A stretch of DNA of 64,000 bases, taken from positions 115,899-179,898 of the forward strand of contig CAWCRS010000010.1 in the NCBI GenBank assembly GCA_963798085.1, given 5' to 3'. The DNA is from an uncultured Gemmatimonadales bacterium. GTDB lineage: Bacteria; Gemmatimonadota; Gemmatimonadetes; Longimicrobiales; RSA9. The notes beneath the pieces are model-generated. The model was not told where the DNA came from and ran no database searches. It saw nothing but the letters and a program-made list of their open reading frames with translations. This document shows, piece by piece, positions 1 to 64,000 of the stretch. The translations under genes and the position numbers were made by a program. Every line of letters starts with the position of its first letter. Position 1 is the stretch's first letter.

Positions 1-2688
1 GAACTTGAAGTTGGAGTAGAGCGCGAACAGCAGCAGGAAGATCACGAAGAGCGCCAGTGGCAGCACGATCTGCAGCTGCCGGCGTGACGCCTGGTACTCC
101 TGATACTCGCCGCCCCAGACAATGTGGTATCCGGCCGGGAGCTTGACCTGCTGACTCACCTGGCGCTGTGCATCCTGCACTGCACCGGCCAGATCGCGCC
201 CCTCGACGGAATACTGGATGCCGATGAAGCGCCCATTGTCCTGGCGGTAGATGAAGGACGCGCCGTTCGCGACCTTGATGTCGGCCAGCTCCTTGAGCGG
301 GATGTGCTGGCCATCGGGCGTGGCTACCAGGATGTTGCCGATCGCCTCCGGCGTTTCGCGGAAGCGCGGCTCGAGGCGCACGACCAGATCGAACACCCGC
401 TCACCCTGCACGACGTCGCTCGCGGAGACACCGCCCACCGCGGCTTCGATCAGCTTGTTGATGTCATCGACATTCAGCCCGTAACGCGCAATGCGTGCGC
501 GGTCCGGCGTAACCGTCAGGCTGGGCTGTCCCAGCTCCTGCACCAGCGTCAGCTCACGGATGCCGTCGACGCCGCCCAGCACACGCTTGATCTGCTTGCC
601 CGTGGTCTCGAGCGTATCGAGGTCGGGTCCGAAGACTTTCACGTCGAGTGCGCTCTTCAGGCCGGTCTCTGCTTCGTCGACTGCATCCTCCGCAGGCTGC
701 GTGTAGTTGAAGATGATGCCCGGGTACTGCCGCAGCTTCTGATCGATCGCAGCGATCAGTTCGCTCTTGTCGTGATACTTGCCGTGCCACTGGCCGTACG
801 GCTTGAGGCCCACGAAGAACTCGGCATTGAAAAAACCCGTGGGGTCCGTGCCGTCATCGGGCCGCCCGTGCTCATCCGTGACGTTGGTGACCTCATCGAA
901 CGACTTCAGAATGGCGCGGAACTGCGGTACCAGTGCGGACGACTCGTCGAACGAGATGGTGTAGGGCATGGTGGCGCGCACCCAGAGCGAGCCTTCGTCG
1001 AGGTGCGGCATGAATTCCGCCCCAATGCCGGGAATGAGCAGCAGCGATGCGCCGAAGATGGCGACGGACAGTGCGACGGTGAGGCGAGGCCGGGCGAGGC
1101 ACCAGTCGAGCGTCGCTGCATAGCGCTCCTTCACCCATTCGAATATCGGGTTGCGGCGCTCGCGCACGCCGTGGCGCAGCACCCACGCGCACAGCACGGG
1201 GATCAGCGTGAGTGTTGCAATCAGTGCACCGACCAGTGCATAGATCGTGGTGTCCGCCATCGGCCGGAACAGCTTTCCCGACGGACCGGTCAGCGCGTAG
1301 ATCGGCAGGAACCCGGCCACGATCACCGCCACCGCGTAGAAGATCGGGCGATCCACTTCGCCCGCGGCCGCGACGATCACATCGCGAACGCTGTACTCGG
1401 TGCCGTGCCGCAGTGCCAGTTGCCGATGGATGTTCTCGACCATCACCACGGTGCCGTCGACCAGGATGCCGAAATCGATGGCGCCGATGGACAGCAGGTT
1501 CGCCGGGATGTTGCGCAGGTCCAGGCAGATGAACGCGAACAGCAGCGCGATCGGGATGGCGGCCGCGACGATCAGACCGGAGCGCAGGTCGTAGAGGAAA
1601 AACACCAGCACCACAATGACCAGCACAATGCCGCGCAGCAGGTTGTCTTCCACCGTGTGCGTGGTCAGGTCCACGAGATTGCTGCGGTCGTAGAAGGGGT
1701 GGATTCTGACGTCGCGTGGCAGCAGCGAGTCGTTCAGCTGCCGGGTCTTCGCTTCCACCGCCTTGAGCACGGTCTGCGCCTGCTCGCCCTTGCGCATGAG
1801 GATGACGCCTTCGACGGCGTCATTGCGGTCATTGAAGCCGAACTGGCCGAGACGGGGCGCGTGGCCGATCGCGACCCTGCCCACATCCTTCACCAGCACG
1901 GGCGTGCCGCTGTGCGTCGCCAGCACGACGTTGCCGATATCCTCCAGCGTGCTGATGCGTCCCAGACCGCGTACGTAGTAGAACTGCCCGCCTTCCGAGT
2001 AGAAGCCGCCGCCCGTGTTGCTGTTGTTAGCGCTCAGCGCGTCGACGACATTGCCCACGGAGAGTCCTGTCGCGGCCAGGCGCGCGGGATCGAGGAGCAC
2101 CTGGTACTGCATGGTCTCGCCGCCCAGCGGCGAGTCATCGGCAACGCCGGCCACCGAGCGGTACTGCCGCACGATGAACCAGTCGTTCAGGATCTTCAGG
2201 TCCATGGCCGACTGGTCGGGACTGTCCAGCACGTAGCGGTAGACCAGGCCGGAAGGCGAGAAGAGCGGATCGACGCCGGGACTCACGCCTTCCGGGATCT
2301 CGGCGTCGGGCAGGCGTTCGAACACCTGCTCGCGCGCGAAGTAGCTGTCCGTGCCATCCTCGAACGTCATGCGGATGGAGGACAGTCCATACAGCGAGAT
2401 CGAGCGGATGATGCGCATCTTCGGGATGCCGTTCATTTCCGTCTCGATGGGAACTGTAATAAGGCGTTCGACTTCCTCCGCCGCGTGCCCGGGCCACTGT
2501 GTCGTGACTTCGACCAGGGGAGGCGAGAGATCCGGATACGCGTCCACGGGCAGGCGTCTGAACGACCAGATGCCGGCCCCGATCAGCAGCAGACTGAACA
2601 GCCCGACCAGGAACTGCTGGCGCAGTGACGCGGCGACAATGCCGTTGATGAGCGACGCGGCGCGCGACTCGTGTCTTTCCTCGCTCAC
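1..2688 (-). CDS. czcA: CzcA/CusA-family heavy-metal efflux RND permease (3' end outside window)
   Basis: Absent from the ORF track because it runs off the edge. My translation from GTG 2688 (GTGA overlap with the upstream stop) gives ...LPVDAYPDLSPPLVEVTTQWPGHAAEEVERLIT... and the TM4 motif GAIDFGILVDGTVVMVEN typical of CzcA-type (divalent cation) pumps. Confidence 0.92.
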   Translation of the reverse strand, partial: MSEERHESRAASLINGIVAASLRQQFLVGLFSLLLIGAGIWSFRRLPVDAYPDLSPPLVEVTTQWPGHAAEEVERLITVPIETEMNGIPKMRIIRSISLYGLSSIRMTFEDGTDSYFAREQVFERLPDAEIPEGVSPGVDPLFSPSGLVYRYVLDSPDQSAMDLKILNDWFIVRQYRSVAGVADDSPLGGETMQYQVLLDPARLAATGLSVGNVVDALSANNSNTGGGFYSEGGQFYYVRGLGRISTLEDIGNVVLATHSGTPVLVKDVGRVAIGHAPRLGQFGFNDRNDAVEGVILMRKGEQAQTVLKAVEAKTRQLNDSLLPRDVRIHPFYDRSNLVDLTTHTVEDNLLRGIVLVIVVLVFFLYDLRSGLIVAAAIPIALLFAFICLDLRNIPANLLSIGAIDFGILVDGTVVMVENIHRQLALRHGTEYSVRDVIVAAAGEVDRPIFYAVAVIVAGFLPIYALTGPSGKLFRPMADTTIYALVGALIATLTLIPVLCAWVLRHGVRERRNPIFEWVKERYAATLDWCLARPRLTVALSVAIFGASLLLIPGIGAEFMPHLDEGSLWVRATMPYTISFDESSALVPQFRAILKSFDEVTNVTDEHGRPDDGTDPTGFFNAEFFVGLKPYGQWHGKYHDKSELIAAIDQKLRQYPGIIFNYTQPAEDAVDEAETGLKSALDVKVFGPDLDTLETTGKQIKRVLGGVDGIRELTLVQELGQPSLTVTPDRARIARYGLNVDDINKLIEAAVGGVSASDVVQGERVFDLVVRLEPRFRETPEAIGNILVATPDGQHIPLKELADIKVANGASFIYRQDNGRFIGIQYSVEGRDLAGAVQDAQRQVSQQVKLPAGYHIVWGGEYQEYQASRRQLQIVLPLALFVIFLLLFALYSNFKF

Positions 2689-3836
2689 TGGTTGGCTGCG
2701 AACTGCAGGAACAGTCCGCCCTCCGTGACAATGGAATCCCCCGCCGCGAGTCCTGACTTGATCTCGTAGCGATCCCCCAGGCGCAGCCCCAGCTGGACCG
2801 GCTTGCGGGTGAAGCCCTCCGCGGTCTGCTGAAAGACAAACGGCAGGTTATCACTGTCGCGCAGCACGGCCGATACCGGGATCAGCAGGCCGCTGCGTTC
2901 CCGCCTCGAGTGCAGCGTCACGCGCACGTACATCGCTTTCTTCAGGAGACCATCGCGGTTGGTCGTTGCGATGCGCACGCCTGTGGCGCGCGTGTCCGCG
3001 TCCACCTCGGCGGCCACGTAGTCGACCCGCCCGTGGAACGCCTCACCGCCCAGGGTCAGCGTGATGTCGGCCGGGTCGCCGACGTGCACGTCCGCGAGAT
3101 CACTCTCGAACACGTTCGCCATCACCCACACGGTCGACATCTCCGCGATCGTGAAGCACGGCGTACTGCCCGCCTGCAGCAGCTGTCCCGGTGTCACCAG
3201 GCGCTCCACCACTTCGCCCGCAATGGGTGCGCGAATCACGCCGTGTGCATTGACCACGGGCTGGCCGTGCTGAATCGCACTCACGGTGGCGGAGTCCGCG
3301 CCCAGCGCGCGCAGCCCCTCGAGTGCGGCGTCGCGGTCCGCTGCGGCCGACGACGCATCCGTTTCCGCCTGCTCGAGGTCCTGCCTCGCCAGCGCGTCAT
3401 TGGCGAACAGTGCCGAATCGCGGTGCACTACGCGCTGCGCGTTCAGCAGTGCGACCTCGGCCTTGCGGTACGCCGCGATGTTGTCCGCAAAATCGGGTGA
3501 CGCGACGTAGGCGAGAGGATCACCGGCCGCCACACGTGCGCCGGGCTCGACCAGCAGATTCGTCACCGGGCCCGAAATCGAAGAGAGCACCTGCGTGCTC
3601 CTGTCGCCATCGAAATCCACGGTGCCCGTCACGTCGACCGCCGGCGTGAAGCGCGCACTCGCGACCGGCGCGATGTGGAAGCGCGACCGCTGCGCATCCG
3701 TCAACTGGCCTGCCACCGCCGGATCGGCGCCCTCCGGCGTATCACCCCTGCCGCCGCACGCCGCGGCAACGACTACCACGCAGAGCAGTGCTGCGGAGAG
3801 GCGTGCACCGTCCGCCCGCGAGGATTCAGTTCTCAT
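2685..3836 (-). CDS. czcB: RND efflux membrane-fusion (periplasmic adaptor) subunit
   Basis: ATG 3836 (MRTESS...), lipoprotein-like signal VVAAACGG, IRAPIAGEVVER lipoyl half-motif, lies between TolC and RND genes. Confidence 0.9.
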   Translation of the reverse strand: MRTESSRADGARLSAALLCVVVVAAACGGRGDTPEGADPAVAGQLTDAQRSRFHIAPVASARFTPAVDVTGTVDFDGDRSTQVLSSISGPVTNLLVEPGARVAAGDPLAYVASPDFADNIAAYRKAEVALLNAQRVVHRDSALFANDALARQDLEQAETDASSAAADRDAALEGLRALGADSATVSAIQHGQPVVNAHGVIRAPIAGEVVERLVTPGQLLQAGSTPCFTIAEMSTVWVMANVFESDLADVHVGDPADITLTLGGEAFHGRVDYVAAEVDADTRATGVRIATTNRDGLLKKAMYVRVTLHSRRERSGLLIPVSAVLRDSDNLPFVFQQTAEGFTRKPVQLGLRLGDRYEIKSGLAAGDSIVTEGGLFLQFAANQ

Positions 3837-5142
3837 GAGTATCTCCATTGCCGATGCTGTCGAGTGCAACGCCCACAGCCCGTTCGAGGTCGGCGCGCGC
3901 ATCATTCGCGGCTCCCAGTGCCTCCGCGTATTGGCTTTCTGCGTCCAGCAGTGTGCGGCGGGTGTCGAGCACTTCCAGTGCGGATGAACCGCCCAGGCCA
4001 TAGCTCACGGTCGCAATGCGAAAGGCTTCGCGCGCCTCGGGCAGCAGCTGGTCGCGAATGTAGATCGCCTGCTGCAGTGCCGTGGCGGCCGTGGCGTACG
4101 CGGTGCGCACGTCTTCGTCCACCTGCGCTGTAAGATCGTGATCGTCCGCTTCCAGCTGCCGCTCGAAGTGCTTGGCCTCCGCCACTTCGCCGGCCTGGTG
4201 GTTCCAGAAGAACAGCGGCACGCTGATGCCGATCCCTGTGGTGAAGCTGTTGGGTGCCCCCGACGCCACGTTCTTCTGTACCGAGATGTCAATGTCGGGC
4301 AGCCAGTACGACCGGGCCAGCGACGTGGCCGAATGCGCGCCGGCTCGCTGCCGGGCCATGCCCAGCAGCTCGGGACGCCGCTGCAGCGCGAGCTGCTCCA
4401 GCACCGCCAGCTGCGGGATCGCCTCCGGTACGACCAGCGAATCCGCCGCCTCGAGCGACGCCCCGAGGATGCGACCCATGATGCGATTCAGCGCCGAGCG
4501 CGCGTTGGCCACGTCACGCGTGTTGGCGATCAACGCGTTCTCGGCCTGTGCCAGGTCCACTTGCGCCTTGATCACATCGAGTCGCGCGACACTGCCCTGA
4601 TTGAAGCGCGCCGTGGTCTTGTCCACGAACTGCTGCGCCAGTCCCCGGCTCTCCTGCAGATCGCTCTGGTGCTGCAGTGCGACGAGCAGCGCGTCGTACG
4701 ACTGCGCGGCGCTCGCCGCCGTCTGCTGACGCAGCTGTTCGTACGAGAATTCCGCCGTTGCCACATCGGCGCTCCCCACGCGATGCCGCAGCACGAACTT
4801 GCTGGGAAATGGCACCAGCACGTCGAGGCCGAGATCGCTCCCGCCGTTGACGCCGGGGCGGCGCAGATTCGATTCGCCCACCACATCGGCGGAGAACGCG
4901 GGATCAGGGAACGCGGTGGCCTCGGCGCGTCGGGCCCTCGCCTGCTCGATCTGCTCGCGCGCCGACGCGAGCGACGGGTTGTGCGCCAGTGCGCTGTCGA
5001 TGGCCTGCCGTCGGGTGAGCGTCAGGGGCGGCCCCTGCTGCGCCCGCACGACGGGCGGCAACGCGAGCAGGGCCGCCAGCCCGAGCGCGGCGGAAATGCG
5101 CGATTTCCTCAACGAACGCCTCCGGATGGTCGGTACGTGCAA
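3826..5142 (-). CDS. czcC: TolC/CzcC-family outer-membrane efflux protein
   Basis: Signal peptide, two OEP repeats (AIDSALAHNPSL; LEQLALQRRPEL; SYGLGGSSALEVLD). TTG start with GGGAG 8 nt upstream. Confidence 0.88.
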   Translation of the reverse strand: MHVPTIRRRSLRKSRISAALGLAALLALPPVVRAQQGPPLTLTRRQAIDSALAHNPSLASAREQIEQARARRAEATAFPDPAFSADVVGESNLRRPGVNGGSDLGLDVLVPFPSKFVLRHRVGSADVATAEFSYEQLRQQTAASAAQSYDALLVALQHQSDLQESRGLAQQFVDKTTARFNQGSVARLDVIKAQVDLAQAENALIANTRDVANARSALNRIMGRILGASLEAADSLVVPEAIPQLAVLEQLALQRRPELLGMARQRAGAHSATSLARSYWLPDIDISVQKNVASGAPNSFTTGIGISVPLFFWNHQAGEVAEAKHFERQLEADDHDLTAQVDEDVRTAYATAATALQQAIYIRDQLLPEAREAFRIATVSYGLGGSSALEVLDTRRTLLDAESQYAEALGAANDARADLERAVGVALDSIGNGDTHEN

Positions 5143-5180
5143 CCCGGATGCTCCCGCGGGAGCTCCGGTCGGTGCACTAC
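5133..5180 (-). promoter_or_regulatory. mRNA hairpin occluding the czcC Shine-Dalgarno and start codon
   Basis: mRNA CCGGA-GCUCC-[CGCG]-GGAGC-A-UCCGG (5168-5144), plus outer pairing GUGCA/UGCAC (5177-5173 with 5141-5137). GGAG and the UUG start are in the 3' arm. Confidence 0.6.
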
Positions 5181-5210
5181 TGCGCTACTTCGACAATGTG
5201 AGTGGCTGCG

Positions 5211-5555
5211 TCAGACGGGAGACGGTGGGGCGCGGGAAGGAGGTTGCCGCCCAATGGGGGCGCGCGCCGTGATGTGACTGGAAGAAGCAATACGCCGCAC
5301 GACGCGCGTGATGCACTCCCGCGTCGCTTGCGCTACTGGAAGCGTGGACTGCGCCGAGCTGGGGGTGAAGCCCAGCATGCAGTGATCGGCGTGGGTCGCA
5401 ACGCCCACCGCAGACTCGACGTTCGCTCCGGGCGAGTGCGCTGCGCTCCCGCCATGGAAGAGAACCGCGTCGAGCCCGCCGAAGCCGACCTCGCCCAGGA
5501 AGAAGACCGTGGCGAGGAACAGACCGTTGATGGAACGGCGGAGCCGCTGCGACAT
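5211..5555 (-). CDS. DUF2946/CzcI-like leader protein with His/Cys motif and C-terminal RAPP motif
   Basis: 114 aa from ATG 5555: N-terminal hydrophobic segment, THADHCML, ends RQPPSRAPPSPV*. Directly upstream of the efflux operon. Confidence 0.7.
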   Translation of the reverse strand: MSQRLRRSINGLFLATVFFLGEVGFGGLDAVLFHGGSAAHSPGANVESAVGVATHADHCMLGFTPSSAQSTLPVAQATRECITRVVRRIASSSHITARAPIGRQPPSRAPPSPV

Positions 5556-5658
5556 GGGCCCGTGGTACACGGCCGACCCCGAAATGAGCCTCAGCGTCAT
5601 GAGTGGCTGTATTTCCCCGTCCACCGGGCCGGCTGTTACAAGGCGGCCGCCGGTCGCT

Positions 5659-8600
5659 TCAATCGCCGCCGACCTCCGGCAATCCCGCTGCACGCAGTCG
5701 CGCGTTGAGTGCGGGAAGGTCACGCGTCCGGACCCCCTGCCAGCGCGCGAGCAGCTGACCGAAGGCCGCGGTCTCACTGGTGATGGCCGCGACCAGCTGC
5801 GTGGTGGGCGTGACATCCGCGTCCTGCAGCATCTCCATGAGCGAAGCGAGCTGGCCGGCCACCGCCGCGAGCCCGGGCGCGCCGCCGCCGCCGCGACCGC
5901 CGCGGCCGCGGCCACCACCGCCCGCGCCTTCGACCGCCGCCGCCGCGGCATCGACTTCATTCACCTGCGTGAGCAGCTCGCCGGTCGCCCGGCCGCGCAG
6001 GTCGTTGAGCTGTGCGCGGACCGTACGCACCTGCTGCTGTGCGGCCGAGTCCTGCCGCAGCGCGCGGTAGAGCTGCAGGCTCATTTGGTACTGCCGCTGC
6101 CACACCAGCGGCGAGGTCTTCACGCGCGGATCCATGCGCACGGTCAGTGGCGCCTGCTGCGTCGTGCCATTGACAGTCAGGCGCACCGTGTACGTGCCGG
6201 GGAGTACCCACGGGCCCAGCGGCTGCGGCGCCGTGTTGTGCGGTGTCGCCGAAATGGAGAAGCTGACGTTGTCCGCCGCGCCCGGCGGCGGCGACCAGTG
6301 CAGATCCCAGACGAATCTGTGCATGCCCGGTTCGCCCGACAGGATGCGCGTGGGCCGGATCCACCACGAGGGTACGTTGCCGATGTCCGTGATCTCGATC
6401 GGCTTGTCGTCGCTGCTGTATCGCCGAACGACCTGTTGCTGCGCGTCCAGAATCTCGAGCACGACAGGACCATGCGCGGCCGACGCCAGCGAGTAGTCGA
6501 TCAGCGCCCCATCCGGCGGATTCTCGCCGGCCGGCTCATCGGGCGGCAGCGGCGTGTCCGGCCACTGGTCCCAGCGGAAACGGTACGCAGCGCCCGGACG
6601 GTACAGATGTACAGCAGCGGTGGTCGTGGTCGCATTCATCTGCCGCAGCGGCGAGATGTCGTCGAGGATCCAGAAGGAGCGGCCGTGGGTGCCCAGCACC
6701 ACATCGTTGTCCTTGATCACGAGATCGCGGATCGAAGTCGCGGGCATGTTCAGACGCAGCGACTGCCAGTGGTCGCCATCATCGAAGGACACGTAAACAG
6801 CCTGTTCGGTGCCCGCGAACAGCAGGCCGCGGCGCACACGATCTTCCCGCACCACGTTGACGACGCCGCCGTCGGGAATCCCGTTGGTAATCTGCTGCCA
6901 GGTCTTCCCGCCGTCGTGCGTGCGCCAGAGGTGCGGGCGCAGGTCATCGATGCGAATGGTGTTGACGGCGGCGTACGCCGTCAGCGAGTCGAAGCGGCCC
7001 GCATCCATGATGGAGATCTTGCTCCAGGGCGTCGCCTTCAGCTTCCGGCGGCGTCACATCCTTCCACGTCTTCCCTGCATCGAAGGTCACGTGGATGAGA
7101 CCATCATCGCTGCCCGCCCAGATCACGTTCGTGGTGCGGTACGAAGGTGCGATGGTGTAGATCACGCCCGGGTGCCGACCCCTGGCCGCGGCGGTATTCG
7201 CGTACACGCCCACGCTCGCCGGCAGCACGCTGTCAGTGCGCGTCAGGTCCGGACTGATCTGCGTCCAGCTCTGACCACCCGTCGTCGTCTTCCACACCGT
7301 GTTGGACGCGAAGTACAGGATATGCGGATCGACGGTCGAGAACACCAGCGGCGCGGTGCGCAGCGTGCGATAGTCGCCGGCGCCGCCGCTGCGGCCCACG
7401 CGCGGCGACACGTTCTGCACCTGCCCGGTACGCCGGTCGTAGCGCGAGACCTTGCCGCCATAGACGATGTCCGGGTCGAGCGGATCGGGCGCCACGTAGC
7501 CGTACTCCTCGACGCCCACCGGATGCCACTCGCTGAACGTGATGCGGCCATCATCACTGCGACTCTGCACACACACCGAGCCGCTCTCCTGCTGCCCGCT
7601 GCACACGCGATAGGGGAAGGCATTGTCGGTCATCACGTGATACATCTGACGCGGTGGGCTGGTTGTACCACGAGCTGAACGTCTCGCCGCCGTTCACCGT
7701 GATGATCGCGCCCTGGTCCGACGCGATGAGAATGATGTCCGGGTTCTTCGGGTTGATCCACAGGCGGTGGTAATCATCACCGCCGGGCGCGCCGCGGAAC
7801 GCCTTCCACGTGCGCCCGCCGTCCATGGACTTCCAGGAGACGACACTGCCCGTGTAGACAATGTCCGGGTTCATGGGATCGACCTTTACTTCCGCGAAGT
7901 CCGACGGCCGCGAGGCGGCGCGCGCGTCGTCCGTGATGCGGCGCCAGCTCTCCCCGGCGTCGTCGCTGCGGTAGACCCAGCCCTGGCCGTCGGATCTCGA
8001 CGGTGGCGTACAGCCGGCGACGGGTCGCTGGGCGCGACGGTGATGCCGATGCGGCCGAGTCCGTCTGCGAAGGTGGGCAGGCCCTGCGTCAGCGGGCGCC
8101 AGGTGTCGCCGCCATCCGTCGACTTGAAAATACCGCTGTTAGGCCCCGTGAACGCCGCATTCTCCCACGGTCCCTGCCGCGCCTGCCATAACACGGCATA
8201 CACAGTGTTGGCGTCGCGCGGATCGAACGCCAGATCGACGGCGCCCGTGTCTTCATCCTTGTACAGCACCTTCTGGAACGTGCGCCCGCCGTCCACCGAG
8301 CGGTACACGCCACGCTCCGCATTGGGACCGTACGGGTGACCGAGCACGGCGACGAAGAGCCGGTCGGGATTCGCCGGATCGATGATGATCTGCGGAATCT
8401 GCTGCCCATCGCGCAGCCCGAGATGCGTCCACGTCCTTCCCGCATCGGTCGACTTGTAGATGCCGTCGCCCGTCGCCAGGTCGGGCCGCTGCAGACCTTC
8501 GCCGCTGCCCACGACACGATGTCGGGATTCGATGGCGCCACCGCGATCGCGCCAATGGAGCCGTTCGGCTCATCATCGAAGATCGGATTCCACGTACGTC

Positions 8601-8838
8601 CATAATCCGTCGTCTTCCACACGCCGCCGTTCACCACGCCCATATAGAACACGTTCGGCTGGTCCGGCACGCCCGCGGCGGCTTTCGTCCGCCCGCCCCG
8701 ATGCGGGCCGATCATGCGCCAGCGCAGCTCGCGCAGCTGCGCCCCGTCCACCGACTGCGCCGACGCAACCGTCGTGTGGCAGGCAACGAATGCCAGCGCC
8801 AGACTCACGGGCGCGGCGGCGCGCAGGTATGCACGCAT
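5659..8838 (-). CDS. Exported VPS10/BNR-repeat glycosyl hydrolase-like protein (several frameshifts)
   Basis: ORF pieces 8089-8838, 7886-8512, 7554-7874, 6944-7645 and 5659-7008 join into one protein: signal peptide, WRMIGPHRGGR, many SxDGGxTW Asp-boxes, GTHGRSFWILDD. Confidence 0.85.
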
Positions 8839-9033
8839 GAGGTGTGACTCCGTGATCGGTGTACCGCCAGCCGCGCGGCCGCGCGGGCCGGCCGCCTCAT
8901 GCTACCGTGCGCCCACGCGCCCCGGCAACCGCAGCGGCTCCCCGTCGTTGCGCTGGCGGCAGCGCACTTGCCCGCCGCGGTCTCTTATCATACGATGTCA
9001 GATGAAAACCCTGACATCGTCAGCAGGACAACC

Positions 9034-9366
9034 ATGCCGACTACCGAAATACAGGGAGAGTTCGAACATCAGGTGCTGCTGGCCGCACTGCGCCTGGGCA
9101 ATGCCGCGTTCACTGCCGCCATCGTGCTGGAGCTGGAGGACAAGTCACAGCGTTCCGTGGCGCCGGCCGCGGTATACGTGGCGCTGCGGCGGCTGGAGAA
9201 GAAGAAGCTGGTGCGTTCCGCGCTGCGCACGGGAGACGACCATGGACAGCTGCGCGAGCGGCGTTTCTTCCTGGTTACCAGTCATGGCGTGGATGCGCTG
9301 CGTGCGACGCGGGCCCGGCTGGGCCGGCTCTGGTCGGGTCTGGAAACGATTCTGGCGGAGCGCTGA
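9034..9366 (+). CDS. PadR-family transcriptional regulator
   Basis: GEFEHQVLLAALRL...AAVYVALRRLEKKKLV...RERRFFLVT winged-helix pattern. ATG 9034; an alternative ATG lies at 8995. Confidence 0.85.
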   Translation: MPTTEIQGEFEHQVLLAALRLGNAAFTAAIVLELEDKSQRSVAPAAVYVALRRLEKKKLVRSALRTGDDHGQLRERRFFLVTSHGVDALRATRARLGRLWSGLETILAER

Positions 9367-9368
9367 CC

Positions 9369-12080
9369 ATGTCTGTCTCGTCGCGGGACGTGCAGCCGCC
9401 GCGCTTGATGCGCTGGCTGCTGGGCCGGCTGCTGCCCCGCCGGGAGCGTGCGAATCTGCTCGGCGAGCTGGCGGACCTCTACCGGCACCGGCAGCAACGC
9501 GAAGGTCGCACGCGCGCGCAACTCTGGTATGCCTGGCACACACTGGCGTTTCCGCTGCGGCTGCGTGTGGAAGCGCTGCTGGATGGGTTGCGGTCATCGG
9601 CCGGCCTCGTGGAATCGAGCGGCCGCGACCTGCGGCAGGGCGCGCGTCTGCTGCTGCGCCGTCCCGGCTATGCGCTGGCCAACATCGTCACGCTGGCCAT
9701 CGGGCTGGGTGGTCTGGCCACGGTCTACTGCGCCGCAAACTGGGTGTTATTGCGACCCGTGCCCGGCGTGCGGGCTGCCGGCTCGCTGGTCACGGTGCAG
9801 CTCGAGGTGAAATCGGAGGGCAGCCCGGCGTTTCCGGTTTCCGATCCGGATCTGCGCACGCTGGCGGAGCGCAGCCACGCGCTGAGCGGTCTGGTCGGAA
9901 GCTTCGAGGCGGATGTCAACGCCAGCCTCGCGGCCGGTGGCGAACCCCGCCGGCTGAGGGCCGCAGCCGTGAGCGCGGGCTGGTTTCAGCTGCTGGGTGT
10001 GCGCGCGGTGCTGGGCCGTGTCTTCGCCGAAGAGGGTCCGGATGCCGGCGCTGGCGTGGTGATCAGTCAACAGCTCTGGCGGGAGGCGTGGGCCGGCTCG
10101 CCGGGTGCGCTGGGCAGCACCATTCGCGTGAATGCGCGACCGTTCGTCGTGATCGGCGTCGCTCCCTCCGGCTTTCACGGCGCCGAGCTTCCGGGCGAGG
10201 TGCAGCTGTGGCTGTCAGGCGAAGCGCTGCCGGTCATTGATCCGGGCCTCAGGCGGGACGTTCTCGAGGACCGCGGTGTGGCGATCTGGACGGGACTCGT
10301 GGGCCGGCTGGCGGCCGGCGCCAGCGCGGACCAGATACCCGCGGAAGGCGCCGCGACCATGGCGGCAGTACGGGCTGCGTACCGGCGCCACTCGTACTAC
10401 GCGGATTATGTGTTGCGTGCCTACCCGGGTGTGGGCCTGTCACCCCGCCTGCGTCAACCGGTGCGGCGCACGCTGTCGCTGCTGGCCGGCGCCGCCGTAT
10501 TCCTGCTGCTGCTGGCGCTGGCGAATGTCACAAACCTGGCGTTAGTACACGGCGCGGCGCGTGCCGGCGATGCGGCCGTGCATGCCGCGCTGGGCGCCAG
10601 CCGCTGGCGTCTGGGGCGGCGCGTACTCGCCGAACAGCTGCTGCTGGGCCTGGCCGGTGGCGCGGGCGGTGTTCTGGTGGCTGGCGTCGTGACCCGCGGC
10701 TTCGGCCACGCCAGCCTGTCGGCGCTGGGCGCCTCGCTGGAAGGCATTCGCCTGGATGGGCGCGTGGTGACGTTCACCATGGCCGCCGCGCTCTCGAGCA
10801 CGCTGTTAGCGGGCGCCCTGCCGGCCGTGGCCGGCGGCGCCGGCCGGCTGCTGCCCGCGCTGAGCGGCCGGCGCCAGGGCCTGCGCCGCACGGGGCGGGT
10901 GCAGTCCGCGCTCGTCGTGTTGCAGGTCACGCTGTCTCTGCTGCTGGTCGTGGGCGCGGGCCTGCTGGTCCGCAGCGTGATCAGACTGCGCAATGCGGAC
11001 CCGGGCTTCGAGCCGGACCGTGCACTGGGCTTTTCCCTGGCGCCGGAGCTTCAGGGATACGACGCGGCGGGCCGGCGTGAGCTCATGGCGAGCGTGGAAG
11101 CCGGCCTCGCCGGCCAGCCCGGTGTGCTCGCGATGGGCTTCGTGGCGCCAGCGCCCATCCGACCGTACTACGTGACCATCGCCGTTTTCCCCAGCGAAGG
11201 CACGTGGGAAACGAGTCACATCATTGGCGCACAGTTGCAGGTCACGGCCGGCTTCCTGGCCGCGGCCGGTGCGCATCTGCTGGCGGGCCGTCAATTCGAG
11301 CCGGACGAAGACCGTCGTGTTGCCGCCGGCGAGGATCCGGTCGTCATCATTTCCCGGTCCGTGGCGAGGACCGCATGGCCGGGTCTCGCGCCGGCGGACG
11401 TGATCGGGCGCAAGCTTTCCCGACCGGACGGAAAGGCCGCGCCGATGCGCGTGGTCGGCGTGATCGACGACATGCGGCTGATGGGTGTGGCCGCCACGGT
11501 ACCGCCCGTGATCGTGTTGCCCTGGGAAGGCGGCATCGACAGCGAGGTGAACGGTTGGGTGCGCGTGCGCGGGCGGCCGCGTGATTTCGCTTCGCTCGTG
11601 CGCGGCGTCGTCAGCGGGCTGGATGCGGCGCTGCCCGTCTATCGTGTGCGTGGTGTGCGGGCGGATCTCGACGATCTCGTCATCGAGCAGCGCGTCGTGA
11701 CCTGGCTCGCGGTTGGCCTGGCGCTGGTTGGATTGTTCCTCGCCGGTGTCGGGCTGCACGGCGTACTCGGCTACGCGGTCACGCAACGCCGCCGCGAGAT
11801 CGGTGTGCGCGCCGCGCTCGGTGCCGGAACGGGACGGATCATGGGCCGCCTGATCCGCGATGGCCTGGTGTTGAGCGGTTGCGGTATTGTTCTCGGCGGC
11901 GCCGGCGCCCTCGCGCTCACGCGCGTACTCGCAGCTCGCCTCTTCCAGATCACGCCGCTGGATCCGCTCGCCTGGGCCGCAGGCATGGCGCTGCTCACGC
12001 TGATGACGGTGCTTGCCGTCTGGGCACCCGTACGCCGCTCGCTCCGCATCTCGCCGCGCGAAGCGCTGTCCGCGGAGTGA
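9369..12080 (+). CDS. ADOP-type duplicated MacB/FtsX ABC permease
   Basis: Two MacB_PCD+FtsX halves (AALGASRWRL; RRREIGVRAALGAG) and N-terminal PPRLMRWLL prefix. Follows PadR; no ATPase adjacent. Confidence 0.88.
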   Translation: MSVSSRDVQPPRLMRWLLGRLLPRRERANLLGELADLYRHRQQREGRTRAQLWYAWHTLAFPLRLRVEALLDGLRSSAGLVESSGRDLRQGARLLLRRPGYALANIVTLAIGLGGLATVYCAANWVLLRPVPGVRAAGSLVTVQLEVKSEGSPAFPVSDPDLRTLAERSHALSGLVGSFEADVNASLAAGGEPRRLRAAAVSAGWFQLLGVRAVLGRVFAEEGPDAGAGVVISQQLWREAWAGSPGALGSTIRVNARPFVVIGVAPSGFHGAELPGEVQLWLSGEALPVIDPGLRRDVLEDRGVAIWTGLVGRLAAGASADQIPAEGAATMAAVRAAYRRHSYYADYVLRAYPGVGLSPRLRQPVRRTLSLLAGAAVFLLLLALANVTNLALVHGAARAGDAAVHAALGASRWRLGRRVLAEQLLLGLAGGAGGVLVAGVVTRGFGHASLSALGASLEGIRLDGRVVTFTMAAALSSTLLAGALPAVAGGAGRLLPALSGRRQGLRRTGRVQSALVVLQVTLSLLLVVGAGLLVRSVIRLRNADPGFEPDRALGFSLAPELQGYDAAGRRELMASVEAGLAGQPGVLAMGFVAPAPIRPYYVTIAVFPSEGTWETSHIIGAQLQVTAGFLAAAGAHLLAGRQFEPDEDRRVAAGEDPVVIISRSVARTAWPGLAPADVIGRKLSRPDGKAAPMRVVGVIDDMRLMGVAATVPPVIVLPWEGGIDSEVNGWVRVRGRPRDFASLVRGVVSGLDAALPVYRVRGVRADLDDLVIEQRVVTWLAVGLALVGLFLAGVGLHGVLGYAVTQRRREIGVRAALGAGTGRIMGRLIRDGLVLSGCGIVLGGAGALALTRVLAARLFQITPLDPLAWAAGMALLTLMTVLAVWAPVRRSLRISPREALSAE

Positions 12081-12081
12081 A

Positions 12082-12140
12082 TCGGGCTTGCGCTTGGGCT
12101 GGGGCTTGGGGGAACGGCGGCTGCGGATTGCTGACTGCGC
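12082..12140 (-). repeat. Dispersed intergenic repeat, one copy
   Basis: Reverse complement GCGCAGTCAGCAATCCGCAGCCGCCGTTCCCCCAAGCCCCAGCCCAAGC resembles the units at 23153-23312. Confidence 0.55.
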
Positions 12141-12181
12141 CCTGCACAGTGACGCCGCCCCGTCGATGAACGACGGGACTG

Positions 12182-13777
12182 CTACCGCCCCGCGGCCTTC
12201 CCGGGCCAGCGTGGGTCCGGCAGCCCGGTGACCCCGCCGGTGCGGGGGTTCACCTCGATCGCGTTGAGGCGGGCGAAGTAGCTCGCAGCGGAGCGCGGGA
12301 CGACGGTCCAGCCGAGCGCGCGCAGTCCGTCCTCCACCCGCTCGCTCCACGCCGCGCCCGGGCGACGCTCGAGCACGATTGTGTTTTCCGAGACATGGAA
12401 GCGCGGCGCGGCCAGTGCAGCACCTAGCGGCTCGCCGTCCATCGCGTGGGACAGTGTCTCGACCAGACCGGAGATGATGCGCCGCGCGCCGGCGCCGCCG
12501 ATCACATAGCGCACTGTTAGTCCCTGCAGGACGATCATTGGCGACTCGGAGGACCAGGGCCGCTCGCCGGGGTGAAGGTCTCCGAGGTAACCCATGGTGG
12601 CCGCGTAGACGAAGCCGAGTCCTGGTGTGGCCACGCGCGAGCCGAGGATCGGTCCGACCGACTGCGTCAGCGCCACGGCCATGCGGCGGCGGTCCACAAC
12701 CGAGACATGCGTCGTGAATGGCGGTTCGCCGTCGTCGCGGGCGCCCGCGGGTACCCGCCCGGTGCGGATGCCGACGGCGCGCTGCTCCGCCAGGGCCGCC
12801 GATGTGAGCCAGGCCGCGTGCTCTTCGGCGCTGCCATGCTGGGCTTCGCGATCATCGAATGCGGCGGAAAGTGCCCGCGCCACCCCGTCGACCCACCGCA
12901 CCGAATCCGTGTCCTCGAGCTTCAGCCGCTCGACGATCTGCAATGCCTCAATGGTCGTCGCGCCGGACGCAGGGAGATAGGTGCCGATCAGGTCGAAGCC
13001 GCGGTAGCGGCCGCGCGCGATGATCGACTCGGTGGGCGCGTACGACGCGAGGTCGGTGGCGCGCAGCCAGCCGCCGTGCGCGCGCATATCCGCGTCGATC
13101 GCCGCGGCGATCCTGCCGCGATAGAACGCGTCGACTCCACCTTCGGCGATCGTGCGCAGTGTGGCGGCGAGCGCGGGCTGACGGAATCGTTCTCCCGCCG
13201 CCCAGGGCGTGCCGTCCGGCTTCAGGAATGCCGCGGCTGATCCCGCGAACTCGCGCAGCCGCGCAGCTTCGTCGGCGATCCTCACGGCTTCCGGCGCGGG
13301 CAGCGCAAAGCCTTCCTCGGCAAGCCGGATCGCCGGCGCGAGCACGCGTGCGAGCGGCCAGGAGCCGCGTCGCTCGAGCGCCGCCGCCAGCACCGCGACC
13401 GTGCCGGGAATCCCGATCGTGACGTACCCGTACGCGTCTTCGTCGCTCACGCCGCCCGGATAGGCGAGGGGCACCTCGGTGGTGCCGTCCAGCCCGACAA
13501 CGTCGCCTGTGGGCGTGCGCATCAGGATCTGCGAGCGGCCGCCGATCCCGGACATGGTCGGCTCTACGACCGCGAGCGTGAACGCGGTGGCGACCGCGGC
13601 ATCCACGGCGTTCCCGCCCTCCGCGAGCACACGCGCCCCGACGTCGCTCGCGAGCGGCGCGCCGCTGACGACCACGCCGGCGTCGTTCCGCCCGGCCGGC
13701 GTTGCGGGCGGCGGCGAGGGGGTGCAGGCGCCGAGCAGCAAACCCGCGAGCGCGACACTGCCGACGACGGGCCTCAA
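12182..13777 (-). CDS. ggt: Gamma-glutamyltransferase family lipoprotein
   Basis: GGNAVDAAVATAFTLAVVEPTMSGIGG motif, autocleavage Thr in FTTHVSVVD, lipobox LLLGAC. Confidence 0.9.
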   Translation of the reverse strand: MRPVVGSVALAGLLLGACTPSPPPATPAGRNDAGVVVSGAPLASDVGARVLAEGGNAVDAAVATAFTLAVVEPTMSGIGGRSQILMRTPTGDVVGLDGTTEVPLAYPGGVSDEDAYGYVTIGIPGTVAVLAAALERRGSWPLARVLAPAIRLAEEGFALPAPEAVRIADEAARLREFAGSAAAFLKPDGTPWAAGERFRQPALAATLRTIAEGGVDAFYRGRIAAAIDADMRAHGGWLRATDLASYAPTESIIARGRYRGFDLIGTYLPASGATTIEALQIVERLKLEDTDSVRWVDGVARALSAAFDDREAQHGSAEEHAAWLTSAALAEQRAVGIRTGRVPAGARDDGEPPFTTHVSVVDRRRMAVALTQSVGPILGSRVATPGLGFVYAATMGYLGDLHPGERPWSSESPMIVLQGLTVRYVIGGAGARRIISGLVETLSHAMDGEPLGAALAAPRFHVSENTIVLERRPGAAWSERVEDGLRALGWTVVPRSAASYFARLNAIEVNPRTGGVTGLPDPRWPGKAAGR

Positions 13778-16050
13778 GGCGACGCCGCCTCCTGCGTCAG
13801 CGTGGCGCGCAGATCCACGGCCACGGCGCGATCGGAGCAGGCAAACACAGGGTTAGACTCGATGTCGGCGATTTCGGGCTCCGCCATCAGGCACGCGCCG
13901 AGCGCGAGCGCGAGGTCCGCGATCGCGTCGAGGTCCGCGGGCGCGCCGGCGCGCGGAGACGTCAAGAGAGATGAAGCGCGCAGCTCCGCCAGCGCGGAGC
14001 GCACGTCGTCGCGGGTCGCCGGCAGCAGCCGGAGCACGACGTCGCCGATCGCTTCCACCGCGATGCCGCCGATCCCCAGCGCGAGCAGCGGCCCGAACGA
14101 CGGGTCACGGCGGGCGCCGACGATCAGCTCAACGACGGGAGGCGGCAGCATCGGCGAGACGAGCACGCCTTCGAATCCGGCCCGGGTCCCCCGCCCTGCT
14201 GCCCACAGCTCCACCGCGTCGCGCACCTCGGCGAAAACGCGAGCCGCATTGGCGGCGGCCACGCGCAGCCGCACGCCGCCGGCTTCCGTCTTGTGCAACA
14301 CGCCTGATGCGACGACGCGCACCGCCACTTCGCCGCCCAGCTGCGCTGCCGCCGTCTCGGCGTCTTCCGCGCTCGCGCAGAAGCGCGCGTCAACGAGTGG
14401 AACGCCGTGGCGCATGGCGAGCGCGCGGGCTTCCGTCTCGAGAAGCGCCGTCCTTCCCGCCGCTCGCGCGTGCGCGATCCCATCATCCGAAACGTCCTCG
14501 GACCGGGCGCCTGGAACCGGTAGCGGCGCGAGGGCCGGGCGCGCGAGCGCGCGCCCCCTCGTCGCAAGCGCGGCGACCGCTGCGCACGCGGCTTCGAGCG
14601 AGCCGGCGACCGGCACTTCCGCGCGCCGCAGCTCCCGCAGCGCCGCCGACTCCGAAGCGTGGTAGAGCGTGTGCACGACGAGCGCACGGCCGCTCCCGCG
14701 GGCCGCCGCGGCCATCGCCTTCGCCGCCTCGATCTCCGCCGCTTCGAGCGATGGCGCGAAGCGGATCGCGTAGCCGCCGAACAGACCGACGAGCAGCACG
14801 CCGCCCACGCCCGGATCCGCGACGAGCGTGCGCAGCGCGTCGGCGAAGAGCGCGGGATTGCGGTCCGTCGCGCCCGCGACATCCACGGGGTTGTGCACTG
14901 CGGCGGCAGGGCCGAGCAGCGCGCGCAGCCGTTCGCTCGTTTTCGGAGCGAGCCGCGCGAGTGGCGCGCCCACCGTGGCGAATGCGTCCGCCGCGAGCGT
15001 GGCGTGACCGCCGCCGTCGGAGAGAATGGCGATGTCGCCGGTGAACGCGGGCTGCCATGCAAGCGCGGTGGCGACTGCGCGCAGTTCGTCCGTGCGCGCC
15101 ATCTCGATGACGCCCGCCGCGCACAGCGCGGCCTTCATCACGGCGGCACCGGAGGCGAGCGCGCCCGTGTGTGAGCGAGCGGCGCGCGAGCCGGCCGCGG
15201 AGCGCCCGCCGGCGAGCAGCGCCACCGGCTTCACGCGCGCGGCGCGCGCCGCGGCTTCGACGAACGCGCGTCCGTGTTCGAAGGATTCGCCGTACATGAT
15301 GATGGCGCGGACGTGCGCGTCCGTCCGCAGGTCATCGAGCACATCGTGCCAGCGGATGTCCGCCATGTTTCCGAGCCCGACGCACGCGGCGAAGCCCTCG
15401 CCGCCGTCGCGTGCGGCGGCGCTGATCTGTTCTAACAGTATATTACCGGACTGCACGACCAGCGCCAGGCCGCCCGCGGGCACGTCGCGCATGCCGATGA
15501 GATTGAGTCCGAGCGGCAGGTACAGCAGCCCGGAGGTGTTGGGACCGAGCACGCGGATGTCGCAGCGCGCGGCCACGGCCCGTACGCGCGCCTCCAGCTC
15601 CGCGCCCTCGCCGCCGGACTCCCGGAACCCGAGCGCGAGAACCACGGCCGCGCGCACGCCGCGACCCGCGCACTCCGCCAGGATCCCGGGCGCCGACGCG
15701 GCCGGCGTGCACAGCACTGCGAGGTCGGTCGCTTCGGGAATCTCGGCGATGGTGCGCAGCACCGGCAGCCCGAGGATCTCGCCGCCACGTGGGTTGACGG
15801 GGTGGATGCGCCCGGGATACCCCGCCTCCTGCAGCGCGCGAATGATCTGGTAGCCGCGCTTCGCCGGATCCGGGGAGGCGCCGATGATCGCTAGCGCGCG
15901 CGGCCGCAGCAGCGCGTCGAGGCCTTGTCCGCCGGCAGCCGCGTTCGGGACCGCTTCCGGACGTGCGCGGCCGGTCGCCTCTGCGTTACCCGCGTTCACG
16001 GCGCCCGCGGCCGCCTCAGCGGCCGGTGTAGCGCGGCTCTCGCTTCTCAT
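13774..16050 (-). CDS. ADP-forming acyl-CoA synthetase (acetate--CoA ligase family, fused alpha/beta)
   Basis: AIIGASPDPAKRG CoA-binding motif, GPNTSG, SHTGALA phospho-His, NPVDV, HKTEAGGV ATP-grasp. True start may be slightly downstream. Confidence 0.9.
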   Translation of the reverse strand: MRSESRATPAAEAAAGAVNAGNAEATGRARPEAVPNAAAGGQGLDALLRPRALAIIGASPDPAKRGYQIIRALQEAGYPGRIHPVNPRGGEILGLPVLRTIAEIPEATDLAVLCTPAASAPGILAECAGRGVRAAVVLALGFRESGGEGAELEARVRAVAARCDIRVLGPNTSGLLYLPLGLNLIGMRDVPAGGLALVVQSGNILLEQISAAARDGGEGFAACVGLGNMADIRWHDVLDDLRTDAHVRAIIMYGESFEHGRAFVEAAARAARVKPVALLAGGRSAAGSRAARSHTGALASGAAVMKAALCAAGVIEMARTDELRAVATALAWQPAFTGDIAILSDGGGHATLAADAFATVGAPLARLAPKTSERLRALLGPAAAVHNPVDVAGATDRNPALFADALRTLVADPGVGGVLLVGLFGGYAIRFAPSLEAAEIEAAKAMAAAARGSGRALVVHTLYHASESAALRELRRAEVPVAGSLEAACAAVAALATRGRALARPALAPLPVPGARSEDVSDDGIAHARAAGRTALLETEARALAMRHGVPLVDARFCASAEDAETAAAQLGGEVAVRVVASGVLHKTEAGGVRLRVAAANAARVFAEVRDAVELWAAGRGTRAGFEGVLVSPMLPPPVVELIVGARRDPSFGPLLALGIGGIAVEAIGDVVLRLLPATRDDVRSALAELRASSLLTSPRAGAPADLDAIADLALALGACLMAEPEIADIESNPVFACSDRAVAVDLRATLTQEAASP

Positions 16051-16846
16051 GGAACGCGCGGATGCCTTCCTTCCAGTCCTCCGTGCCCATGATCGCGTCG
16101 AGCGCGAGCGCTTCGCGGCGCAGCACCTCGGCGCGTTGCATGAAGGGAGCCCGTGCTAACAGCCGTTTTGCAAGGCGAACCGACGCGGGCGCCAGCGACG
16201 CGACGCGCTCCGCCCATTCCAGCGCGGCACCCAGCACCTGCTCCGCCGGCAACGAGAGGTTGGCGAGGCCCATGGCGGCCGCGTCGTCGCCACCGATGAA
16301 GTCTGCAAGCAGCAGCAGCTCGCGCGCTTTCGCGAAGCCGACGCGCCGCTCCAGCGTGTACGTGACGCCGCCGCCCACGAACGTGCCCAGCGCGAGCTCC
16401 GGGAAGCGCAGCTTTGCTTCGCTGGCGACCACGATCAGGTCGCAGGAGAGCGCGAGCTCGAGGCCGCCGCCGATCGCGTGGCCGTTGACTGCGGCGATCA
16501 CAGGCTTCGCGCACGTCTGGATGCGTGCGTTCGCGCGCTGCGCCGCGCGGATGTAGGCGCGCCGCTCCGCGCGCGCAGGATCCCCGCCCGCGTGCGCCTT
16601 CAGGTCCGCGCCCACACAGAAGGCGCGGCCGGCACCCGCGAGTACCGCGGCACGCAGACTGTCGTCTCGCTCGAGATCGTCGAGCGCGCCCAGCAGCGCG
16701 CGATAGAGCGGCAGGCTCACTGCGTTGAGGCGGTGGGGCCGGTTGAGCGTGAGCAGCAGCACCGCGCCGCGGCGCTCGACCAGCACCGGCGCAGCGCCCT
16801 CTCCGCTCTGCGCTGATAACTCTCTGTTACTCTCGGCCTCGCTCAT
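16016..16846 (-). CDS. Enoyl-CoA hydratase/isomerase (crotonase) family protein
   Basis: ATG 16846; LTLNRPHRLNA, AFCVGADL, AAVNGHAIGGGLELALSCD. Confidence 0.9.
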   Translation of the reverse strand: MSEAESNRELSAQSGEGAAPVLVERRGAVLLLTLNRPHRLNAVSLPLYRALLGALDDLERDDSLRAAVLAGAGRAFCVGADLKAHAGGDPARAERRAYIRAAQRANARIQTCAKPVIAAVNGHAIGGGLELALSCDLIVVASEAKLRFPELALGTFVGGGVTYTLERRVGFAKARELLLLADFIGGDDAAAMGLANLSLPAEQVLGAALEWAERVASLAPASVRLAKRLLARAPFMQRAEVLRREALALDAIMGTEDWKEGIRAFHEKREPRYTGR

Positions 16847-18447
16847 CGCGGCGTCGCGCGTGCGGGCGCCGAACGGGTGCCGCCTGCGCGCGGAATCGGC
16901 TGGCCGGCCAGAATGCCGGTCGCCTTGCCGTCTCGCACCGCGAACTTCCCGTTGACCAGGATGTGCACCATGCCCTCGGAGAAGTGGTGCGGATCCTCGT
17001 ACGTGGCCACGTCGCGCAGCCGGGACCAGTCGATCACCAGGATGTCGGCGTAGAAGCCGGGTCGGATCAGGCCTCGCCCGGGCAGGTTGAAGAACTCCGT
17101 CGCCAGCGACGTCATGCCGCGGATCGCGAAGGGCAGCGAAATGACCGCATCCTGCTTCACGAACAGCCGCAGTTTCTGCGGGAACGCGCCATAGGCGCGC
17201 GGGTGCGTGATGCCACCCTTCGGGTCGGGCGTACGCCCGTCCGTGCACGTCATCATCCACTCGCGCGTAGCCAGAAAGCGCGTGTTAGCCGCGTCGTAGA
17301 GGTCGCGGTTCATCACCGCCGCGTTGCCTTCGCTCAGCAGCGTCTGGACGACTTTCGGGACGGACTGCTCGCGCTCCGCCGCGACCTGCGCCAGCGTCTT
17401 GCCGTTCAGGTCGGGCCGCGGGTCGACGAACTGGATCTTCTCCGCACCGCCGCGCATCTGCAGCATTTCCATCGTCTGCCTGTAGATGCTGTCGCGGAGT
17501 ACCGCATCCGCGTAGCGCGCGCGAATCGAGTCGCTGCCGCCGCTCAATGCCCAGCGCGGCAGCGTGTACGCCATCAGGTTGCTCTGCGTCGCGGTGTACG
17601 GGTGCTGCGCCGCCATCACGTTCACGCCGCGCGCGCGCGCCGAGTCGATCAGCGCCGCGCCCTCCGGCGCGCGCCCGTAGTTCTGCACGCCCTGCGCGTT
17701 GAAGTGGCTGAAGATCACGGGGGTGCCGGCGCGCTCGCCGATCGCGATCGCCTCGCGGATCGAGTTCAGGTAACCGAACGACGGGTAGAGCGCTCCGAGG
17801 TCGCGGTCGTGCGTGTCGTAGATGCCACCGTACTCGGCCGCCACGCGGTTCAGTGCGACGACCTCGTCGGTGGACGTATAGAACTGCGGCACGTAGAACA
17901 GCCCGGTCGACAGACCGATCGCGCCCGCCTCCATCCCCTTGCGCACGTACGCCTTCATGCGGTCCAGCTCGGACGGCGTCGGGTGCCGGGCCTGGCGGCC
18001 GAGGACGGACTCGCGTGCGGGACCCAGCCCCACGTATGTGGCCGCGTTGATCGCCATGCCCTGGCGGCGCCAGCGCGCGAACGTGGCGGTAATGTCGTTC
18101 GTGCCGTCGCCGTCCACGCCCACGATCACGGTCGTGATCCCCTGATAGAGCTGCGGCAGCGCCTGGCGGCCGTACTCCGAGTCGAGGTCCGCGTGGCTGT
18201 GTGCGTCGATGAAGCCCGGCGTCACGAGCAGCCCGGTCGCGTCTACCGTGTCCCTGGCAACGACGCCCGCCGCATGCGCGTTCCCGACGAAGACGATCCG
18301 GTCCCCCGTCACGCCCACGTCTGCCGGGATCCACGGGTTGCCGCCGCCATCGATCACATGGCCATTGGCGATGAGGATGTCGACACGGGTCTGGGCGTGC
18401 AGTGGCGCCGCCAGCAGGACAAAAGCGAGGAGGTGTGGTCGGCGCAT
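16843..18447 (-). CDS. Exported N-acyl-D-amino-acid deacylase-like amidohydrolase
   Basis: ATG 18447 with signal peptide; PGFIDAHSH, GLSTGLFY, HPRAYGAFP, GLIRPGFYAD. Confidence 0.88.
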   Translation of the reverse strand: MRRPHLLAFVLLAAPLHAQTRVDILIANGHVIDGGGNPWIPADVGVTGDRIVFVGNAHAAGVVARDTVDATGLLVTPGFIDAHSHADLDSEYGRQALPQLYQGITTVIVGVDGDGTNDITATFARWRRQGMAINAATYVGLGPARESVLGRQARHPTPSELDRMKAYVRKGMEAGAIGLSTGLFYVPQFYTSTDEVVALNRVAAEYGGIYDTHDRDLGALYPSFGYLNSIREAIAIGERAGTPVIFSHFNAQGVQNYGRAPEGAALIDSARARGVNVMAAQHPYTATQSNLMAYTLPRWALSGGSDSIRARYADAVLRDSIYRQTMEMLQMRGGAEKIQFVDPRPDLNGKTLAQVAAEREQSVPKVVQTLLSEGNAAVMNRDLYDAANTRFLATREWMMTCTDGRTPDPKGGITHPRAYGAFPQKLRLFVKQDAVISLPFAIRGMTSLATEFFNLPGRGLIRPGFYADILVIDWSRLRDVATYEDPHHFSEGMVHILVNGKFAVRDGKATGILAGQPIPRAGGTRSAPARATPR

Positions 18448-18646
18448 TCGACGGCTCCGCTTCGGTGAGCGCGCCAAGATAGGCGCACGTGCCCGCGACG
18501 CGACAGCCCTTGATGCTTGTGGTGACCGCTCCGCGCACGTTCGCGGGGTCGGACTGAATTCGATCTGCAAGCACTGCGACCGGCTCTTCGAGATCACGCC
18601 GACCGGCCCGGTCGCACCGAATGGGACACGGTCTGCGCCATCGCGC

Positions 18647-18992
18647 TCATGGCAGCAGGTACGCGATCTGGCGTGCGGTCACGGGCCGAGCTGGAGCAGG
18701 CAGCGCAGCGCGGCGCGGTGCGCGGCAGGTTCGGATGCGAACGACGCGTAGAGCGCCGTCACGAGGTCGCGCCAGCGAAGCAGCTCGCGGCGAAACGAAC
18801 GACAATGGTGCTGAACCTCGACGCTCAGGTTTACGAGCCGAGCACACGCTCGCAGCTTGACCGAAGCGACGCTCTGCGCGTCGTGTCCAGAAGCGCGGAT
18901 CCGCGCTGCATCTCGTTGGCGATCATCAGGATCTGCTGATCGAGATCGAAGGCGGCCCAGCGCTCGGCCGTGAGCCCGGCATGCTGCGTCAT
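18647..18992 (-). CDS. Small helical hypothetical protein (frameshifted)
   Basis: MTQHAGLTAERWAAFDLDQQILMIANEMQRG... continues after a shift as LVNLSVEVQ..FRRELLRWRDLVTALY..AALRCLLQL and ends RQIAYLLP*. Confidence 0.5.
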
Positions 18993-18993
18993 G

Positions 18994-19184
18994 TCATGCC
19001 TCGCCCTGGCCGATCCGCTCATGCACCAGTCCCCGGATCGCGTGCCGCAAGGCCTCGTCAATGAAGTAGCGATCGACGAGTGCCCGTAGCCCCATCACGA
19101 TCGATCCGTCCCTTGAACGAGAGCGATTCCCGGAATTTCGTCGCCCACGATTTTCTCCCGATATGCATGCGGGTCAGGCCGCAT
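18994..19184 (-). CDS. Small hypothetical protein or gene remnant (frameshifted)
   Basis: Removing one G near 19145 gives MRPDPHAYREKIVATKFRESLSFKGRIDRDGLRALVDRYFIDEALRHAIRGLVHERIGQGEA*. Its stop is 1 nt before the next ATG. Confidence 0.35.
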
Positions 19185-19483
19185 CTCGAGCGGCAATCCA
19201 ATGGAGGATACAGCCGGGAGCCGGGGCTCACGAGCCGCGCCGGTCCTGTCGCCAGGTCCTGACCGGCGCTTCACCTCCACGAGCCCTCCTTTGCCCTGGG
19301 CGAGATCGGCCGCCGCGCGACTCAGCACGCGGGATCCGGCAACCGGTGCTGGCCGGCGCGCGAACGCCCGGTCCGAATCCCGCCTCCGTTGCCACGAACC
19401 GTCCGGCTGCCGGCGAGTGGCCTCGCGCGCGCACAGCCCCGCCCCTACATTGCCCGCGTGTTCTCTGACTTCCGGAGGGTGGA

Positions 19484-20083
19484 GTGAAGAACGTTCGGAC
19501 TCTGGCGCTTGCGGTGGGCGGCATGGCGGCACTGGCGCTGCCGCTGCAGGCCCAGCAGACGGCCGAGGAAGTGAAGCCGCTCGAGGTGGGCGCGACTGCG
19601 CCCGACTTCGCGGTGCCCGGCGCCACACGCTACGGCGTGCTGAAGGACCAGATCCACCTCAGCGATTTCAAGGGCAAGACCGTCGTCCTCGCCTTCTTCT
19701 TCAAGGCAAGGACACGAGGCTGAACGATCCAAATGCACGCGTACCGTGATCAGTACGCGCAGATCTTCCACACCGGCCAGAACGTCGTGCTGCTCGCCCT
19801 CAGCGCCGATCCGGTCGACGAGCTGTACGCCTGGGCAAGGGACGACCAGTTCCAGTTCCTGTTCGGCAGCGACAAGGATTTGACGGTCGGCAAGCTGTAC
19901 GGCGCGTACGATCCTCGCCGGCCGACCATGACGAACCGCAACCTGTTCGTGGTTGGACCCGACGGGAAGATCGCGTATCGCGCCGTCCCGTTCCACGAGG
20001 TGGATCCGCAGGCTTACACGGAGTTAGGAGATGCGGTCAGGAAACTGCTGCCGCCGGACACCACGGGAGGCGGCTTCCACTGA
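19484..20083 (+). CDS. Exported AhpC/TSA (BCP/PrxQ-like) peroxiredoxin, probable selenoprotein (Sec at TGA 19721-19723)
   Basis: ORFs 19484-19723 and 19733-20083 are in one frame. LEVGATAPDF...LSDFKGKTVVLAFFFKARTRG-U-TIQM puts TGA at the peroxidatic Cys position. C-terminal RNLFVVGPDGKI; signal peptide; GGAGG upstream. Confidence 0.85.
19724..19765 (+). promoter_or_regulatory. Candidate bacterial SECIS element
   Basis: 7-bp stem CGCGTAC (19738-44)/GTACGCG (19753-59), loop CGTGATCA, lower pairings TG/CA and GATC/GATC, immediately 3' of the TGA. Confidence 0.6.
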
Positions 20084-20140
20084 TATATCCGGACCCCACC
20101 CGGCGCCGCGCTGCACGAAAAACAGGCACGCGGCGCCACG

Positions 20141-20183
20141 AAGAGGGCCACGCCGTCCCACGGACCGCGTGGCCTTCTCTTTT
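20141..20183 (+). terminator. Intrinsic terminator between convergent prx and lspA
   Basis: AGAGGGCCACGC-CGTCC..GGAC-CGCGTGGCCTTCT followed by CTTTT. Confidence 0.65.
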
Positions 20184-20346
20184 GGCGGCTCGCCAGCACT
20201 TCGCTCACTCCCCCTGCAAACCCCTGGAGCTGCCGGCCATGCGCGCGCATCCACTCGTATGTCAGGCGACGATTCTCTTCCCGTTCCAGCGCATCGCATG
20301 CGCCGGTGTCTTGCCACCGCCGGAGTCCAATGGCGAGGCCGCCGTG

Positions 20347-20835
20347 TCACATGCCCGGGCTGGGCGTGGGCTCGGCGCGCGTGGCAAGGATGCTCAGCGC
20401 CAGGATGATGCCGCCGATGGTGATCGCGGCATCGGCCACGTTGAACACGAGAGGAAAGAAGGGGAAGAGCAGAAAGTCGGTGACGCCGCCGTGGGCAATG
20501 CGGTCGCCCAGATTGCCCAGCGCGCCGCCCACCACGAGCGCGATGCCGAGTTGCACGCGTGCGTCGGAGCTGGCTCGCGCCAGCCGCACCAGCAGGAAGA
20601 CAGCCGCGCAGGCCGCCGCGATGAGCAGCGGCGTACGCCAGATGGCGCCGCTCCCGTTGAGAATGCTGAAGGCGACACCGCGGTTCTGCAGGTGCACGAG
20701 GTACAGCCAGCCGTTCACCACGGCCACCTGCTGGTGCATTGCGATGCGGTTCAGGATCAGGAACTTCGACCACCAGTCCGCCGCCACCACCGCCACGGTC
20801 AGCCAGCCTATCCAGCGGCTCCAGCGTGGAATCAT
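20347..20835 (-). CDS. lspA: Lipoprotein signal peptidase II
   Basis: DWWSK, NRGVAFS, GGALGNLGDR, VTDFL, FNVADAAI motifs. Confidence 0.95.
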   Translation of the reverse strand: MIPRWSRWIGWLTVAVVAADWWSKFLILNRIAMHQQVAVVNGWLYLVHLQNRGVAFSILNGSGAIWRTPLLIAAACAAVFLLVRLARASSDARVQLGIALVVGGALGNLGDRIAHGGVTDFLLFPFFPLVFNVADAAITIGGIILALSILATRAEPTPSPGM

Positions 20836-20850
20836 GCGCTTGTGCTCCTG

Positions 20851-23064
20851 TCAGTGTCCCTGGTGGTTCGTTCTGACACGCTGTTCGCGTTCTTCGCGTC
20901 CGCCGTTGCGCGCCATCGTCGCCTGCAGCAGTCCCGCATACCGACGTGATGGAACCGCGCTTTCGATCTGCACGCGAATGGAATCCCGCTTCACGGGCAA
21001 GGCTTGCAGCGTGATGGGCTGCAGCTCGGTCGAGGCAGTCACCGTAATGCTCGCGAGCGTGCGCTGGTAACCGGGCGCCGAAGCCGTCAGTCGGTATACG
21101 CCGCTGACGGGAACCGTGAAGCGGAAGCGGCCCGCGCTGTCCGTCTGCACGCGGTCGCCGCTGCTGCTGTCGGCGGCGATCAGGTCGACCTGCGCGGACG
21201 CGAGCGGTGCGGACCGCGCGTCCACCACACGGCCCGAGATCACGATCGCGCGCTCCGCCGGGCCGTGTGCGAAACGCAGGTCCAGCTGCATGATGCTGTC
21301 TGCGGTGAGGAAACGCTGCGGCGGCGAGGTCACACTGTCCACTGTGATGCGCACCAGGATGTTGCGGTCCGTGGGCAGCGAGCAGACGTGGTAGCGTCCC
21401 TGCTCGTCGGTTAGCGCGGCGGTATCGCGATGCCTGACGGCAAGGCTGGACGGGATGCCGGCGAAGCTGTCCCAGAGAAAATGCAGCTCGGCGCCGCCCA
21501 GGCGCTGGCCGGACGCGGAATCGCGCACCACGCCGTAGACGCGGCTCTCGCGTTGCGCGCGGTCCGCGGGCGGCGGGCAGTCGGCCAGCACACTGCGTCG
21601 GATCGGCGGCAGCGCCACGCGGGTCGCGGTCGTCGAATCCGCTGCCACACGCACCGGCACGCCCGCTGCGGGATACGCGGGCAGCGAATCCAGTCGCGGA
21701 TGACCCAGCGTGAGGGTGTAGAGACCGGCCGGCACGTCATTGATGCGGAAGCGGCCCTGGCCATCGGTGGTGGCGCGCATGGCCGTCCCCTCCAGGCTGA
21801 CCGTCGCTCCCGCTAACGCAACATTACGGGTGCTGTCGAACGCCTCACCCGCGATGCTGCCCGGACTGGCCAGCACCCAGCGCTGCCCGGCAGCGGCGGC
21901 GGCAACGACTTCCCCGCCCTGCTCCGCGAACTGCTTGATGTGCGGCGGCCCCACCAGTGACCCCATGCGCACGGAATTGATCGCGTAGGGCACGCGGATC
22001 AGCCAGCGGCTCACCAGCCAGGCGCCGTTGGGCAGCATGCGGAACTCGACGCGGCCCGATGCCTGGTCGGCGTAGGGCACATCGTCCGCATCCGTGTAGC
22101 GGATCTCGATGAAGTCGAGGTGCTGCGTGTGCGCGTCCAGCCAGGCCACGCCGCTCACGCCCGCCTTCTGCCTGGATCCGCCGGCGGGCGTGAACTCCAC
22201 GCCCAGCAGCTGGCCGTGGTCGGAGCGCGTCAGCGAGAAACAGTGCGAGGTCTCGAACTCGGAGGAGAGCAGCACCGCCGCGGAGGGCGCGTAGTAGCTG
22301 TAGTCGGAGCCGCTGCGGCGGATGTAGCCGTTCTGCAGGAGGTCGGCGGCGGGCAGGCTCACGAACGGCTCACCCAGCCGGGACGCGAAGCGCTGCAGCG
22401 ACTGGTGCAGCGTGACATCCTGGTCGCTCACCACACGGTCGAACGTGTAGCCATCGTACATCACGACGCGCTGCCGGCTCACGATCGCCGAGTTCGCCAG
22501 CGCGCTCCGGGCCGCGTTCCACACGCGCAGGATGTCCGATGCCGAGGAGCGGATGGCGCAGGTCCGCTGCTTCCTCACATCGATCACATCCAGCGTCAGC
22601 GGTTCCACATCCAGGGCAATGTCGAAATGCCGCGTGCCGCCCGGTTCCATGCGGAAGCGTTCGCCCAGCGCCGTCCGATAACCGAGTGTTTGCACGCGCA
22701 GCCGCACCCGGCCCGTGTCCGCCACGTTCAGCAGGAACTCGCCCTGCTCGTTGCTGAGCGTCTGCAGCAGCGACCTGTCGCTGGCACCCAGCAGCTCGAC
22801 CACCGCCGACGGCAGCGCCCGCCCCGACGCCCGATCCGTCACCCGCCCCGTAACCCGCTGCCCCGCCACCGGCCCGCCATGCAGGAGCGCGAGCAGCACG
22901 ATGCACGCAGCGCACAACCGGCCCCCGCCGCCAGGGCGAGAGGAGCGCCAGTCGCGTTTCAGGAGTCGAACCGGATCACCAGGCCGCAAGTGCACGAATC
23001 CGAAGGAAGGTAAACGAAGGCGCCAGAGCACCGCATGAATACGCCCACCCCGAAGGAGAATCAA
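20851..23064 (-). CDS. Exported protein with multiple carboxypeptidase-regulatory-like domains
   Basis: Repeated G-x-V-x-D...L-x-x-A-x-V...TD-x-x-GRF modules. Start probably nearer 22917/22899. Confidence 0.75.
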   Translation of the reverse strand: MILLRGGRIHAVLWRLRLPSFGFVHLRPGDPVRLLKRDWRSSRPGGGGRLCAACIVLLALLHGGPVAGQRVTGRVTDRASGRALPSAVVELLGASDRSLLQTLSNEQGEFLLNVADTGRVRLRVQTLGYRTALGERFRMEPGGTRHFDIALDVEPLTLDVIDVRKQRTCAIRSSASDILRVWNAARSALANSAIVSRQRVVMYDGYTFDRVVSDQDVTLHQSLQRFASRLGEPFVSLPAADLLQNGYIRRSGSDYSYYAPSAAVLLSSEFETSHCFSLTRSDHGQLLGVEFTPAGGSRQKAGVSGVAWLDAHTQHLDFIEIRYTDADDVPYADQASGRVEFRMLPNGAWLVSRWLIRVPYAINSVRMGSLVGPPHIKQFAEQGGEVVAAAAAGQRWVLASPGSIAGEAFDSTRNVALAGATVSLEGTAMRATTDGQGRFRINDVPAGLYTLTLGHPRLDSLPAYPAAGVPVRVAADSTTATRVALPPIRRSVLADCPPPADRAQRESRVYGVVRDSASGQRLGGAELHFLWDSFAGIPSSLAVRHRDTAALTDEQGRYHVCSLPTDRNILVRITVDSVTSPPQRFLTADSIMQLDLRFAHGPAERAIVISGRVVDARSAPLASAQVDLIAADSSSGDRVQTDSAGRFRFTVPVSGVYRLTASAPGYQRTLASITVTASTELQPITLQALPVKRDSIRVQIESAVPSRRYAGLLQATMARNGGREEREQRVRTNHQGH

Positions 23065-23152
23065 CCCGCCGCAGGAGGAACGTGGCCGCCCTAACAGTCT
23101 GCTAGAACGAAAATGCGGTCCGTTCTCCCAGCCAGCCGGAGAAAGTCAGCGC

Positions 23153-23312
23153 CAATCCGTTATCGCCGTTCCCCGGCAACCAGCCCAAGCCACCAGCCCG
23201 GCAACGCAGTCCAATCCGTAAGTCGCCGTTCCAGGCCCGAGCCCGAGCCCCAGCCCGAGCAACGCAGTTCAATCCGTAAATCGCCGTTCCCAGCCCGAGC
23301 CCCAGCCCGAGC
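23153..23312. repeat. Three tandem imperfect 58-59 bp repeats
   Basis: Core CAATCCGT(T/AA)(A/G)TCGCCGTTCC at 23153, 23212 and 23270, each followed by (C/G)AGCCC hexamer runs. Confidence 0.8.
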
Positions 23313-23328
23313 ACCGCGAAAGGGACGG

Positions 23329-23872
23329 TCAGTGCCCCAGCAGCTTCCCCACCGCTTCCACGAGCTTCTGCCGGTCGCCCGAACCCGTGTACGCCACCTT
23401 GCCGCTCGGCATCGAGGATCACGATGTACGAGGTGGCGGGCGCATCGTAGGCGCGCACGGCGGCGCCCTTCGCGTCGAAGAACACCTTGCCCGGCAGCGT
23501 GTGCGTCTCCAGATGGCGCTTGATCTGCCGCGGCGTCTGGTTCACGCCCACGCCGATGAACAGGATCTCGAGGTTGTCGCCGAACTGCTTCTTCGCGGCG
23601 CTCAGCTGCGGCTCGAGGGCCCGGCAGAGCGGACACCACGTCGCCCAGAACTCGAGCAGCACGGGTCGCTTGCCGAGGAACTGCTGCAGGTCCACCGCGT
23701 TGCCGTCCAGGTCCTCGACCTGCGCCGCGACGGGTGTCGTGCCGATGGGCAGACCCACGTCCTGCGCCCTGGCCGGTCCGGCCAGCGCCAGCGAGCCGGC
23801 CAGTGCGAGCGCGCCGATCCCCGCCGGCCAGCGGAACGGGAAGCGTCGCCTGACATCCGTTGCGGCTGACAT
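23329..23872 (-). CDS. TlpA-family thioredoxin-like disulfide reductase (frameshift near 3' end)
   Basis: LLEFWATWCPLC; signal peptide; after a shift near 23405 reads GKVAYTGSGDRQKLVEAVGKLLGH*. Confidence 0.85.
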
Positions 23873-24600
23873 CACAGCACCATCCCCATCTGCACGAAGT
23901 AGTACTCGGCCATGGCGATCATCACGATCGCGGCGAGCCGCTTGATCCACAGCATCCAGGCGCCTGAGCGCGGCAACCTCGCCAGCAACCCGCTCGACAG
24001 TCCCACGCCCACGAGCAGCGCGGTCATGCCCAGCGAAAACACGAACAGGTAGACGAAGCCGAGCACTGCGCTCTGCGTGCCTGCCACCCAGGTGAGCACC
24101 GCGGCGAATGCAGGCGCGCCGCAGGGCGCCGCTACAATGCCCGAGGTGGCGCCCAGCAGGAATACGCCGGCCAGCGAACCGCCGCGCAGTGAGCCGGCCC
24201 AGCGCGCCAGCCTGCCGGGCACATTGACCGGGATGACGTCCAGCATAGCCAACCCGAAAATCAGCAGCAGGTTCCCCGTGATGAAGCGGGCCCACGGGCT
24301 GGCCGAGACGGTGCCGAAGAGGGAACCGGTGAGGCCGGCAGCGAGACCGAGGATGGCGTAGAACAGCGCGAGACCGAGGACGTAGGCCGCGGTGAGAGCC
24401 ACGGTTCGCCCGCGCGACGCGCCCGCCGTACTGCCGCCCATGATGCCGGCGGTGATGGGGATCATCGGGTAAATGCAGGGCGTCAGGCTGGTGAGCACGC
24501 CGGCGCCGAAGAGTGTGGCGAGTGCCAGCAGTGGCCGGTGCTGCAGCGACTCGGCCAGTGCGCCGGACTGGAGCAGAGCGCCCGGGCCCGTGACTAGCAC
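23872..24600 (-). CDS. ccdA: CcdA/DsbD transmembrane electron-transfer protein
   Basis: GVLTSLTPCIYPMIP and AAPCGAPAF cysteine motifs; multiple TM helices; stop overlaps the tlpA start. Confidence 0.88.
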   Translation of the reverse strand: MLVTGPGALLQSGALAESLQHRPLLALATLFGAGVLTSLTPCIYPMIPITAGIMGGSTAGASRGRTVALTAAYVLGLALFYAILGLAAGLTGSLFGTVSASPWARFITGNLLLIFGLAMLDVIPVNVPGRLARWAGSLRGGSLAGVFLLGATSGIVAAPCGAPAFAAVLTWVAGTQSAVLGFVYLFVFSLGMTALLVGVGLSSGLLARLPRSGAWMLWIKRLAAIVMIAMAEYYFVQMGMVL

Positions 24601-24652
24601 AAGGTTAGGCCGGCGCGCGGCAGCATGGGGGTCGCCGCAACGGCCCGGCGCA

Positions 24653-24904
24653 TCAGTGTCGCTTCAGCAGCCGGTAGACGAGGAGCAGCGCCAGCGCCCC
24701 CGCGGTGGCCACCAGGATGCTGCGGACGTCGAAACCGGTGACACTGCCGAAGCCCATGCGTGTGGCGACGGCGCCGCCCAGCAGTGCGCCGGCCACGCCG
24801 ATCAGGATCGTGACGATCAGACCGCCCGGGTCTTTCCCGGGCATCAGAAACTTGGCGAGCGCACCGACAATGAGGCCGAGCCCGATCCAGGCGAAGAAGC
24901 TCAT
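24653..24904 (-). CDS. GlsB/YeaQ/YmgE (transglycosylase-associated) membrane protein
   Basis: WIGLGLIVGALAKFLMPGKDPGGLIVTILIGVAGALLGG. Confidence 0.9.
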   Translation of the reverse strand: MSFFAWIGLGLIVGALAKFLMPGKDPGGLIVTILIGVAGALLGGAVATRMGFGSVTGFDVRSILVATAGALALLLVYRLLKRH

Positions 24905-24920
24905 GTGCGGAGACGGCCGC

Positions 24921-26210
24921 TCAATGGATGCGCACTTCTTCCCAGTGACGGTAGCGCCACAGGGTACCGCCCAGGAACGCGCCCAGGACCGTGCTGCCGC
25001 CGATGACGCCCATGGCAAAGGCAGGCTTGCGTGGCGAGTGCGCGGAGATGGTGCCGGTGCGTCCATTGCCCAGATCCTTCGCTTCCTCGGCCATGGCCCC
25101 GATGGCCATGGACCCGAGACCCAGAAAGAAACCCCACTTGGCGCCGCGGTACATGCGTTCCGGGGCGCCGGCAATGCCGCCATCGCGTTCCAGCCTGCGC
25201 AGTTCGGGAATGGCGAAGTTGTGCACGTCGGCGCCTGTCTGCAGCGCGATGCTGTCCGGGTTCACGGTCTGCACCACACCCTCCGTCGTGTGGCCGAAGC
25301 GCGTGGTGGCGCGTGCCAGTGTGCCCGGCGTGATGCTGACAGCCGGACGCGCTGCCGGCGGAGCCGCCTTGGGTGCGGTGTTGGCGTAGTTGCCGCGACG
25401 CGTCCACACGAGCACTACGCCGCAAGCGTTCTGGTACTGCAGCGGCGCGCGCGTTCCCGAGTACACTTCGATGCCCTCGATCTCGCTGACATTCACGATG
25501 TCCCACGCATCGACCTTGTGGTCACCGGGGCCCGGATTCTGTCCGACGTAGTTGTTCTCGCGGAACAACTGGCCGTCGAGATAGAGGTCGGGCTCGCAGC
25601 CGGGCAGGCCGCCAGGCGCCTGGCTGAACGCCTGCGTGTCGTTGGTGGGTCGATTCAGGCGAACGTGCCGCCGGCCGGGATCGAGCGTGTACACGCGCAC
25701 CATGGGTACGATCTGGAGAATGTCGGTCAGCGCGTTGGGCTGTTTCTTCTCGATGTCGTCGCGCGAGAAGAAGCTGCCGCCCGGCGAGCTTTCCTCGCGC
25801 TCGTAGAACCCGCTCGCCTGGAGCCAGCCGGAGCGCACCGACACCTCGATCGGTGTCAGGGGAACCGCTTTCTGCGTCAGCGTGATAACAATCTCGTTAG
25901 TCTGTCCCGCTCGCAGCATCATGGAATCGGACCGCGTGGCGTAACCGAGCATTTCGACGATCACGGTGTTGCGCCCTGCCGGTGCGCCGGAGATGGTGAA
26001 GCGCCCCAGGGCGTCCGTCACTGCGCTGGCGCCGCCTTCGCCGTCAATGCGCACCAGCGCGCCCGCGACGGGACGACGATTCTCCTGATCGAGGACGTGG
26101 CCGAGGAGGAGCACGGCCGGCGTCGGCGTTTGCTGCGCTGCAATGTGTCCCGCGAAGAGGAATCCCAGCAGTACTGTCACGAGCCTGCAGATGGCGCGGC
26201 GTTGCCTCAT
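24921..26210 (-). CDS. Carboxypeptidase-regulatory + TonB-plug-like domain protein
   Basis: Signal peptide, AVTDALGRF, plug-like LYLDG...EIEGIEVY...ACGVVLVWTR, C-terminal Gly-rich hydrophobic helices instead of a barrel. Confidence 0.7.
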   Translation of the reverse strand: MRQRRAICRLVTVLLGFLFAGHIAAQQTPTPAVLLLGHVLDQENRRPVAGALVRIDGEGGASAVTDALGRFTISGAPAGRNTVIVEMLGYATRSDSMMLRAGQTNEIVITLTQKAVPLTPIEVSVRSGWLQASGFYEREESSPGGSFFSRDDIEKKQPNALTDILQIVPMVRVYTLDPGRRHVRLNRPTNDTQAFSQAPGGLPGCEPDLYLDGQLFRENNYVGQNPGPGDHKVDAWDIVNVSEIEGIEVYSGTRAPLQYQNACGVVLVWTRRGNYANTAPKAAPPAARPAVSITPGTLARATTRFGHTTEGVVQTVNPDSIALQTGADVHNFAIPELRRLERDGGIAGAPERMYRGAKWGFFLGLGSMAIGAMAEEAKDLGNGRTGTISAHSPRKPAFAMGVIGGSTVLGAFLGGTLWRYRHWEEVRIH

Positions 26211-26386
26211 GCCGTCACGGTCTCCGAAGCGCCCGCACTGGCGGGAGCTGAACAGGAAGAGCGCCGGTCGCGCGCAGGAACCGGAAACGGTCCCCTGCGC
26301 TGGCCGGCGCATCGCTAATCCGGACTTGAATAGTTAACCCCGGCGCCATCCGCGGGGCAAGCTCGCCGGCCCCTTGCGGACTGTAA

Positions 26387-27829
26387 CTATGTCTCGACAT
26401 CGACCCAGCGGACGAGCTCGCGCAGCGGACCGGCGCCATCGTGGTGCCATGTGGGTGGCGGCCAGGGCATGCGCGCAAAATCGGTGATGCGGGTGGCGCC
26501 CGCGCGTGCCAGCGCGTCCGCCAGGGCTGGCCCGCGTGCGCCCACGCCTTCCATGGCAACGGTCTGCAGATATCCGCGCACGGGCTCGATCAGGGATGGC
26601 ACTTCAGCTACGCTCGACACCCGCTTGATGCGCACGGTGCGATTCAGGCAGGATGCCTCGAAGCGGGCATCGGCTTCGTAGATGACGGTCCAGCCGTTGC
26701 CCGTCAGCAGCTCGATCTCCTCGCCCGCAATGGCGCGGAACTCGGCGGCGCCGCGTGTTTCGTGGATGGCCGCGGCTTCGGCGGGCGAGAGCACACCGCG
26801 CGGCAGCTCGGCCGCGACTGCCTCCAGCGCGGCGGCCAGGCAGTGCGCGAAGCCGCGCGCGCCGATCCCCGCCTCCTCGACATACACGATGTGCGGTGAA
26901 ACGCACCCCTGCTGATCGAACAGCGATACCGCCCATGCAACGCGTGCCGCTGCCGTGTTAGCCAATTCCGGCGAGGCGAGTGCGTCGCCGCCCAGCAGAC
27001 CGATGGACACACGCGGACCGTGGTCGATCACGCGCGTCGTAGCCGGCGCGCGACTGCGCATGGCGCGCACCGCATCCCCACCGCCATAGACCACGATGGC
27101 ATCCGCCGCCGTCACCGCCTCATCCTCGACGAGCGACTGCCCTCCGGGCCAATAGGTCACAGCCAGACAGTCGGCCAGTCCGCTGTCCACCGAAGCCAGA
27201 GCGCGGGCAAACAGCACTGTCAGGAGCGGGTCGCCGGACGCGGTCTTGCCCAGCATCGCGCCCTTGACCAGCAGTGTGCGCACCAGCGCGGTCACGGCCA
27301 CGCCCGGCACACTGCCGGAGAACACGTGGAAGGCCAGGCGAGGACCGAGAGCCCGTGTGTGTACGCCGTGCCGTCTCTGGTAGCCGTCCAGCACGTGACC
27401 CGGCAGCTCGCTGTCCAGCAGATGCAGCAGCGCCGCTTCGCTCCAGTCGTCGCTGAAGCGATCCAGCAGCAGGCGGATCATGGCCGGCGAATAGCCCGTG
27501 ATTTGCGGCAGCGCACGCTCTGCCAGCTGGCGCAACGCGTCATCGGGTTGCGCCAGACGGTGCGCCGCGCGACCCAGGCAATGCGCAATGGCGGCCGCCG
27601 GCAGCGGCTCGAGCGCAATGCGCCGCGACGCTTCCATCCTGGCCAGCAGTGCGGTCAGTGCGCCTTCGCGCAGAACGGGGAAACGCAGCGTCACACCCCG
27701 GCCGTACTCGCGCACCTCCCACGCTGTCACATCATCTGCTGTGAGACCCGGCAGATGGAACGCGTCGATCACCGTGCTGCCGGTGCCGACATCGCGGTGC
27801 GGTGCGGGCGAGGCGCTCACCGAGTTCAT
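26387..27829 (-). CDS. luxC: LuxC-family acyl-CoA reductase
   Basis: HVFSGSVPG, LGKTAS, YGGGDAV, FDQQGCVSPH (catalytic Cys), WHHDG. Confidence 0.88.
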   Translation of the reverse strand: MNSVSASPAPHRDVGTGSTVIDAFHLPGLTADDVTAWEVREYGRGVTLRFPVLREGALTALLARMEASRRIALEPLPAAAIAHCLGRAAHRLAQPDDALRQLAERALPQITGYSPAMIRLLLDRFSDDWSEAALLHLLDSELPGHVLDGYQRRHGVHTRALGPRLAFHVFSGSVPGVAVTALVRTLLVKGAMLGKTASGDPLLTVLFARALASVDSGLADCLAVTYWPGGQSLVEDEAVTAADAIVVYGGGDAVRAMRSRAPATTRVIDHGPRVSIGLLGGDALASPELANTAAARVAWAVSLFDQQGCVSPHIVYVEEAGIGARGFAHCLAAALEAVAAELPRGVLSPAEAAAIHETRGAAEFRAIAGEEIELLTGNGWTVIYEADARFEASCLNRTVRIKRVSSVAEVPSLIEPVRGYLQTVAMEGVGARGPALADALARAGATRITDFARMPWPPPTWHHDGAGPLRELVRWVDVET

Positions 27830-28992
27830 GCCCTTCCCTCGGCCTGCGCTGTGGTCTGCATGCCACGCTCCTGCAATGCGAGCAGCAGTTCATCCATCGC
27901 CAGCGAACAGCCGCGCGGCTCCGCACCAGCCGCGCGACCCAGCACGCGGAATCCGTCATCGACCAGAATGCCCATGTCCTCGGTCTGCACGGCAAGGACC
28001 GAGCCGAGGTTGGCCAGATCGACGTGGCGCAGCAGGCCAGTGGCGCCCGCCGGCAGCGGCTCCAGTGTTTCCGGGTCCACGACCAGCGTGCGCACCCACG
28101 GCGGCGCCAGCTTGCGGCGGTTCCCCGCGGCACCCGACCGGACGCGCTCGAACAGCGTGCTGTCGTAGAACTGCGAGCACAGCTCGGTCATGCCGTACTC
28201 GTTGACGCAGTGCGTGGGCGGGATGGCGCAGCGCTCGAGGTAGAGCGCGCGCAGCGCGTCCTCGCCGACGTCGCGACCGCGACCCTTGAAGCCGCCCGTG
28301 TCCATGAGACGCGAGCCCGCGGGCAGCCGATAGCGACGCTGCTTCGCCAGCAGCTCGTCCGTCCAGTGCACGAACGCGGAGGCGGTGCCCAGCAGACACA
28401 CCGGCTCGCCCGCGCGCTGCGCCTCGTGCAGCGCTTCGTCCAGCGTGTCGCCGGCAATGCCGTGCGCCGTGGATGCGAACCAGCCGCTGCGCCGCGACCC
28501 CAGCTGTTCCATCACCGTGGCGATCATGTGCGCGAGTGACGAGTCCGGCAGATCGCGGGGGGGCGGCACCAGTGAGAACATGGCAAGGCGAGCGCCGTCG
28601 GGCAGCACCATGGCCGCAAAGGCGGGCAGCAGCGAACAATGGTAGAGCGACAGATCCAGCACGTAATGCGAGCCGCGGCGCTGCTCACCGCGCGTCGTGC
28701 CGCTGGTACGGAACACGGCCTCGGCATCCGCTGCCCGGCCCGCCACTAACACCGCATGCTTGAAGGCGGCCGTGGGCACGGCCGGAATATCCAGCCAGCT
28801 GGTGACGCGGTCGGGTGTGCGGCCGCGGCGCTCGCAGTACGCGGCATAGGGCCGGTTGCGCTCGAACTGCCACGCGAATGCGGCCGTCGCCAGCGCATTG
28901 AACTGCGCGTCCTCCAGGCGGGTGCCGGGTGGCCTGGCCAGCGCCGCATCCAGAGCCGCGAGCAGCGCACGCGGTGGTGTGACCGGGCTCAT
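27826..28992 (-). CDS. luxE: LuxE-family acyl-protein synthetase
   Basis: IPAVPTAAFK, FRTSGTT, MDTGGFKGR, EYGMTELCSQ, DLAN, QTEDMG, GRAAGAEPRGCS. Confidence 0.88.
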   Translation of the reverse strand: MSPVTPPRALLAALDAALARPPGTRLEDAQFNALATAAFAWQFERNRPYAAYCERRGRTPDRVTSWLDIPAVPTAAFKHAVLVAGRAADAEAVFRTSGTTRGEQRRGSHYVLDLSLYHCSLLPAFAAMVLPDGARLAMFSLVPPPRDLPDSSLAHMIATVMEQLGSRRSGWFASTAHGIAGDTLDEALHEAQRAGEPVCLLGTASAFVHWTDELLAKQRRYRLPAGSRLMDTGGFKGRGRDVGEDALRALYLERCAIPPTHCVNEYGMTELCSQFYDSTLFERVRSGAAGNRRKLAPPWVRTLVVDPETLEPLPAGATGLLRHVDLANLGSVLAVQTEDMGILVDDGFRVLGRAAGAEPRGCSLAMDELLLALQERGMQTTAQAEGRA

Positions 28993-29619
28993 TCAGCCGA
29001 CGCGGAAGCGTTCACTCTTCGCCTCCACTCTGCGAGTGGGCAGACCGAGCAGCTTGATAAGCAGGCGTTTGGCGCCTTCGCCCACGGCATCGCCCAGCGA
29101 GCGCTGGCCGCTGACCGCCGGCCCCAGCTCGCCGCGCAGCCAGCGCTCGAGATCGTCCAGGTCGGACGAGGACAGCGTCTCGATCTGCAGGGTGGCTGTG
29201 TAGTAATACTGCCCCGGCTTGCGGGGCGCGATCGTCATCGGATACTCGGACTCGATCGACTCCCGCGCCGCCGCCCAGCTGGGATACCGCAGTGCGTTGC
29301 CGCGCGGCGGCCGCACAATGTACTGGCCTTCGAGCGGCTCGTACAGCAGCACCGTCGTCCAGTTCTCTGTGGACTCAATGTTATCAATGAAGCCGTCGTG
29401 CCAGAGTTCGACGCGCACCTGCACGCGGATGGGCAGGCCGCCGCGGATCGCTTCTTCCAGGGCCGCGTCATTCAGCACACTGCCCACACGCACCACGGCG
29501 TGCGCGGCGGCGCCATTCGCGTGAATGGCGAGGGGCGGCTGCTGGCCGCCCGGGCCCGCCCACCGCGGCGCGCCCGCGCTCAGCAGCAGAAACGCGGCGA
29601 TCCGCGCGGCGCCCGTCAA
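28993..29619 (-). CDS. DUF4390-like periplasmic protein
   Basis: Signal peptide, LEEAIRGGLPI..VELW...LYEPLEGQY pattern; NtrY/NtrX-like neighbours. Confidence 0.55.
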   Translation of the reverse strand: MTGAARIAAFLLLSAGAPRWAGPGGQQPPLAIHANGAAAHAVVRVGSVLNDAALEEAIRGGLPIRVQVRVELWHDGFIDNIESTENWTTVLLYEPLEGQYIVRPPRGNALRYPSWAAARESIESEYPMTIAPRKPGQYYYTATLQIETLSSSDLDDLERWLRGELGPAVSGQRSLGDAVGEGAKRLLIKLLGLPTRRVEAKSERFRVG

Positions 29620-31316
29620 AGCCTGCGGCCGAGTCGCACGAAGAAGTTGAGGCCCTGGCCGGACCCGGACAGCGGCACACCCCAGTAGAGGCCGAAGCCG
29701 GCCAGGCGGAGCCCGATGCCCGCATCCGCCGCGAAGTCGGTCTGACCCCGGCCGCGACCCGCCAGTGCATCCGGTTCGTTCCAGGCGCGGCCCGCATCGA
29801 AGAACACGAGCCAGCGGACGGCGTGCTCAATGTTGAGGCTGCGACCCACCATCTCCGCCTTGCGCGAGAGCCAGGGGAAATTCGCCTGGTACTCCAGCTG
29901 CACCAGCGCCACGCGATCACAGCCGTACCAGGGAAAGAATGGCGCGCCGTTCAGCGCCGCGGGGTGATCGCGGGCGCCGCAGTCGAATTCGTAGAGGTGA
30001 TAGCCGGGCAGGTCGCCTTCACCGCCCAGCGCGTACTGTCGCTGCGGCGGCAGTGATGAGCCATCCGCGGAACCCGCGGCCCACGCACGCACCGCCATGC
30101 GCGAGCCCGGACCGAGTCGCACATAGCGGCGGATGTCGATCGACGCGATGGTGAAGCGTTCGCGCGATTCCAGCGCCGCGCTGACCAGGCTGTCACTGCG
30201 CGGCGCGGTCAGCGCCGGCTGGTGCAGTCGCCCGCCAACACCCTGTTCCAGACCCAGCTGGATCTGCCAGCCCGTGGCAGGATCAATGACTTCGTTGCGC
30301 GTATCGAACTGCCCGTGCACGCTCACGCTGCGCAGGCGGCCCTGCGCGATGGCCGGCTGCGGCCGCCACGGATCCGCGTTGTCGAACAGCGACCACGGAC
30401 TGCCCGGCGTGACCGAGTGATGGTCTTCTTCGCGGTACTCAATGGTGACGTCGTGTGGCCAGCCCGCGCGCGCGAGACGCACGTACGCGGCCCAGCCCTG
30501 CTGCTCGTAGGCGTCGCGGAAATCGCGGTGCAGCACGAACGTGGAGAGCGCGTTCTCGCGATCCGTGAGGCCCTTGTCTTCGATGGGCGTAATGTCGTCG
30601 AACAGGCGCAAGCCGATTCTCGCAGTGTGCCCGCCGCCCAGGAACTGCTCGGCCCGCACGGCATAGCCCATCTGATCGGGATCAATGCGCAGGCCCGCAG
30701 CGCTGCGATACACGGCGAAGCCTTCCAGCGTCGTCGGATTCGAGCGGCCAATGCGCACGCGCGGGCCAATGGACACCGGGAGTCCCTCGACCCGGTTGTA
30801 ATCCCGCCTCGCGGCAACGAGGAAGTCCGTGCGTCCGAAGCCGAACTCACGACCCGCCGACAGCTCCGGCTCCAGCGCGGCCGGAGCGTAGACCAGCACA
30901 TCGTTGTCGTGGCGGAAACGCAGCGGCTCGCGGTAGTGGGCAAGACCGCCGCCAATGCGCGCGAGGTCCTGCCCGGAGATGGAGCCGCCGACGACAGTCA
31001 CGGAGCCGGTGATCTCCGCGCCGCTCTCCAGGTGCAGGTCTCCGTTGATGACGACGAGGTCGCCTTCCACTCTGCCGGCCACACTGAGCGGCCCGCCCAG
31101 TACCGCGACCGGCGCACGCACCACGCTGCCCGCCGCCAGCCGGCTTTCCCCACTGAGCCGGACGGTGCCTGCGTCGTTGTAGAAGGCGACGACGCGCTCG
31201 GCCACGGTGTCGGCGAGCTGCGCCAGTGCCTCTCCCTGCGCCAGCGCCGGTGCCGGTCGCGCCAGCGGCAGCAGCGCCAGTGCGCAGACGCCGAACCACT
31301 TCGTCGCACGTTTCAT
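29616..31316 (-). CDS. Omp85/BamA-TamA-like outer-membrane barrel with N-terminal bactofilin-like beta-helix
   Basis: Signal peptide; VxGxLxVxxG repeats; YNRVEGL; ALGGEGDLPGY loop; C-terminal amphipathic strand FFVRLGRRL. Confidence 0.65.
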   Translation of the reverse strand: MKRATKWFGVCALALLPLARPAPALAQGEALAQLADTVAERVVAFYNDAGTVRLSGESRLAAGSVVRAPVAVLGGPLSVAGRVEGDLVVINGDLHLESGAEITGSVTVVGGSISGQDLARIGGGLAHYREPLRFRHDNDVLVYAPAALEPELSAGREFGFGRTDFLVAARRDYNRVEGLPVSIGPRVRIGRSNPTTLEGFAVYRSAAGLRIDPDQMGYAVRAEQFLGGGHTARIGLRLFDDITPIEDKGLTDRENALSTFVLHRDFRDAYEQQGWAAYVRLARAGWPHDVTIEYREEDHHSVTPGSPWSLFDNADPWRPQPAIAQGRLRSVSVHGQFDTRNEVIDPATGWQIQLGLEQGVGGRLHQPALTAPRSDSLVSAALESRERFTIASIDIRRYVRLGPGSRMAVRAWAAGSADGSSLPPQRQYALGGEGDLPGYHLYEFDCGARDHPAALNGAPFFPWYGCDRVALVQLEYQANFPWLSRKAEMVGRSLNIEHAVRWLVFFDAGRAWNEPDALAGRGRGQTDFAADAGIGLRLAGFGLYWGVPLSGSGQGLNFFVRLGRRL

Positions 31317-32662
31317 GGATCGATCCCCAGCCGGCGCATCCGGCGGTAGAGGTTGGGACGGTCGGTGCGCAGTCGCCGGGCCGCTTCGGCCACACTGCCG
31401 CCCGCATCCTGCAAAGAGCGTGTGATCACACGCCGCTCGAACGCATCCAGGCGTGCACCCAGCGGCAGCCCGTCATCGGCCGCGTCCGCGGCAGCCGGCG
31501 TCGCCTCCGCAACGAGTCCGCTCAGCGCCTGCGCGTCCACGGTGCCGCCCGTGTGCAGGATGGTCACCCGCTCGCAGACATTGGCCAGCTCGCGCACATT
31601 GCCGGGCCAGGCGTACGCCGCCAGCGCCCGTAATGCTTCGTTAGTAAGCGCCGGCGGCGTCAGGCCCGCGCGCTGGCGCAGCTGCGCGAAGAAATGCGCC
31701 ACCAGCTCGGGAATGTCCTGCGGCCGCTCGCGCAGCGCCGGCAGATGGATGCGCACCACGTTGAGGCGGTAGAACAGGTCGCGGCGGAAGCGCCCGCTGT
31801 CCATTTCCGCGCGCAGGTCACGGTTGGTCGCGGCGATCACCCGCACATCGAGGGTGATGGCCCGCTCCGCGCCCAGCCGCTCAATGGTGCCGGACTCCAG
31901 AACGCGCAGCAGCTTGGCCTGCGCCGCCTCGCCCAGGTCCGCCACTTCGTCCAGCAGCAGTGTGCCGTTCTGCGCCAGTTCGAAGCGGCCGCGGCGCAGC
32001 TCGGTCGCGCCCGTGAACGCGCCCCGCTCGTGCCCGAACATTTCGGACTCCACCAGATCGCGCGGAATGGCGGCGCAGTTCACGCGCACGAAGGGCCGCG
32101 CGCTGCGCAGCAATGCACCGTGCAGCGCATTGGCGGCCACTTCCTTGCCCGCGCCACTCTCCCCGGTCAGCAGCACGCGCGCATCGGTGCGTGCCACCTG
32201 TGCAATTACTTCGCGCACGGCCTGCATGGCCGGGCTCGAACCCACCAGCATGCTGCCCGCGCCGTGGTCCGCCGTCAGTGTGCGCGCCAGCTCGCGCGCC
32301 CGGCGCAGCTCGACGGCGCCGTCCAGCGCCAGCAGCAGGGCCTCCGGCGAAAGCGGCTTTTCCAGGAAATGGAACGCACCCGTACGCGTGGCGCGCACGG
32401 CATCGGAAAGCGTGGCACGCCCGCTCATCATGACGACGGGCACATCGGGCCAGCGGCCGCGCAGCTGTTCCAGCAGAGCGAGTCCCGTGGTGCCGGGAAG
32501 GGCAAGGTCGAGAAGAACGGTCTCGGGCTCGGCAGTGTGCATCGCGTCGAGCGCGGAAGACGCATCGCCGGCCACGACCACCGAGTGTCCTTCCGCCTCC
32601 AGCAGCCCGGCGAGCATCCGCCGGATGTTCGCCTCATCGTCCACGACCAGGATCCTGGCCAT
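31313..32662 (-). CDS. Sigma-54-dependent response regulator (NtrC/NtrX family)
   Basis: Receiver ILVVDDE...LLD, Walker A GESGAGKE, GAFTGA, WPGNVREL, C-terminal HTH. Confidence 0.95.
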   Translation of the reverse strand: MARILVVDDEANIRRMLAGLLEAEGHSVVVAGDASSALDAMHTAEPETVLLDLALPGTTGLALLEQLRGRWPDVPVVMMSGRATLSDAVRATRTGAFHFLEKPLSPEALLLALDGAVELRRARELARTLTADHGAGSMLVGSSPAMQAVREVIAQVARTDARVLLTGESGAGKEVAANALHGALLRSARPFVRVNCAAIPRDLVESEMFGHERGAFTGATELRRGRFELAQNGTLLLDEVADLGEAAQAKLLRVLESGTIERLGAERAITLDVRVIAATNRDLRAEMDSGRFRRDLFYRLNVVRIHLPALRERPQDIPELVAHFFAQLRQRAGLTPPALTNEALRALAAYAWPGNVRELANVCERVTILHTGGTVDAQALSGLVAEATPAAADAADDGLPLGARLDAFERRVITRSLQDAGGSVAEAARRLRTDRPNLYRRMRRLGIDP

Positions 32663-32684
32663 GCGCGGAAGCGAGGTCAGCCGG

Positions 32685-33386
32685 TCATCGGCCGACGATC
32701 AGATCCGCGACGATCGGCGAGCCCGAGTTCGTCAGCGTGCGGGCTGTGCGACACGCAATGCGCGCCGAAGGCCCGAAGAGAAGGCGGACATTGCTCTCTG
32801 CGGGAGGCGGCGCATTCGGGCCCGCACACTCGCGCGCGCTGCCGTACGCAGCACGCAGCAGTGCCACCACGGAATCCGCGGCCTCCGGCGACGGCCCCGT
32901 GACGGCCAGCACGATTGCCGCGTTGGCTCCCACATCCGTGGCCACATAGGAGAGCAGTGTCCGTACCGCCTCGCGCAGATCACTGCGCGCGGAAATCCCC
33001 ACCAGCATGAGATCCAGCTGGCGGTTCTTGGCGATCTCGTAGAGGGCATCGTGCATGTGCATGCGCGAGCCATCGCCCACACCCAGCACGATCGAGGTGT
33101 CGCCCAGGATCTTCAGGTTCGTGAGGAACGCCTTGGCGGTGGGCTCGGTGTGGCCCGGCCCGCTCAGCGCCAGACCGGTCTCGTGCGAGACATCGGCGAA
33201 CCAGGCGCTGTCCTCCGTGGCAGTGACCAACACAATGTTAGCACCGGCGTCCTTCACCACCTGCGCCGCCTGCGCGGCCGTGGACCCCGCCGGCGCTTCC
33301 CAGGCCAGCGTGTGGTATTCCTCGGGTTTGGGCCCACCCAGCCGAACCGAGCAGCCGGTCAGGGCCAGCAGCAGCACAGAGCGCAT
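32685..33386 (-). CDS. Hypothetical lipoprotein
   Basis: MRSVLLLALTGC lipobox; alpha/beta pattern with no clear catalytic motif. Alternative GTG at 33401. Confidence 0.65.
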   Translation of the reverse strand: MRSVLLLALTGCSVRLGGPKPEEYHTLAWEAPAGSTAAQAAQVVKDAGANIVLVTATEDSAWFADVSHETGLALSGPGHTEPTAKAFLTNLKILGDTSIVLGVGDGSRMHMHDALYEIAKNRQLDLMLVGISARSDLREAVRTLLSYVATDVGANAAIVLAVTGPSPEAADSVVALLRAAYGSARECAGPNAPPPAESNVRLLFGPSARIACRTARTLTNSGSPIVADLIVGR

Positions 33387-33402
33387 CGCGTACTTGAGCA
33401 CG

Positions 33403-34722
33403 TCAGCCTCTCGTCATCGTGGTTTCCAGGGCGCCCGGTTCGCCCGGCAGACGGATCACGAACTCCGCGCCTCGACCATGGCGATTGCGCGCGGTCGCGG
33501 TTCCGCCGTGCGCGGCAGTCACCTGCCGCACAATGGCCAGACCCAGACCTGTGCCTTTCCGCTTGAAGCTGCGGTCCGGTTCGAAAATAGCCTCCGTCTG
33601 CCCGTCAGGGATGCCGGGGCCGTTGTCGGCCACCACCACCTCGACGGCGTCACCCTCCACCGCACACGCGCGCACGTCGATAACACCGTCGTCCTGGCTC
33701 ACCGCTTCCACCGCATTGCGGATGACGTTGCGGAACGCGCGCTGCAGCGCGTCGTGATGCCCGTGCACGAAGGTGCCTGCGGGTACATCGAGCGAGCGCC
33801 GGATGCCGTCCGGCACATCCGTGCGCAGCAATCCGTCCAGCAGCTCGTGCATATCCACGGCGGCCAGTGGACCGAGCGCCGGCTGGCCCAGCGCAGCAAA
33901 GCCGCGGGCCAGGTCATCGAGACGCTGCGTTTCCTCGCGAATGATGCCGGCGATCTCGCGCAGCCCTGCGTCCTGCTGTGCCGCCCGCTCCACGCGGTGG
34001 GCCGCCAGACGCAGCGGCGTCAGTGGATTCTTCATTTCGTGCGCCACCCGCCGGGCCATTTCCCCCCAGGCGCGGGTGCGCTCGGCATCCAGCTCGCGGC
34101 GATGCGCCTCAGCGATCTGTCCTGACGCCTCGCGCAGAGCGCCGCGCAGCACCTGTACCTCGTGGGGTTCGCTCGCCTCTGTGCGATCGGGCGGAGGCAG
34201 CGGCTCGCTGCGACCCAGGCGGCCCGCCCACGCGACCAGATCCTCGATGGGATGCGCCAGGTCCCGTGCCAGTCGACGGCTCAGCAGCAGGGCCACGCTC
34301 GCCAGCAGCAGCACCAGTGCCCCAATGACCAGAGGCGCCGCGGCCGCCGCACGCTCGCCCAGATACTGCCAGCGCCTCGCCTGTACCAGCGACTGCGACA
34401 ACTCCGCCCGGTGGCGCTCGGCCGCGGCCGCGAGAGCGGTATCGCCGGGCGTTTTTTCAGCCGCCTCGATCAGCGCCCGGCCCGATACCGCTACCTGGTT
34501 CCAGGGCCCGAGCGTGCCCAGCCAGCGCAGCGAGCGCGCACCCGCCAGCAGGGACGCCGCCAGCACCAGCAATGCGGGCAGCAACGCCAGCACCGCCAGC
34601 CAGCGGAAGAGTTTGTACTCGAGACGCTTTGGTCGCAGCGTGACCCGCCCCTGACTGATTCTCGCTTGTGCCCCTGCTCCGTGCGGCGGCGCAACTCGGC
34701 TCCGTCGCGTCCGATACTCCAA
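33403..34722 (-). CDS. Sensor histidine kinase (NtrY-like)
   Basis: Two TM segments, HAMP-like linker, AWGEMARRVAHEMKNPLTP H-box, N/G1/G2 boxes. Start uncertain. Confidence 0.92.
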   Translation of the reverse strand: MEYRTRRSRVAPPHGAGAQARISQGRVTLRPKRLEYKLFRWLAVLALLPALLVLAASLLAGARSLRWLGTLGPWNQVAVSGRALIEAAEKTPGDTALAAAAERHRAELSQSLVQARRWQYLGERAAAAAPLVIGALVLLLASVALLLSRRLARDLAHPIEDLVAWAGRLGRSEPLPPPDRTEASEPHEVQVLRGALREASGQIAEAHRRELDAERTRAWGEMARRVAHEMKNPLTPLRLAAHRVERAAQQDAGLREIAGIIREETQRLDDLARGFAALGQPALGPLAAVDMHELLDGLLRTDVPDGIRRSLDVPAGTFVHGHHDALQRAFRNVIRNAVEAVSQDDGVIDVRACAVEGDAVEVVVADNGPGIPDGQTEAIFEPDRSFKRKGTGLGLAIVRQVTAAHGGTATARNRHGRGAEFVIRLPGEPGALETTMTRG

Positions 34723-34975
34723 ATATACGACACTGTTCGCCGCGTCTGCCCTGACGTCGCAGCCGGCGTGTCACGCACCGGCGCGAGACCGGCGGCCCGG
34801 ACCTTTCCGGCTGGCGCAGACGTACGTCCGGAGTGCAGGCTTGTAGCGGGAATGAGCGCGCTGTGGCGCACGGGCACTCGAACTGGCCCGTCACTTCCAA
34901 CGCGGGAAGTCGCGAGCCGCCGTCCCCGGCAACAGGAGAGCCGGGTCCGTTGGCGCCGAAGCAGGCAGGAACCGC

Positions 34976-35716
34976 ATGATCGTACCCAACATTCGCTCGT
35001 CGTTCGGTCGCCAGGAGGCCGCATTCCTCATCTGGCTGCTGGCCCGCGGCGAGGAACAGGAACGCGAGCGTCTGGAGGCGAGGCTCGGCGACGAGGGCCT
35101 CGATCCGCTGCTCGATGATCCGCGCACCTTCAATGCGGTGCTCGCGGGTCGCGAATTCAGCAGTGCGTCGGCACAGCTCGTCTTTTATCTGCTCGTGCGC
35201 CATGCGCTGCTCGAGGACGGCATCGCCGACCGCGTCCTCGCCGACTACCTGACAGCGTTGCTCGTCACCTTCGGCCATGCAGGCCGCGCCTTCCGCGTGG
35301 AAGATGGCGAGCAGGAGTTCCACCACCTGGTCGACATCGTGATGGCGGCCGGCGACTCGACCGGCGCGCGTGCATTCCAGCTGCGCGCGCACCTGGGCGA
35401 GTTCGCACTCTGGCTGAGCGGGCTGTTTCCGGACCACATTACCGCGCGCGTGCAGCGGCGAGGCGCACCCGGAATCGACTACTACGAAGAACTGGGTTCG
35501 CAGGGATACCGCATGGCCGCCCGTTACGCCGATGCGGAGAGTCACGGCCTGGACCGTCTCTATCTCACGTGCGCGGATGGCTTCCCTTCGCTGCGCACGG
35601 CCCTGAACCGCATCGCGGACCGCCACCTGTTCCCGGCCACCGGCGACCGAATTGAACGGCTGCTTCGCCAGGTGGCGGACAATTTCCGCGACACGCACGG
35701 CCCGCGCACGCACTGA
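34976..35716 (+). CDS. Conserved-looking hypothetical protein
   Basis: 246 aa helical ORF, AGGA upstream, HLGEFALWLSGLFPD and YYEELGSQGY motifs. Confidence 0.7.
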   Translation: MIVPNIRSSFGRQEAAFLIWLLARGEEQERERLEARLGDEGLDPLLDDPRTFNAVLAGREFSSASAQLVFYLLVRHALLEDGIADRVLADYLTALLVTFGHAGRAFRVEDGEQEFHHLVDIVMAAGDSTGARAFQLRAHLGEFALWLSGLFPDHITARVQRRGAPGIDYYEELGSQGYRMAARYADAESHGLDRLYLTCADGFPSLRTALNRIADRHLFPATGDRIERLLRQVADNFRDTHGPRTH

Positions 35717-35749
35717 TTCCGAGACTTCTCCCACGCTCCCGGGGGCGTC

Positions 35750-36121
35750 GTGAAGACAGAGGTTCGTCCGGCTCGACTCGACCTGCGCGCCGCCAGCGCG
35801 CCCGACAATGCGACCCTCGCCGTGTGCCCGCACTGCTGGGAAGTGAACCTGCGCCCGCTCCGGCTCTGCGGCCGCTGCGGCGGCGACATGCACACACTGC
35901 TGCAGGAATCCGGTGGTCTGCGCGCAACGGCGGCCGTGCAGAGCCCGTTGCCCGTGCGCGTACGCGCTCGTCTGACGCCGCTGCAGCGCGCCATTGTGCT
36001 CGCGGTCGTCGTGCTGCTGATGCTCGTGCAGGTGCTGAGCGCCATCTATGCTTCCGCATGGCGGCCCGTGACGCTGCCCGCGGCACCGCCCGCCCCGATT
36101 CCGTTTCGCGGCCTGCCCTGA
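35750..36121 (+). CDS. Zinc-ribbon membrane protein
   Basis: CPHC-x10-CGRC followed by one TM helix. Confidence 0.6.
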   Translation: MKTEVRPARLDLRAASAPDNATLAVCPHCWEVNLRPLRLCGRCGGDMHTLLQESGGLRATAAVQSPLPVRVRARLTPLQRAIVLAVVVLLMLVQVLSAIYASAWRPVTLPAAPPAPIPFRGLP

Positions 36122-37831
36122 CGCGCGGCGATGGGCCCGTCTGCTGCCAGCACGCGCAGCAGCGGTGTCACTTCCTGCAGTGTCGTCCGGCCCGTGCGCA
36201 CTTTCGCCCATGCATCCTCGGCCAGCGTGACCATGCCTGCGGACCGGCCCGCTTCACGCAAGGCATCCGCGCTCCGGCCCCTCGCCAGCAGCTCCCGTAC
36301 GCGGCGATCCACGAGCAGCAGCTCGAACAGACCCACCCTCCCGCGATAACCCGAGTTCTCGCAGCAATGGCAGCCCACCGCTTCGTGAACGACGACAGGC
36401 TGTGCGGGCAGTCCCAGTGCAGCCAGCTCTTCCGCCGGGGCGAGTCGCTCGCGCGCGCAGTGCGCACAAAGCCGGCGCGCCAGGCGCTGCGCCAGCACTC
36501 CGATCAACCCGGCAGCAACGAGCCAGGGAGCCGCCCCCATGTCGGCCAGCCGCGTGGCCGCCGATGGCGCATCGTTCGTGTGCACCGTGGACAGCACCGA
36601 ATGCCCGGTCATGGCCGCCGCCATCGCGGTCTCGACGGTTTCCTTGTCGCGCAACTCGCCCACCATGATCGCATCCGGATCCTGGCGCAGAACGGCGCGC
36701 AGCGCTGCTGCGAAGCTGAGGCCCGAGCGTTTGTGCACCTGCACCTGCGTCAGTCCCTCGAGCCGGTACTCGACCGGATCCTCCAGCGTGGTGATGTTGC
36801 GCTGCCGACGGTCCAGCCCGCTCAGCGCCGCGTACAGCGTGGTGGTCTTGCCACTGCCCGTCGGGCCCGTGACCAGGATCACGCCGTGGCTCGTCTGCAG
36901 CAGGCGAGCGAAGCGCGCCTGCGTAACCGCGTCGAAGCCCAGTTCGTCGAGCGTGCGGCCCGCGTTGCGTGGATCCAGAATGCGGATCACGATCTTCTCG
37001 CCGCCCTGCGCCGGCAGCGTGGAAACGCGCAGCCCCAGCTCCCGGCCCTGCACGCTCACAGCGGCGCGACCATCCTGCGGCCGGCGCTTCACGGCAATGT
37101 CCATGTCGGCCATCACCTTGACTCGTGACGCGAACCCGCCGGCCGCGTGCGCAGGCAGCACCAGCAGCTCGCGCAGCACGCCATCGACTCGCACCCGTAC
37201 GCGCAGCGAGTCCGCCGCGGGCTCAATGTGCACATCGCTGGCGCCCGCCTGCACCGCGCGCGTCAGCACCAGCTCGACCAGCGCGACAATGGGCGCGGCT
37301 TCCGAAGCACGCCGCAGCGCCGCGACCTCGGCCGCCTCGCGCGTCTCCGTGCGCTGCCGCCGGCTGCGGCCGGCCAATGCGCGTGACGATCGCCTCGACT
37401 TCGCCCGCGTGATACGCACCCAGCGCGGTCTCCACGGAGCGCGGTGAAGCGACGAGCGGCTCGACCCGCCGCCCGGTCCGGAACTGCAGGTCGTCGATCG
37501 CCTCCGCGTCCAGCGGGTCCGCCATGGCGACCCGCAGCCGCCGCTCATCCCCCGCCATGGGCACCACCCGGAGTCGTGACGCCAGCTTGAACTCGACCAT
37601 GCGCAGCGCCTGCGGATCCGCGCGTATGGGCGGCGCCGCGTACTCGAGGCGCAGCTGCGTCGCGAGTGCCTTCGCCACGGCCTCCGGATCCACGCCTCGC
37701 CGGATCAGCAGCTGGCCCAGCCGCTCACGCGTCTGCCGCTGCTCCACCAGCGCCGCATCCAGGACCTCCCTGTCCAGGACGCCGGCCGCCAGCAGCAGCT
37801 GCCCGAGCACACGCGCTTGCGATCCGGTCAT
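36046..37831 (-). CDS. GspE/PilB-family secretion ATPase (one frameshift near 37350)
   Basis: ATG 37831 with AGGAG; MshEN-like RVLGQLL/RLGQLL; ASDVHIEP, GPTGSGKTT, EDPVE, LRQDPD, tetra-Cys motif. Confidence 0.88.
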
Positions 37832-37982
37832 CAGACTCCTGGCGACGACGTTCGGCCGGCATCCGTCGAACCACAGTGTGCCGGCGCGCTCAGAGTGCAC
37901 TCGGGGGTGGGGCAGTGGAATGCGCGGAATGCGCCAATGTTGGTGCGCGCGCCGGCGCTGCGCCGCTACCTTCCGCAGAGTC

Positions 37983-38945
37983 ATGATCGAGCTGGCGGAA
38001 GTCACCAAGCGTTACGGCGGCGCCGCGCGAGGCGGCAATGACGCGCTCCGCGCTCTGTCCCTGCGCATCGCGCGGGGCGAAGCCGTCGGCATCGTCGGCC
38101 CCAATGGCGCCGGCAAGAGCACACTCCTCGGCCTCGTGCTCGGGTTCCTGCGGCCCACCGCGGGCAGACTCACGATCGACACGAAGGCGCCACGCGACTG
38201 GGTGCGCCGGAACGGCGCGGCCTGGCTGCCCGAGCGCTTCGCCCTGCCGCCCGAATGGCGGGTGCGCGCGGCGCTGGCCGCCTTTGCCCGGCTGGAAGGA
38301 TTGTCAGGCGACGACGCCGCCCGCGCCGCCGGCGCTGCGCTCGCGCGCTTCGGCCTGGAAGCGCATGGCGAGCGGCGCGCCGGCACACTCTCGCGCGGAC
38401 TGCTCCAGCGCACCGGTCTGGCCCAGGCGACGCTCGTCCCGCGCACCCTGGTCGTTCTCGACGAGCCCACCGAAGGCCTCGATCCACACGGCCGGTTTCT
38501 CCTGCGCGAAAGCGTGGCCGCCATGCGGGCCACCGGCGCCACCGTGCTGATCGCCAGCCACGACCTGGGGGAGCTGGAACGCATCGTGGATCGCGCGCTG
38601 CTGCTGGAGAGCGGCCGCGTGCGCGAGTCCCTCGCGCTGGCCGGGCGCCCGCCCGGTACGCTGCTGAACTACGAGTTAGGGCTGGCCGCGGAGGCGAGCG
38701 CCGTGCACGAGCTGTTCCCCGGCGCCCGCCGCCTGGACGGCCCCGCACCCGCGGGCGCTCCTGTCCGATACCACGTGGAAGTGCGCGATGCCGCCGACCT
38801 GAGCGCGCGGCTGGCCGCGCTGCTCGCGGCCGGCGGAGTGGTGCAGGCGCTGCTGCCGGTCAGCCCCTCGCTCGAACAGCGTGTCAGGCAGGCCCTGGAA
38901 ACACCCGCCCCACCGCCAGCGGCGGCGGAGGAGGAGCTGTCGTGA
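37983..38945 (+). CDS. ABC transporter ATP-binding protein
   Basis: GPNGAGKST, LSRG signature, LDEPTEGLDP, SH switch. Confidence 0.92.
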   Translation: MIELAEVTKRYGGAARGGNDALRALSLRIARGEAVGIVGPNGAGKSTLLGLVLGFLRPTAGRLTIDTKAPRDWVRRNGAAWLPERFALPPEWRVRAALAAFARLEGLSGDDAARAAGAALARFGLEAHGERRAGTLSRGLLQRTGLAQATLVPRTLVVLDEPTEGLDPHGRFLLRESVAAMRATGATVLIASHDLGELERIVDRALLLESGRVRESLALAGRPPGTLLNYELGLAAEASAVHELFPGARRLDGPAPAGAPVRYHVEVRDAADLSARLAALLAAGGVVQALLPVSPSLEQRVRQALETPAPPPAAAEEELS

Positions 38946-39703
38946 AACGACTGGCTCTGCTGCCACTCGCGTTCGCTGCGTTGCGGCGCCGGCTGCTCGT
39001 GCTGCTCGCCTTCGGTGCGGTGATGCTGGCGGCCGCGTTCGCCGCGCGCGCCCTGACCGGCAGCGGCGAGCACGCCGAGATGGACCGCTTCTTCGAGCTG
39101 GGCGGCGCCACACTGGCGTCCGCCTTCATCGTGTTCGGCTGGCTCATCGGCCGCATCCCGCTCATCGCCACACTCGTGCTGCTGTCCGGCGTCTTCAGCC
39201 AGGACCGCGCCATCGGCCTGACACGACTTTACGGTGCGCGACCCGTGTCGCCCGTGTCCGTGTACGGCACACGCGTAGCCGGACTCGCTCTCGCCGCGTT
39301 CCTGCTCAGTGCGCTGTTGCTGCCGCTCTTCGATCTGATCCTGCTCGGCCACTGGGGCGGCCTGGCGACACTCGTCCTGGCCGCTGCTTACGTGCTGACC
39401 TACAGCGCCCTCACCGCGCTGCTCTCCCTGTTCACACGCGCCGACGCCTGGCTGGCACTGCTGCTCGGCATCCTGGCCACCACGTGGCACGCCCTGCGCA
39501 CCGCCGGCCGCCTGGATGGTGTGCCTCCCGGCGGCCGCGAATTCGTCACCCTCATCCTGCCGCCGCACGGCTCCCTGCTCGCGCTGGAGAACGCCTTCGG
39601 CAACGTACAGCCCATCCCGTGGTCCGCGTTCGGGTACGTGTGCGTCTATGCGGCGGTCCTGCTCATCGCGGGCGGGATCCTGGTCGGCGCCCGCGACCTC
39701 TGA
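38942..39703 (+). CDS. ABC-2-type membrane permease
   Basis: GTG overlaps the ATPase stop; about six hydrophobic helices. Confidence 0.75.
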   Translation: MKRLALLPLAFAALRRRLLVLLAFGAVMLAAAFAARALTGSGEHAEMDRFFELGGATLASAFIVFGWLIGRIPLIATLVLLSGVFSQDRAIGLTRLYGARPVSPVSVYGTRVAGLALAAFLLSALLLPLFDLILLGHWGGLATLVLAAAYVLTYSALTALLSLFTRADAWLALLLGILATTWHALRTAGRLDGVPPGGREFVTLILPPHGSLLALENAFGNVQPIPWSAFGYVCVYAAVLLIAGGILVGARDL

Positions 39704-39800
39704 GGTGGGAGGCAGGCGGAGGGAGGGAATCCCGTGGACGGTGCTGGTGCCGCCCATCCCGGCACGTTGTCTGGCGTGCCTCCGCTCATTGGTGGGTTCC

Positions 39801-40209
39801 TGCAAACGGATTGTCTCACACGGAGGGCACAGACTAACGGATCATTATCACACAGAGGTCGAACGGAGGGCACGGGGGCAGACAGAGGACGGATTGTTGC
39901 GCCCTGGGGTTGGGGGGCGCCCGAGTCAGTGCGGGGTAGGCGACTCTGCAGGCCCCCAACTGACACCTCGCATGAGCCGATCCGTCCTCTGTCTGCCCCC
40001 GTGGCCCCCGTTCACCTCTGTGTGATAATGATCTGTTATGATTCGATGCTCCGGCCAGCTCGGTGCTTCCCGCGCTGTGCATGGGTCAGGCCGTGACGCC
40101 GCGGAAACGCCCTGACCCCGATCGCTCTCTTCATCCCGATGCCCATCCGTCCTCGGATCCCCTGTGGCCTCTGTGTGAGAACAATCCGGCAATCCGTAAT
40201 CTGTTGCAC
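39801..40209. repeat. Nested imperfect inverted-repeat element (REP/MITE-like)
   Basis: Inner arms 39840-39894 and 39980-40033 are near reverse complements; outer arms 39801-39832 and about 40145-40209 share CGGATTGT(T)CTCACAC(A/G)GAGG. Confidence 0.75.
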
Positions 40210-40359
40210 GCGGCTGTCCTGACGTGTGGGAATGCGTGGGCACACGGCGAGTCGGCTGGCGTGGCACGCCAGAGGCCCGCAGAGCCGTGACCCGTCGACC
40301 GGGTCCTCGTTGAACCTCCTCGCCGGAATCGGGCCCCTCGCTCCCTCGGACTCCCGGAC

Positions 40360-41417
40360 TCACGCGCGCAGCGCGTTGAGCAGCGCAGGCGCCACGCCGG
40401 TGATTGCGGACAGGCTGCGGAAGTCGAGATGGCCTCGGCCGACGATCAGGCCGAGGGCTGGATTGAGGGTGTGGCCGGTGGACGCGTCCTCGAGGTTGCC
40501 GTGATCGCTGGCCACGAAGAGGAGCACGTCGTCATCCAGCATTTCTGTCAGGCCGCCGAGGAACTCGTCCACCAGGCGCAGGGCGGCGCTGGCGGCGGGC
40601 AGCGATTTGCGGTGGCCGGCGTAGTCGGTCGAGTAGTGCGCGAACAGTGTGAGGTCGTGATTGCCCGCGATGCGGGCGAGGTTGCGGCCGGCGGTGCGCG
40701 CATCGATGAGGGGCACTTCGCTGTGACCGAGGCCGTCGCGCCAGCCTTCGTTGGTGATCTCGCTGGCAACCGCATCGCCGCGTGCCAGCGCATTGGCGTG
40801 GCGCACCAGAAGTCCGGCTCCGGCGGCGGCCAGCGGCGGCCCGGCGTTGCGGAAGCGCGTCTCCCAGCGCGAGCGCTTCGACGTGCGGCTGGCCGCGACG
40901 CGCGGCGCCCCTGAAGCGGCTTCACCGGCATCGCCATCGCGTGCAGCGTCGGATTCGCTCGGTGCAATGTGCCGTGCACTGTGCGCGCTGCGCTGGCTTC
41001 CGGCGCCCGGGTCGCCGGGGCCGGGCCGCCTTCACCGTCGAACGGATAGGCGTTGGCGAACGCGACGCGCAGGCCGGCGCGTTGCGCGATGGCGAGCAGA
41101 CTTTCCCGTCGCACGAGCGGCTGCAGCGGCGCCGGTACCCAGGGACCGAAGTGTCGCCCGAAATCCCGTACCGCATTATGGCCGGTGAGCAGTGCCGCCT
41201 GGCCGGTGCCGCTCTGCGGTGTACCCTCGACGCCCAGGCGAGCGTCCAGTCCCAGCAGCGTGGCGCGCGCGGCATGGATGGGCGCACGGTCGAGGACGAG
41301 CGGCTGGCCGTCCAGCAGATCCGAGAGGAAACGTGGCGGTGTCGCGACGAACGCGTTCTTCCTCGCATCCGCCTCACCGAGGCCCACCCCATCCAGGAAC
41401 ACCAGCAACGCCCGCAC
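40360..41417 (-). CDS. Alkaline-phosphatase-superfamily metalloenzyme (phosphoglycerate/phosphopentomutase-like; frameshifted)
   Basis: FLDGVGLG, PQSGTGQ, TDYAGH, SDHGNLED, HTLNP; frame change within 40960-41040. Confidence 0.82.
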
Positions 41418-41580
41418 TCTGCTCCCGCCTCGCGACCGCAAACTCTGCTCGTGTAGCAGGTCGCGGAGCGCGCGGACCTGCCGCCAACTGTGACAGGGTC
41501 ACGCGCCGGCGGGACGCTGGCAAGGGCAGGGCGGCGGGAGCGGGAGCTGGCGCGCTGCGCAGTGCGCTGCCTGCGCGCGT

Positions 41581-44284
41581 TCAGTCGATGCGCAGCGCCT
41601 CGCCTGGTGGAATGCGCGTGGCGCGCCAGCCTGGCACCAGACACGCCGTCACACCCACGAGCGCCAGCACCACGGTCACCGCGGTGAACGTCAACGAGTC
41701 CGAGGGCCGGAGGCCGTAGAGCAGCGAGCCCAGCACGCGCGAAACCAGGAGCGCCGCGACCAGGCCGGCGGCCAGGCCCAGCAGCAGCACGCCCATGCCT
41801 TCGCGCAGCACCAGGCGCAGGATGCCGGGGCGGCCGGCGCCCAGCGCCAGACGCACGCCGAACTCATGGGTGCGCCGTAACACACTGTTGGCGACGACAC
41901 CGTAGATGCCCATGGTGGCCAGTACCAGTGCGCCCAGCGCGAAACCCAGCAGCAGCACCAGGCTGAGCCGGTGCTGGCCCAGCGAGGTGCGCACCACGTC
42001 CGTCATGGGATGCGCATCGGCCAGTGGAATGCCCGCGTCGAGTTCGCGCAGCGCAGCCCTGGCATCCGCCAGCAGCGCACGCGGATCGCCCTGCGTGCGC
42101 AAGGCGAACGTCATGGCCGGCATGGGCTGCTGGCCCAGCGGCATGTATACCTGGCCCAGATCGTCGGCAAACACGTTGTAGAAGCGGGCCTGGCGCACCA
42201 CGCCCACGACGGTCAGGGTGTCGCGATTCAGCACCATGCGCTGACCGGCGGCGGGCGAGGCCGGATAGAAGCGGCGCGCCAGTGTTTCATCGATGACGGC
42301 CACGGGCGGGCTGCCCGCCACATCGCGTGCCTCGATGAAGCGACCCTCGACCAGTCGCATGCCCATCGCCTTCTGATAATCTTCTGTTACCGAGAAATAG
42401 TCGATCAGCGGATAATCCGCATCGCGGTCGCCGGTATTGCCGGGCGCAGCCGGGAAGCTCACCGCCGTCTGGTTCGTGGTGGAGGCGAGCGGCAGCGCAT
42501 TGATGGCGCCCGCCTGCTGCACGCCGGGCAGGGTGGCGAGCCGCGCGCGCAGTCGCTCGTCGAAGGCGACCGCGCTGGCGCCATCCGGATAGTGGTCGGG
42601 CTCGAGCGGAACGCGGAACGTCAGCACGCCACTCGCCTGGAACCCGGGATCCACGTGCAGCAGTGTCACCAGGCTGCGGCCCAGCAGGGCGGCGCCCACC
42701 AGCAGCACCAGCGACAGCGCCACCTGCACCACGACGAGCAAGGCCCGCGTGCGCACCGCCGCGGCCGTGCCGCCCGTGCGCGCGCCCGTCTCGCGCAGGA
42801 CGGACCACACCGGCCGGCCCGCCACGCGCCACGCCGGCGCCAGGGCCGCGACCACGCCCATGAGCAAACACGCTGTCAGTGTGATGGCGATGACGCCACC
42901 GTCGACATCGATGGCCTCGATGCGCGGCAATGAAGTCGGCGCCAGCGCCAGCAGCGAACGCACGGCCCAGGGCGAGGCCGCGAGACCGAGGAGGCTGCCC
43001 GCGCCGCACACAATGACGCCCTCCGCAACCAGATCGAGCACCGACGTGAAGCGGCCGGCGCCCAATGCGCCGCGCACGGCAACATCGCGCGCACGGTCCG
43101 CCGCCCGCCCGACCAGCAGTGTGGCCAGGTTCGCGGCCAGCGCCAGCAGCAGGAACAGGCCGGCGCCGAAAAGCGCGCCCAGAGCGGGCCGCACGCCGTG
43201 CACCAGGTCCTCGCGCAGCTGAATACTCCACAGACGCAATCCCCGGTGCGCGAAAAACTCCGCGTCCAGCTGCTGCGCCACGGCATCGATGACCGCTTCG
43301 ACGCGACCCTCCGCGCCCGGCCGGATCCTTGCCATGGCGGCGAACATGCCGGCTCTGGGCGAGCGCGTCGCCAGGTCCGTCTGCAGCGTGGCGTAAAGAT
43401 CGGCGGGCTGCGGGTCGCCCTGACTGGCGTGCATCTCGAAGCGGAACCCGCGCGGCATGACGCCGATCACGCGCTGCGGCTCGCCGCTCAGCAGCACATC
43501 CCGGCCGACAATGCCCGGGTCGCCGCCGAACCGGCGCTGCCACAACGCGTAGCTGAGTACCACGACGGGCGCGGCAGTCGTGTCCGACTCGCCCGCCGCG
43601 AAGCCCCGGCCGAGGAGCGGCCGCACGCCCAGCACGGAGAAGAAGTTGTCGGTCGCCATGATGAGCGAGATCTGCTCGGGCGCGCCGCCACGCGTGTCGT
43701 TCAGATTGCTCTCGCCGGAGCGGAAGGCGACGATGCCATCGAACACTTCGCTGTGCTCACGCAGCCGCGCGATATCCGGCCCCCCCAGCCAGCCTCGCCC
43801 GAAATGGAACCACGTGTAATTGCGCCAGATCCACACCAGGCGGCCCGGATCGCGGTAGGGCAGCGGCTCCAGCAGTACGCCGCGCACCACGCTCAGCACG
43901 GAGGCAAAGGCGAGTGCGCCGAAACCCACCGACAGCACCGTGACCAGTGCGAACGTCGGCGTGCGCAGCAGACGGCGTGCCACCATGGCGGAAGGCGCGA
44001 CCCAGCCGGGCCAGCAGCGCCGCCGTCCGCCGGCGTACACTAACATGCTGTTTGGAGCGCCCGCCGGCACGCTCCAGCAGCCCGCTGCCCAGCGCCTCGA
44101 GCAGCGCAATGGGCAGCGCGAGCCACCGCAGCAGCCCGCGGCGTTCCCGGTGCAGGGCACGCCGGCGGTCGCGAAACGCCTCCACCATCTCCTCACCGAA
44201 GCGCTCGCGAAAAGCCGGAGGCCAGGCGCGCAGCACCGCGCGGAACAGGCGCTCCGCCAGCCCGCGTTGTTCGCGCGCGCTCAT
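41581..44284 (-). CDS. ADOP-type duplicated MacB/FtsX permease (frameshift near 43980)
   Basis: N-terminus PPAFRERFGEEM in ORF 43757-44284 joins ARRLLRTPTFA...LLEPLPYRDPGRLV...EFGVRLALGA. Confidence 0.88.
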
Positions 44285-44658
44285 CGCCCGCCGCCGGCCG
44301 TGCCCAGCACGCCGCTGTCGCGCGCCGCGCGCACCAGTGCGTCCAGCCGCTCCGCTTCCGCGCGGATCACACGCTGGCCCAGCGCGGTGATGCCGTAGTA
44401 GTTGCGCCGCTCATCGTCGTCCTCCGCGAGCGGCCGCCGCTCCGTGCCCGCGATCAGTTCCGCCTCCACCAGCCGCCGCAGCGCGCGGTACAGCGTGCCA
44501 ATGCCCCAGCGCACCGCATCGCCCGTGCGGTCCGCGGCATCGCGCAGGATGCCGTACCCGTGGCGCTCGCCACCGGCCAGGCTCAGCAGGATCTGGAACT
44601 CGATGGGCCGGAGCGGCAGGAACCGCTCGATGTCTTGCGCACTCGCCTGATGCTTCAT
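44281..44658 (-). CDS. PadR-family transcriptional regulator
   Basis: FQILLSLAGGERHGYGI...GTLYRALRRL...RRNYYGITALG. Confidence 0.92.
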   Translation of the reverse strand: MKHQASAQDIERFLPLRPIEFQILLSLAGGERHGYGILRDAADRTGDAVRWGIGTLYRALRRLVEAELIAGTERRPLAEDDDERRNYYGITALGQRVIRAEAERLDALVRAARDSGVLGTAGGGR

Positions 44659-44794
44659 TGGCCTCTCCCTGCTCGGAGCCCGCAGCCACAGGCGAGCGGG
44701 CCAGGCTGGCCCTCGGCCGGCTGCCGGCTTGCACCGGCCTGTCGTGTGGCCGCTTCAATCCGAATTGTCGCGCGGCGCATGCATCCGCGGCGCA

Positions 44795-44813
44795 TATATG
44801 CGTCACACATATA
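44795..44813. promoter_or_regulatory. Candidate operator (inverted repeat) upstream of padR
   Basis: TATATG-N7-CATATA in an AT-rich patch of the divergent intergenic region. Confidence 0.4.
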
Positions 44814-44931
44814 ATACGGCTCCCGTTCCGTCAAGAGCCAGGGGGCAGCCGGACAGCGGCAGCCGGGCCGCGACACACCTCTCGACGCCCCGCCTGCCGG
44901 CCACGCCGCTCTTGACCGGCGCCCCGGCGGG

Positions 44932-44966
44932 TGCCAAATATCTGACAGGCTGCCAAAAATTTGACA
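44932..44966. promoter_or_regulatory. Tandem candidate operators upstream of blaI-like gene
   Basis: TGCCA-N6-TGACA twice (44932-44947, 44951-44966), each an imperfect palindrome. Confidence 0.5.
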
Positions 44967-44982
44967 TTCAATCCCGATACCC

Positions 44983-45375
44983 GTGACGCTGGAACGAAGC
45001 CGGACCGAATTGAGTCGCCGCGAGCGGCAGATCATGGACGTGATCTACCGGCGAGGCCGGGCGACCGTGGCGGAAGTACGCGAAGAGCTGGCCGACCCGC
45101 CCAGCTATTCCGCCGTGCGGACGCTGCTGGGCCTGCTCGAGCAGAAGCGGCACCTGCGCCACGAGCAGGATGGGCCGCGCTATGTGTACCTGCCCACCGT
45201 GGACCGGGAGAAGGCGCAGCGCTCGGCGCTGCGGCACCTGGTGCGCACGTTCTTCGACGGTTCGACCGAGCGTGCCATGGCGGCGCTGCTGGACCTGAAT
45301 GACGCGCAGCTGAGCGGTCCGGCGCTGGAGCGGCTGGAGCAGATGCTGGCGCTGGCCCGCGAACAGGGCCGTTAG
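44983..45375 (+). CDS. BlaI/MecI/CopY-family repressor
   Basis: LSRRERQIMDVIY...YSAVRTLL...RYVY...LVRTFFDGS. Confidence 0.92.
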   Translation: MTLERSRTELSRRERQIMDVIYRRGRATVAEVREELADPPSYSAVRTLLGLLEQKRHLRHEQDGPRYVYLPTVDREKAQRSALRHLVRTFFDGSTERAMAALLDLNDAQLSGPALERLEQMLALAREQGR

Positions 45376-45381
45376 CAGAGC

Positions 45382-46626
45382 ATGGCGGCGACGCTGAGCA
45401 CCTGGCTGGCCGGCGCAACGCACGCGGCCGCGTGGTCGGCACTGCTGCTGGAGGCCACGGTCAAGGGCACGCTGCTTCTCGTCCTCGCCTTGCTCGCCAT
45501 GCGTCCTCTGCAGCGCGCCAGTGCGGCGGTGCGTCACTGGATCTGGACGCTGGCCGCCGCGGCCGTGGTGGCGCTGCCGCTGCTCAGCGTGCTGCTGCCC
45601 GTCTGGCGCGTTCCGCTGTTCCCCGACAGCAGTCTCTGGTCGTATGCGGTGGCCAAGGTGGGACGCACGGATGCAGGCGACGATGTGAGGCCCGCTCCTG
45701 CGCCCGTTTCCCGCTCTGCGCCCGCGTCCGACGCCGGCCGGCCCGATGCCATCATGCCGGGGTCGCCGGTGGGACCACGCGCGCAACCGGCGACGGCACT
45801 TCCGACGGCACTTCCGCCGCACGCTCCGTGGCGCGCGCTGCTGGTGCTGCTCTGGGCCGCAGGCGCGCTGCTGTCGAGCGCATGGCTGGCGCTGGGCAAT
45901 GCACGGGCGCGGCGCCTGGTGCGTGAGGCGACACCCCTGCGCAGCGGTCGTCTGCCTCCGCTGGTGCAGCGGCTGCGCCGGCGCATCGGCCTGAACGCGC
46001 CGGTCACACTGCTGCGCAGCAAACACGCGATTACACCGCTCACGCTGGGCGTGCTGCAACCGGTACTGCTGGTACCGCCGGAGGCGGAAGGCTGGTCGCG
46101 TGGCCGCCTGCGCGTCGTGCTGCTGCACGAGCTGGCCCACGTCAAGCGCTACGACTGCCTGGCCCAGCGCGCGGCCGATCTGGCGTGCGCGCTCTACTGG
46201 TTCCACCCCGCGGTGTGGTACTCCGCACGCCGCCTGCGCAGCGAGCGGGAACGGGCCTGCGATGACTGCGTGCTGCGCACGGGTGTGCGACCCTCCGATT
46301 ACGCCGGTCACCTGCTCGCGCTGGCGCGCACGTTCCGGGCGCGGGTGCCGCGACCTGCCGTCGCCATGGCGCAGCGCTCACGACTCGAGGAGCGCGTGCA
46401 GGCGATCCTCGACCCGCAGGTGCGGCACGATCCCCCGTCACGACTCGGCTTCGTGGCCGCCACCCTGCTCATTGCACTGCTGGTGCTGCCCCTGGCGGCA
46501 CTGGATCCGGCACCCGGCCTGCAGGCTTCCTCGCGGCTCAGCGTGCAGCCCCCGGTGCAGGTCGGTCCGTCCACAGTGCCGCCCACACCCCTCGATCGCG
46601 GACCCCCGCTCTCGATGATGCACTGA
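45382..46626 (+). CDS. M56-family (BlaR1-like) membrane metallopeptidase
   Basis: SAAVRHWIW, VLLHELAHVKRYD, YWFHP, ERERACDD; short C-terminus. Confidence 0.9.
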   Translation: MAATLSTWLAGATHAAAWSALLLEATVKGTLLLVLALLAMRPLQRASAAVRHWIWTLAAAAVVALPLLSVLLPVWRVPLFPDSSLWSYAVAKVGRTDAGDDVRPAPAPVSRSAPASDAGRPDAIMPGSPVGPRAQPATALPTALPPHAPWRALLVLLWAAGALLSSAWLALGNARARRLVREATPLRSGRLPPLVQRLRRRIGLNAPVTLLRSKHAITPLTLGVLQPVLLVPPEAEGWSRGRLRVVLLHELAHVKRYDCLAQRAADLACALYWFHPAVWYSARRLRSERERACDDCVLRTGVRPSDYAGHLLALARTFRARVPRPAVAMAQRSRLEERVQAILDPQVRHDPPSRLGFVAATLLIALLVLPLAALDPAPGLQASSRLSVQPPVQVGPSTVPPTPLDRGPPLSMMH

Positions 46627-46705
46627 CCTTTTGACTCTGCTGACATTCGTGTCAGCAGGTGTCCGGCTGTGTCCCTGTGTGCCAATTTTTTGGCAGGAGG
46701 AGACG

Positions 46706-48199
46706 GTGAGTCTGTTCACGAAGAAGAGCTTTGCGACATTGCGCGCCGATGCGGAGGGCAGCGACCTGCGGCGCGCGCTCGGACCGGTCGAGCTCACGAC
46801 GCTGGGCATTGGTGCCGTGATCGGCGCAGGCATTTTCGTGATCACGGGAAACGCCGCCGCACAGTTTGCCGGGCCGGGCATCGTGCTTTCGTTCCTGGTG
46901 GTGGGCGTGGCATGCGCGTTCGCGGGACTGTGTTATGCGGAGTTTGCCAGCATGATCCCGGTAGCGGGCAGTGCTTACACGTACGCGTACGCAACCCTGG
47001 GCGAGCTCTTCGCGTGGATCATCGGCTGGGATCTGATTCTGGAGTATGCGCTGTCGGCGGCGACGGTGGCCGCGGGCTGGTCGGGCACCGTGAGCAGTCT
47101 GCTGCACGGCTTCGGCATTGATCTGCCGGCGCGCTTCGCGGCTGCGCGCGGCACGGCCGTGACGCTGGCCAATGGCACGACCGTGCAGGCGGTCTTCGAT
47201 GTGCCCGCCGCGCTCATCGTGCTGGCCGCGTCGGCGCTGCTGATCGTGGGCATCCGCGAGTCGGCAGGAGCTAACACGGTGATCGTGATGATCAAGGTGG
47301 CGGTGATCCTGCTGTTCATCGGCTTCGGCGCCGCTTTCGTGAAGCCGGGCAACTGGCACCCCTTCGTGCCGCCCAACGCCGGCGAATTCGGCCACTTCGG
47401 CTGGAGCGGCGTGCTGCGCGGTGCGGGCGTGATCTTTTTCGCGTACATCGGCTTCGATGCGGTTTCCACCGCGGCGCAGGAAGCGAAGAATCCGAAGCGC
47501 GATCTGCCCATTGGCATCCTCGCTTCGCTGGCCATCTGCACGGTGCTGTACATCGCCGTATCGCTGGTGCTGACCGGCATTGTGCCCTACCCGCAGCTGA
47601 CGGGACCCACGCCGATCGCTGTGGGCATCGATGCCACCGGGCTGACGTGGCTGAGCCCGATCATCAAGGCGGGTGCGCTGCTCGGACTGACCAGCGTAAT
47701 CCTGGTGACGCTGCTCGGGCAGTCGCGTGTGTTCTACTCGATGAGCCACGACGGACTGCTGCCCGACGTGTTTCAGCGCACGCACCCACGCTTCCGCACG
47801 CCGCACATCGCCACCATGCTCACGGGTGCTGTCGTGGCGGTGGCTGCGGGCATCTTTCCGCTGAGTGTGCTCAGCGTTCTGGTGAGCATGGGAACGCTGC
47901 TGGCGTTCGCCATTGTGTGCATCAGTGTGCTGGTGCTGCGGCGCACATCACCGGAGCTGGAGCGCCCGTTCCGCACTCCGCTCGTGCCGTGGGTGCCGCT
48001 GCTGGGGGCGGGCTCGTGCTTCTTCTTCATGACGGGGCTGCCGCGTGCCACGTGGGAGCGGCTCGTGATCTGGCTGGCCATCGGCCTCGCGATCTACTTC
48101 TTCTTCGGCCGGGCCGGCGCGGCCGCGGCGCGTGCGCGGAATGCCGCGCTGCGGGCGGGCAGTGCGCGCGGTGCGGAGAGCGGCGCACCATCGCATTGA
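46706..48199 (+). CDS. APC-family amino acid permease
   Basis: GTG 46706 with AGGAGG; GAVIGAGIF, AEFASMIPVAGSAY, FAYIGFDAV. Confidence 0.93.
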   Translation: MSLFTKKSFATLRADAEGSDLRRALGPVELTTLGIGAVIGAGIFVITGNAAAQFAGPGIVLSFLVVGVACAFAGLCYAEFASMIPVAGSAYTYAYATLGELFAWIIGWDLILEYALSAATVAAGWSGTVSSLLHGFGIDLPARFAAARGTAVTLANGTTVQAVFDVPAALIVLAASALLIVGIRESAGANTVIVMIKVAVILLFIGFGAAFVKPGNWHPFVPPNAGEFGHFGWSGVLRGAGVIFFAYIGFDAVSTAAQEAKNPKRDLPIGILASLAICTVLYIAVSLVLTGIVPYPQLTGPTPIAVGIDATGLTWLSPIIKAGALLGLTSVILVTLLGQSRVFYSMSHDGLLPDVFQRTHPRFRTPHIATMLTGAVVAVAAGIFPLSVLSVLVSMGTLLAFAIVCISVLVLRRTSPELERPFRTPLVPWVPLLGAGSCFFFMTGLPRATWERLVIWLAIGLAIYFFFGRAGAAAARARNAALRAGSARGAESGAPSH

Positions 48200-48239
48200 G
48201 CGACCGCAGACGATGGCCACGCTCGAGACCCTGAGCGGT

Positions 48240-48399
48240 GCGGCTGCCGCTGACCGCCACGCGCCGGTATCCGGGGAAGACCTGGTTCGAGCTGGAGCAC
48301 GTGGGTGAGCCGAGCCGCTGGAACACGCTGCGCGCGCTGCGCGTGCTGCAGTGGTGGGATCGCAGCGGCGAGGGCCAGCGCCGGGTGCAGCCGCGATAA
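48240..48399 (+). pseudogene. 3' remnant of a conserved (prenyltransferase/cyclase-repeat-like) hypothetical gene
   Basis: Reads [31 protein letters not shown]...* with no room for an N-terminal part; family assignment from memory only. Confidence 0.5.
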
Positions 48400-48406
48400 C
48401 AGCCTG

Positions 48407-48703
48407 TCAGTCGCCGCCGGACAGCAGGCGGCGCGCCGCCGTCACGCTGATGCCGCTGACATCGATCGCCTTGAGGCGGCCGCGCTCACCCGACGCGATG
48501 CGGAGCGCCGAGCGCGCCACGTCCAGCCGCTTCGCCAGGAAGCGCAGCAGCGCGTCGTTCGCCTCCCCTTCCACCGGCGGCGCCGCCAGCCGGATCTTCA
48601 GCGCGCCCGCAAGCACACCGGCGACTTCCGTGCGTGACGCACGCGGCTGCACCCGCACCCGCATGCGCACGCCATCCCCCGTTACCTCCACCCAATCAGC
48701 CAT
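48407..48703 (-). CDS. DUF167/YggU-family protein
   Basis: VRVQPRASR...[15 protein letters not shown]...SGERGRLK. Confidence 0.92.
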
Positions 48704-48754
48704 GAGTTCCCGGGCAACCAGCCCCAGCAACGAGCAACCAGCAACGCCGTCAAG

Positions 48755-51700
48755 TCAGGTGATGGGCTTCTGCTTCTTCTCCGGCGGCTTGATCGGATCC
48801 AGTCCCTTCGACTTGAGCAGCTTGTTGAATTGCTCGAGGTCCGTGCGGATGAGGACGTCGAGGCGGTTGAGCTGCACGTCCAGCTGCGATGACAGATCGG
48901 CCAGAACCTCGTAGGACTGTTTCGTGGGACGGCCGTCCACGCCTTCCACGGCGCCCATCAGCGCGGCGATCTTGTTGTTCAGCTTGATGGGGAAGTTGAG
49001 CGGGTCCTGGCTGCTGCGGTTGCGGTACTGGTAGATCTCGCCCTCCACACCGGTGAATTTCTCTTCGAGTGCCTGGCCGGGCGCCTTGACGCTGGCGTTC
49101 TTGCCGATGCGATCATCGACCTGCGTCTTGATGTCGCGGATGTTGATAACGGCATCGTTAGCGTCACTGGAACGGTCGCGGACCTTCATCGCGAGGTCGA
49201 ACTGGGCCTGCAGGTCAGCCGCGCTGACACTGGCGAGGCGAGCGGCCTTGCCGATCTCGAAGCTCTGCGCCTGCGCCGGCTGGCCGTCCACCGTGAGGCG
49301 GGCGCTGTAGCCGCCGGGCAGTGCGCGCGGGCCATTGGTGCCGGCGGCCCACATGATGAGGCCGTCGAACGTGGTGGCGCCCGGATAGCGCATGTCCCAC
49401 GCGAAGCGGTGTGCCCCGGCGGTCAGCCCCAGCCTCCCGCCGCCGAAACCGCCTCGCCCGCCGCGGCCGCCGCCGCCGCCGCCGCCCCCTTCTTCATCAC
49501 CGCCGGCTTCGCCACCCCCCGCGCCGCGGCCGCCGCCACGCCCGCCTCTTCCACCCCGCCCGCCCGCCTGCGCGGTGTCGGGCGCCGTGTAGGACCGGAT
49601 GACGCTGCCGCGCGCATCGAGAATGTCCAGCGTGACCTTCTGCGCCGGCGCCTTCAGGTAGTAATTGATCGTTACCGCCTGGTCGCGCCCGCGCTCGACG
49701 GGCGTCGGCTTGAACAGATGGAAGGCTTCGGCCATCACCGCGGGCGTCAGCTGCCGCAGCTGGCTCATGTCGTCCATGATGTACGCGGACCGGCCGTGCG
49801 TGGCGATCACCAGGTCGTTGCCGTTGATCAGCAGGTCGGGTACCTGCACATCGGGCAGGTTGCGACGGAAGTCCTGCCAGTGCGCGCCGTTGTCGAAGGA
49901 GATGTCAGATGCCGTGCTCGGTGCCTGCGAAGAGCAGCTCGGGCCGCACCGGGTCCTCCCGCACGACGTGCACGAAGTCGCCCGCTGCGATGCCGTTGAT
50001 GGTCTTGACCCAGGTCTGACCGTAGTCGTCCGTGCGATAGATGTAGGGCGCGCGGTCATCGAGCTGGTAGCGCTTGGCGGCGACGTAGGCCGTGCCCGCC
50101 CGGTGCGGCGACACTTCGATCATGCTGATGCGCGCGAACTCGGGCAGATCCTTCGGCGTCACGTTGCTCCACGTCCTGCCGTGATCGCGCGTGATGCTGA
50201 TCACGCCGTCGTCGCTGCCCGTCCAGATGGTATTCGCGTCGTGCGGCGATGGCGCCACGGTGAAGATGACGGCGTAGGTCTCGACGCCCGTGTTGTCCTT
50301 GGTGATCGGGCCGCCCGATGACCCCATGGTCTTCGGATCATGGCGAGTCAGGTCGGGACTGATCTGCTCCCAGCTCATGCCGTCGTTGCGGGTCATGAAC
50401 AGGTGCTGGGATGCGACGTACAGCTCCTTCGGCCCGGTGCGCGAGTAGACGATCGGGTAGGTCCACTGGAAGCGCTCCTTCATGTCGTCGGACGCGTGGC
50501 CCATGGGATTGTCGGGCCAGACGTCCACGGTCTGCTCGTTGCCGGTGGCGAAGTCGTAGCGCGTGAGCAGGCCGCCGTAGCTGCCGGCGAAGAAGATGTC
50601 CGGGTGCTCCGGATCGTTCGCAATGTAGCCGCTCTCGCCGCCGCCCACCTGCACGATGTCGGCGATCTGGTTCCAGCCGCGGCTGGGCACGCACGCCGTG
50701 CTGTTGTCCTGCTGCGCGCCGCACACCCAGTAGGGATCGTGCCCCGTGGTAATGACGTGATAGAGCTGCGCCGTGGGGAAGTCCTGGTCGGTCCAGGTCT
50801 GGCCGCCGTTGACCGAGACGTTGGCGCCGCCGTCATTGGACTCGATCATGCGCTCCGGATCATTGGGCGCGATCCACAGGTCGTGGTTGTCGCCGTGCGG
50901 CGGGCGCAGCTGCTGGTTGAAGGTCTTGCCGCCGTCGCGCGAGCGGTAGGCGCCCGTGTTGAGCACGTAGACGATGTCCCTGTTCTTCGGGTCGGCGTAA
51001 ATGCGCGTGTAGTAGAACGCGCGCTGGCGCAGGTTGCGGTCGTCATTGGTGCGTTCCCACGTCTGGCCGCCATTCTCGGAGCGGAACACGCCGCCCTCCT
51101 CGGCCTCGACAATGGCGAACACACGGTTCGGATCGGGCGATACGGCTACACCGATCTTGCCGATGATGCCCGCGGGCATGCCCTGATTGCGCGTCAGCTC
51201 GGTCCACGTGTCGCCGCCATCCGTGGTCTTGAAGAGGCCGCTGCCGGGGCCGCCGCTGTACATGCCCCACGAGGTGCGGTACACCTCCCACAAGCTGGCA
51301 TACAGCGTGTTAGGATTGGATGGGTCGATCGACCAGGTCCTCGGCTCCGGCCTTGTCGCTGCGGAAGAGCACGCGCTGCCAGCTGGCGCCGCCATCCTTC
51401 GAGCGGTACACGCCGCGCTCGGGATTGGGGCCGTAGGCGTGACCCAGCACCGCGGCATACACGATGTCGCAGTTCGCCGGGTTAATGCGGATGCGGGCGA
51501 TGGTCTGGCTCTCGGGCAGGCCCATGTGCTTCCACGTCTTGCCGGCGTCGGTGGACTTGTAGACGCCATCGCCCTGCATGATGTTGCCGCGGAACTCGGA
51601 CTCGCCCATGCCAATGTACACGACATCGGGATTCGCGTCGCAGACCTGCACGGCGCCCACGGATGAGCTGGTGAGCTGGCCATCGGTGACGGGCCGCCAC

Positions 51701-51987
51701 GTGGTGCCGCCGTCGGTTGTCTTCCAGAGGCCGCCGCCGGTGGCGCCGAAGTAGTACTCGTTGGGGCGGCTGGCGCTGCCCGCCGAGGCGGTCGAGCGTC
51801 CGCCGCGCACCGGTCCGACATTGCGGAAGCTGAGCCCGCCGAACCAGGTGGTGTCCCGGAGCGCGGTCTGCATCGCGGCCTGCGCCGCAGCCGGGCTGTT
51901 GGCGGCGGGTGTCGAGGCCGCGCCGAAGATGGCGACGCCAATGGCGGCGCTCCGGATCAGCCCGGTGCGCGTGGTGATGGAAAGCAT
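48755..51987 (-). CDS. Second exported VPS10/BNR-repeat glycosyl hydrolase-like protein (frameshifts near 51330 and 49905)
   Basis: ATG 51987; [12 protein letters not shown], Asp-boxes, [22 protein letters not shown]; pieces 51310-52104, 49905-51941 and 48755-50059. Confidence 0.87.
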
Positions 51988-52253
51988 GGTCTGTCTCCCG
52001 AGTACGCTGACACGCGGCGAGCGGGCCGGTCCGTGGCCCGGCGGGTCGCCTGTGGAATACTGTGTGGTACGCTCCCATGTTACCGGCGGCGTGGGGTGTG
52101 TCAAGCCTGAGCGACCGCGCCCGCACCGCGCGTGTTACCGTCCCTCATCGACTGCTTGCTCGCTTCCGGCCGCTTGCGCATCATGCCGCAGCCCGGCTTT
52201 CGGAATGCTGCACGCCCGCCTGGGCAATTCCCTTCGACAGAGCGAGGTGTATC

Positions 52254-53208
52254 GTGCGTGTCCGCATCGCGTTCCCCGCAGCACTGCTGCTCGTCGCCTC
52301 GTCCGGGCGCGCACAGAATCCGCCCTGGCGACTGCCGCCCGAGCAGGTGAAGACCATCGTCGATCACGTGCGCGCCGGACGCAATCTGCAACCCGCGCAG
52401 TGGCCCGGCGGCGCGCGCGTCGCGGTGATTCTTTCTTTCAATGTCGACAATGAAACGCCCACGCTGGCCGGCATGCAGGACGCGCGCACCGTATCGGTCA
52501 GCTCGCTGTCGCGCGGCGAGTACGGCGCGCGCATCGGCCTGCACCGCGTGCTCGATGTGCTGGACCGCGACCACATTCCCGCGACCTTCTTCATTCCCGC
52601 AATGAGTCTCGAGCTGCACCCGGAGATGGCGGACTCGATCAAGCGCTACGGCCGCCACGAGTTCGGCGTGCACGGCTGGATCCACGAGCAGAACACGAGC
52701 CTCGCCGCGGATGAAGAAACGGAACTCATCCGCAAGGCACGCGATGACCTGGAGCGGCTCACGGGCATGCGGCCGGTCGGCTATCGCGCGCCCTCGTGGA
52801 ATTTCAGCCCCAACACATTGCACATGCTGCGCGAGCTGGGTTTCCTCTACGATACGTCGCTCATGTCCGATGACCGTGCGTACGAGCTGCTGGAAGACAA
52901 TCAGGCGACCGGCGTGGTCGAGCTGCCGGTGGAATGGATCCTCACGGAGTCCGTACTGTTCGATCCGCGCGGCAGCAACTACGCATCGCCGCGCGATGTG
53001 CTGCAGGTCTACATCGACGAGTTCGACAAGGCGTGGGAGGAGCACGGCATGTTCATTCTCACCACGCACCCGCACCTGATCGGCCATCGCTCGCGCATCC
53101 TCGTGCTCGAGAAGCTCATCGAGCACATGAAGACGAAGGGCGGCGTGTGGTTCACGACGGGCAAGGCGGCGGCGGAGTACGTGAACAAGAATGGCGGGCA
53201 CGCGCTGA
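52254..53208 (+). CDS. Polysaccharide deacetylase (PuuE/PgdA-like CE4), exported
   Basis: SFNVDNE, EYGARIG, ATFFIP, HGWIHE, GYRAPSW, HPHLIGHRSR. As sequenced the ORF runs to 53378; removing one A near 53190 ends it KMAGTR* at 53208. Confidence 0.85.
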
Positions 53209-53211
53209 GGC

Positions 53212-53929
53212 TCAGCGGCGCAGCTCGATCCAGGTGGCGCTGGCGCTGCCCACGAGGCGGCGCCGGCTGTCGAACAGTGCGGTGGCGACGTGGTGCTTTC
53301 TGCCCTCGTGCGCCAGGGGCCAGCCGATCACAATGCAGGCCTCGCCGGGGTCGACCAATGCGGTCACGTGCGCGGTGAAGCGACCCAGCACGGCGGGCCC
53401 GGGGTTGCTGCCGAATGGCGGCCGCGAATCCGCCCGGGCAATCCAGGGCGGCCCAGAGGAAGGCCTTGCGAACAGCGCCGTTCGCATCGGCCAGATCCGC
53501 GGAGGGAGTCCAGACCGAAGCAACAGCCGTTGCATCGGGCAGTCTGCCCGCGAATATGCGCAGTCCATCACCCCGGGCGCGGGCGGGTCCGCACACGAAG
53601 CAGTGCGGGAACGGGTGCTCGGCGGCAGTCGGATAACTGCGCATTGCGGCTTCGGCCTGTGCCCGTGAAGGCGGCGCCGGCACACGCAGGTCGAGCGCAG
53701 CGGGAACCACTTCCGCGACCACATCGTCGCCTGCCATCAGACGTGTGAGGTGCGGCGAACGCTCCACGCGCAGTGTCGTGTCGAGGGGCACCGCCTGGCG
53801 CAGCGTGATCTGCAGCGGCTGCGCAGCGGCACCCGCCAGCAAGCCGCCAATGTAGCCGCCATTCGCCCGATCCGCTGGCCCGCAGAAGCGAGGTTCCACG
53901 ACGAGCAGCTCAGCGGGATGAACCATCAT
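53212..53929 (-). CDS. Double hotdog-fold thioesterase-like protein (frameshift near 53420)
   Basis: RFCGP..ANGGY, HPFPHCFVCG, WAALDCPG, then GRKHHVATALF...ATWIELRR*. Confidence 0.75.
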
Positions 53930-53977
53930 GTCGCGCGGCGGGCATGAGGGCGAAACGCAGCCGGGGTACGGCCCGAC

Positions 53978-54268
53978 TCAGCCCGGTTTCGTGAGAGCGG
54001 GCGTCTCGGAGCTGCCACTGGTGAGCTGGCGCTGGAATTCCTGCTCCTCGATCACGCGCTGCATGGTGCGCTCAATGCGCTCGAGCCGGTCTTCGGTTTC
54101 CGCCAGGCGCTGTGCCATGGGCTCCATCGCAACCGCTGTCTTCTGCATTTCCGCGTGCTTCAACACCGCCGCAATGACGGGCTGCACAATGAAGCGACCG
54201 ATCACCGCGACGAGTGGAATCCCCAGCGCGATGATGGGGATGAAGACGCCCACTGTTCCAGGATCCAT
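53978..54268 (-). CDS. Small membrane protein with coiled coil
   Basis: MDPGTVGVFIPIIALGIPLVAVI TM followed by RLAETEDRLERIERTMQRV. Confidence 0.7.
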   Translation of the reverse strand: MDPGTVGVFIPIIALGIPLVAVIGRFIVQPVIAAVLKHAEMQKTAVAMEPMAQRLAETEDRLERIERTMQRVIEEQEFQRQLTSGSSETPALTKPG

Positions 54269-54536
54269 TTGCCGCTCCAATCGCCAGGCGGAGGTTGCTC
54301 GTGCCAGTGGTTTGCGCTGCTGCGCCGCGACGGCTGCGGTGCAGTTGGTTGTCCCCTGCAACGCGGCGCATTCGCACTCAAGATAACGGCGGGCGCCCCG
54401 GCCACGAAACCGCGCGGGCGCGCTGGCGGGCCACGCTGCGTGTTGCGGCCGGGGCAGCGACCGGGCATCTTGCGAGCCCCGTTTGCCCGGGACCCGCAGT
54501 GCTCTCAACCCCCGCCCACCCAGGACGAGGACAGTC

Positions 54537-56369
54537 ATGAGACGGACATTGCTGTGTGCGCTGGCGCTGACCCTGCGGGCCGCGGCGGTGAGCGCGCAGG
54601 ACAGTGTTTCCTACGTCGTTCGCTTTCCCAATGCCGTTCACCACGAGGCGAGCATCACCGCCACCTTCACGCACCTGCCCGCCGCGCCGCTGCAGCTGCG
54701 CATGAGCCGCTCCTCACCGGGCCGCTACGCCCTGCACGAGTTCGCGAAGAATGTCTATTCCGTGACTGCGGAGGATGGGCGAGGCCGCGCGCTGACGCTG
54801 ACGCGGCCGGATCCGTACGGCTGGGACGCGGCCGGCCATGACGGCACGGTGCGCGTGACCTACACGCTGTTTGGCGATCGCGCGGATGGCACGTATGCGG
54901 GCATCGACCTGAACCACGCGCACCTGAACATGCCGGCCACCTTCATGTGGGCGCGCGGTCTCATGCAGCGGCCCATTCGCGTGACCTTCGAGCCGCCCGC
55001 CGGCTCGGGCTGGAAAGTGGCGACGCAGCTGCGTCCCACGAACGCGGCCACCACCTTCACCGCGCCCGATCTGCAGTACTTCATGGACAGTCCCACGGAG
55101 CTGTCGGATTTCCGGCTGCGCGACTGGCAGGTGATGTCGGGCGGAAAGACGTACACGATCCGTATCGCGCTGCACGATCCCGGCACGGACCAGGAGCTGG
55201 ATCGCTACACCGACATGGCGAAGAAAGTCGTCGCCGAAGAAGAAGCCGTGTTCGGCGAGTTCCCCGCCTACGATGTGGGCACGTACACGTTCATCGCCTG
55301 CTACGGCCCCTGGGCCGCGGGCGATGGCATGGAGCATCGCAATTCGACATCGCTCACCAGCGGCGGCACGCTGGCTAACAACATGATGGGGAACCTGAGC
55401 ACGCTGTCGCACGAGTACTTCCACTCCTGGAACATGGAGCGCATCCGGGCGCGCGCCATCGAGCCGTTCGACTTCGAGCGCGCCGACATGTCGGGCGAGC
55501 TGTGGTTCGGCGAGGGCTTCACGCAGTACTACACGCAGCTCTTCCTGCGGCGGGCCGGGCTGATCGACGACGATCAGTACATTGCCACCCTCAACGGCAC
55601 CATCAACACGGTGGTGAACGCGCCGGGCCGGCGCTTCTTCAGTGCGGTGGGCATGAGCCGGCAGGCGCCCTTCATCGATGCGGCCGTTTCCATCGACCCG
55701 ACGAACCAGCTCAACACGTTCATCTCGTACTACACGTACGGCGCGGCCATCGCGCTGGGCCTGGACTTCACGCTGCGCACGCGCTTCCACAAGTCGGTGG
55801 ACGACCTGATGCTCGCCATGTGGCTGCGCCACGGCAGGCCGGAGAAGCCGTACACGCTGGACGACATCCGCGCCGCACTGGCGCAGGTGAGCGGCGATGC
55901 GGCCTTCGCCGGCGATTACTTCAACCGCTACATGGCAGGCCAGGAGATCGTCGACTATGCGAGCCTGCTGGCCGGCGCCGGTGTTCTGGTGCGCAAGGCC
56001 AATCCCGGCCACGCGACGCTTGGCCCTGCGTTCCTGCAGGTGCAGAACGGGCGCGTCACGTTCGGTGCGGGCACCGCCGTGGGCACGCCCTGGTACGACG
56101 CGGGCCTCGAGCGCGGCGACCCGCTGGCGTCGCTGGATGGCACGGACATCACGTCGGTCGAGCAGCTGAACGAGCTGATCGCGCAGCATCAGCCGGGGCA
56201 GCGTGTCGCGGTCACCTGGCTGAATCGCGGCATTCCGCGCACCGGCAGCATCACATTCGTGGAGGATCCTCAACTCGAGGTGCTGAGCTACGAGCGCGCG
56301 GGCATGCCCGTCACCGATGCCATGCGCCGCATGCGCTCGGAGTGGCTGGACTCGAAGGCGGCGCGCTGA
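54537..56369 (+). CDS. M61-family metallopeptidase with PDZ domain
   Basis: Signal peptide, SPGRY, GMEHRNST, HEYFHSWN, LWFGEGFT, C-terminal PDZ (AGLERGD). Confidence 0.93.
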   Translation: MRRTLLCALALTLRAAAVSAQDSVSYVVRFPNAVHHEASITATFTHLPAAPLQLRMSRSSPGRYALHEFAKNVYSVTAEDGRGRALTLTRPDPYGWDAAGHDGTVRVTYTLFGDRADGTYAGIDLNHAHLNMPATFMWARGLMQRPIRVTFEPPAGSGWKVATQLRPTNAATTFTAPDLQYFMDSPTELSDFRLRDWQVMSGGKTYTIRIALHDPGTDQELDRYTDMAKKVVAEEEAVFGEFPAYDVGTYTFIACYGPWAAGDGMEHRNSTSLTSGGTLANNMMGNLSTLSHEYFHSWNMERIRARAIEPFDFERADMSGELWFGEGFTQYYTQLFLRRAGLIDDDQYIATLNGTINTVVNAPGRRFFSAVGMSRQAPFIDAAVSIDPTNQLNTFISYYTYGAAIALGLDFTLRTRFHKSVDDLMLAMWLRHGRPEKPYTLDDIRAALAQVSGDAAFAGDYFNRYMAGQEIVDYASLLAGAGVLVRKANPGHATLGPAFLQVQNGRVTFGAGTAVGTPWYDAGLERGDPLASLDGTDITSVEQLNELIAQHQPGQRVAVTWLNRGIPRTGSITFVEDPQLEVLSYERAGMPVTDAMRRMRSEWLDSKAAR

Positions 56370-56379
56370 GCCCTTCGCC

Positions 56380-56763
56380 TCAGGGCAGCTTCACCTCCAG
56401 CAGCACTTCCTGGTTGCACGATGGACACGTGAGGGTGCGCTGGCCCGTCAGCCGGCCCGCCGGTGTGCTGAGCGCCGCGCCGCAGCGCGGGCAGGTCGCA
56501 TCCATGGTGAGCAGCGTGTAATGCTCCGTCATGCGCCGCTGCGCGAGCACGGCGCCGGTTCCCAGCGCGCCCAGCGCCCACGGGAAATGCGGCGGTACGA
56601 GTGCCACGACGGGCGTCACGCCCAGTCCGATCGCCAGTGACAGCAGGCCGCGCGTGGCACGCCACGAGCGACTGCGTTCGAGTGCCTCAATGCGTGCTTC
56701 CTTCACGGGAAAACCGAACGCCTCGACTTTTCCGTTCAGCACGATTTTCGATGAATCCGTCAT
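56380..56763 (-). CDS. Membrane protein with C-terminal zinc ribbon
   Basis: Two TM helices, CPRC...CPSC. Confidence 0.7.
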   Translation of the reverse strand: MTDSSKIVLNGKVEAFGFPVKEARIEALERSRSWRATRGLLSLAIGLGVTPVVALVPPHFPWALGALGTGAVLAQRRMTEHYTLLTMDATCPRCGAALSTPAGRLTGQRTLTCPSCNQEVLLEVKLP

Positions 56764-56990
56764 CTTGCTCGTTCCCTTCCCCCGGTTCTGTCAGAAACTC
56801 GACGCGCAATGCGTCGTCTGGGAGAGGCGCGCTCTCGCCCCGCGGAGCGACAGGCGCCGGCGCGAGTATAACATCGGCGGCCGGCTCTCTGCCGGGCGCC
56901 TGTCTCCCCGCTGCGGGCCGGTTCGCGGGTGACTGCACCGGTCCGGTCCCGTGCGGGCCGTGCGCGGCGGGATTGCGGCGCGGAGATCAG

Positions 56991-57015
56991 GGAACGACGT
57001 CGCCGGCGTGTCGTT
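56991..57015 (+). promoter_or_regulatory. Candidate ECF sigma-factor promoter
   Basis: GGAAC-N16-CGTT about 115 bp upstream of the ATG at 57130. Confidence 0.35.
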
Positions 57016-57129
57016 TCATTGGGCAGCGCAGACCTGCCAGCCGCTTGCAGGCCGAGCGGCCGGCGCCCCATCATGCCACCGGACCGGCCGCGCTGACGCG
57101 TCCGGCAGCGTGCAAGCAGGAGTACAGAC

Positions 57130-57891
57130 ATGCGCAGTGATCGGATTCTCGTTACCGCTTCTCTCGTGGCACTGTGCGCCTCGTCGCTGGCGGCACAGAG
57201 CTACAAGGGCAAGGGGCCGGAGGCGACGCAGAAGTTCGCGTTGACCGAAGGCCGCGCGGTGTTCGAAATGAGTGTGCGCGGCGATGGCCCGTTCGCGGTC
57301 CGCCTGCTGGATGAAGCGGGCAACGTGGTGGGCGAGCTGGCAAAGGGTGATGGCGTCTTCGGCGGCTCCAATGTGCTCGCGATCCCGAAGACGGGCATGT
57401 ACCAGTTCGACGTCAGCGCGCCCGGCGACTGGGACGTGCGGCTGGTCAGCAATTCGCCGATACTCACGACGAACACCGATCCGGAAGCCGCGAGCGCCGT
57501 GGCCGCGGGCAAGACCAATGGGTCGAAACCGGGCACCTTCGGCTGGTTGTCGCGCGGTTTCCTCGGTGGCCTCGTGGCCGGTCCCATCGGCACTGCGCTC
57601 ATGGTGAACTCAGCCGGCAACCACGCGGACAGGACGGCCCAGAATGCGACGTCCGCGCTTTCCCAGGGCGATGCCGCGTACCGTGTCTCCTATCAGCAGG
57701 GTTACGGCGCGCAGCTGCGGCTGCGCCAGCAGCGCTCCGCCGCAGTCGGCGGACTGGTCGGCTCTGCAGGGCTCGCGGCGGTGCTGATCCACGTGATTCA
57801 CCTGAAGCACAGCACCGACACGAGCAGCGGCGGCGACAACGGCGGCACCACACCCTTCCTCGTCGTGCCGCTGCTGCGCTTCCACTACTGA
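57130..57891 (+). CDS. Exported hypothetical protein
   Basis: AGGAG RBS, signal peptide, beta-rich N-domain, Gly-rich hydrophobic helices. Confidence 0.72.
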   Translation: MRSDRILVTASLVALCASSLAAQSYKGKGPEATQKFALTEGRAVFEMSVRGDGPFAVRLLDEAGNVVGELAKGDGVFGGSNVLAIPKTGMYQFDVSAPGDWDVRLVSNSPILTTNTDPEAASAVAAGKTNGSKPGTFGWLSRGFLGGLVAGPIGTALMVNSAGNHADRTAQNATSALSQGDAAYRVSYQQGYGAQLRLRQQRSAAVGGLVGSAGLAAVLIHVIHLKHSTDTSSGGDNGGTTPFLVVPLLRFHY

Positions 57892-57946
57892 CTTCGGCGC
57901 CCGGCCGCGGCCAGCCGCCGCGGCGCCCGTTTGCGCCTGATCGCAG

Positions 57947-57985
57947 AACGGCCCGTCCCGCGGATCCTGCGCAGGACGGGCCGTT
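57947..57985. terminator. Hairpin between convergent genes (probable terminator)
   Basis: AACGGCCCGTCCCGCG / CGCAGGACGGGCCGTT inverted repeat; weak U tracts. Confidence 0.55.
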
Positions 57986-58007
57986 AATGTCAGGTCAGGC
58001 GACGATG

Positions 58008-59301
58008 CTACTTCACCCGCCGTGAGCGACGCCGCAGGAAATCCCGCATCACGTACTCGCCCAGCGTCATCGTGTTCGTGAAGTACGCCTTGCCCCGCGC
58101 CATCTGACAGACGGTTGCCACGAAGTGCACGAGCGCGGGGTCCCTCGCCAGCATGAACGTGTTGATCAGGATGCCGCTCTTCCGGCACGCGCCCACCTCG
58201 CGCAGCGTCTCGCGGATCACGCGCGGATCGAGGCCCGCGGGGTTCTTGTAGACGCGACCGTCCGGCAGTGTAATGGCGGAGGGCTTGCCATCCGTGATCA
58301 TGACGATCTGCCGCATGTCCTTCTTCTGCGCGAGCAGCAGGCGACGCGCCAGCTTGATGCCTTCCGCGGTATTCGTGTGGTACGGTCCCACCTTCGTCTG
58401 TGCCAGCTCGCCGAACGGGATCTCGCGCGCGCGGTCGCCGAACGTGACGACGCGCAGCGAGTCGCCCGGATACTGCGTACGGATCAGAATGCGACAACGC
58501 CAGCGCCACCTTCTTCGCCGGTGTGAACCGGTCTTCGCCGTAGAGAATCATCGAGTGCGAGATGTCGAGCAGCAGCACGGTCGCGCACGAGCTGCGATAC
58601 TCCGCCTGGTGCACCATGAGGTCGGAGTATTCGAGATCGAGCGGCACCCTCGGACCCTGGCGCGCGAGCGCGTTCTTCAGCGTGCCGGGAATGTCGAGGT
58701 TCATGGTGTCGCCGAACTCGTAGGGCCGGGCCGCGGCACTCGCCTCGATGCCGGTGTCCAGGTGCGCCGTGTCGTGCGCGCCGTAGCTCGAGTGGCCGAT
58801 GGCCGACAGCAGATGACGCAGCGTGCGGTAGCCGAGGAAGTCGACGCCCTTCTGCGTCAGGTTGAACTCGACCTGCTGCGCCGCCTGCCTGCCCTCGTCG
58901 ATCATGCCGCCACCCTCCGGCATCTCGACGTGGCCGCCCGGCAGCAGCGGCGCATTGCCCAGATTGATGTAGCCTTCCTCGACGAGCTTCTTCACCAGGT
59001 CATTGAGCAGCTCGGCGATCTGCTTGCGCACCTCCGCGTCACCATCGCCCTCGCCACGCAGCTCGCTGAGCATCTCGGGCGTGAGCTGGCCGCTCTCGAT
59101 GAGCGCCTGCAGCAGCGCTTCCTTCAGCGCATCGAGCGAGCGATCTTCGTTGTCGCCGGACCAGCCCCACCACGGGTGAAAATGGGGGCCGCCCTCGAAG
59201 CCGCTCTGCAGCAGGAAATCGGCGAGTCGCTCGAGCAGGTCCTGGATGTTGAGCGCGTCGAGGACCGTGCCGCTGTACTTCGAATAGGTCGTGAACTTCA
59301 T
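58008..59301 (-). CDS. von Willebrand factor A (vWA) domain protein (frameshift near 58490)
   Basis: [24 protein letters not shown]; pieces 57610-59301 and 58008-58391. Confidence 0.85.
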
Positions 59302-59313
59302 GAGCCACCATCA

Positions 59314-60396
59314 GTGACGGGAAAGGCGAGGGTGCTGCCCGGGGCGCAGGTCCGCGCGCTGCGCCGTTCCCTGCTCGCCTGGTTCGACGAGCGGCGCCGC
59401 GATCTGCCGTGGCGCCGCGCGACCGATCCGTACCACATCTGGGTCTCCGAGGTCATGCTGCAGCAGACGCGCGTGGAGACGGTCATCCCCTACTACGAGC
59501 GCTGGCTGGCGCGGTTCCCCACGATCAATGCGCTGGCCAGTGCCGCGACCGACGATGTGCTGCATGCCTGGCAGGGCCTCGGCTACTACTCGCGTGCCCG
59601 TAATCTACAGCGCGCGGCGCGTGTCGTCAGGGAAGTCCATGGCGGTCAGCTGCCGGCGGACCCTCGGCGAACTGCGGGCACTGCCGGGCGTGGGGCGGTA
59701 CACGGCGGGTGCGCTCGCGTCGATCGTGCATGGGTTGCCGGAGCCGGCGGTGGACGGGAATGCGCGGCGGGTGCTGTGTCGTCTGCTTGGTTCAGGCGAC
59801 GTTACTCGCGTCCGCGCTCGAGTCGTTTGCTGCGGAGCTCGTCTCTCCGGAACGTCCGGGTGCGTTCAACCAGGCGCTCATGGAGGTGGGCTCACGCGTG
59901 TGCACGCCGCGGAATCCCTCGTGTGGAGTCTGTCCTTTAAGTTCGTTTTGTCTGGCGTATGGGCGGGGGACGCAGGAGCTCCGTCCTGCATCCCGTCGGC
60001 CTGGCGAGGTGCCTTCGTTCGACATCGGGACGGCGGTCGTGCGGTCGCGGTGACCGCGTGCTGGTGGTGCGGCGGCCGGATCGTGGGTTGCTGGCGGGGA
60101 TGTGGGAGTTTCCGGGCGTTGAGCTGCGGGCTGGGGAGGGGGTGAGGGCGGGAGCGCGGCGGGCGGCGCTTGGGGCGGGGGTCAGGGTCGGGCGCGGGGG
60201 GCGGTTGCTTGGGGCGGTGCCGCACGCGTTCAGCCACCGTCGGGAGACGTATCACGCGGTGTTGTTTACGTTGTCGTCTGGGCAGGTTGCGGTCGAGGGC
60301 GCTGCCGGGGATGTTCTGTGGGCGCCCCTGAGCGAGTTGGAGGAATTGGCTATGGGGCGGGCGCAGCGGCGGGTGGCGGAACTTGGCCTCGGGTGA
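59314..60396 (+). CDS. mutY: A/G-specific adenine glycosylase (about three frameshifts)
   Basis: [68 protein letters not shown]e-S motif, [10 protein letters not shown]. Confidence 0.92.
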
Positions 60397-60863
60397 GTTC
60401 GGCGGGGTATTCTGCGTCAAGGCGGTTGTGACAGGCGAAATGAACGCTCACACGGTTCAGCCCTGGCGTCAGCGTGGCGCGACGTTGGTTGATTCTCGGC
60501 GTCATCGTGCGGCGAGCCGGAGGGCGTGCGCGTTCCGTTGGCCGGCTATCTGCACCAGTCTGGCCAATCGGTACGATAACGCGTGGTTATTCGCTCAAGT
60601 GCGGTTAACTGAAATCCCCTTTTGGCCCATTTGCAGAAATGCGAGGAGACCCAGGTAAGATCCCACGTCGGCAATGTGCGCTGGCAGGCGTTGCAGAAGA
60701 CGTAGTCCTTGGGTCCAAACTCCGGTTAATCGGAGGCTTCTAATTGTATGGATCCGCTCGCAATGCAAGTCTGCCTTGAGTACCGGCCTCGAGATCGATC
60801 GGACCAGGAGTGTTGTCGTGTGTGCGGTTCGATTGACCAACCGGCCGCTGCAAGTGGGGGCAT

Positions 60864-63800
60864 GTGCTGACGACTCTAGCGGCAGTCCTGGGCATCTACC
60901 GCCTTCTCCCGCCGGGTGTGCGGTCTACTGTCAATGCCACGTGCAGCGCGTTGTTTGAACAGGTCGTTCAGGCTGCCGGTTCAACTGCAATATCTCAATG
61001 CGTGGCTCCGGCGAAACGAGAAAAGTGAGGTCATGTCTGGCGCGTGCCGTCGGCCTGACCTTAGCCAAGTACCCGGACCTCGATACCATCGCGTTGGCAA
61101 CTGACTTTCGGCACCCCCCGCTCAGTGATGAAGTCCTCCGCGTGTTAGTCGACCCAGAGAGCGAACTCGACGAGGCGCGCGTTAGGGCCGCGTTCGACTC
61201 TTCTCCATATGATCTTCCCGCGATTGGCCTCGACGGTGTGGTCGTGCTGGATGAGATCCGGACTACATTCATGGAAGGGCTTCGGCGCGACCCGGCGACG
61301 AGAAACCTATGGGCGAGCGTTACACTTGCTGGCATCCGGGGCGATGTGCGCGCTCTCCGCGATGCCCAAGAGCTGAGAGACCAGAAAATAGGGTCCGGAT
61401 CTTCGCTACTTACTCCCGATGAGTTCTTTGCCCCATGGCTTTCGCCTGGTCGCGTCTTTAGTCACGAGTGGCAATTGGTTGGGCGGGAAGACATTCAAGA
61501 GCAGTTGGTCGGATTCTCCAGCGTGGCGTGTCAGCACCGCGTCGCCATACTGCCCGGACGGGGTGGCATCGGGAAGACACGGCTACTCCTTGCTGTGGCT
61601 CGCGTCCTCGGGAGGGAGACTCCTGCCGCGGTGGTCCGTTTCGTGGCCGACGGGCAGCTTGTCAGCGCAGAGGATATCGCCACGCTTCCTCGGGGGACGG
61701 TGCTATTTCTCGACGACGGCCACAGGCGCCAGGATCTTGATATCATCCTTGCCGCCGTACTGAGGGCACGCCACGCACCCAGGCTGGTGATTTCCACGAG
61801 ACCCTACGGAGTCGCAGCAATCCACGGTCACCTGGCGCGACTCGGATTTGACCTGGGTGAGATTCGAGTCTTGGACGAGTTACGAGAACTGAGCCGGGAT
61901 GAGTCCGTCGTTCTCGCTCGGCAAGCTCTCGGGCCGACGCACGATCATTTGGCAGAAGCGCTCGCGCGGATTACCGGCGACTCGCCGCTCGTTACGGTGG
62001 TTGGCGGCAGGCTTCTCGCCGAAGAAGCGCTTCCACCTGGAATGCTCTCCCACCACCAACAATTCCGGCAGTCCGTGTTGGCTCGGATGGCGAATGAATA
62101 CGCCAACGCGATTGACGATCTCGTCGACCGGATTCTAGCACGCCGTATCCTCGAACTGATTGCAGCGCTCGGCTCGTTCCGAGTAGATAGTGAACAACTG
62201 CTCCATCGTGCCGCTGCCTTTCTTGACATGCAGGCTGACGAGTTGAAGAGAGTCGTGGGAGCTCTTGAGGAGGCGGGCGTCCTCGTGCGGCGAGGAAGTG
62301 CCCTCAGGATAACGCCTGACGTGCTCTCTGACTTTCTATATCACCGCGCAGCGGTCACCGGCGAGAAGGCAACCGGTTTCGTTGACCGCGTCTATTCGAC
62401 TTTCGCAGACCTGGCGGGTCCGCAGATCCTTAGCGGGCTTGCCGAATTGGACTGGCGGGTACGTGAGTCCGATACGGCGGAGATCGACCTACTAGAAGCG
62501 GTGTGGGCCTCTGTAATCGCGGAGTTCCTGACCGCTTCCTACTACGGGCGGGTTGAGATCCTCAGGCTGCTCCGAGGAGTGACGCTCTACCAACCGAAAC
62601 GGGTGCTGGAGTTGGTTGAGTTGGCTCTGCGCGAGGAATGTTGCTCCCCAGGCCGATCAGCCTGCGTTCGCGGACCTGGCGTGGACCCAGACGAGCGTGC
62701 TTCATGCGATTCCGCCGCTCCTACAGGGGGTGGCGTACCATCCGGATTATCGAGATAGAGCGCTCGATCTCCTCTGGGTCATCGCCAAAGCTGATAGCCG
62801 TGAGCTCAATCCAAACCCAGAGCATCCCATTCGAGTGTTGGCTGACCTAGCGAGCTATAACACTCAGCGCCTCGAAATGATGTCGTCGGTAGTCGACGCG
62901 GTCGAGCGGTGGTTGGCAGCGTCTGACGTGCATGACTGTGCCTACTCGGTTCTGGATGTCGTCGACCCAATGTTGGAGAAGGCCGGCAGCTGCACGGAGG
63001 CGCAGGGTCACCAGATCGCCTTTCATCCCTATTTCGTGAATCCGGAAACCACGAAGGACGTACGGCGTCGCGCCCTCGCCATCGTAGATCAATGCCTTGA
63101 AGCGCCTTCTCTCAAGGTAGTGCTTCGCGCCGTCAGTTCATTGAGAGACGCCCTTAGGCGTCCAATGGGGCACTTTGGCCTTTCTGCAGACGACGATCTC
63201 CACGAACGGTGGCTTCCCGAGCAGCGTGCGGTTGTTGATAGACTCAGACTCGTAATCGACTCGCAGCCGGACCCACTTGTTGTGATCGCCGTGTGTGATG
63301 CAGTCTCCTGGCAGGCTCGCTATGAGTCACACGAGGAACTCAGGGATGCGGCAAGGGAGATAATCTCTGCCGTGCCATGGTCCTTTGACTTGGGGATGAC
63401 GAAGCACTTGACGGGCGGCCATTTCCGCCTGGAGTTGAAAGGCGAGACGGAGCCACATTGGGAAGAGGAGTCCGAGGACTGGCGTGCGCAGGAGGCCCGT
63501 ATGGATGTCGAGCGCCAGCATCTCGTGGACGAGTTCGTCACTCTGTATCCAGAGGCATCGGACGGTGCTGAGTGGGTTGAAGATAGGCTCGTAGCTATCA
63601 ATGAGGCTGGCGAGCAATGCGCCGGGGGAGAGCTTCTCGCCAAGCTCTCGGAGCGGCACGCTGCGTATGGCGCCGATCTTGTTCGCCGCGTGATGAATGA
63701 TGTCTCCTCGGCCTTGACCGAATACTTAGGTGCTCTCATGGTTGGTCTACGACGCACCGACAATGCGACAACATTCTCCTTCTGCAAAGAGGTGGCAACC

Positions 63801-64000
63801 AACGACGAACCGCGGCTGCGCGCTTCCGCGGCCTTCGTGTGTCGTCAGGCAATGCGGGATCCAACGCCGGCCAACGATTGGGTGTCGATTCTAAGGCAGC
63901 TGTTGCGTGACCAGAACGGGTGGGTCGTGAGGACCGCTCTCCATGCACTGTTGATCCTGAGCGAGAGGGATGCGGCGCTGGCGGAGGAATTAGCTCTGGA
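60864..64000 (+). CDS. Large STAND-class NTPase with helical-repeat C-terminus (Avs/NLR-like; frameshifted, 3' end outside window)
   Basis: LVGRE, Walker A GRGGIGKT, Walker B LFLDD, ISTRPY, GDSPLV. After a shift near 62635 an open helical frame (LDLLWVIAKADSRELNPNPEHPIRVL...) continues to the window end. Probable 5' part starts at GTG 60864. Confidence 0.72.

Follow-up and report, generated by a model that had tools for sequence, protein, structure and literature searches.

A gene of an uncultured Gemmatimonadales bacterium that is held in protein collections as two fragments almost certainly is one gene, and its apparent internal stop codon, judged by comparison with homologs, almost certainly encodes selenocysteine (Sec) at the active site of a peroxiredoxin-fold protein. 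The gene is located in the window, i.e. the whole 64,000-nucleotide stretch of contig CAWCRS010000010.1 that was analysed. Taken as a whole, the data are best explained, with good confidence, by an exported one-Sec peroxiredoxin. The features discussed are collected in Table 1.

Table 1. Features of the peroxiredoxin locus, in window coordinates.
Feature	Position	Strand	Basis or remark
Ribosome-binding-site-like GGAGG	19474..19478	+	5 nt ahead of the GTG start; read from the sequence
Peroxiredoxin-fold selenoprotein gene, predicted exported, 199 aa	19484..20083	+	GTG start, TGA end; Pfam AhpC-TSA, AlphaFold2, Foldseek
Probable cleavable signal peptide, residues 1-23	19484..19552	+	Sequence pattern; architecture recurs in homologs
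Phe73, column of the PxxxTxxC proline	19700..19702	+	Homolog alignments
Thr77 of the TxxU motif	19712..19714	+	Thr, otherwise Ser; conservation 90% or higher
In-frame TGA, inferred selenocysteine 80, column of the peroxidatic Cys	19721..19723	+	Homolog alignments, selA co-occurrence
Putative SECIS hairpin, 7-bp stem and 8-nt loop, G at 19746	19738..19759	+	Sequence, conservation, covariation, bSECIS criteria
Arg152, catalytic arginine column of peroxiredoxins	19937..19939	+	Invariant in alignments A2, A3 and A4; aligns with the Sulfolobus Bcp Arg
Second terminator-like hairpin	20125..20137	-	Consensus match only
Terminator-like hairpin behind the peroxiredoxin gene	20158..20172	+	Consensus match only
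TlpA-like CxxC thioredoxin (WCPLC), signal-like N-terminus, candidate electron donor	23329..23872	-	Under the NCBIfam TlpA and ResA cut-offs
CcdA/DsbD-type transmembrane electron transporter	23872..24600	-	Pfam DsbD_TM 153 bits; stop overlaps the tlpA start

The frame consists of 199 codons and a terminal TGA, and a second TGA at codon 80 (translated context FFFKARTRG*TIQM) is its sole internal stop. No Cys codon is present. The first-pass annotation had read the gene as a probable selenoprotein, pointing to a frame interrupted only by this TGA, a protein without any Cys, a Phe in place of the motif proline, and a 7-bp hairpin that begins 14 nt past the TGA and has a G near the 5' side of its loop; each of these is borne out by the translation, the alignments or the sequence itself. 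Its prediction that pipelines would split the gene in two also proved correct, as the protein collections contain entries of 79 aa and 116 aa, and pieces of 111-113 aa from close relatives are likewise present there. Three matches to the terminator consensus were found against 0.7 expected, while no match to the sigma-70 promoter consensus was found.

A scan of GTDB contigs using six search peptides, one of which favoured Cys, returned 39 homologous loci with 58-78% identity (37 titled Gemmatimonadota and two titled 'bacterium'). The catalytic column is TGA in 38 of these and TGC in one (L040), the two states that the first-pass annotation had proposed to look for. Across the phylum, a homolog at E <= 1e-20 was detected in 173 of 201 sampled genomes, nearly all in one class. 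Among the 150 phylum matches listed (45 further matches are not among them), at least one TGA is present in 130, none in 19, and only TAG in one. Three unpublished genomes (G181, G156 and G056) contribute to these tallies, and the conclusions do not depend on them. All 88 TGA copies that were fetched (one from G181) carry the codon in register, at 44-78% identity. The distribution of selA was determined in 67 genomes chosen by hand (the full set of 20 in which a listed match is free of TGA, plus 47 others). It was found that selA is present in 50/50 genomes with a TGA copy and absent from 16/17 with only a Cys copy listed, G027 being the exception (selA in 51/67 overall); no p-value is attached since kin genomes are not independent.

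The bacterium's own genome assembly (6.23 Mb, 12 contigs, 90% complete) was inspected for selA, selB, selC and selD, as the first-pass annotation had suggested, and all four were found: selA with 576.8 bits (cut-off 267.9), selB with 347.9 bits (cut-off 242), selD with 391.9 bits (cut-off 125) and a tRNA-Sec (selC) with anticodon UCA. These genes, together with the TGA or Cys in homologs, support the reading as a probable selenoprotein. The selD gene (G000:C3:871853-872776; L004:1532-1534) has an in-frame TGA of its own, in the context G-A-G-U-A-C-K, and SelD is by its sequence a probable selenoprotein too; the hairpin following the selD TGA (z -0.26) has no obvious sequence in common with the peroxiredoxin hairpin. 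A SelW/SelT/SelH-family gene with CxxU (G000:C3:535002-535211; L128:1525-1527), scoring above two NCBIfam cut-offs, is the probable third selenoprotein of this genome. The four matches to molybdopterin oxidoreductases are stop-free in the matched part, although the Pfam model may not span the Sec site of formate dehydrogenase.

The hairpin behind the peroxiredoxin TGA pairs CGCGTAC with GTACGCG (19738-19744 with 19753-19759) around the 8-nt loop CGTGATCA, with G at the second position, and approximately four-fifths of homologs retain two extra pairs (19734-35 with 19760-61). According to PMC13188914, the bSECIS model allows a loop of 3-9 nt, a stem of 4-16 bp, a G in the first two loop positions, a spacing of 16-37 nt and an MFE <= -7.5. 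Assessed by hand, the hairpin lies within these limits, with a UGA-to-loop distance of 21 nt and an MFE of -10.5 to -13.9 kcal/mol. Loop and stem length, the 21-nt spacing and the G in second position followed by U agree with the bacterial SECIS consensus as PMC13188914 describes it. In contrast, the 8-nt loop exceeds the loop pattern said there to be 'mostly' seen, and the core is identical base for base over most of a phylum.

Hairpin stability does not differ significantly from that of shuffled sequences (z = -1.24 for 60 nt, -1.74 for 46 nt, +0.10 for 80 nt and -0.86 for 101 nt). Hence, folding energy cannot tell the hairpin from chance, and the case rests on comparison and conservation. 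The exact 20-nt core, which occurs a single time in the genome, is present in 85/88 TGA copies (the exceptions being L014, L051 and L112) versus 0/21 Cys copies. Many of the Cys copies also alter the encoded peptide at the core, so the contrast is partly at the protein level; such a change is expected once the RNA constraint is lifted. In a 40-row alignment of the stem, 94.7% of cells are paired, and the outer stem pair is compensatory (U-A in 21 rows, C-G in 17, unpaired in 2), with both bases at synonymous third positions, one in a His codon and the other in an Ala codon. Covariation is limited to this one pair. When the pairing partners were slid as a control, a slide of -2 equalled the true covariation score (0.112), but with 66% rather than 95% of cells paired and no double change. 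The Cys/Pro copy at L040:3090-3215 retains the hairpin sequence over approximately its first half, with the 3' arm broken, and might be a relic of a Sec ancestor.

Had the TGA arisen through faulty sequencing or by recent nonsense mutation, the gene would be an artefact or a pseudogene; alternatively, the two pieces could be two real proteins. An apparent indel is present nearby in the assembly, the TGA is followed by an ATG (Met84), and each piece indeed has an entry as a separate protein. Against this, the same TGA is found in register in every TGA copy fetched, down to 44% identity, it co-occurs with selA, and the hairpin core has gone from all 21 Cys copies. Met84 is, furthermore, just as conserved in the unsplit Cys proteins. 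We therefore consider error, decay or a pair of genes extremely improbable. The UGA might instead be read as another residue, either by genome-wide recoding to Trp or Gly or as Cys via the Sec apparatus. Insertion of Cys by Sec-type machinery does occur in some bacteria, and Trp stands at this column in two full-length database proteins (P0024 and P0119), in which it probably stems from gene callers using TGA as Trp. The peroxiredoxin gene, ccdA and tlpA all terminate in TGA, however, the genome has tRNA-Sec, SelA and SelD, and TGA tracks selA in 50/50 genomes, so that decoding as a different residue merits hardly any credence. Insertion of Sec at UGA80, in comparison, can be regarded as nearly certain from the sequence comparisons.

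The protein is a member of Pfam AhpC-TSA (PF00578) with 87 bits against a cut-off of 26. No NCBIfam family reaches its cut-off, with BCP (NF006960) at 60.9 of 140 and PrxU (NF040737) at 52.8 of 270; two Cys orthologs likewise remain under the BCP and PrxU cut-offs. An AlphaFold2 model, generated with Cys placed at position 80 and a 71-row alignment, has a pLDDT of 92.2. Foldseek ranks Bcp4 (3hjp) as the best match (TM 0.76/0.84) and all listed matches are peroxiredoxins, but the subfamily call is soft since Prx1-type chains score nearly as well. The best sequence matches among solved structures are archaeal BCP proteins (E 1e-14 to 4e-11). A comparison to BCP/PrxQ structures (Sulfolobus Bcp4 3hjp and 2ywn/4g2e; Aeropyrum 2cx3) shows that the Thr, the peroxidatic column and the Arg align, whereas these are cytoplasmic Cys enzymes of approximately 29-30% identity in which the motif Pro is present. 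The fold, Thr, Cys/Sec and Arg of the canonical peroxiredoxin motif are thus all found, with Phe73 in place of the Pro; the protein is accordingly not filed as a canonical-motif Prx, though a peroxiredoxin-like working is likely. The genome contains nine AhpC/TSA-domain matches, of which only this gene has a TGA and one other is a canonical cytoplasmic BCP with the motif PKDDTSGC. The N-terminus has the look of a secretory (Sec-pathway) signal, with K/R, a hydrophobic core and L-Q-A ahead of Gln24 as the mature start, and conservation of the Gln24 column reaches at least 90% across 71 sequences. On this pattern, export to the envelope is predicted, and we consider it very likely.

The motif proline has been described as absolutely conserved in PXXXTXXC (PMC3322552), as highly conserved in PxxxTxxU (PMC13188914), and as a barrier to solvent (PMC3337327). 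In 60 TGA copies (38 GTDB loci and 22 further loci, two sets that may overlap) this column is Phe in 43, Tyr in 11, His in one, Val in one and Pro in four. It is therefore non-Pro in 56/60, and 55 of the 56 replacements belong to the aromatic class (F, Y, H). The Cys homologs present the opposite picture. Full-length proteins were aligned for 70 of 120 listed matches, and the 67 Cys proteins among them all have Pro seven residues ahead of the catalytic residue, as do all 21 genomic Cys loci, one of which (L078) is also in the protein set. In the remaining three full-length proteins the catalytic column is Leu or Trp and the Pro column is Phe/Tyr; these proteins probably represent TGA alleles translated under another code. 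On these alignments the exchange of Pro for Phe is a family trait tied to Sec and no private quirk of the window protein. The aromatic residue occurs only with Sec, while Sec tolerates Pro.

Nearest-neighbour identities bear on how often the two positions have changed together. The Cys/Pro copy L040 shares 75, 73 and 70% identity with three Sec/Phe copies, compared to 68% with one Cys copy and 49-57% with five others. For L081, also Cys/Pro, the values are 65 and 63% with two different Sec/Phe copies and 54-59% with five Cys copies. In the case of L087, identities of 59% with a Sec copy and 58% with a Cys copy are too close to count. Since the closest Sec/aromatic copy differs from one Cys/Pro copy to another, these identities imply at least two coupled switches between Sec/aromatic and Cys/Pro.

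Individual genomes add variations to this picture. G027, from the window's own family, has selA and yet a Cys/Pro copy (L078) without the hairpin core; by its sequence, this copy has switched to Cys in a genome that retains selA. A tandem of one Cys and one TGA copy is found in G084 (L093:176-688 and 781-1245), with Pro in both, and G047 and G139 each contain one copy of either kind. In four database proteins (P0009, P0024, P0117 and P0119) Leu, Trp or Val occupies the catalytic column and Phe/Tyr the Pro column; gene callers have probably misread TGA alleles here.

A ccdA-tlpA pair is located 3.2 kb downstream of the peroxiredoxin gene on the opposite strand. The tlpA-like gene (544 nt) contains an apparent +1 frameshift near 23405 in the assembly, in agreement with the earlier remark that errors elsewhere in the window are indels; an apparent single-base insertion, be it an assembly error or real, would give this gene a wrong called C-terminus. 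Linkage was assessed in 50 hand-picked genomes, which are kin, with few-contig assemblies and the window's own family favoured. A tlpA-like gene is found within 5 kb of the peroxiredoxin gene in 23/50 (with <250 nt between matches in 18/50) and ccdA in 21/50, and the tlpA/ccdA linkage spans seven families. The tlpA-like gene is unlinked in the other 27/50, though tlpA-like genes are present in 50/50, and a ccdA match of any kind was seen in 47/50. In the two loci examined in full, ccdA-tlpA is placed tail-to-tail with the peroxiredoxin gene, a convergent arrangement that implies no shared transcript. In G191, tlpA is still beside the peroxiredoxin gene with ccdA 13 kb off. As a control, lspA was linked in 0/7 genomes, a weak comparison given that only 7/50 have a match. 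At 20347-23064 of the window (minus strand), lspA (signal peptidase II) and a gene for a 737-aa carboxypeptidase-regulatory-like repeat protein separate the peroxiredoxin gene from tlpA-ccdA. Peroxiredoxin and tlpA-ccdA adjoin directly in many relatives, and the two intervening genes look inserted in this lineage; lspA matches in relatives reach merely 34-40% identity.

We propose that SelB with Sec-tRNA, acting on the hairpin 14 nt downstream, decodes UGA80 as selenocysteine. The 199-aa precursor would be exported to the cell envelope with cleavage of the signal peptide before Gln24, and the mature protein, with its predicted peroxiredoxin fold, would act as a BCP/PrxQ-type peroxidase. The Sec80 selenolate, held by Thr77 and Arg152, would attack peroxide to form a selenenic acid; sequence comparison makes peroxidase activity quite probable. 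As there is no Cys in the chain, neither an internal nor an inter-subunit disulfide can form and an outside dithiol must resolve the oxidised enzyme. The best candidate would be the TlpA-like protein, which has a CxxC, is predicted to be exported and would be maintained in the reduced state by the co-encoded CcdA. In Caulobacter, electrons from ScsB reach the periplasmic peroxiredoxin PprX via TlpA, and CcdA is able to substitute for ScsB, according to PMC3322552. Linkage together with this PprX precedent favours, to a modest degree, recycling by CcdA-TlpA, which would attack the oxidised Sec directly since a resolving Cys is lacking. The motif proline would be dispensable with selenium and required with sulfur. 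The fullest version of this model is a phylum-wide envelope one-Sec peroxidase of Gemmatimonadota with an active site rebuilt for selenium, in which an aromatic ring replaces the Pro and caps the selenol, CcdA-TlpA recycles the enzyme directly, and selA loss leads to a repeated joint switch from Sec to Cys and from aromatic to Pro. This combination is advanced tentatively, with the balance somewhat against it.

The exported selenoprotein might serve mainly in a capacity other than peroxide scavenging, loss of the Pro having turned it into a selenol-disulfide oxidoreductase, a redox sensor or an envelope-protein repair enzyme working with TlpA/CcdA. The replaced proline, the missed NCBIfam peroxiredoxin cut-offs, the separate canonical BCP in the cytoplasm and the lack of a peroxide phenotype upon PprX deletion, as given in PMC3322552, can be cited in its favour. 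However, Thr and Arg are retained, there is no second Cys for disulfide exchange, and orthologs (65-75% identical) with the full PxxxTxxC stand in for the Sec form where selA is absent, which argues for the same job; a non-scavenging role is therefore unlikely. With regard to recycling, a small thiol or another envelope reductase could serve the Sec peroxidase, with the proximity of ccdA-tlpA reflecting inherited gene order without functional link. The 27/50 unlinked genomes, the convergent orientation and the presence of tlpA-like genes in 50/50 genomes irrespective of linkage are consistent with this, and CcdA/TlpA pairs also serve cytochrome c maturation (PMC3322552). On the other hand, the linkage extends over seven families with <250 nt between matches in 18/50, tlpA stays beside the gene in G191 despite ccdA being 13 kb away, and TlpA is the demonstrated donor for PprX (PMC3322552). 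A different reductant is thus a possibility of some weight, and one we are inclined to doubt. The aromatic residue itself might be without a selenium-linked role: selenium could relax the need for Pro, the change then being inherited and only Pro-regaining copies surviving a return to Cys, or the codon could matter for translation near the UGA. Four TGA copies combine Pro with an intact hairpin core, which indicates that Sec can be used without the aromatic residue. The replacements are no random mix, as 55/56 are aromatic, and the proximity of Cys/Pro copies to different Sec/aromatic copies implies more than one coupled switch. Such relaxation has nearly an even chance of being correct, and a selenium-specific role for the aromatic residue may likewise be put at just short of even.

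Sec-peroxiredoxins have long been known, with the prototype reportedly that of Eubacterium acidaminophilum (said to have been described by Sohling et al. in 2001), as have periplasmic peroxiredoxins, and both the chemistry and the decoding mechanism discussed here are of known kinds. The Sargasso Sea set contains 43 Sec-peroxiredoxin (TxxU) genes (PMC1088965), and the family (Prx, PF00578/COG1225) is reviewed in PMC9312934 and PMC13188914. The window protein shares with known members the UGA at the peroxidatic position, TxxU, a downstream SECIS, PF00578 and the existence of Cys orthologs. It differs in its predicted signal peptide, in Phe/Tyr for the Pro of the 'highly conserved PxxxTxxU' (PMC13188914), in having zero Cys, and in a score far under the NCBIfam PrxU cut-off (52.8 of 270). 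Gemmatimonadota, the periplasm and signal peptides go unmentioned in the available text of the reviews and surveys on Sec-peroxiredoxins. PprX of Caulobacter crescentus, likened here on its published description, has the same BCP-like fold, an N-terminal signal sequence of the kind predicted here, and an exported thioredoxin-like protein with a DsbD-family transporter as the likely electron source (PMC3322552). It has Cys, an intact PXXXTXXC, a disulfide with a second Cys, and ScsB (PMC3322552), in contrast to the window protein, which has a probable Sec, lacks both the Pro and a resolving residue, and has CcdA as the candidate transporter. A second, resolving Cys of the PprX type is found neither here nor in the Cys orthologs shown, which have a single Cys. 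Neither this branch nor the proline swap is described in the available text of published work on bacterial selenoproteins and peroxiredoxins, and the main text of PMC12013277 gave no match for the branch; survey supplements or BSepDB (PMC13326102) may list the genes. Replacement of the Pro in Sec copies only, the lack of a resolving Cys and probable export appear, from the sequences compared, to set this branch apart.

These observations correct a systematic annotation error, by which a widespread gene of an abundant phylum is stored as two fragments. They mark much of Gemmatimonadota as probable selenocysteine users (homologs in 173/201 sampled genomes, selA in 51/67 tested) and suggest that the cell envelope, an oxidising compartment, has a peroxide defence built on a selenol. 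The Sec/aromatic and Cys/Pro pairs offer natural material on why selenium is used over sulfur and on the role of the peroxiredoxin proline. If the active site has indeed been rebuilt for selenium, the Sec/Phe and Cys/Pro pairs of 65-75% identity would constitute a ready-made test of selenium's gain.

Among the sequencing runs listed, none covers half of this stretch and no RNA run matches it; two soil runs yielded only short pieces of relatives. A 169-nt contig from one of them (run X1) is identical to the intergenic terminator region at 20111-20279, and run X1 contains only diverged pieces of the peroxiredoxin gene itself. Further along the window, two neighbouring open reading frames at 26387-28992 (minus strand) resemble, by their motifs, an acyl-protein synthetase and an acyl-CoA reductase of the LuxE/LuxC-like type.
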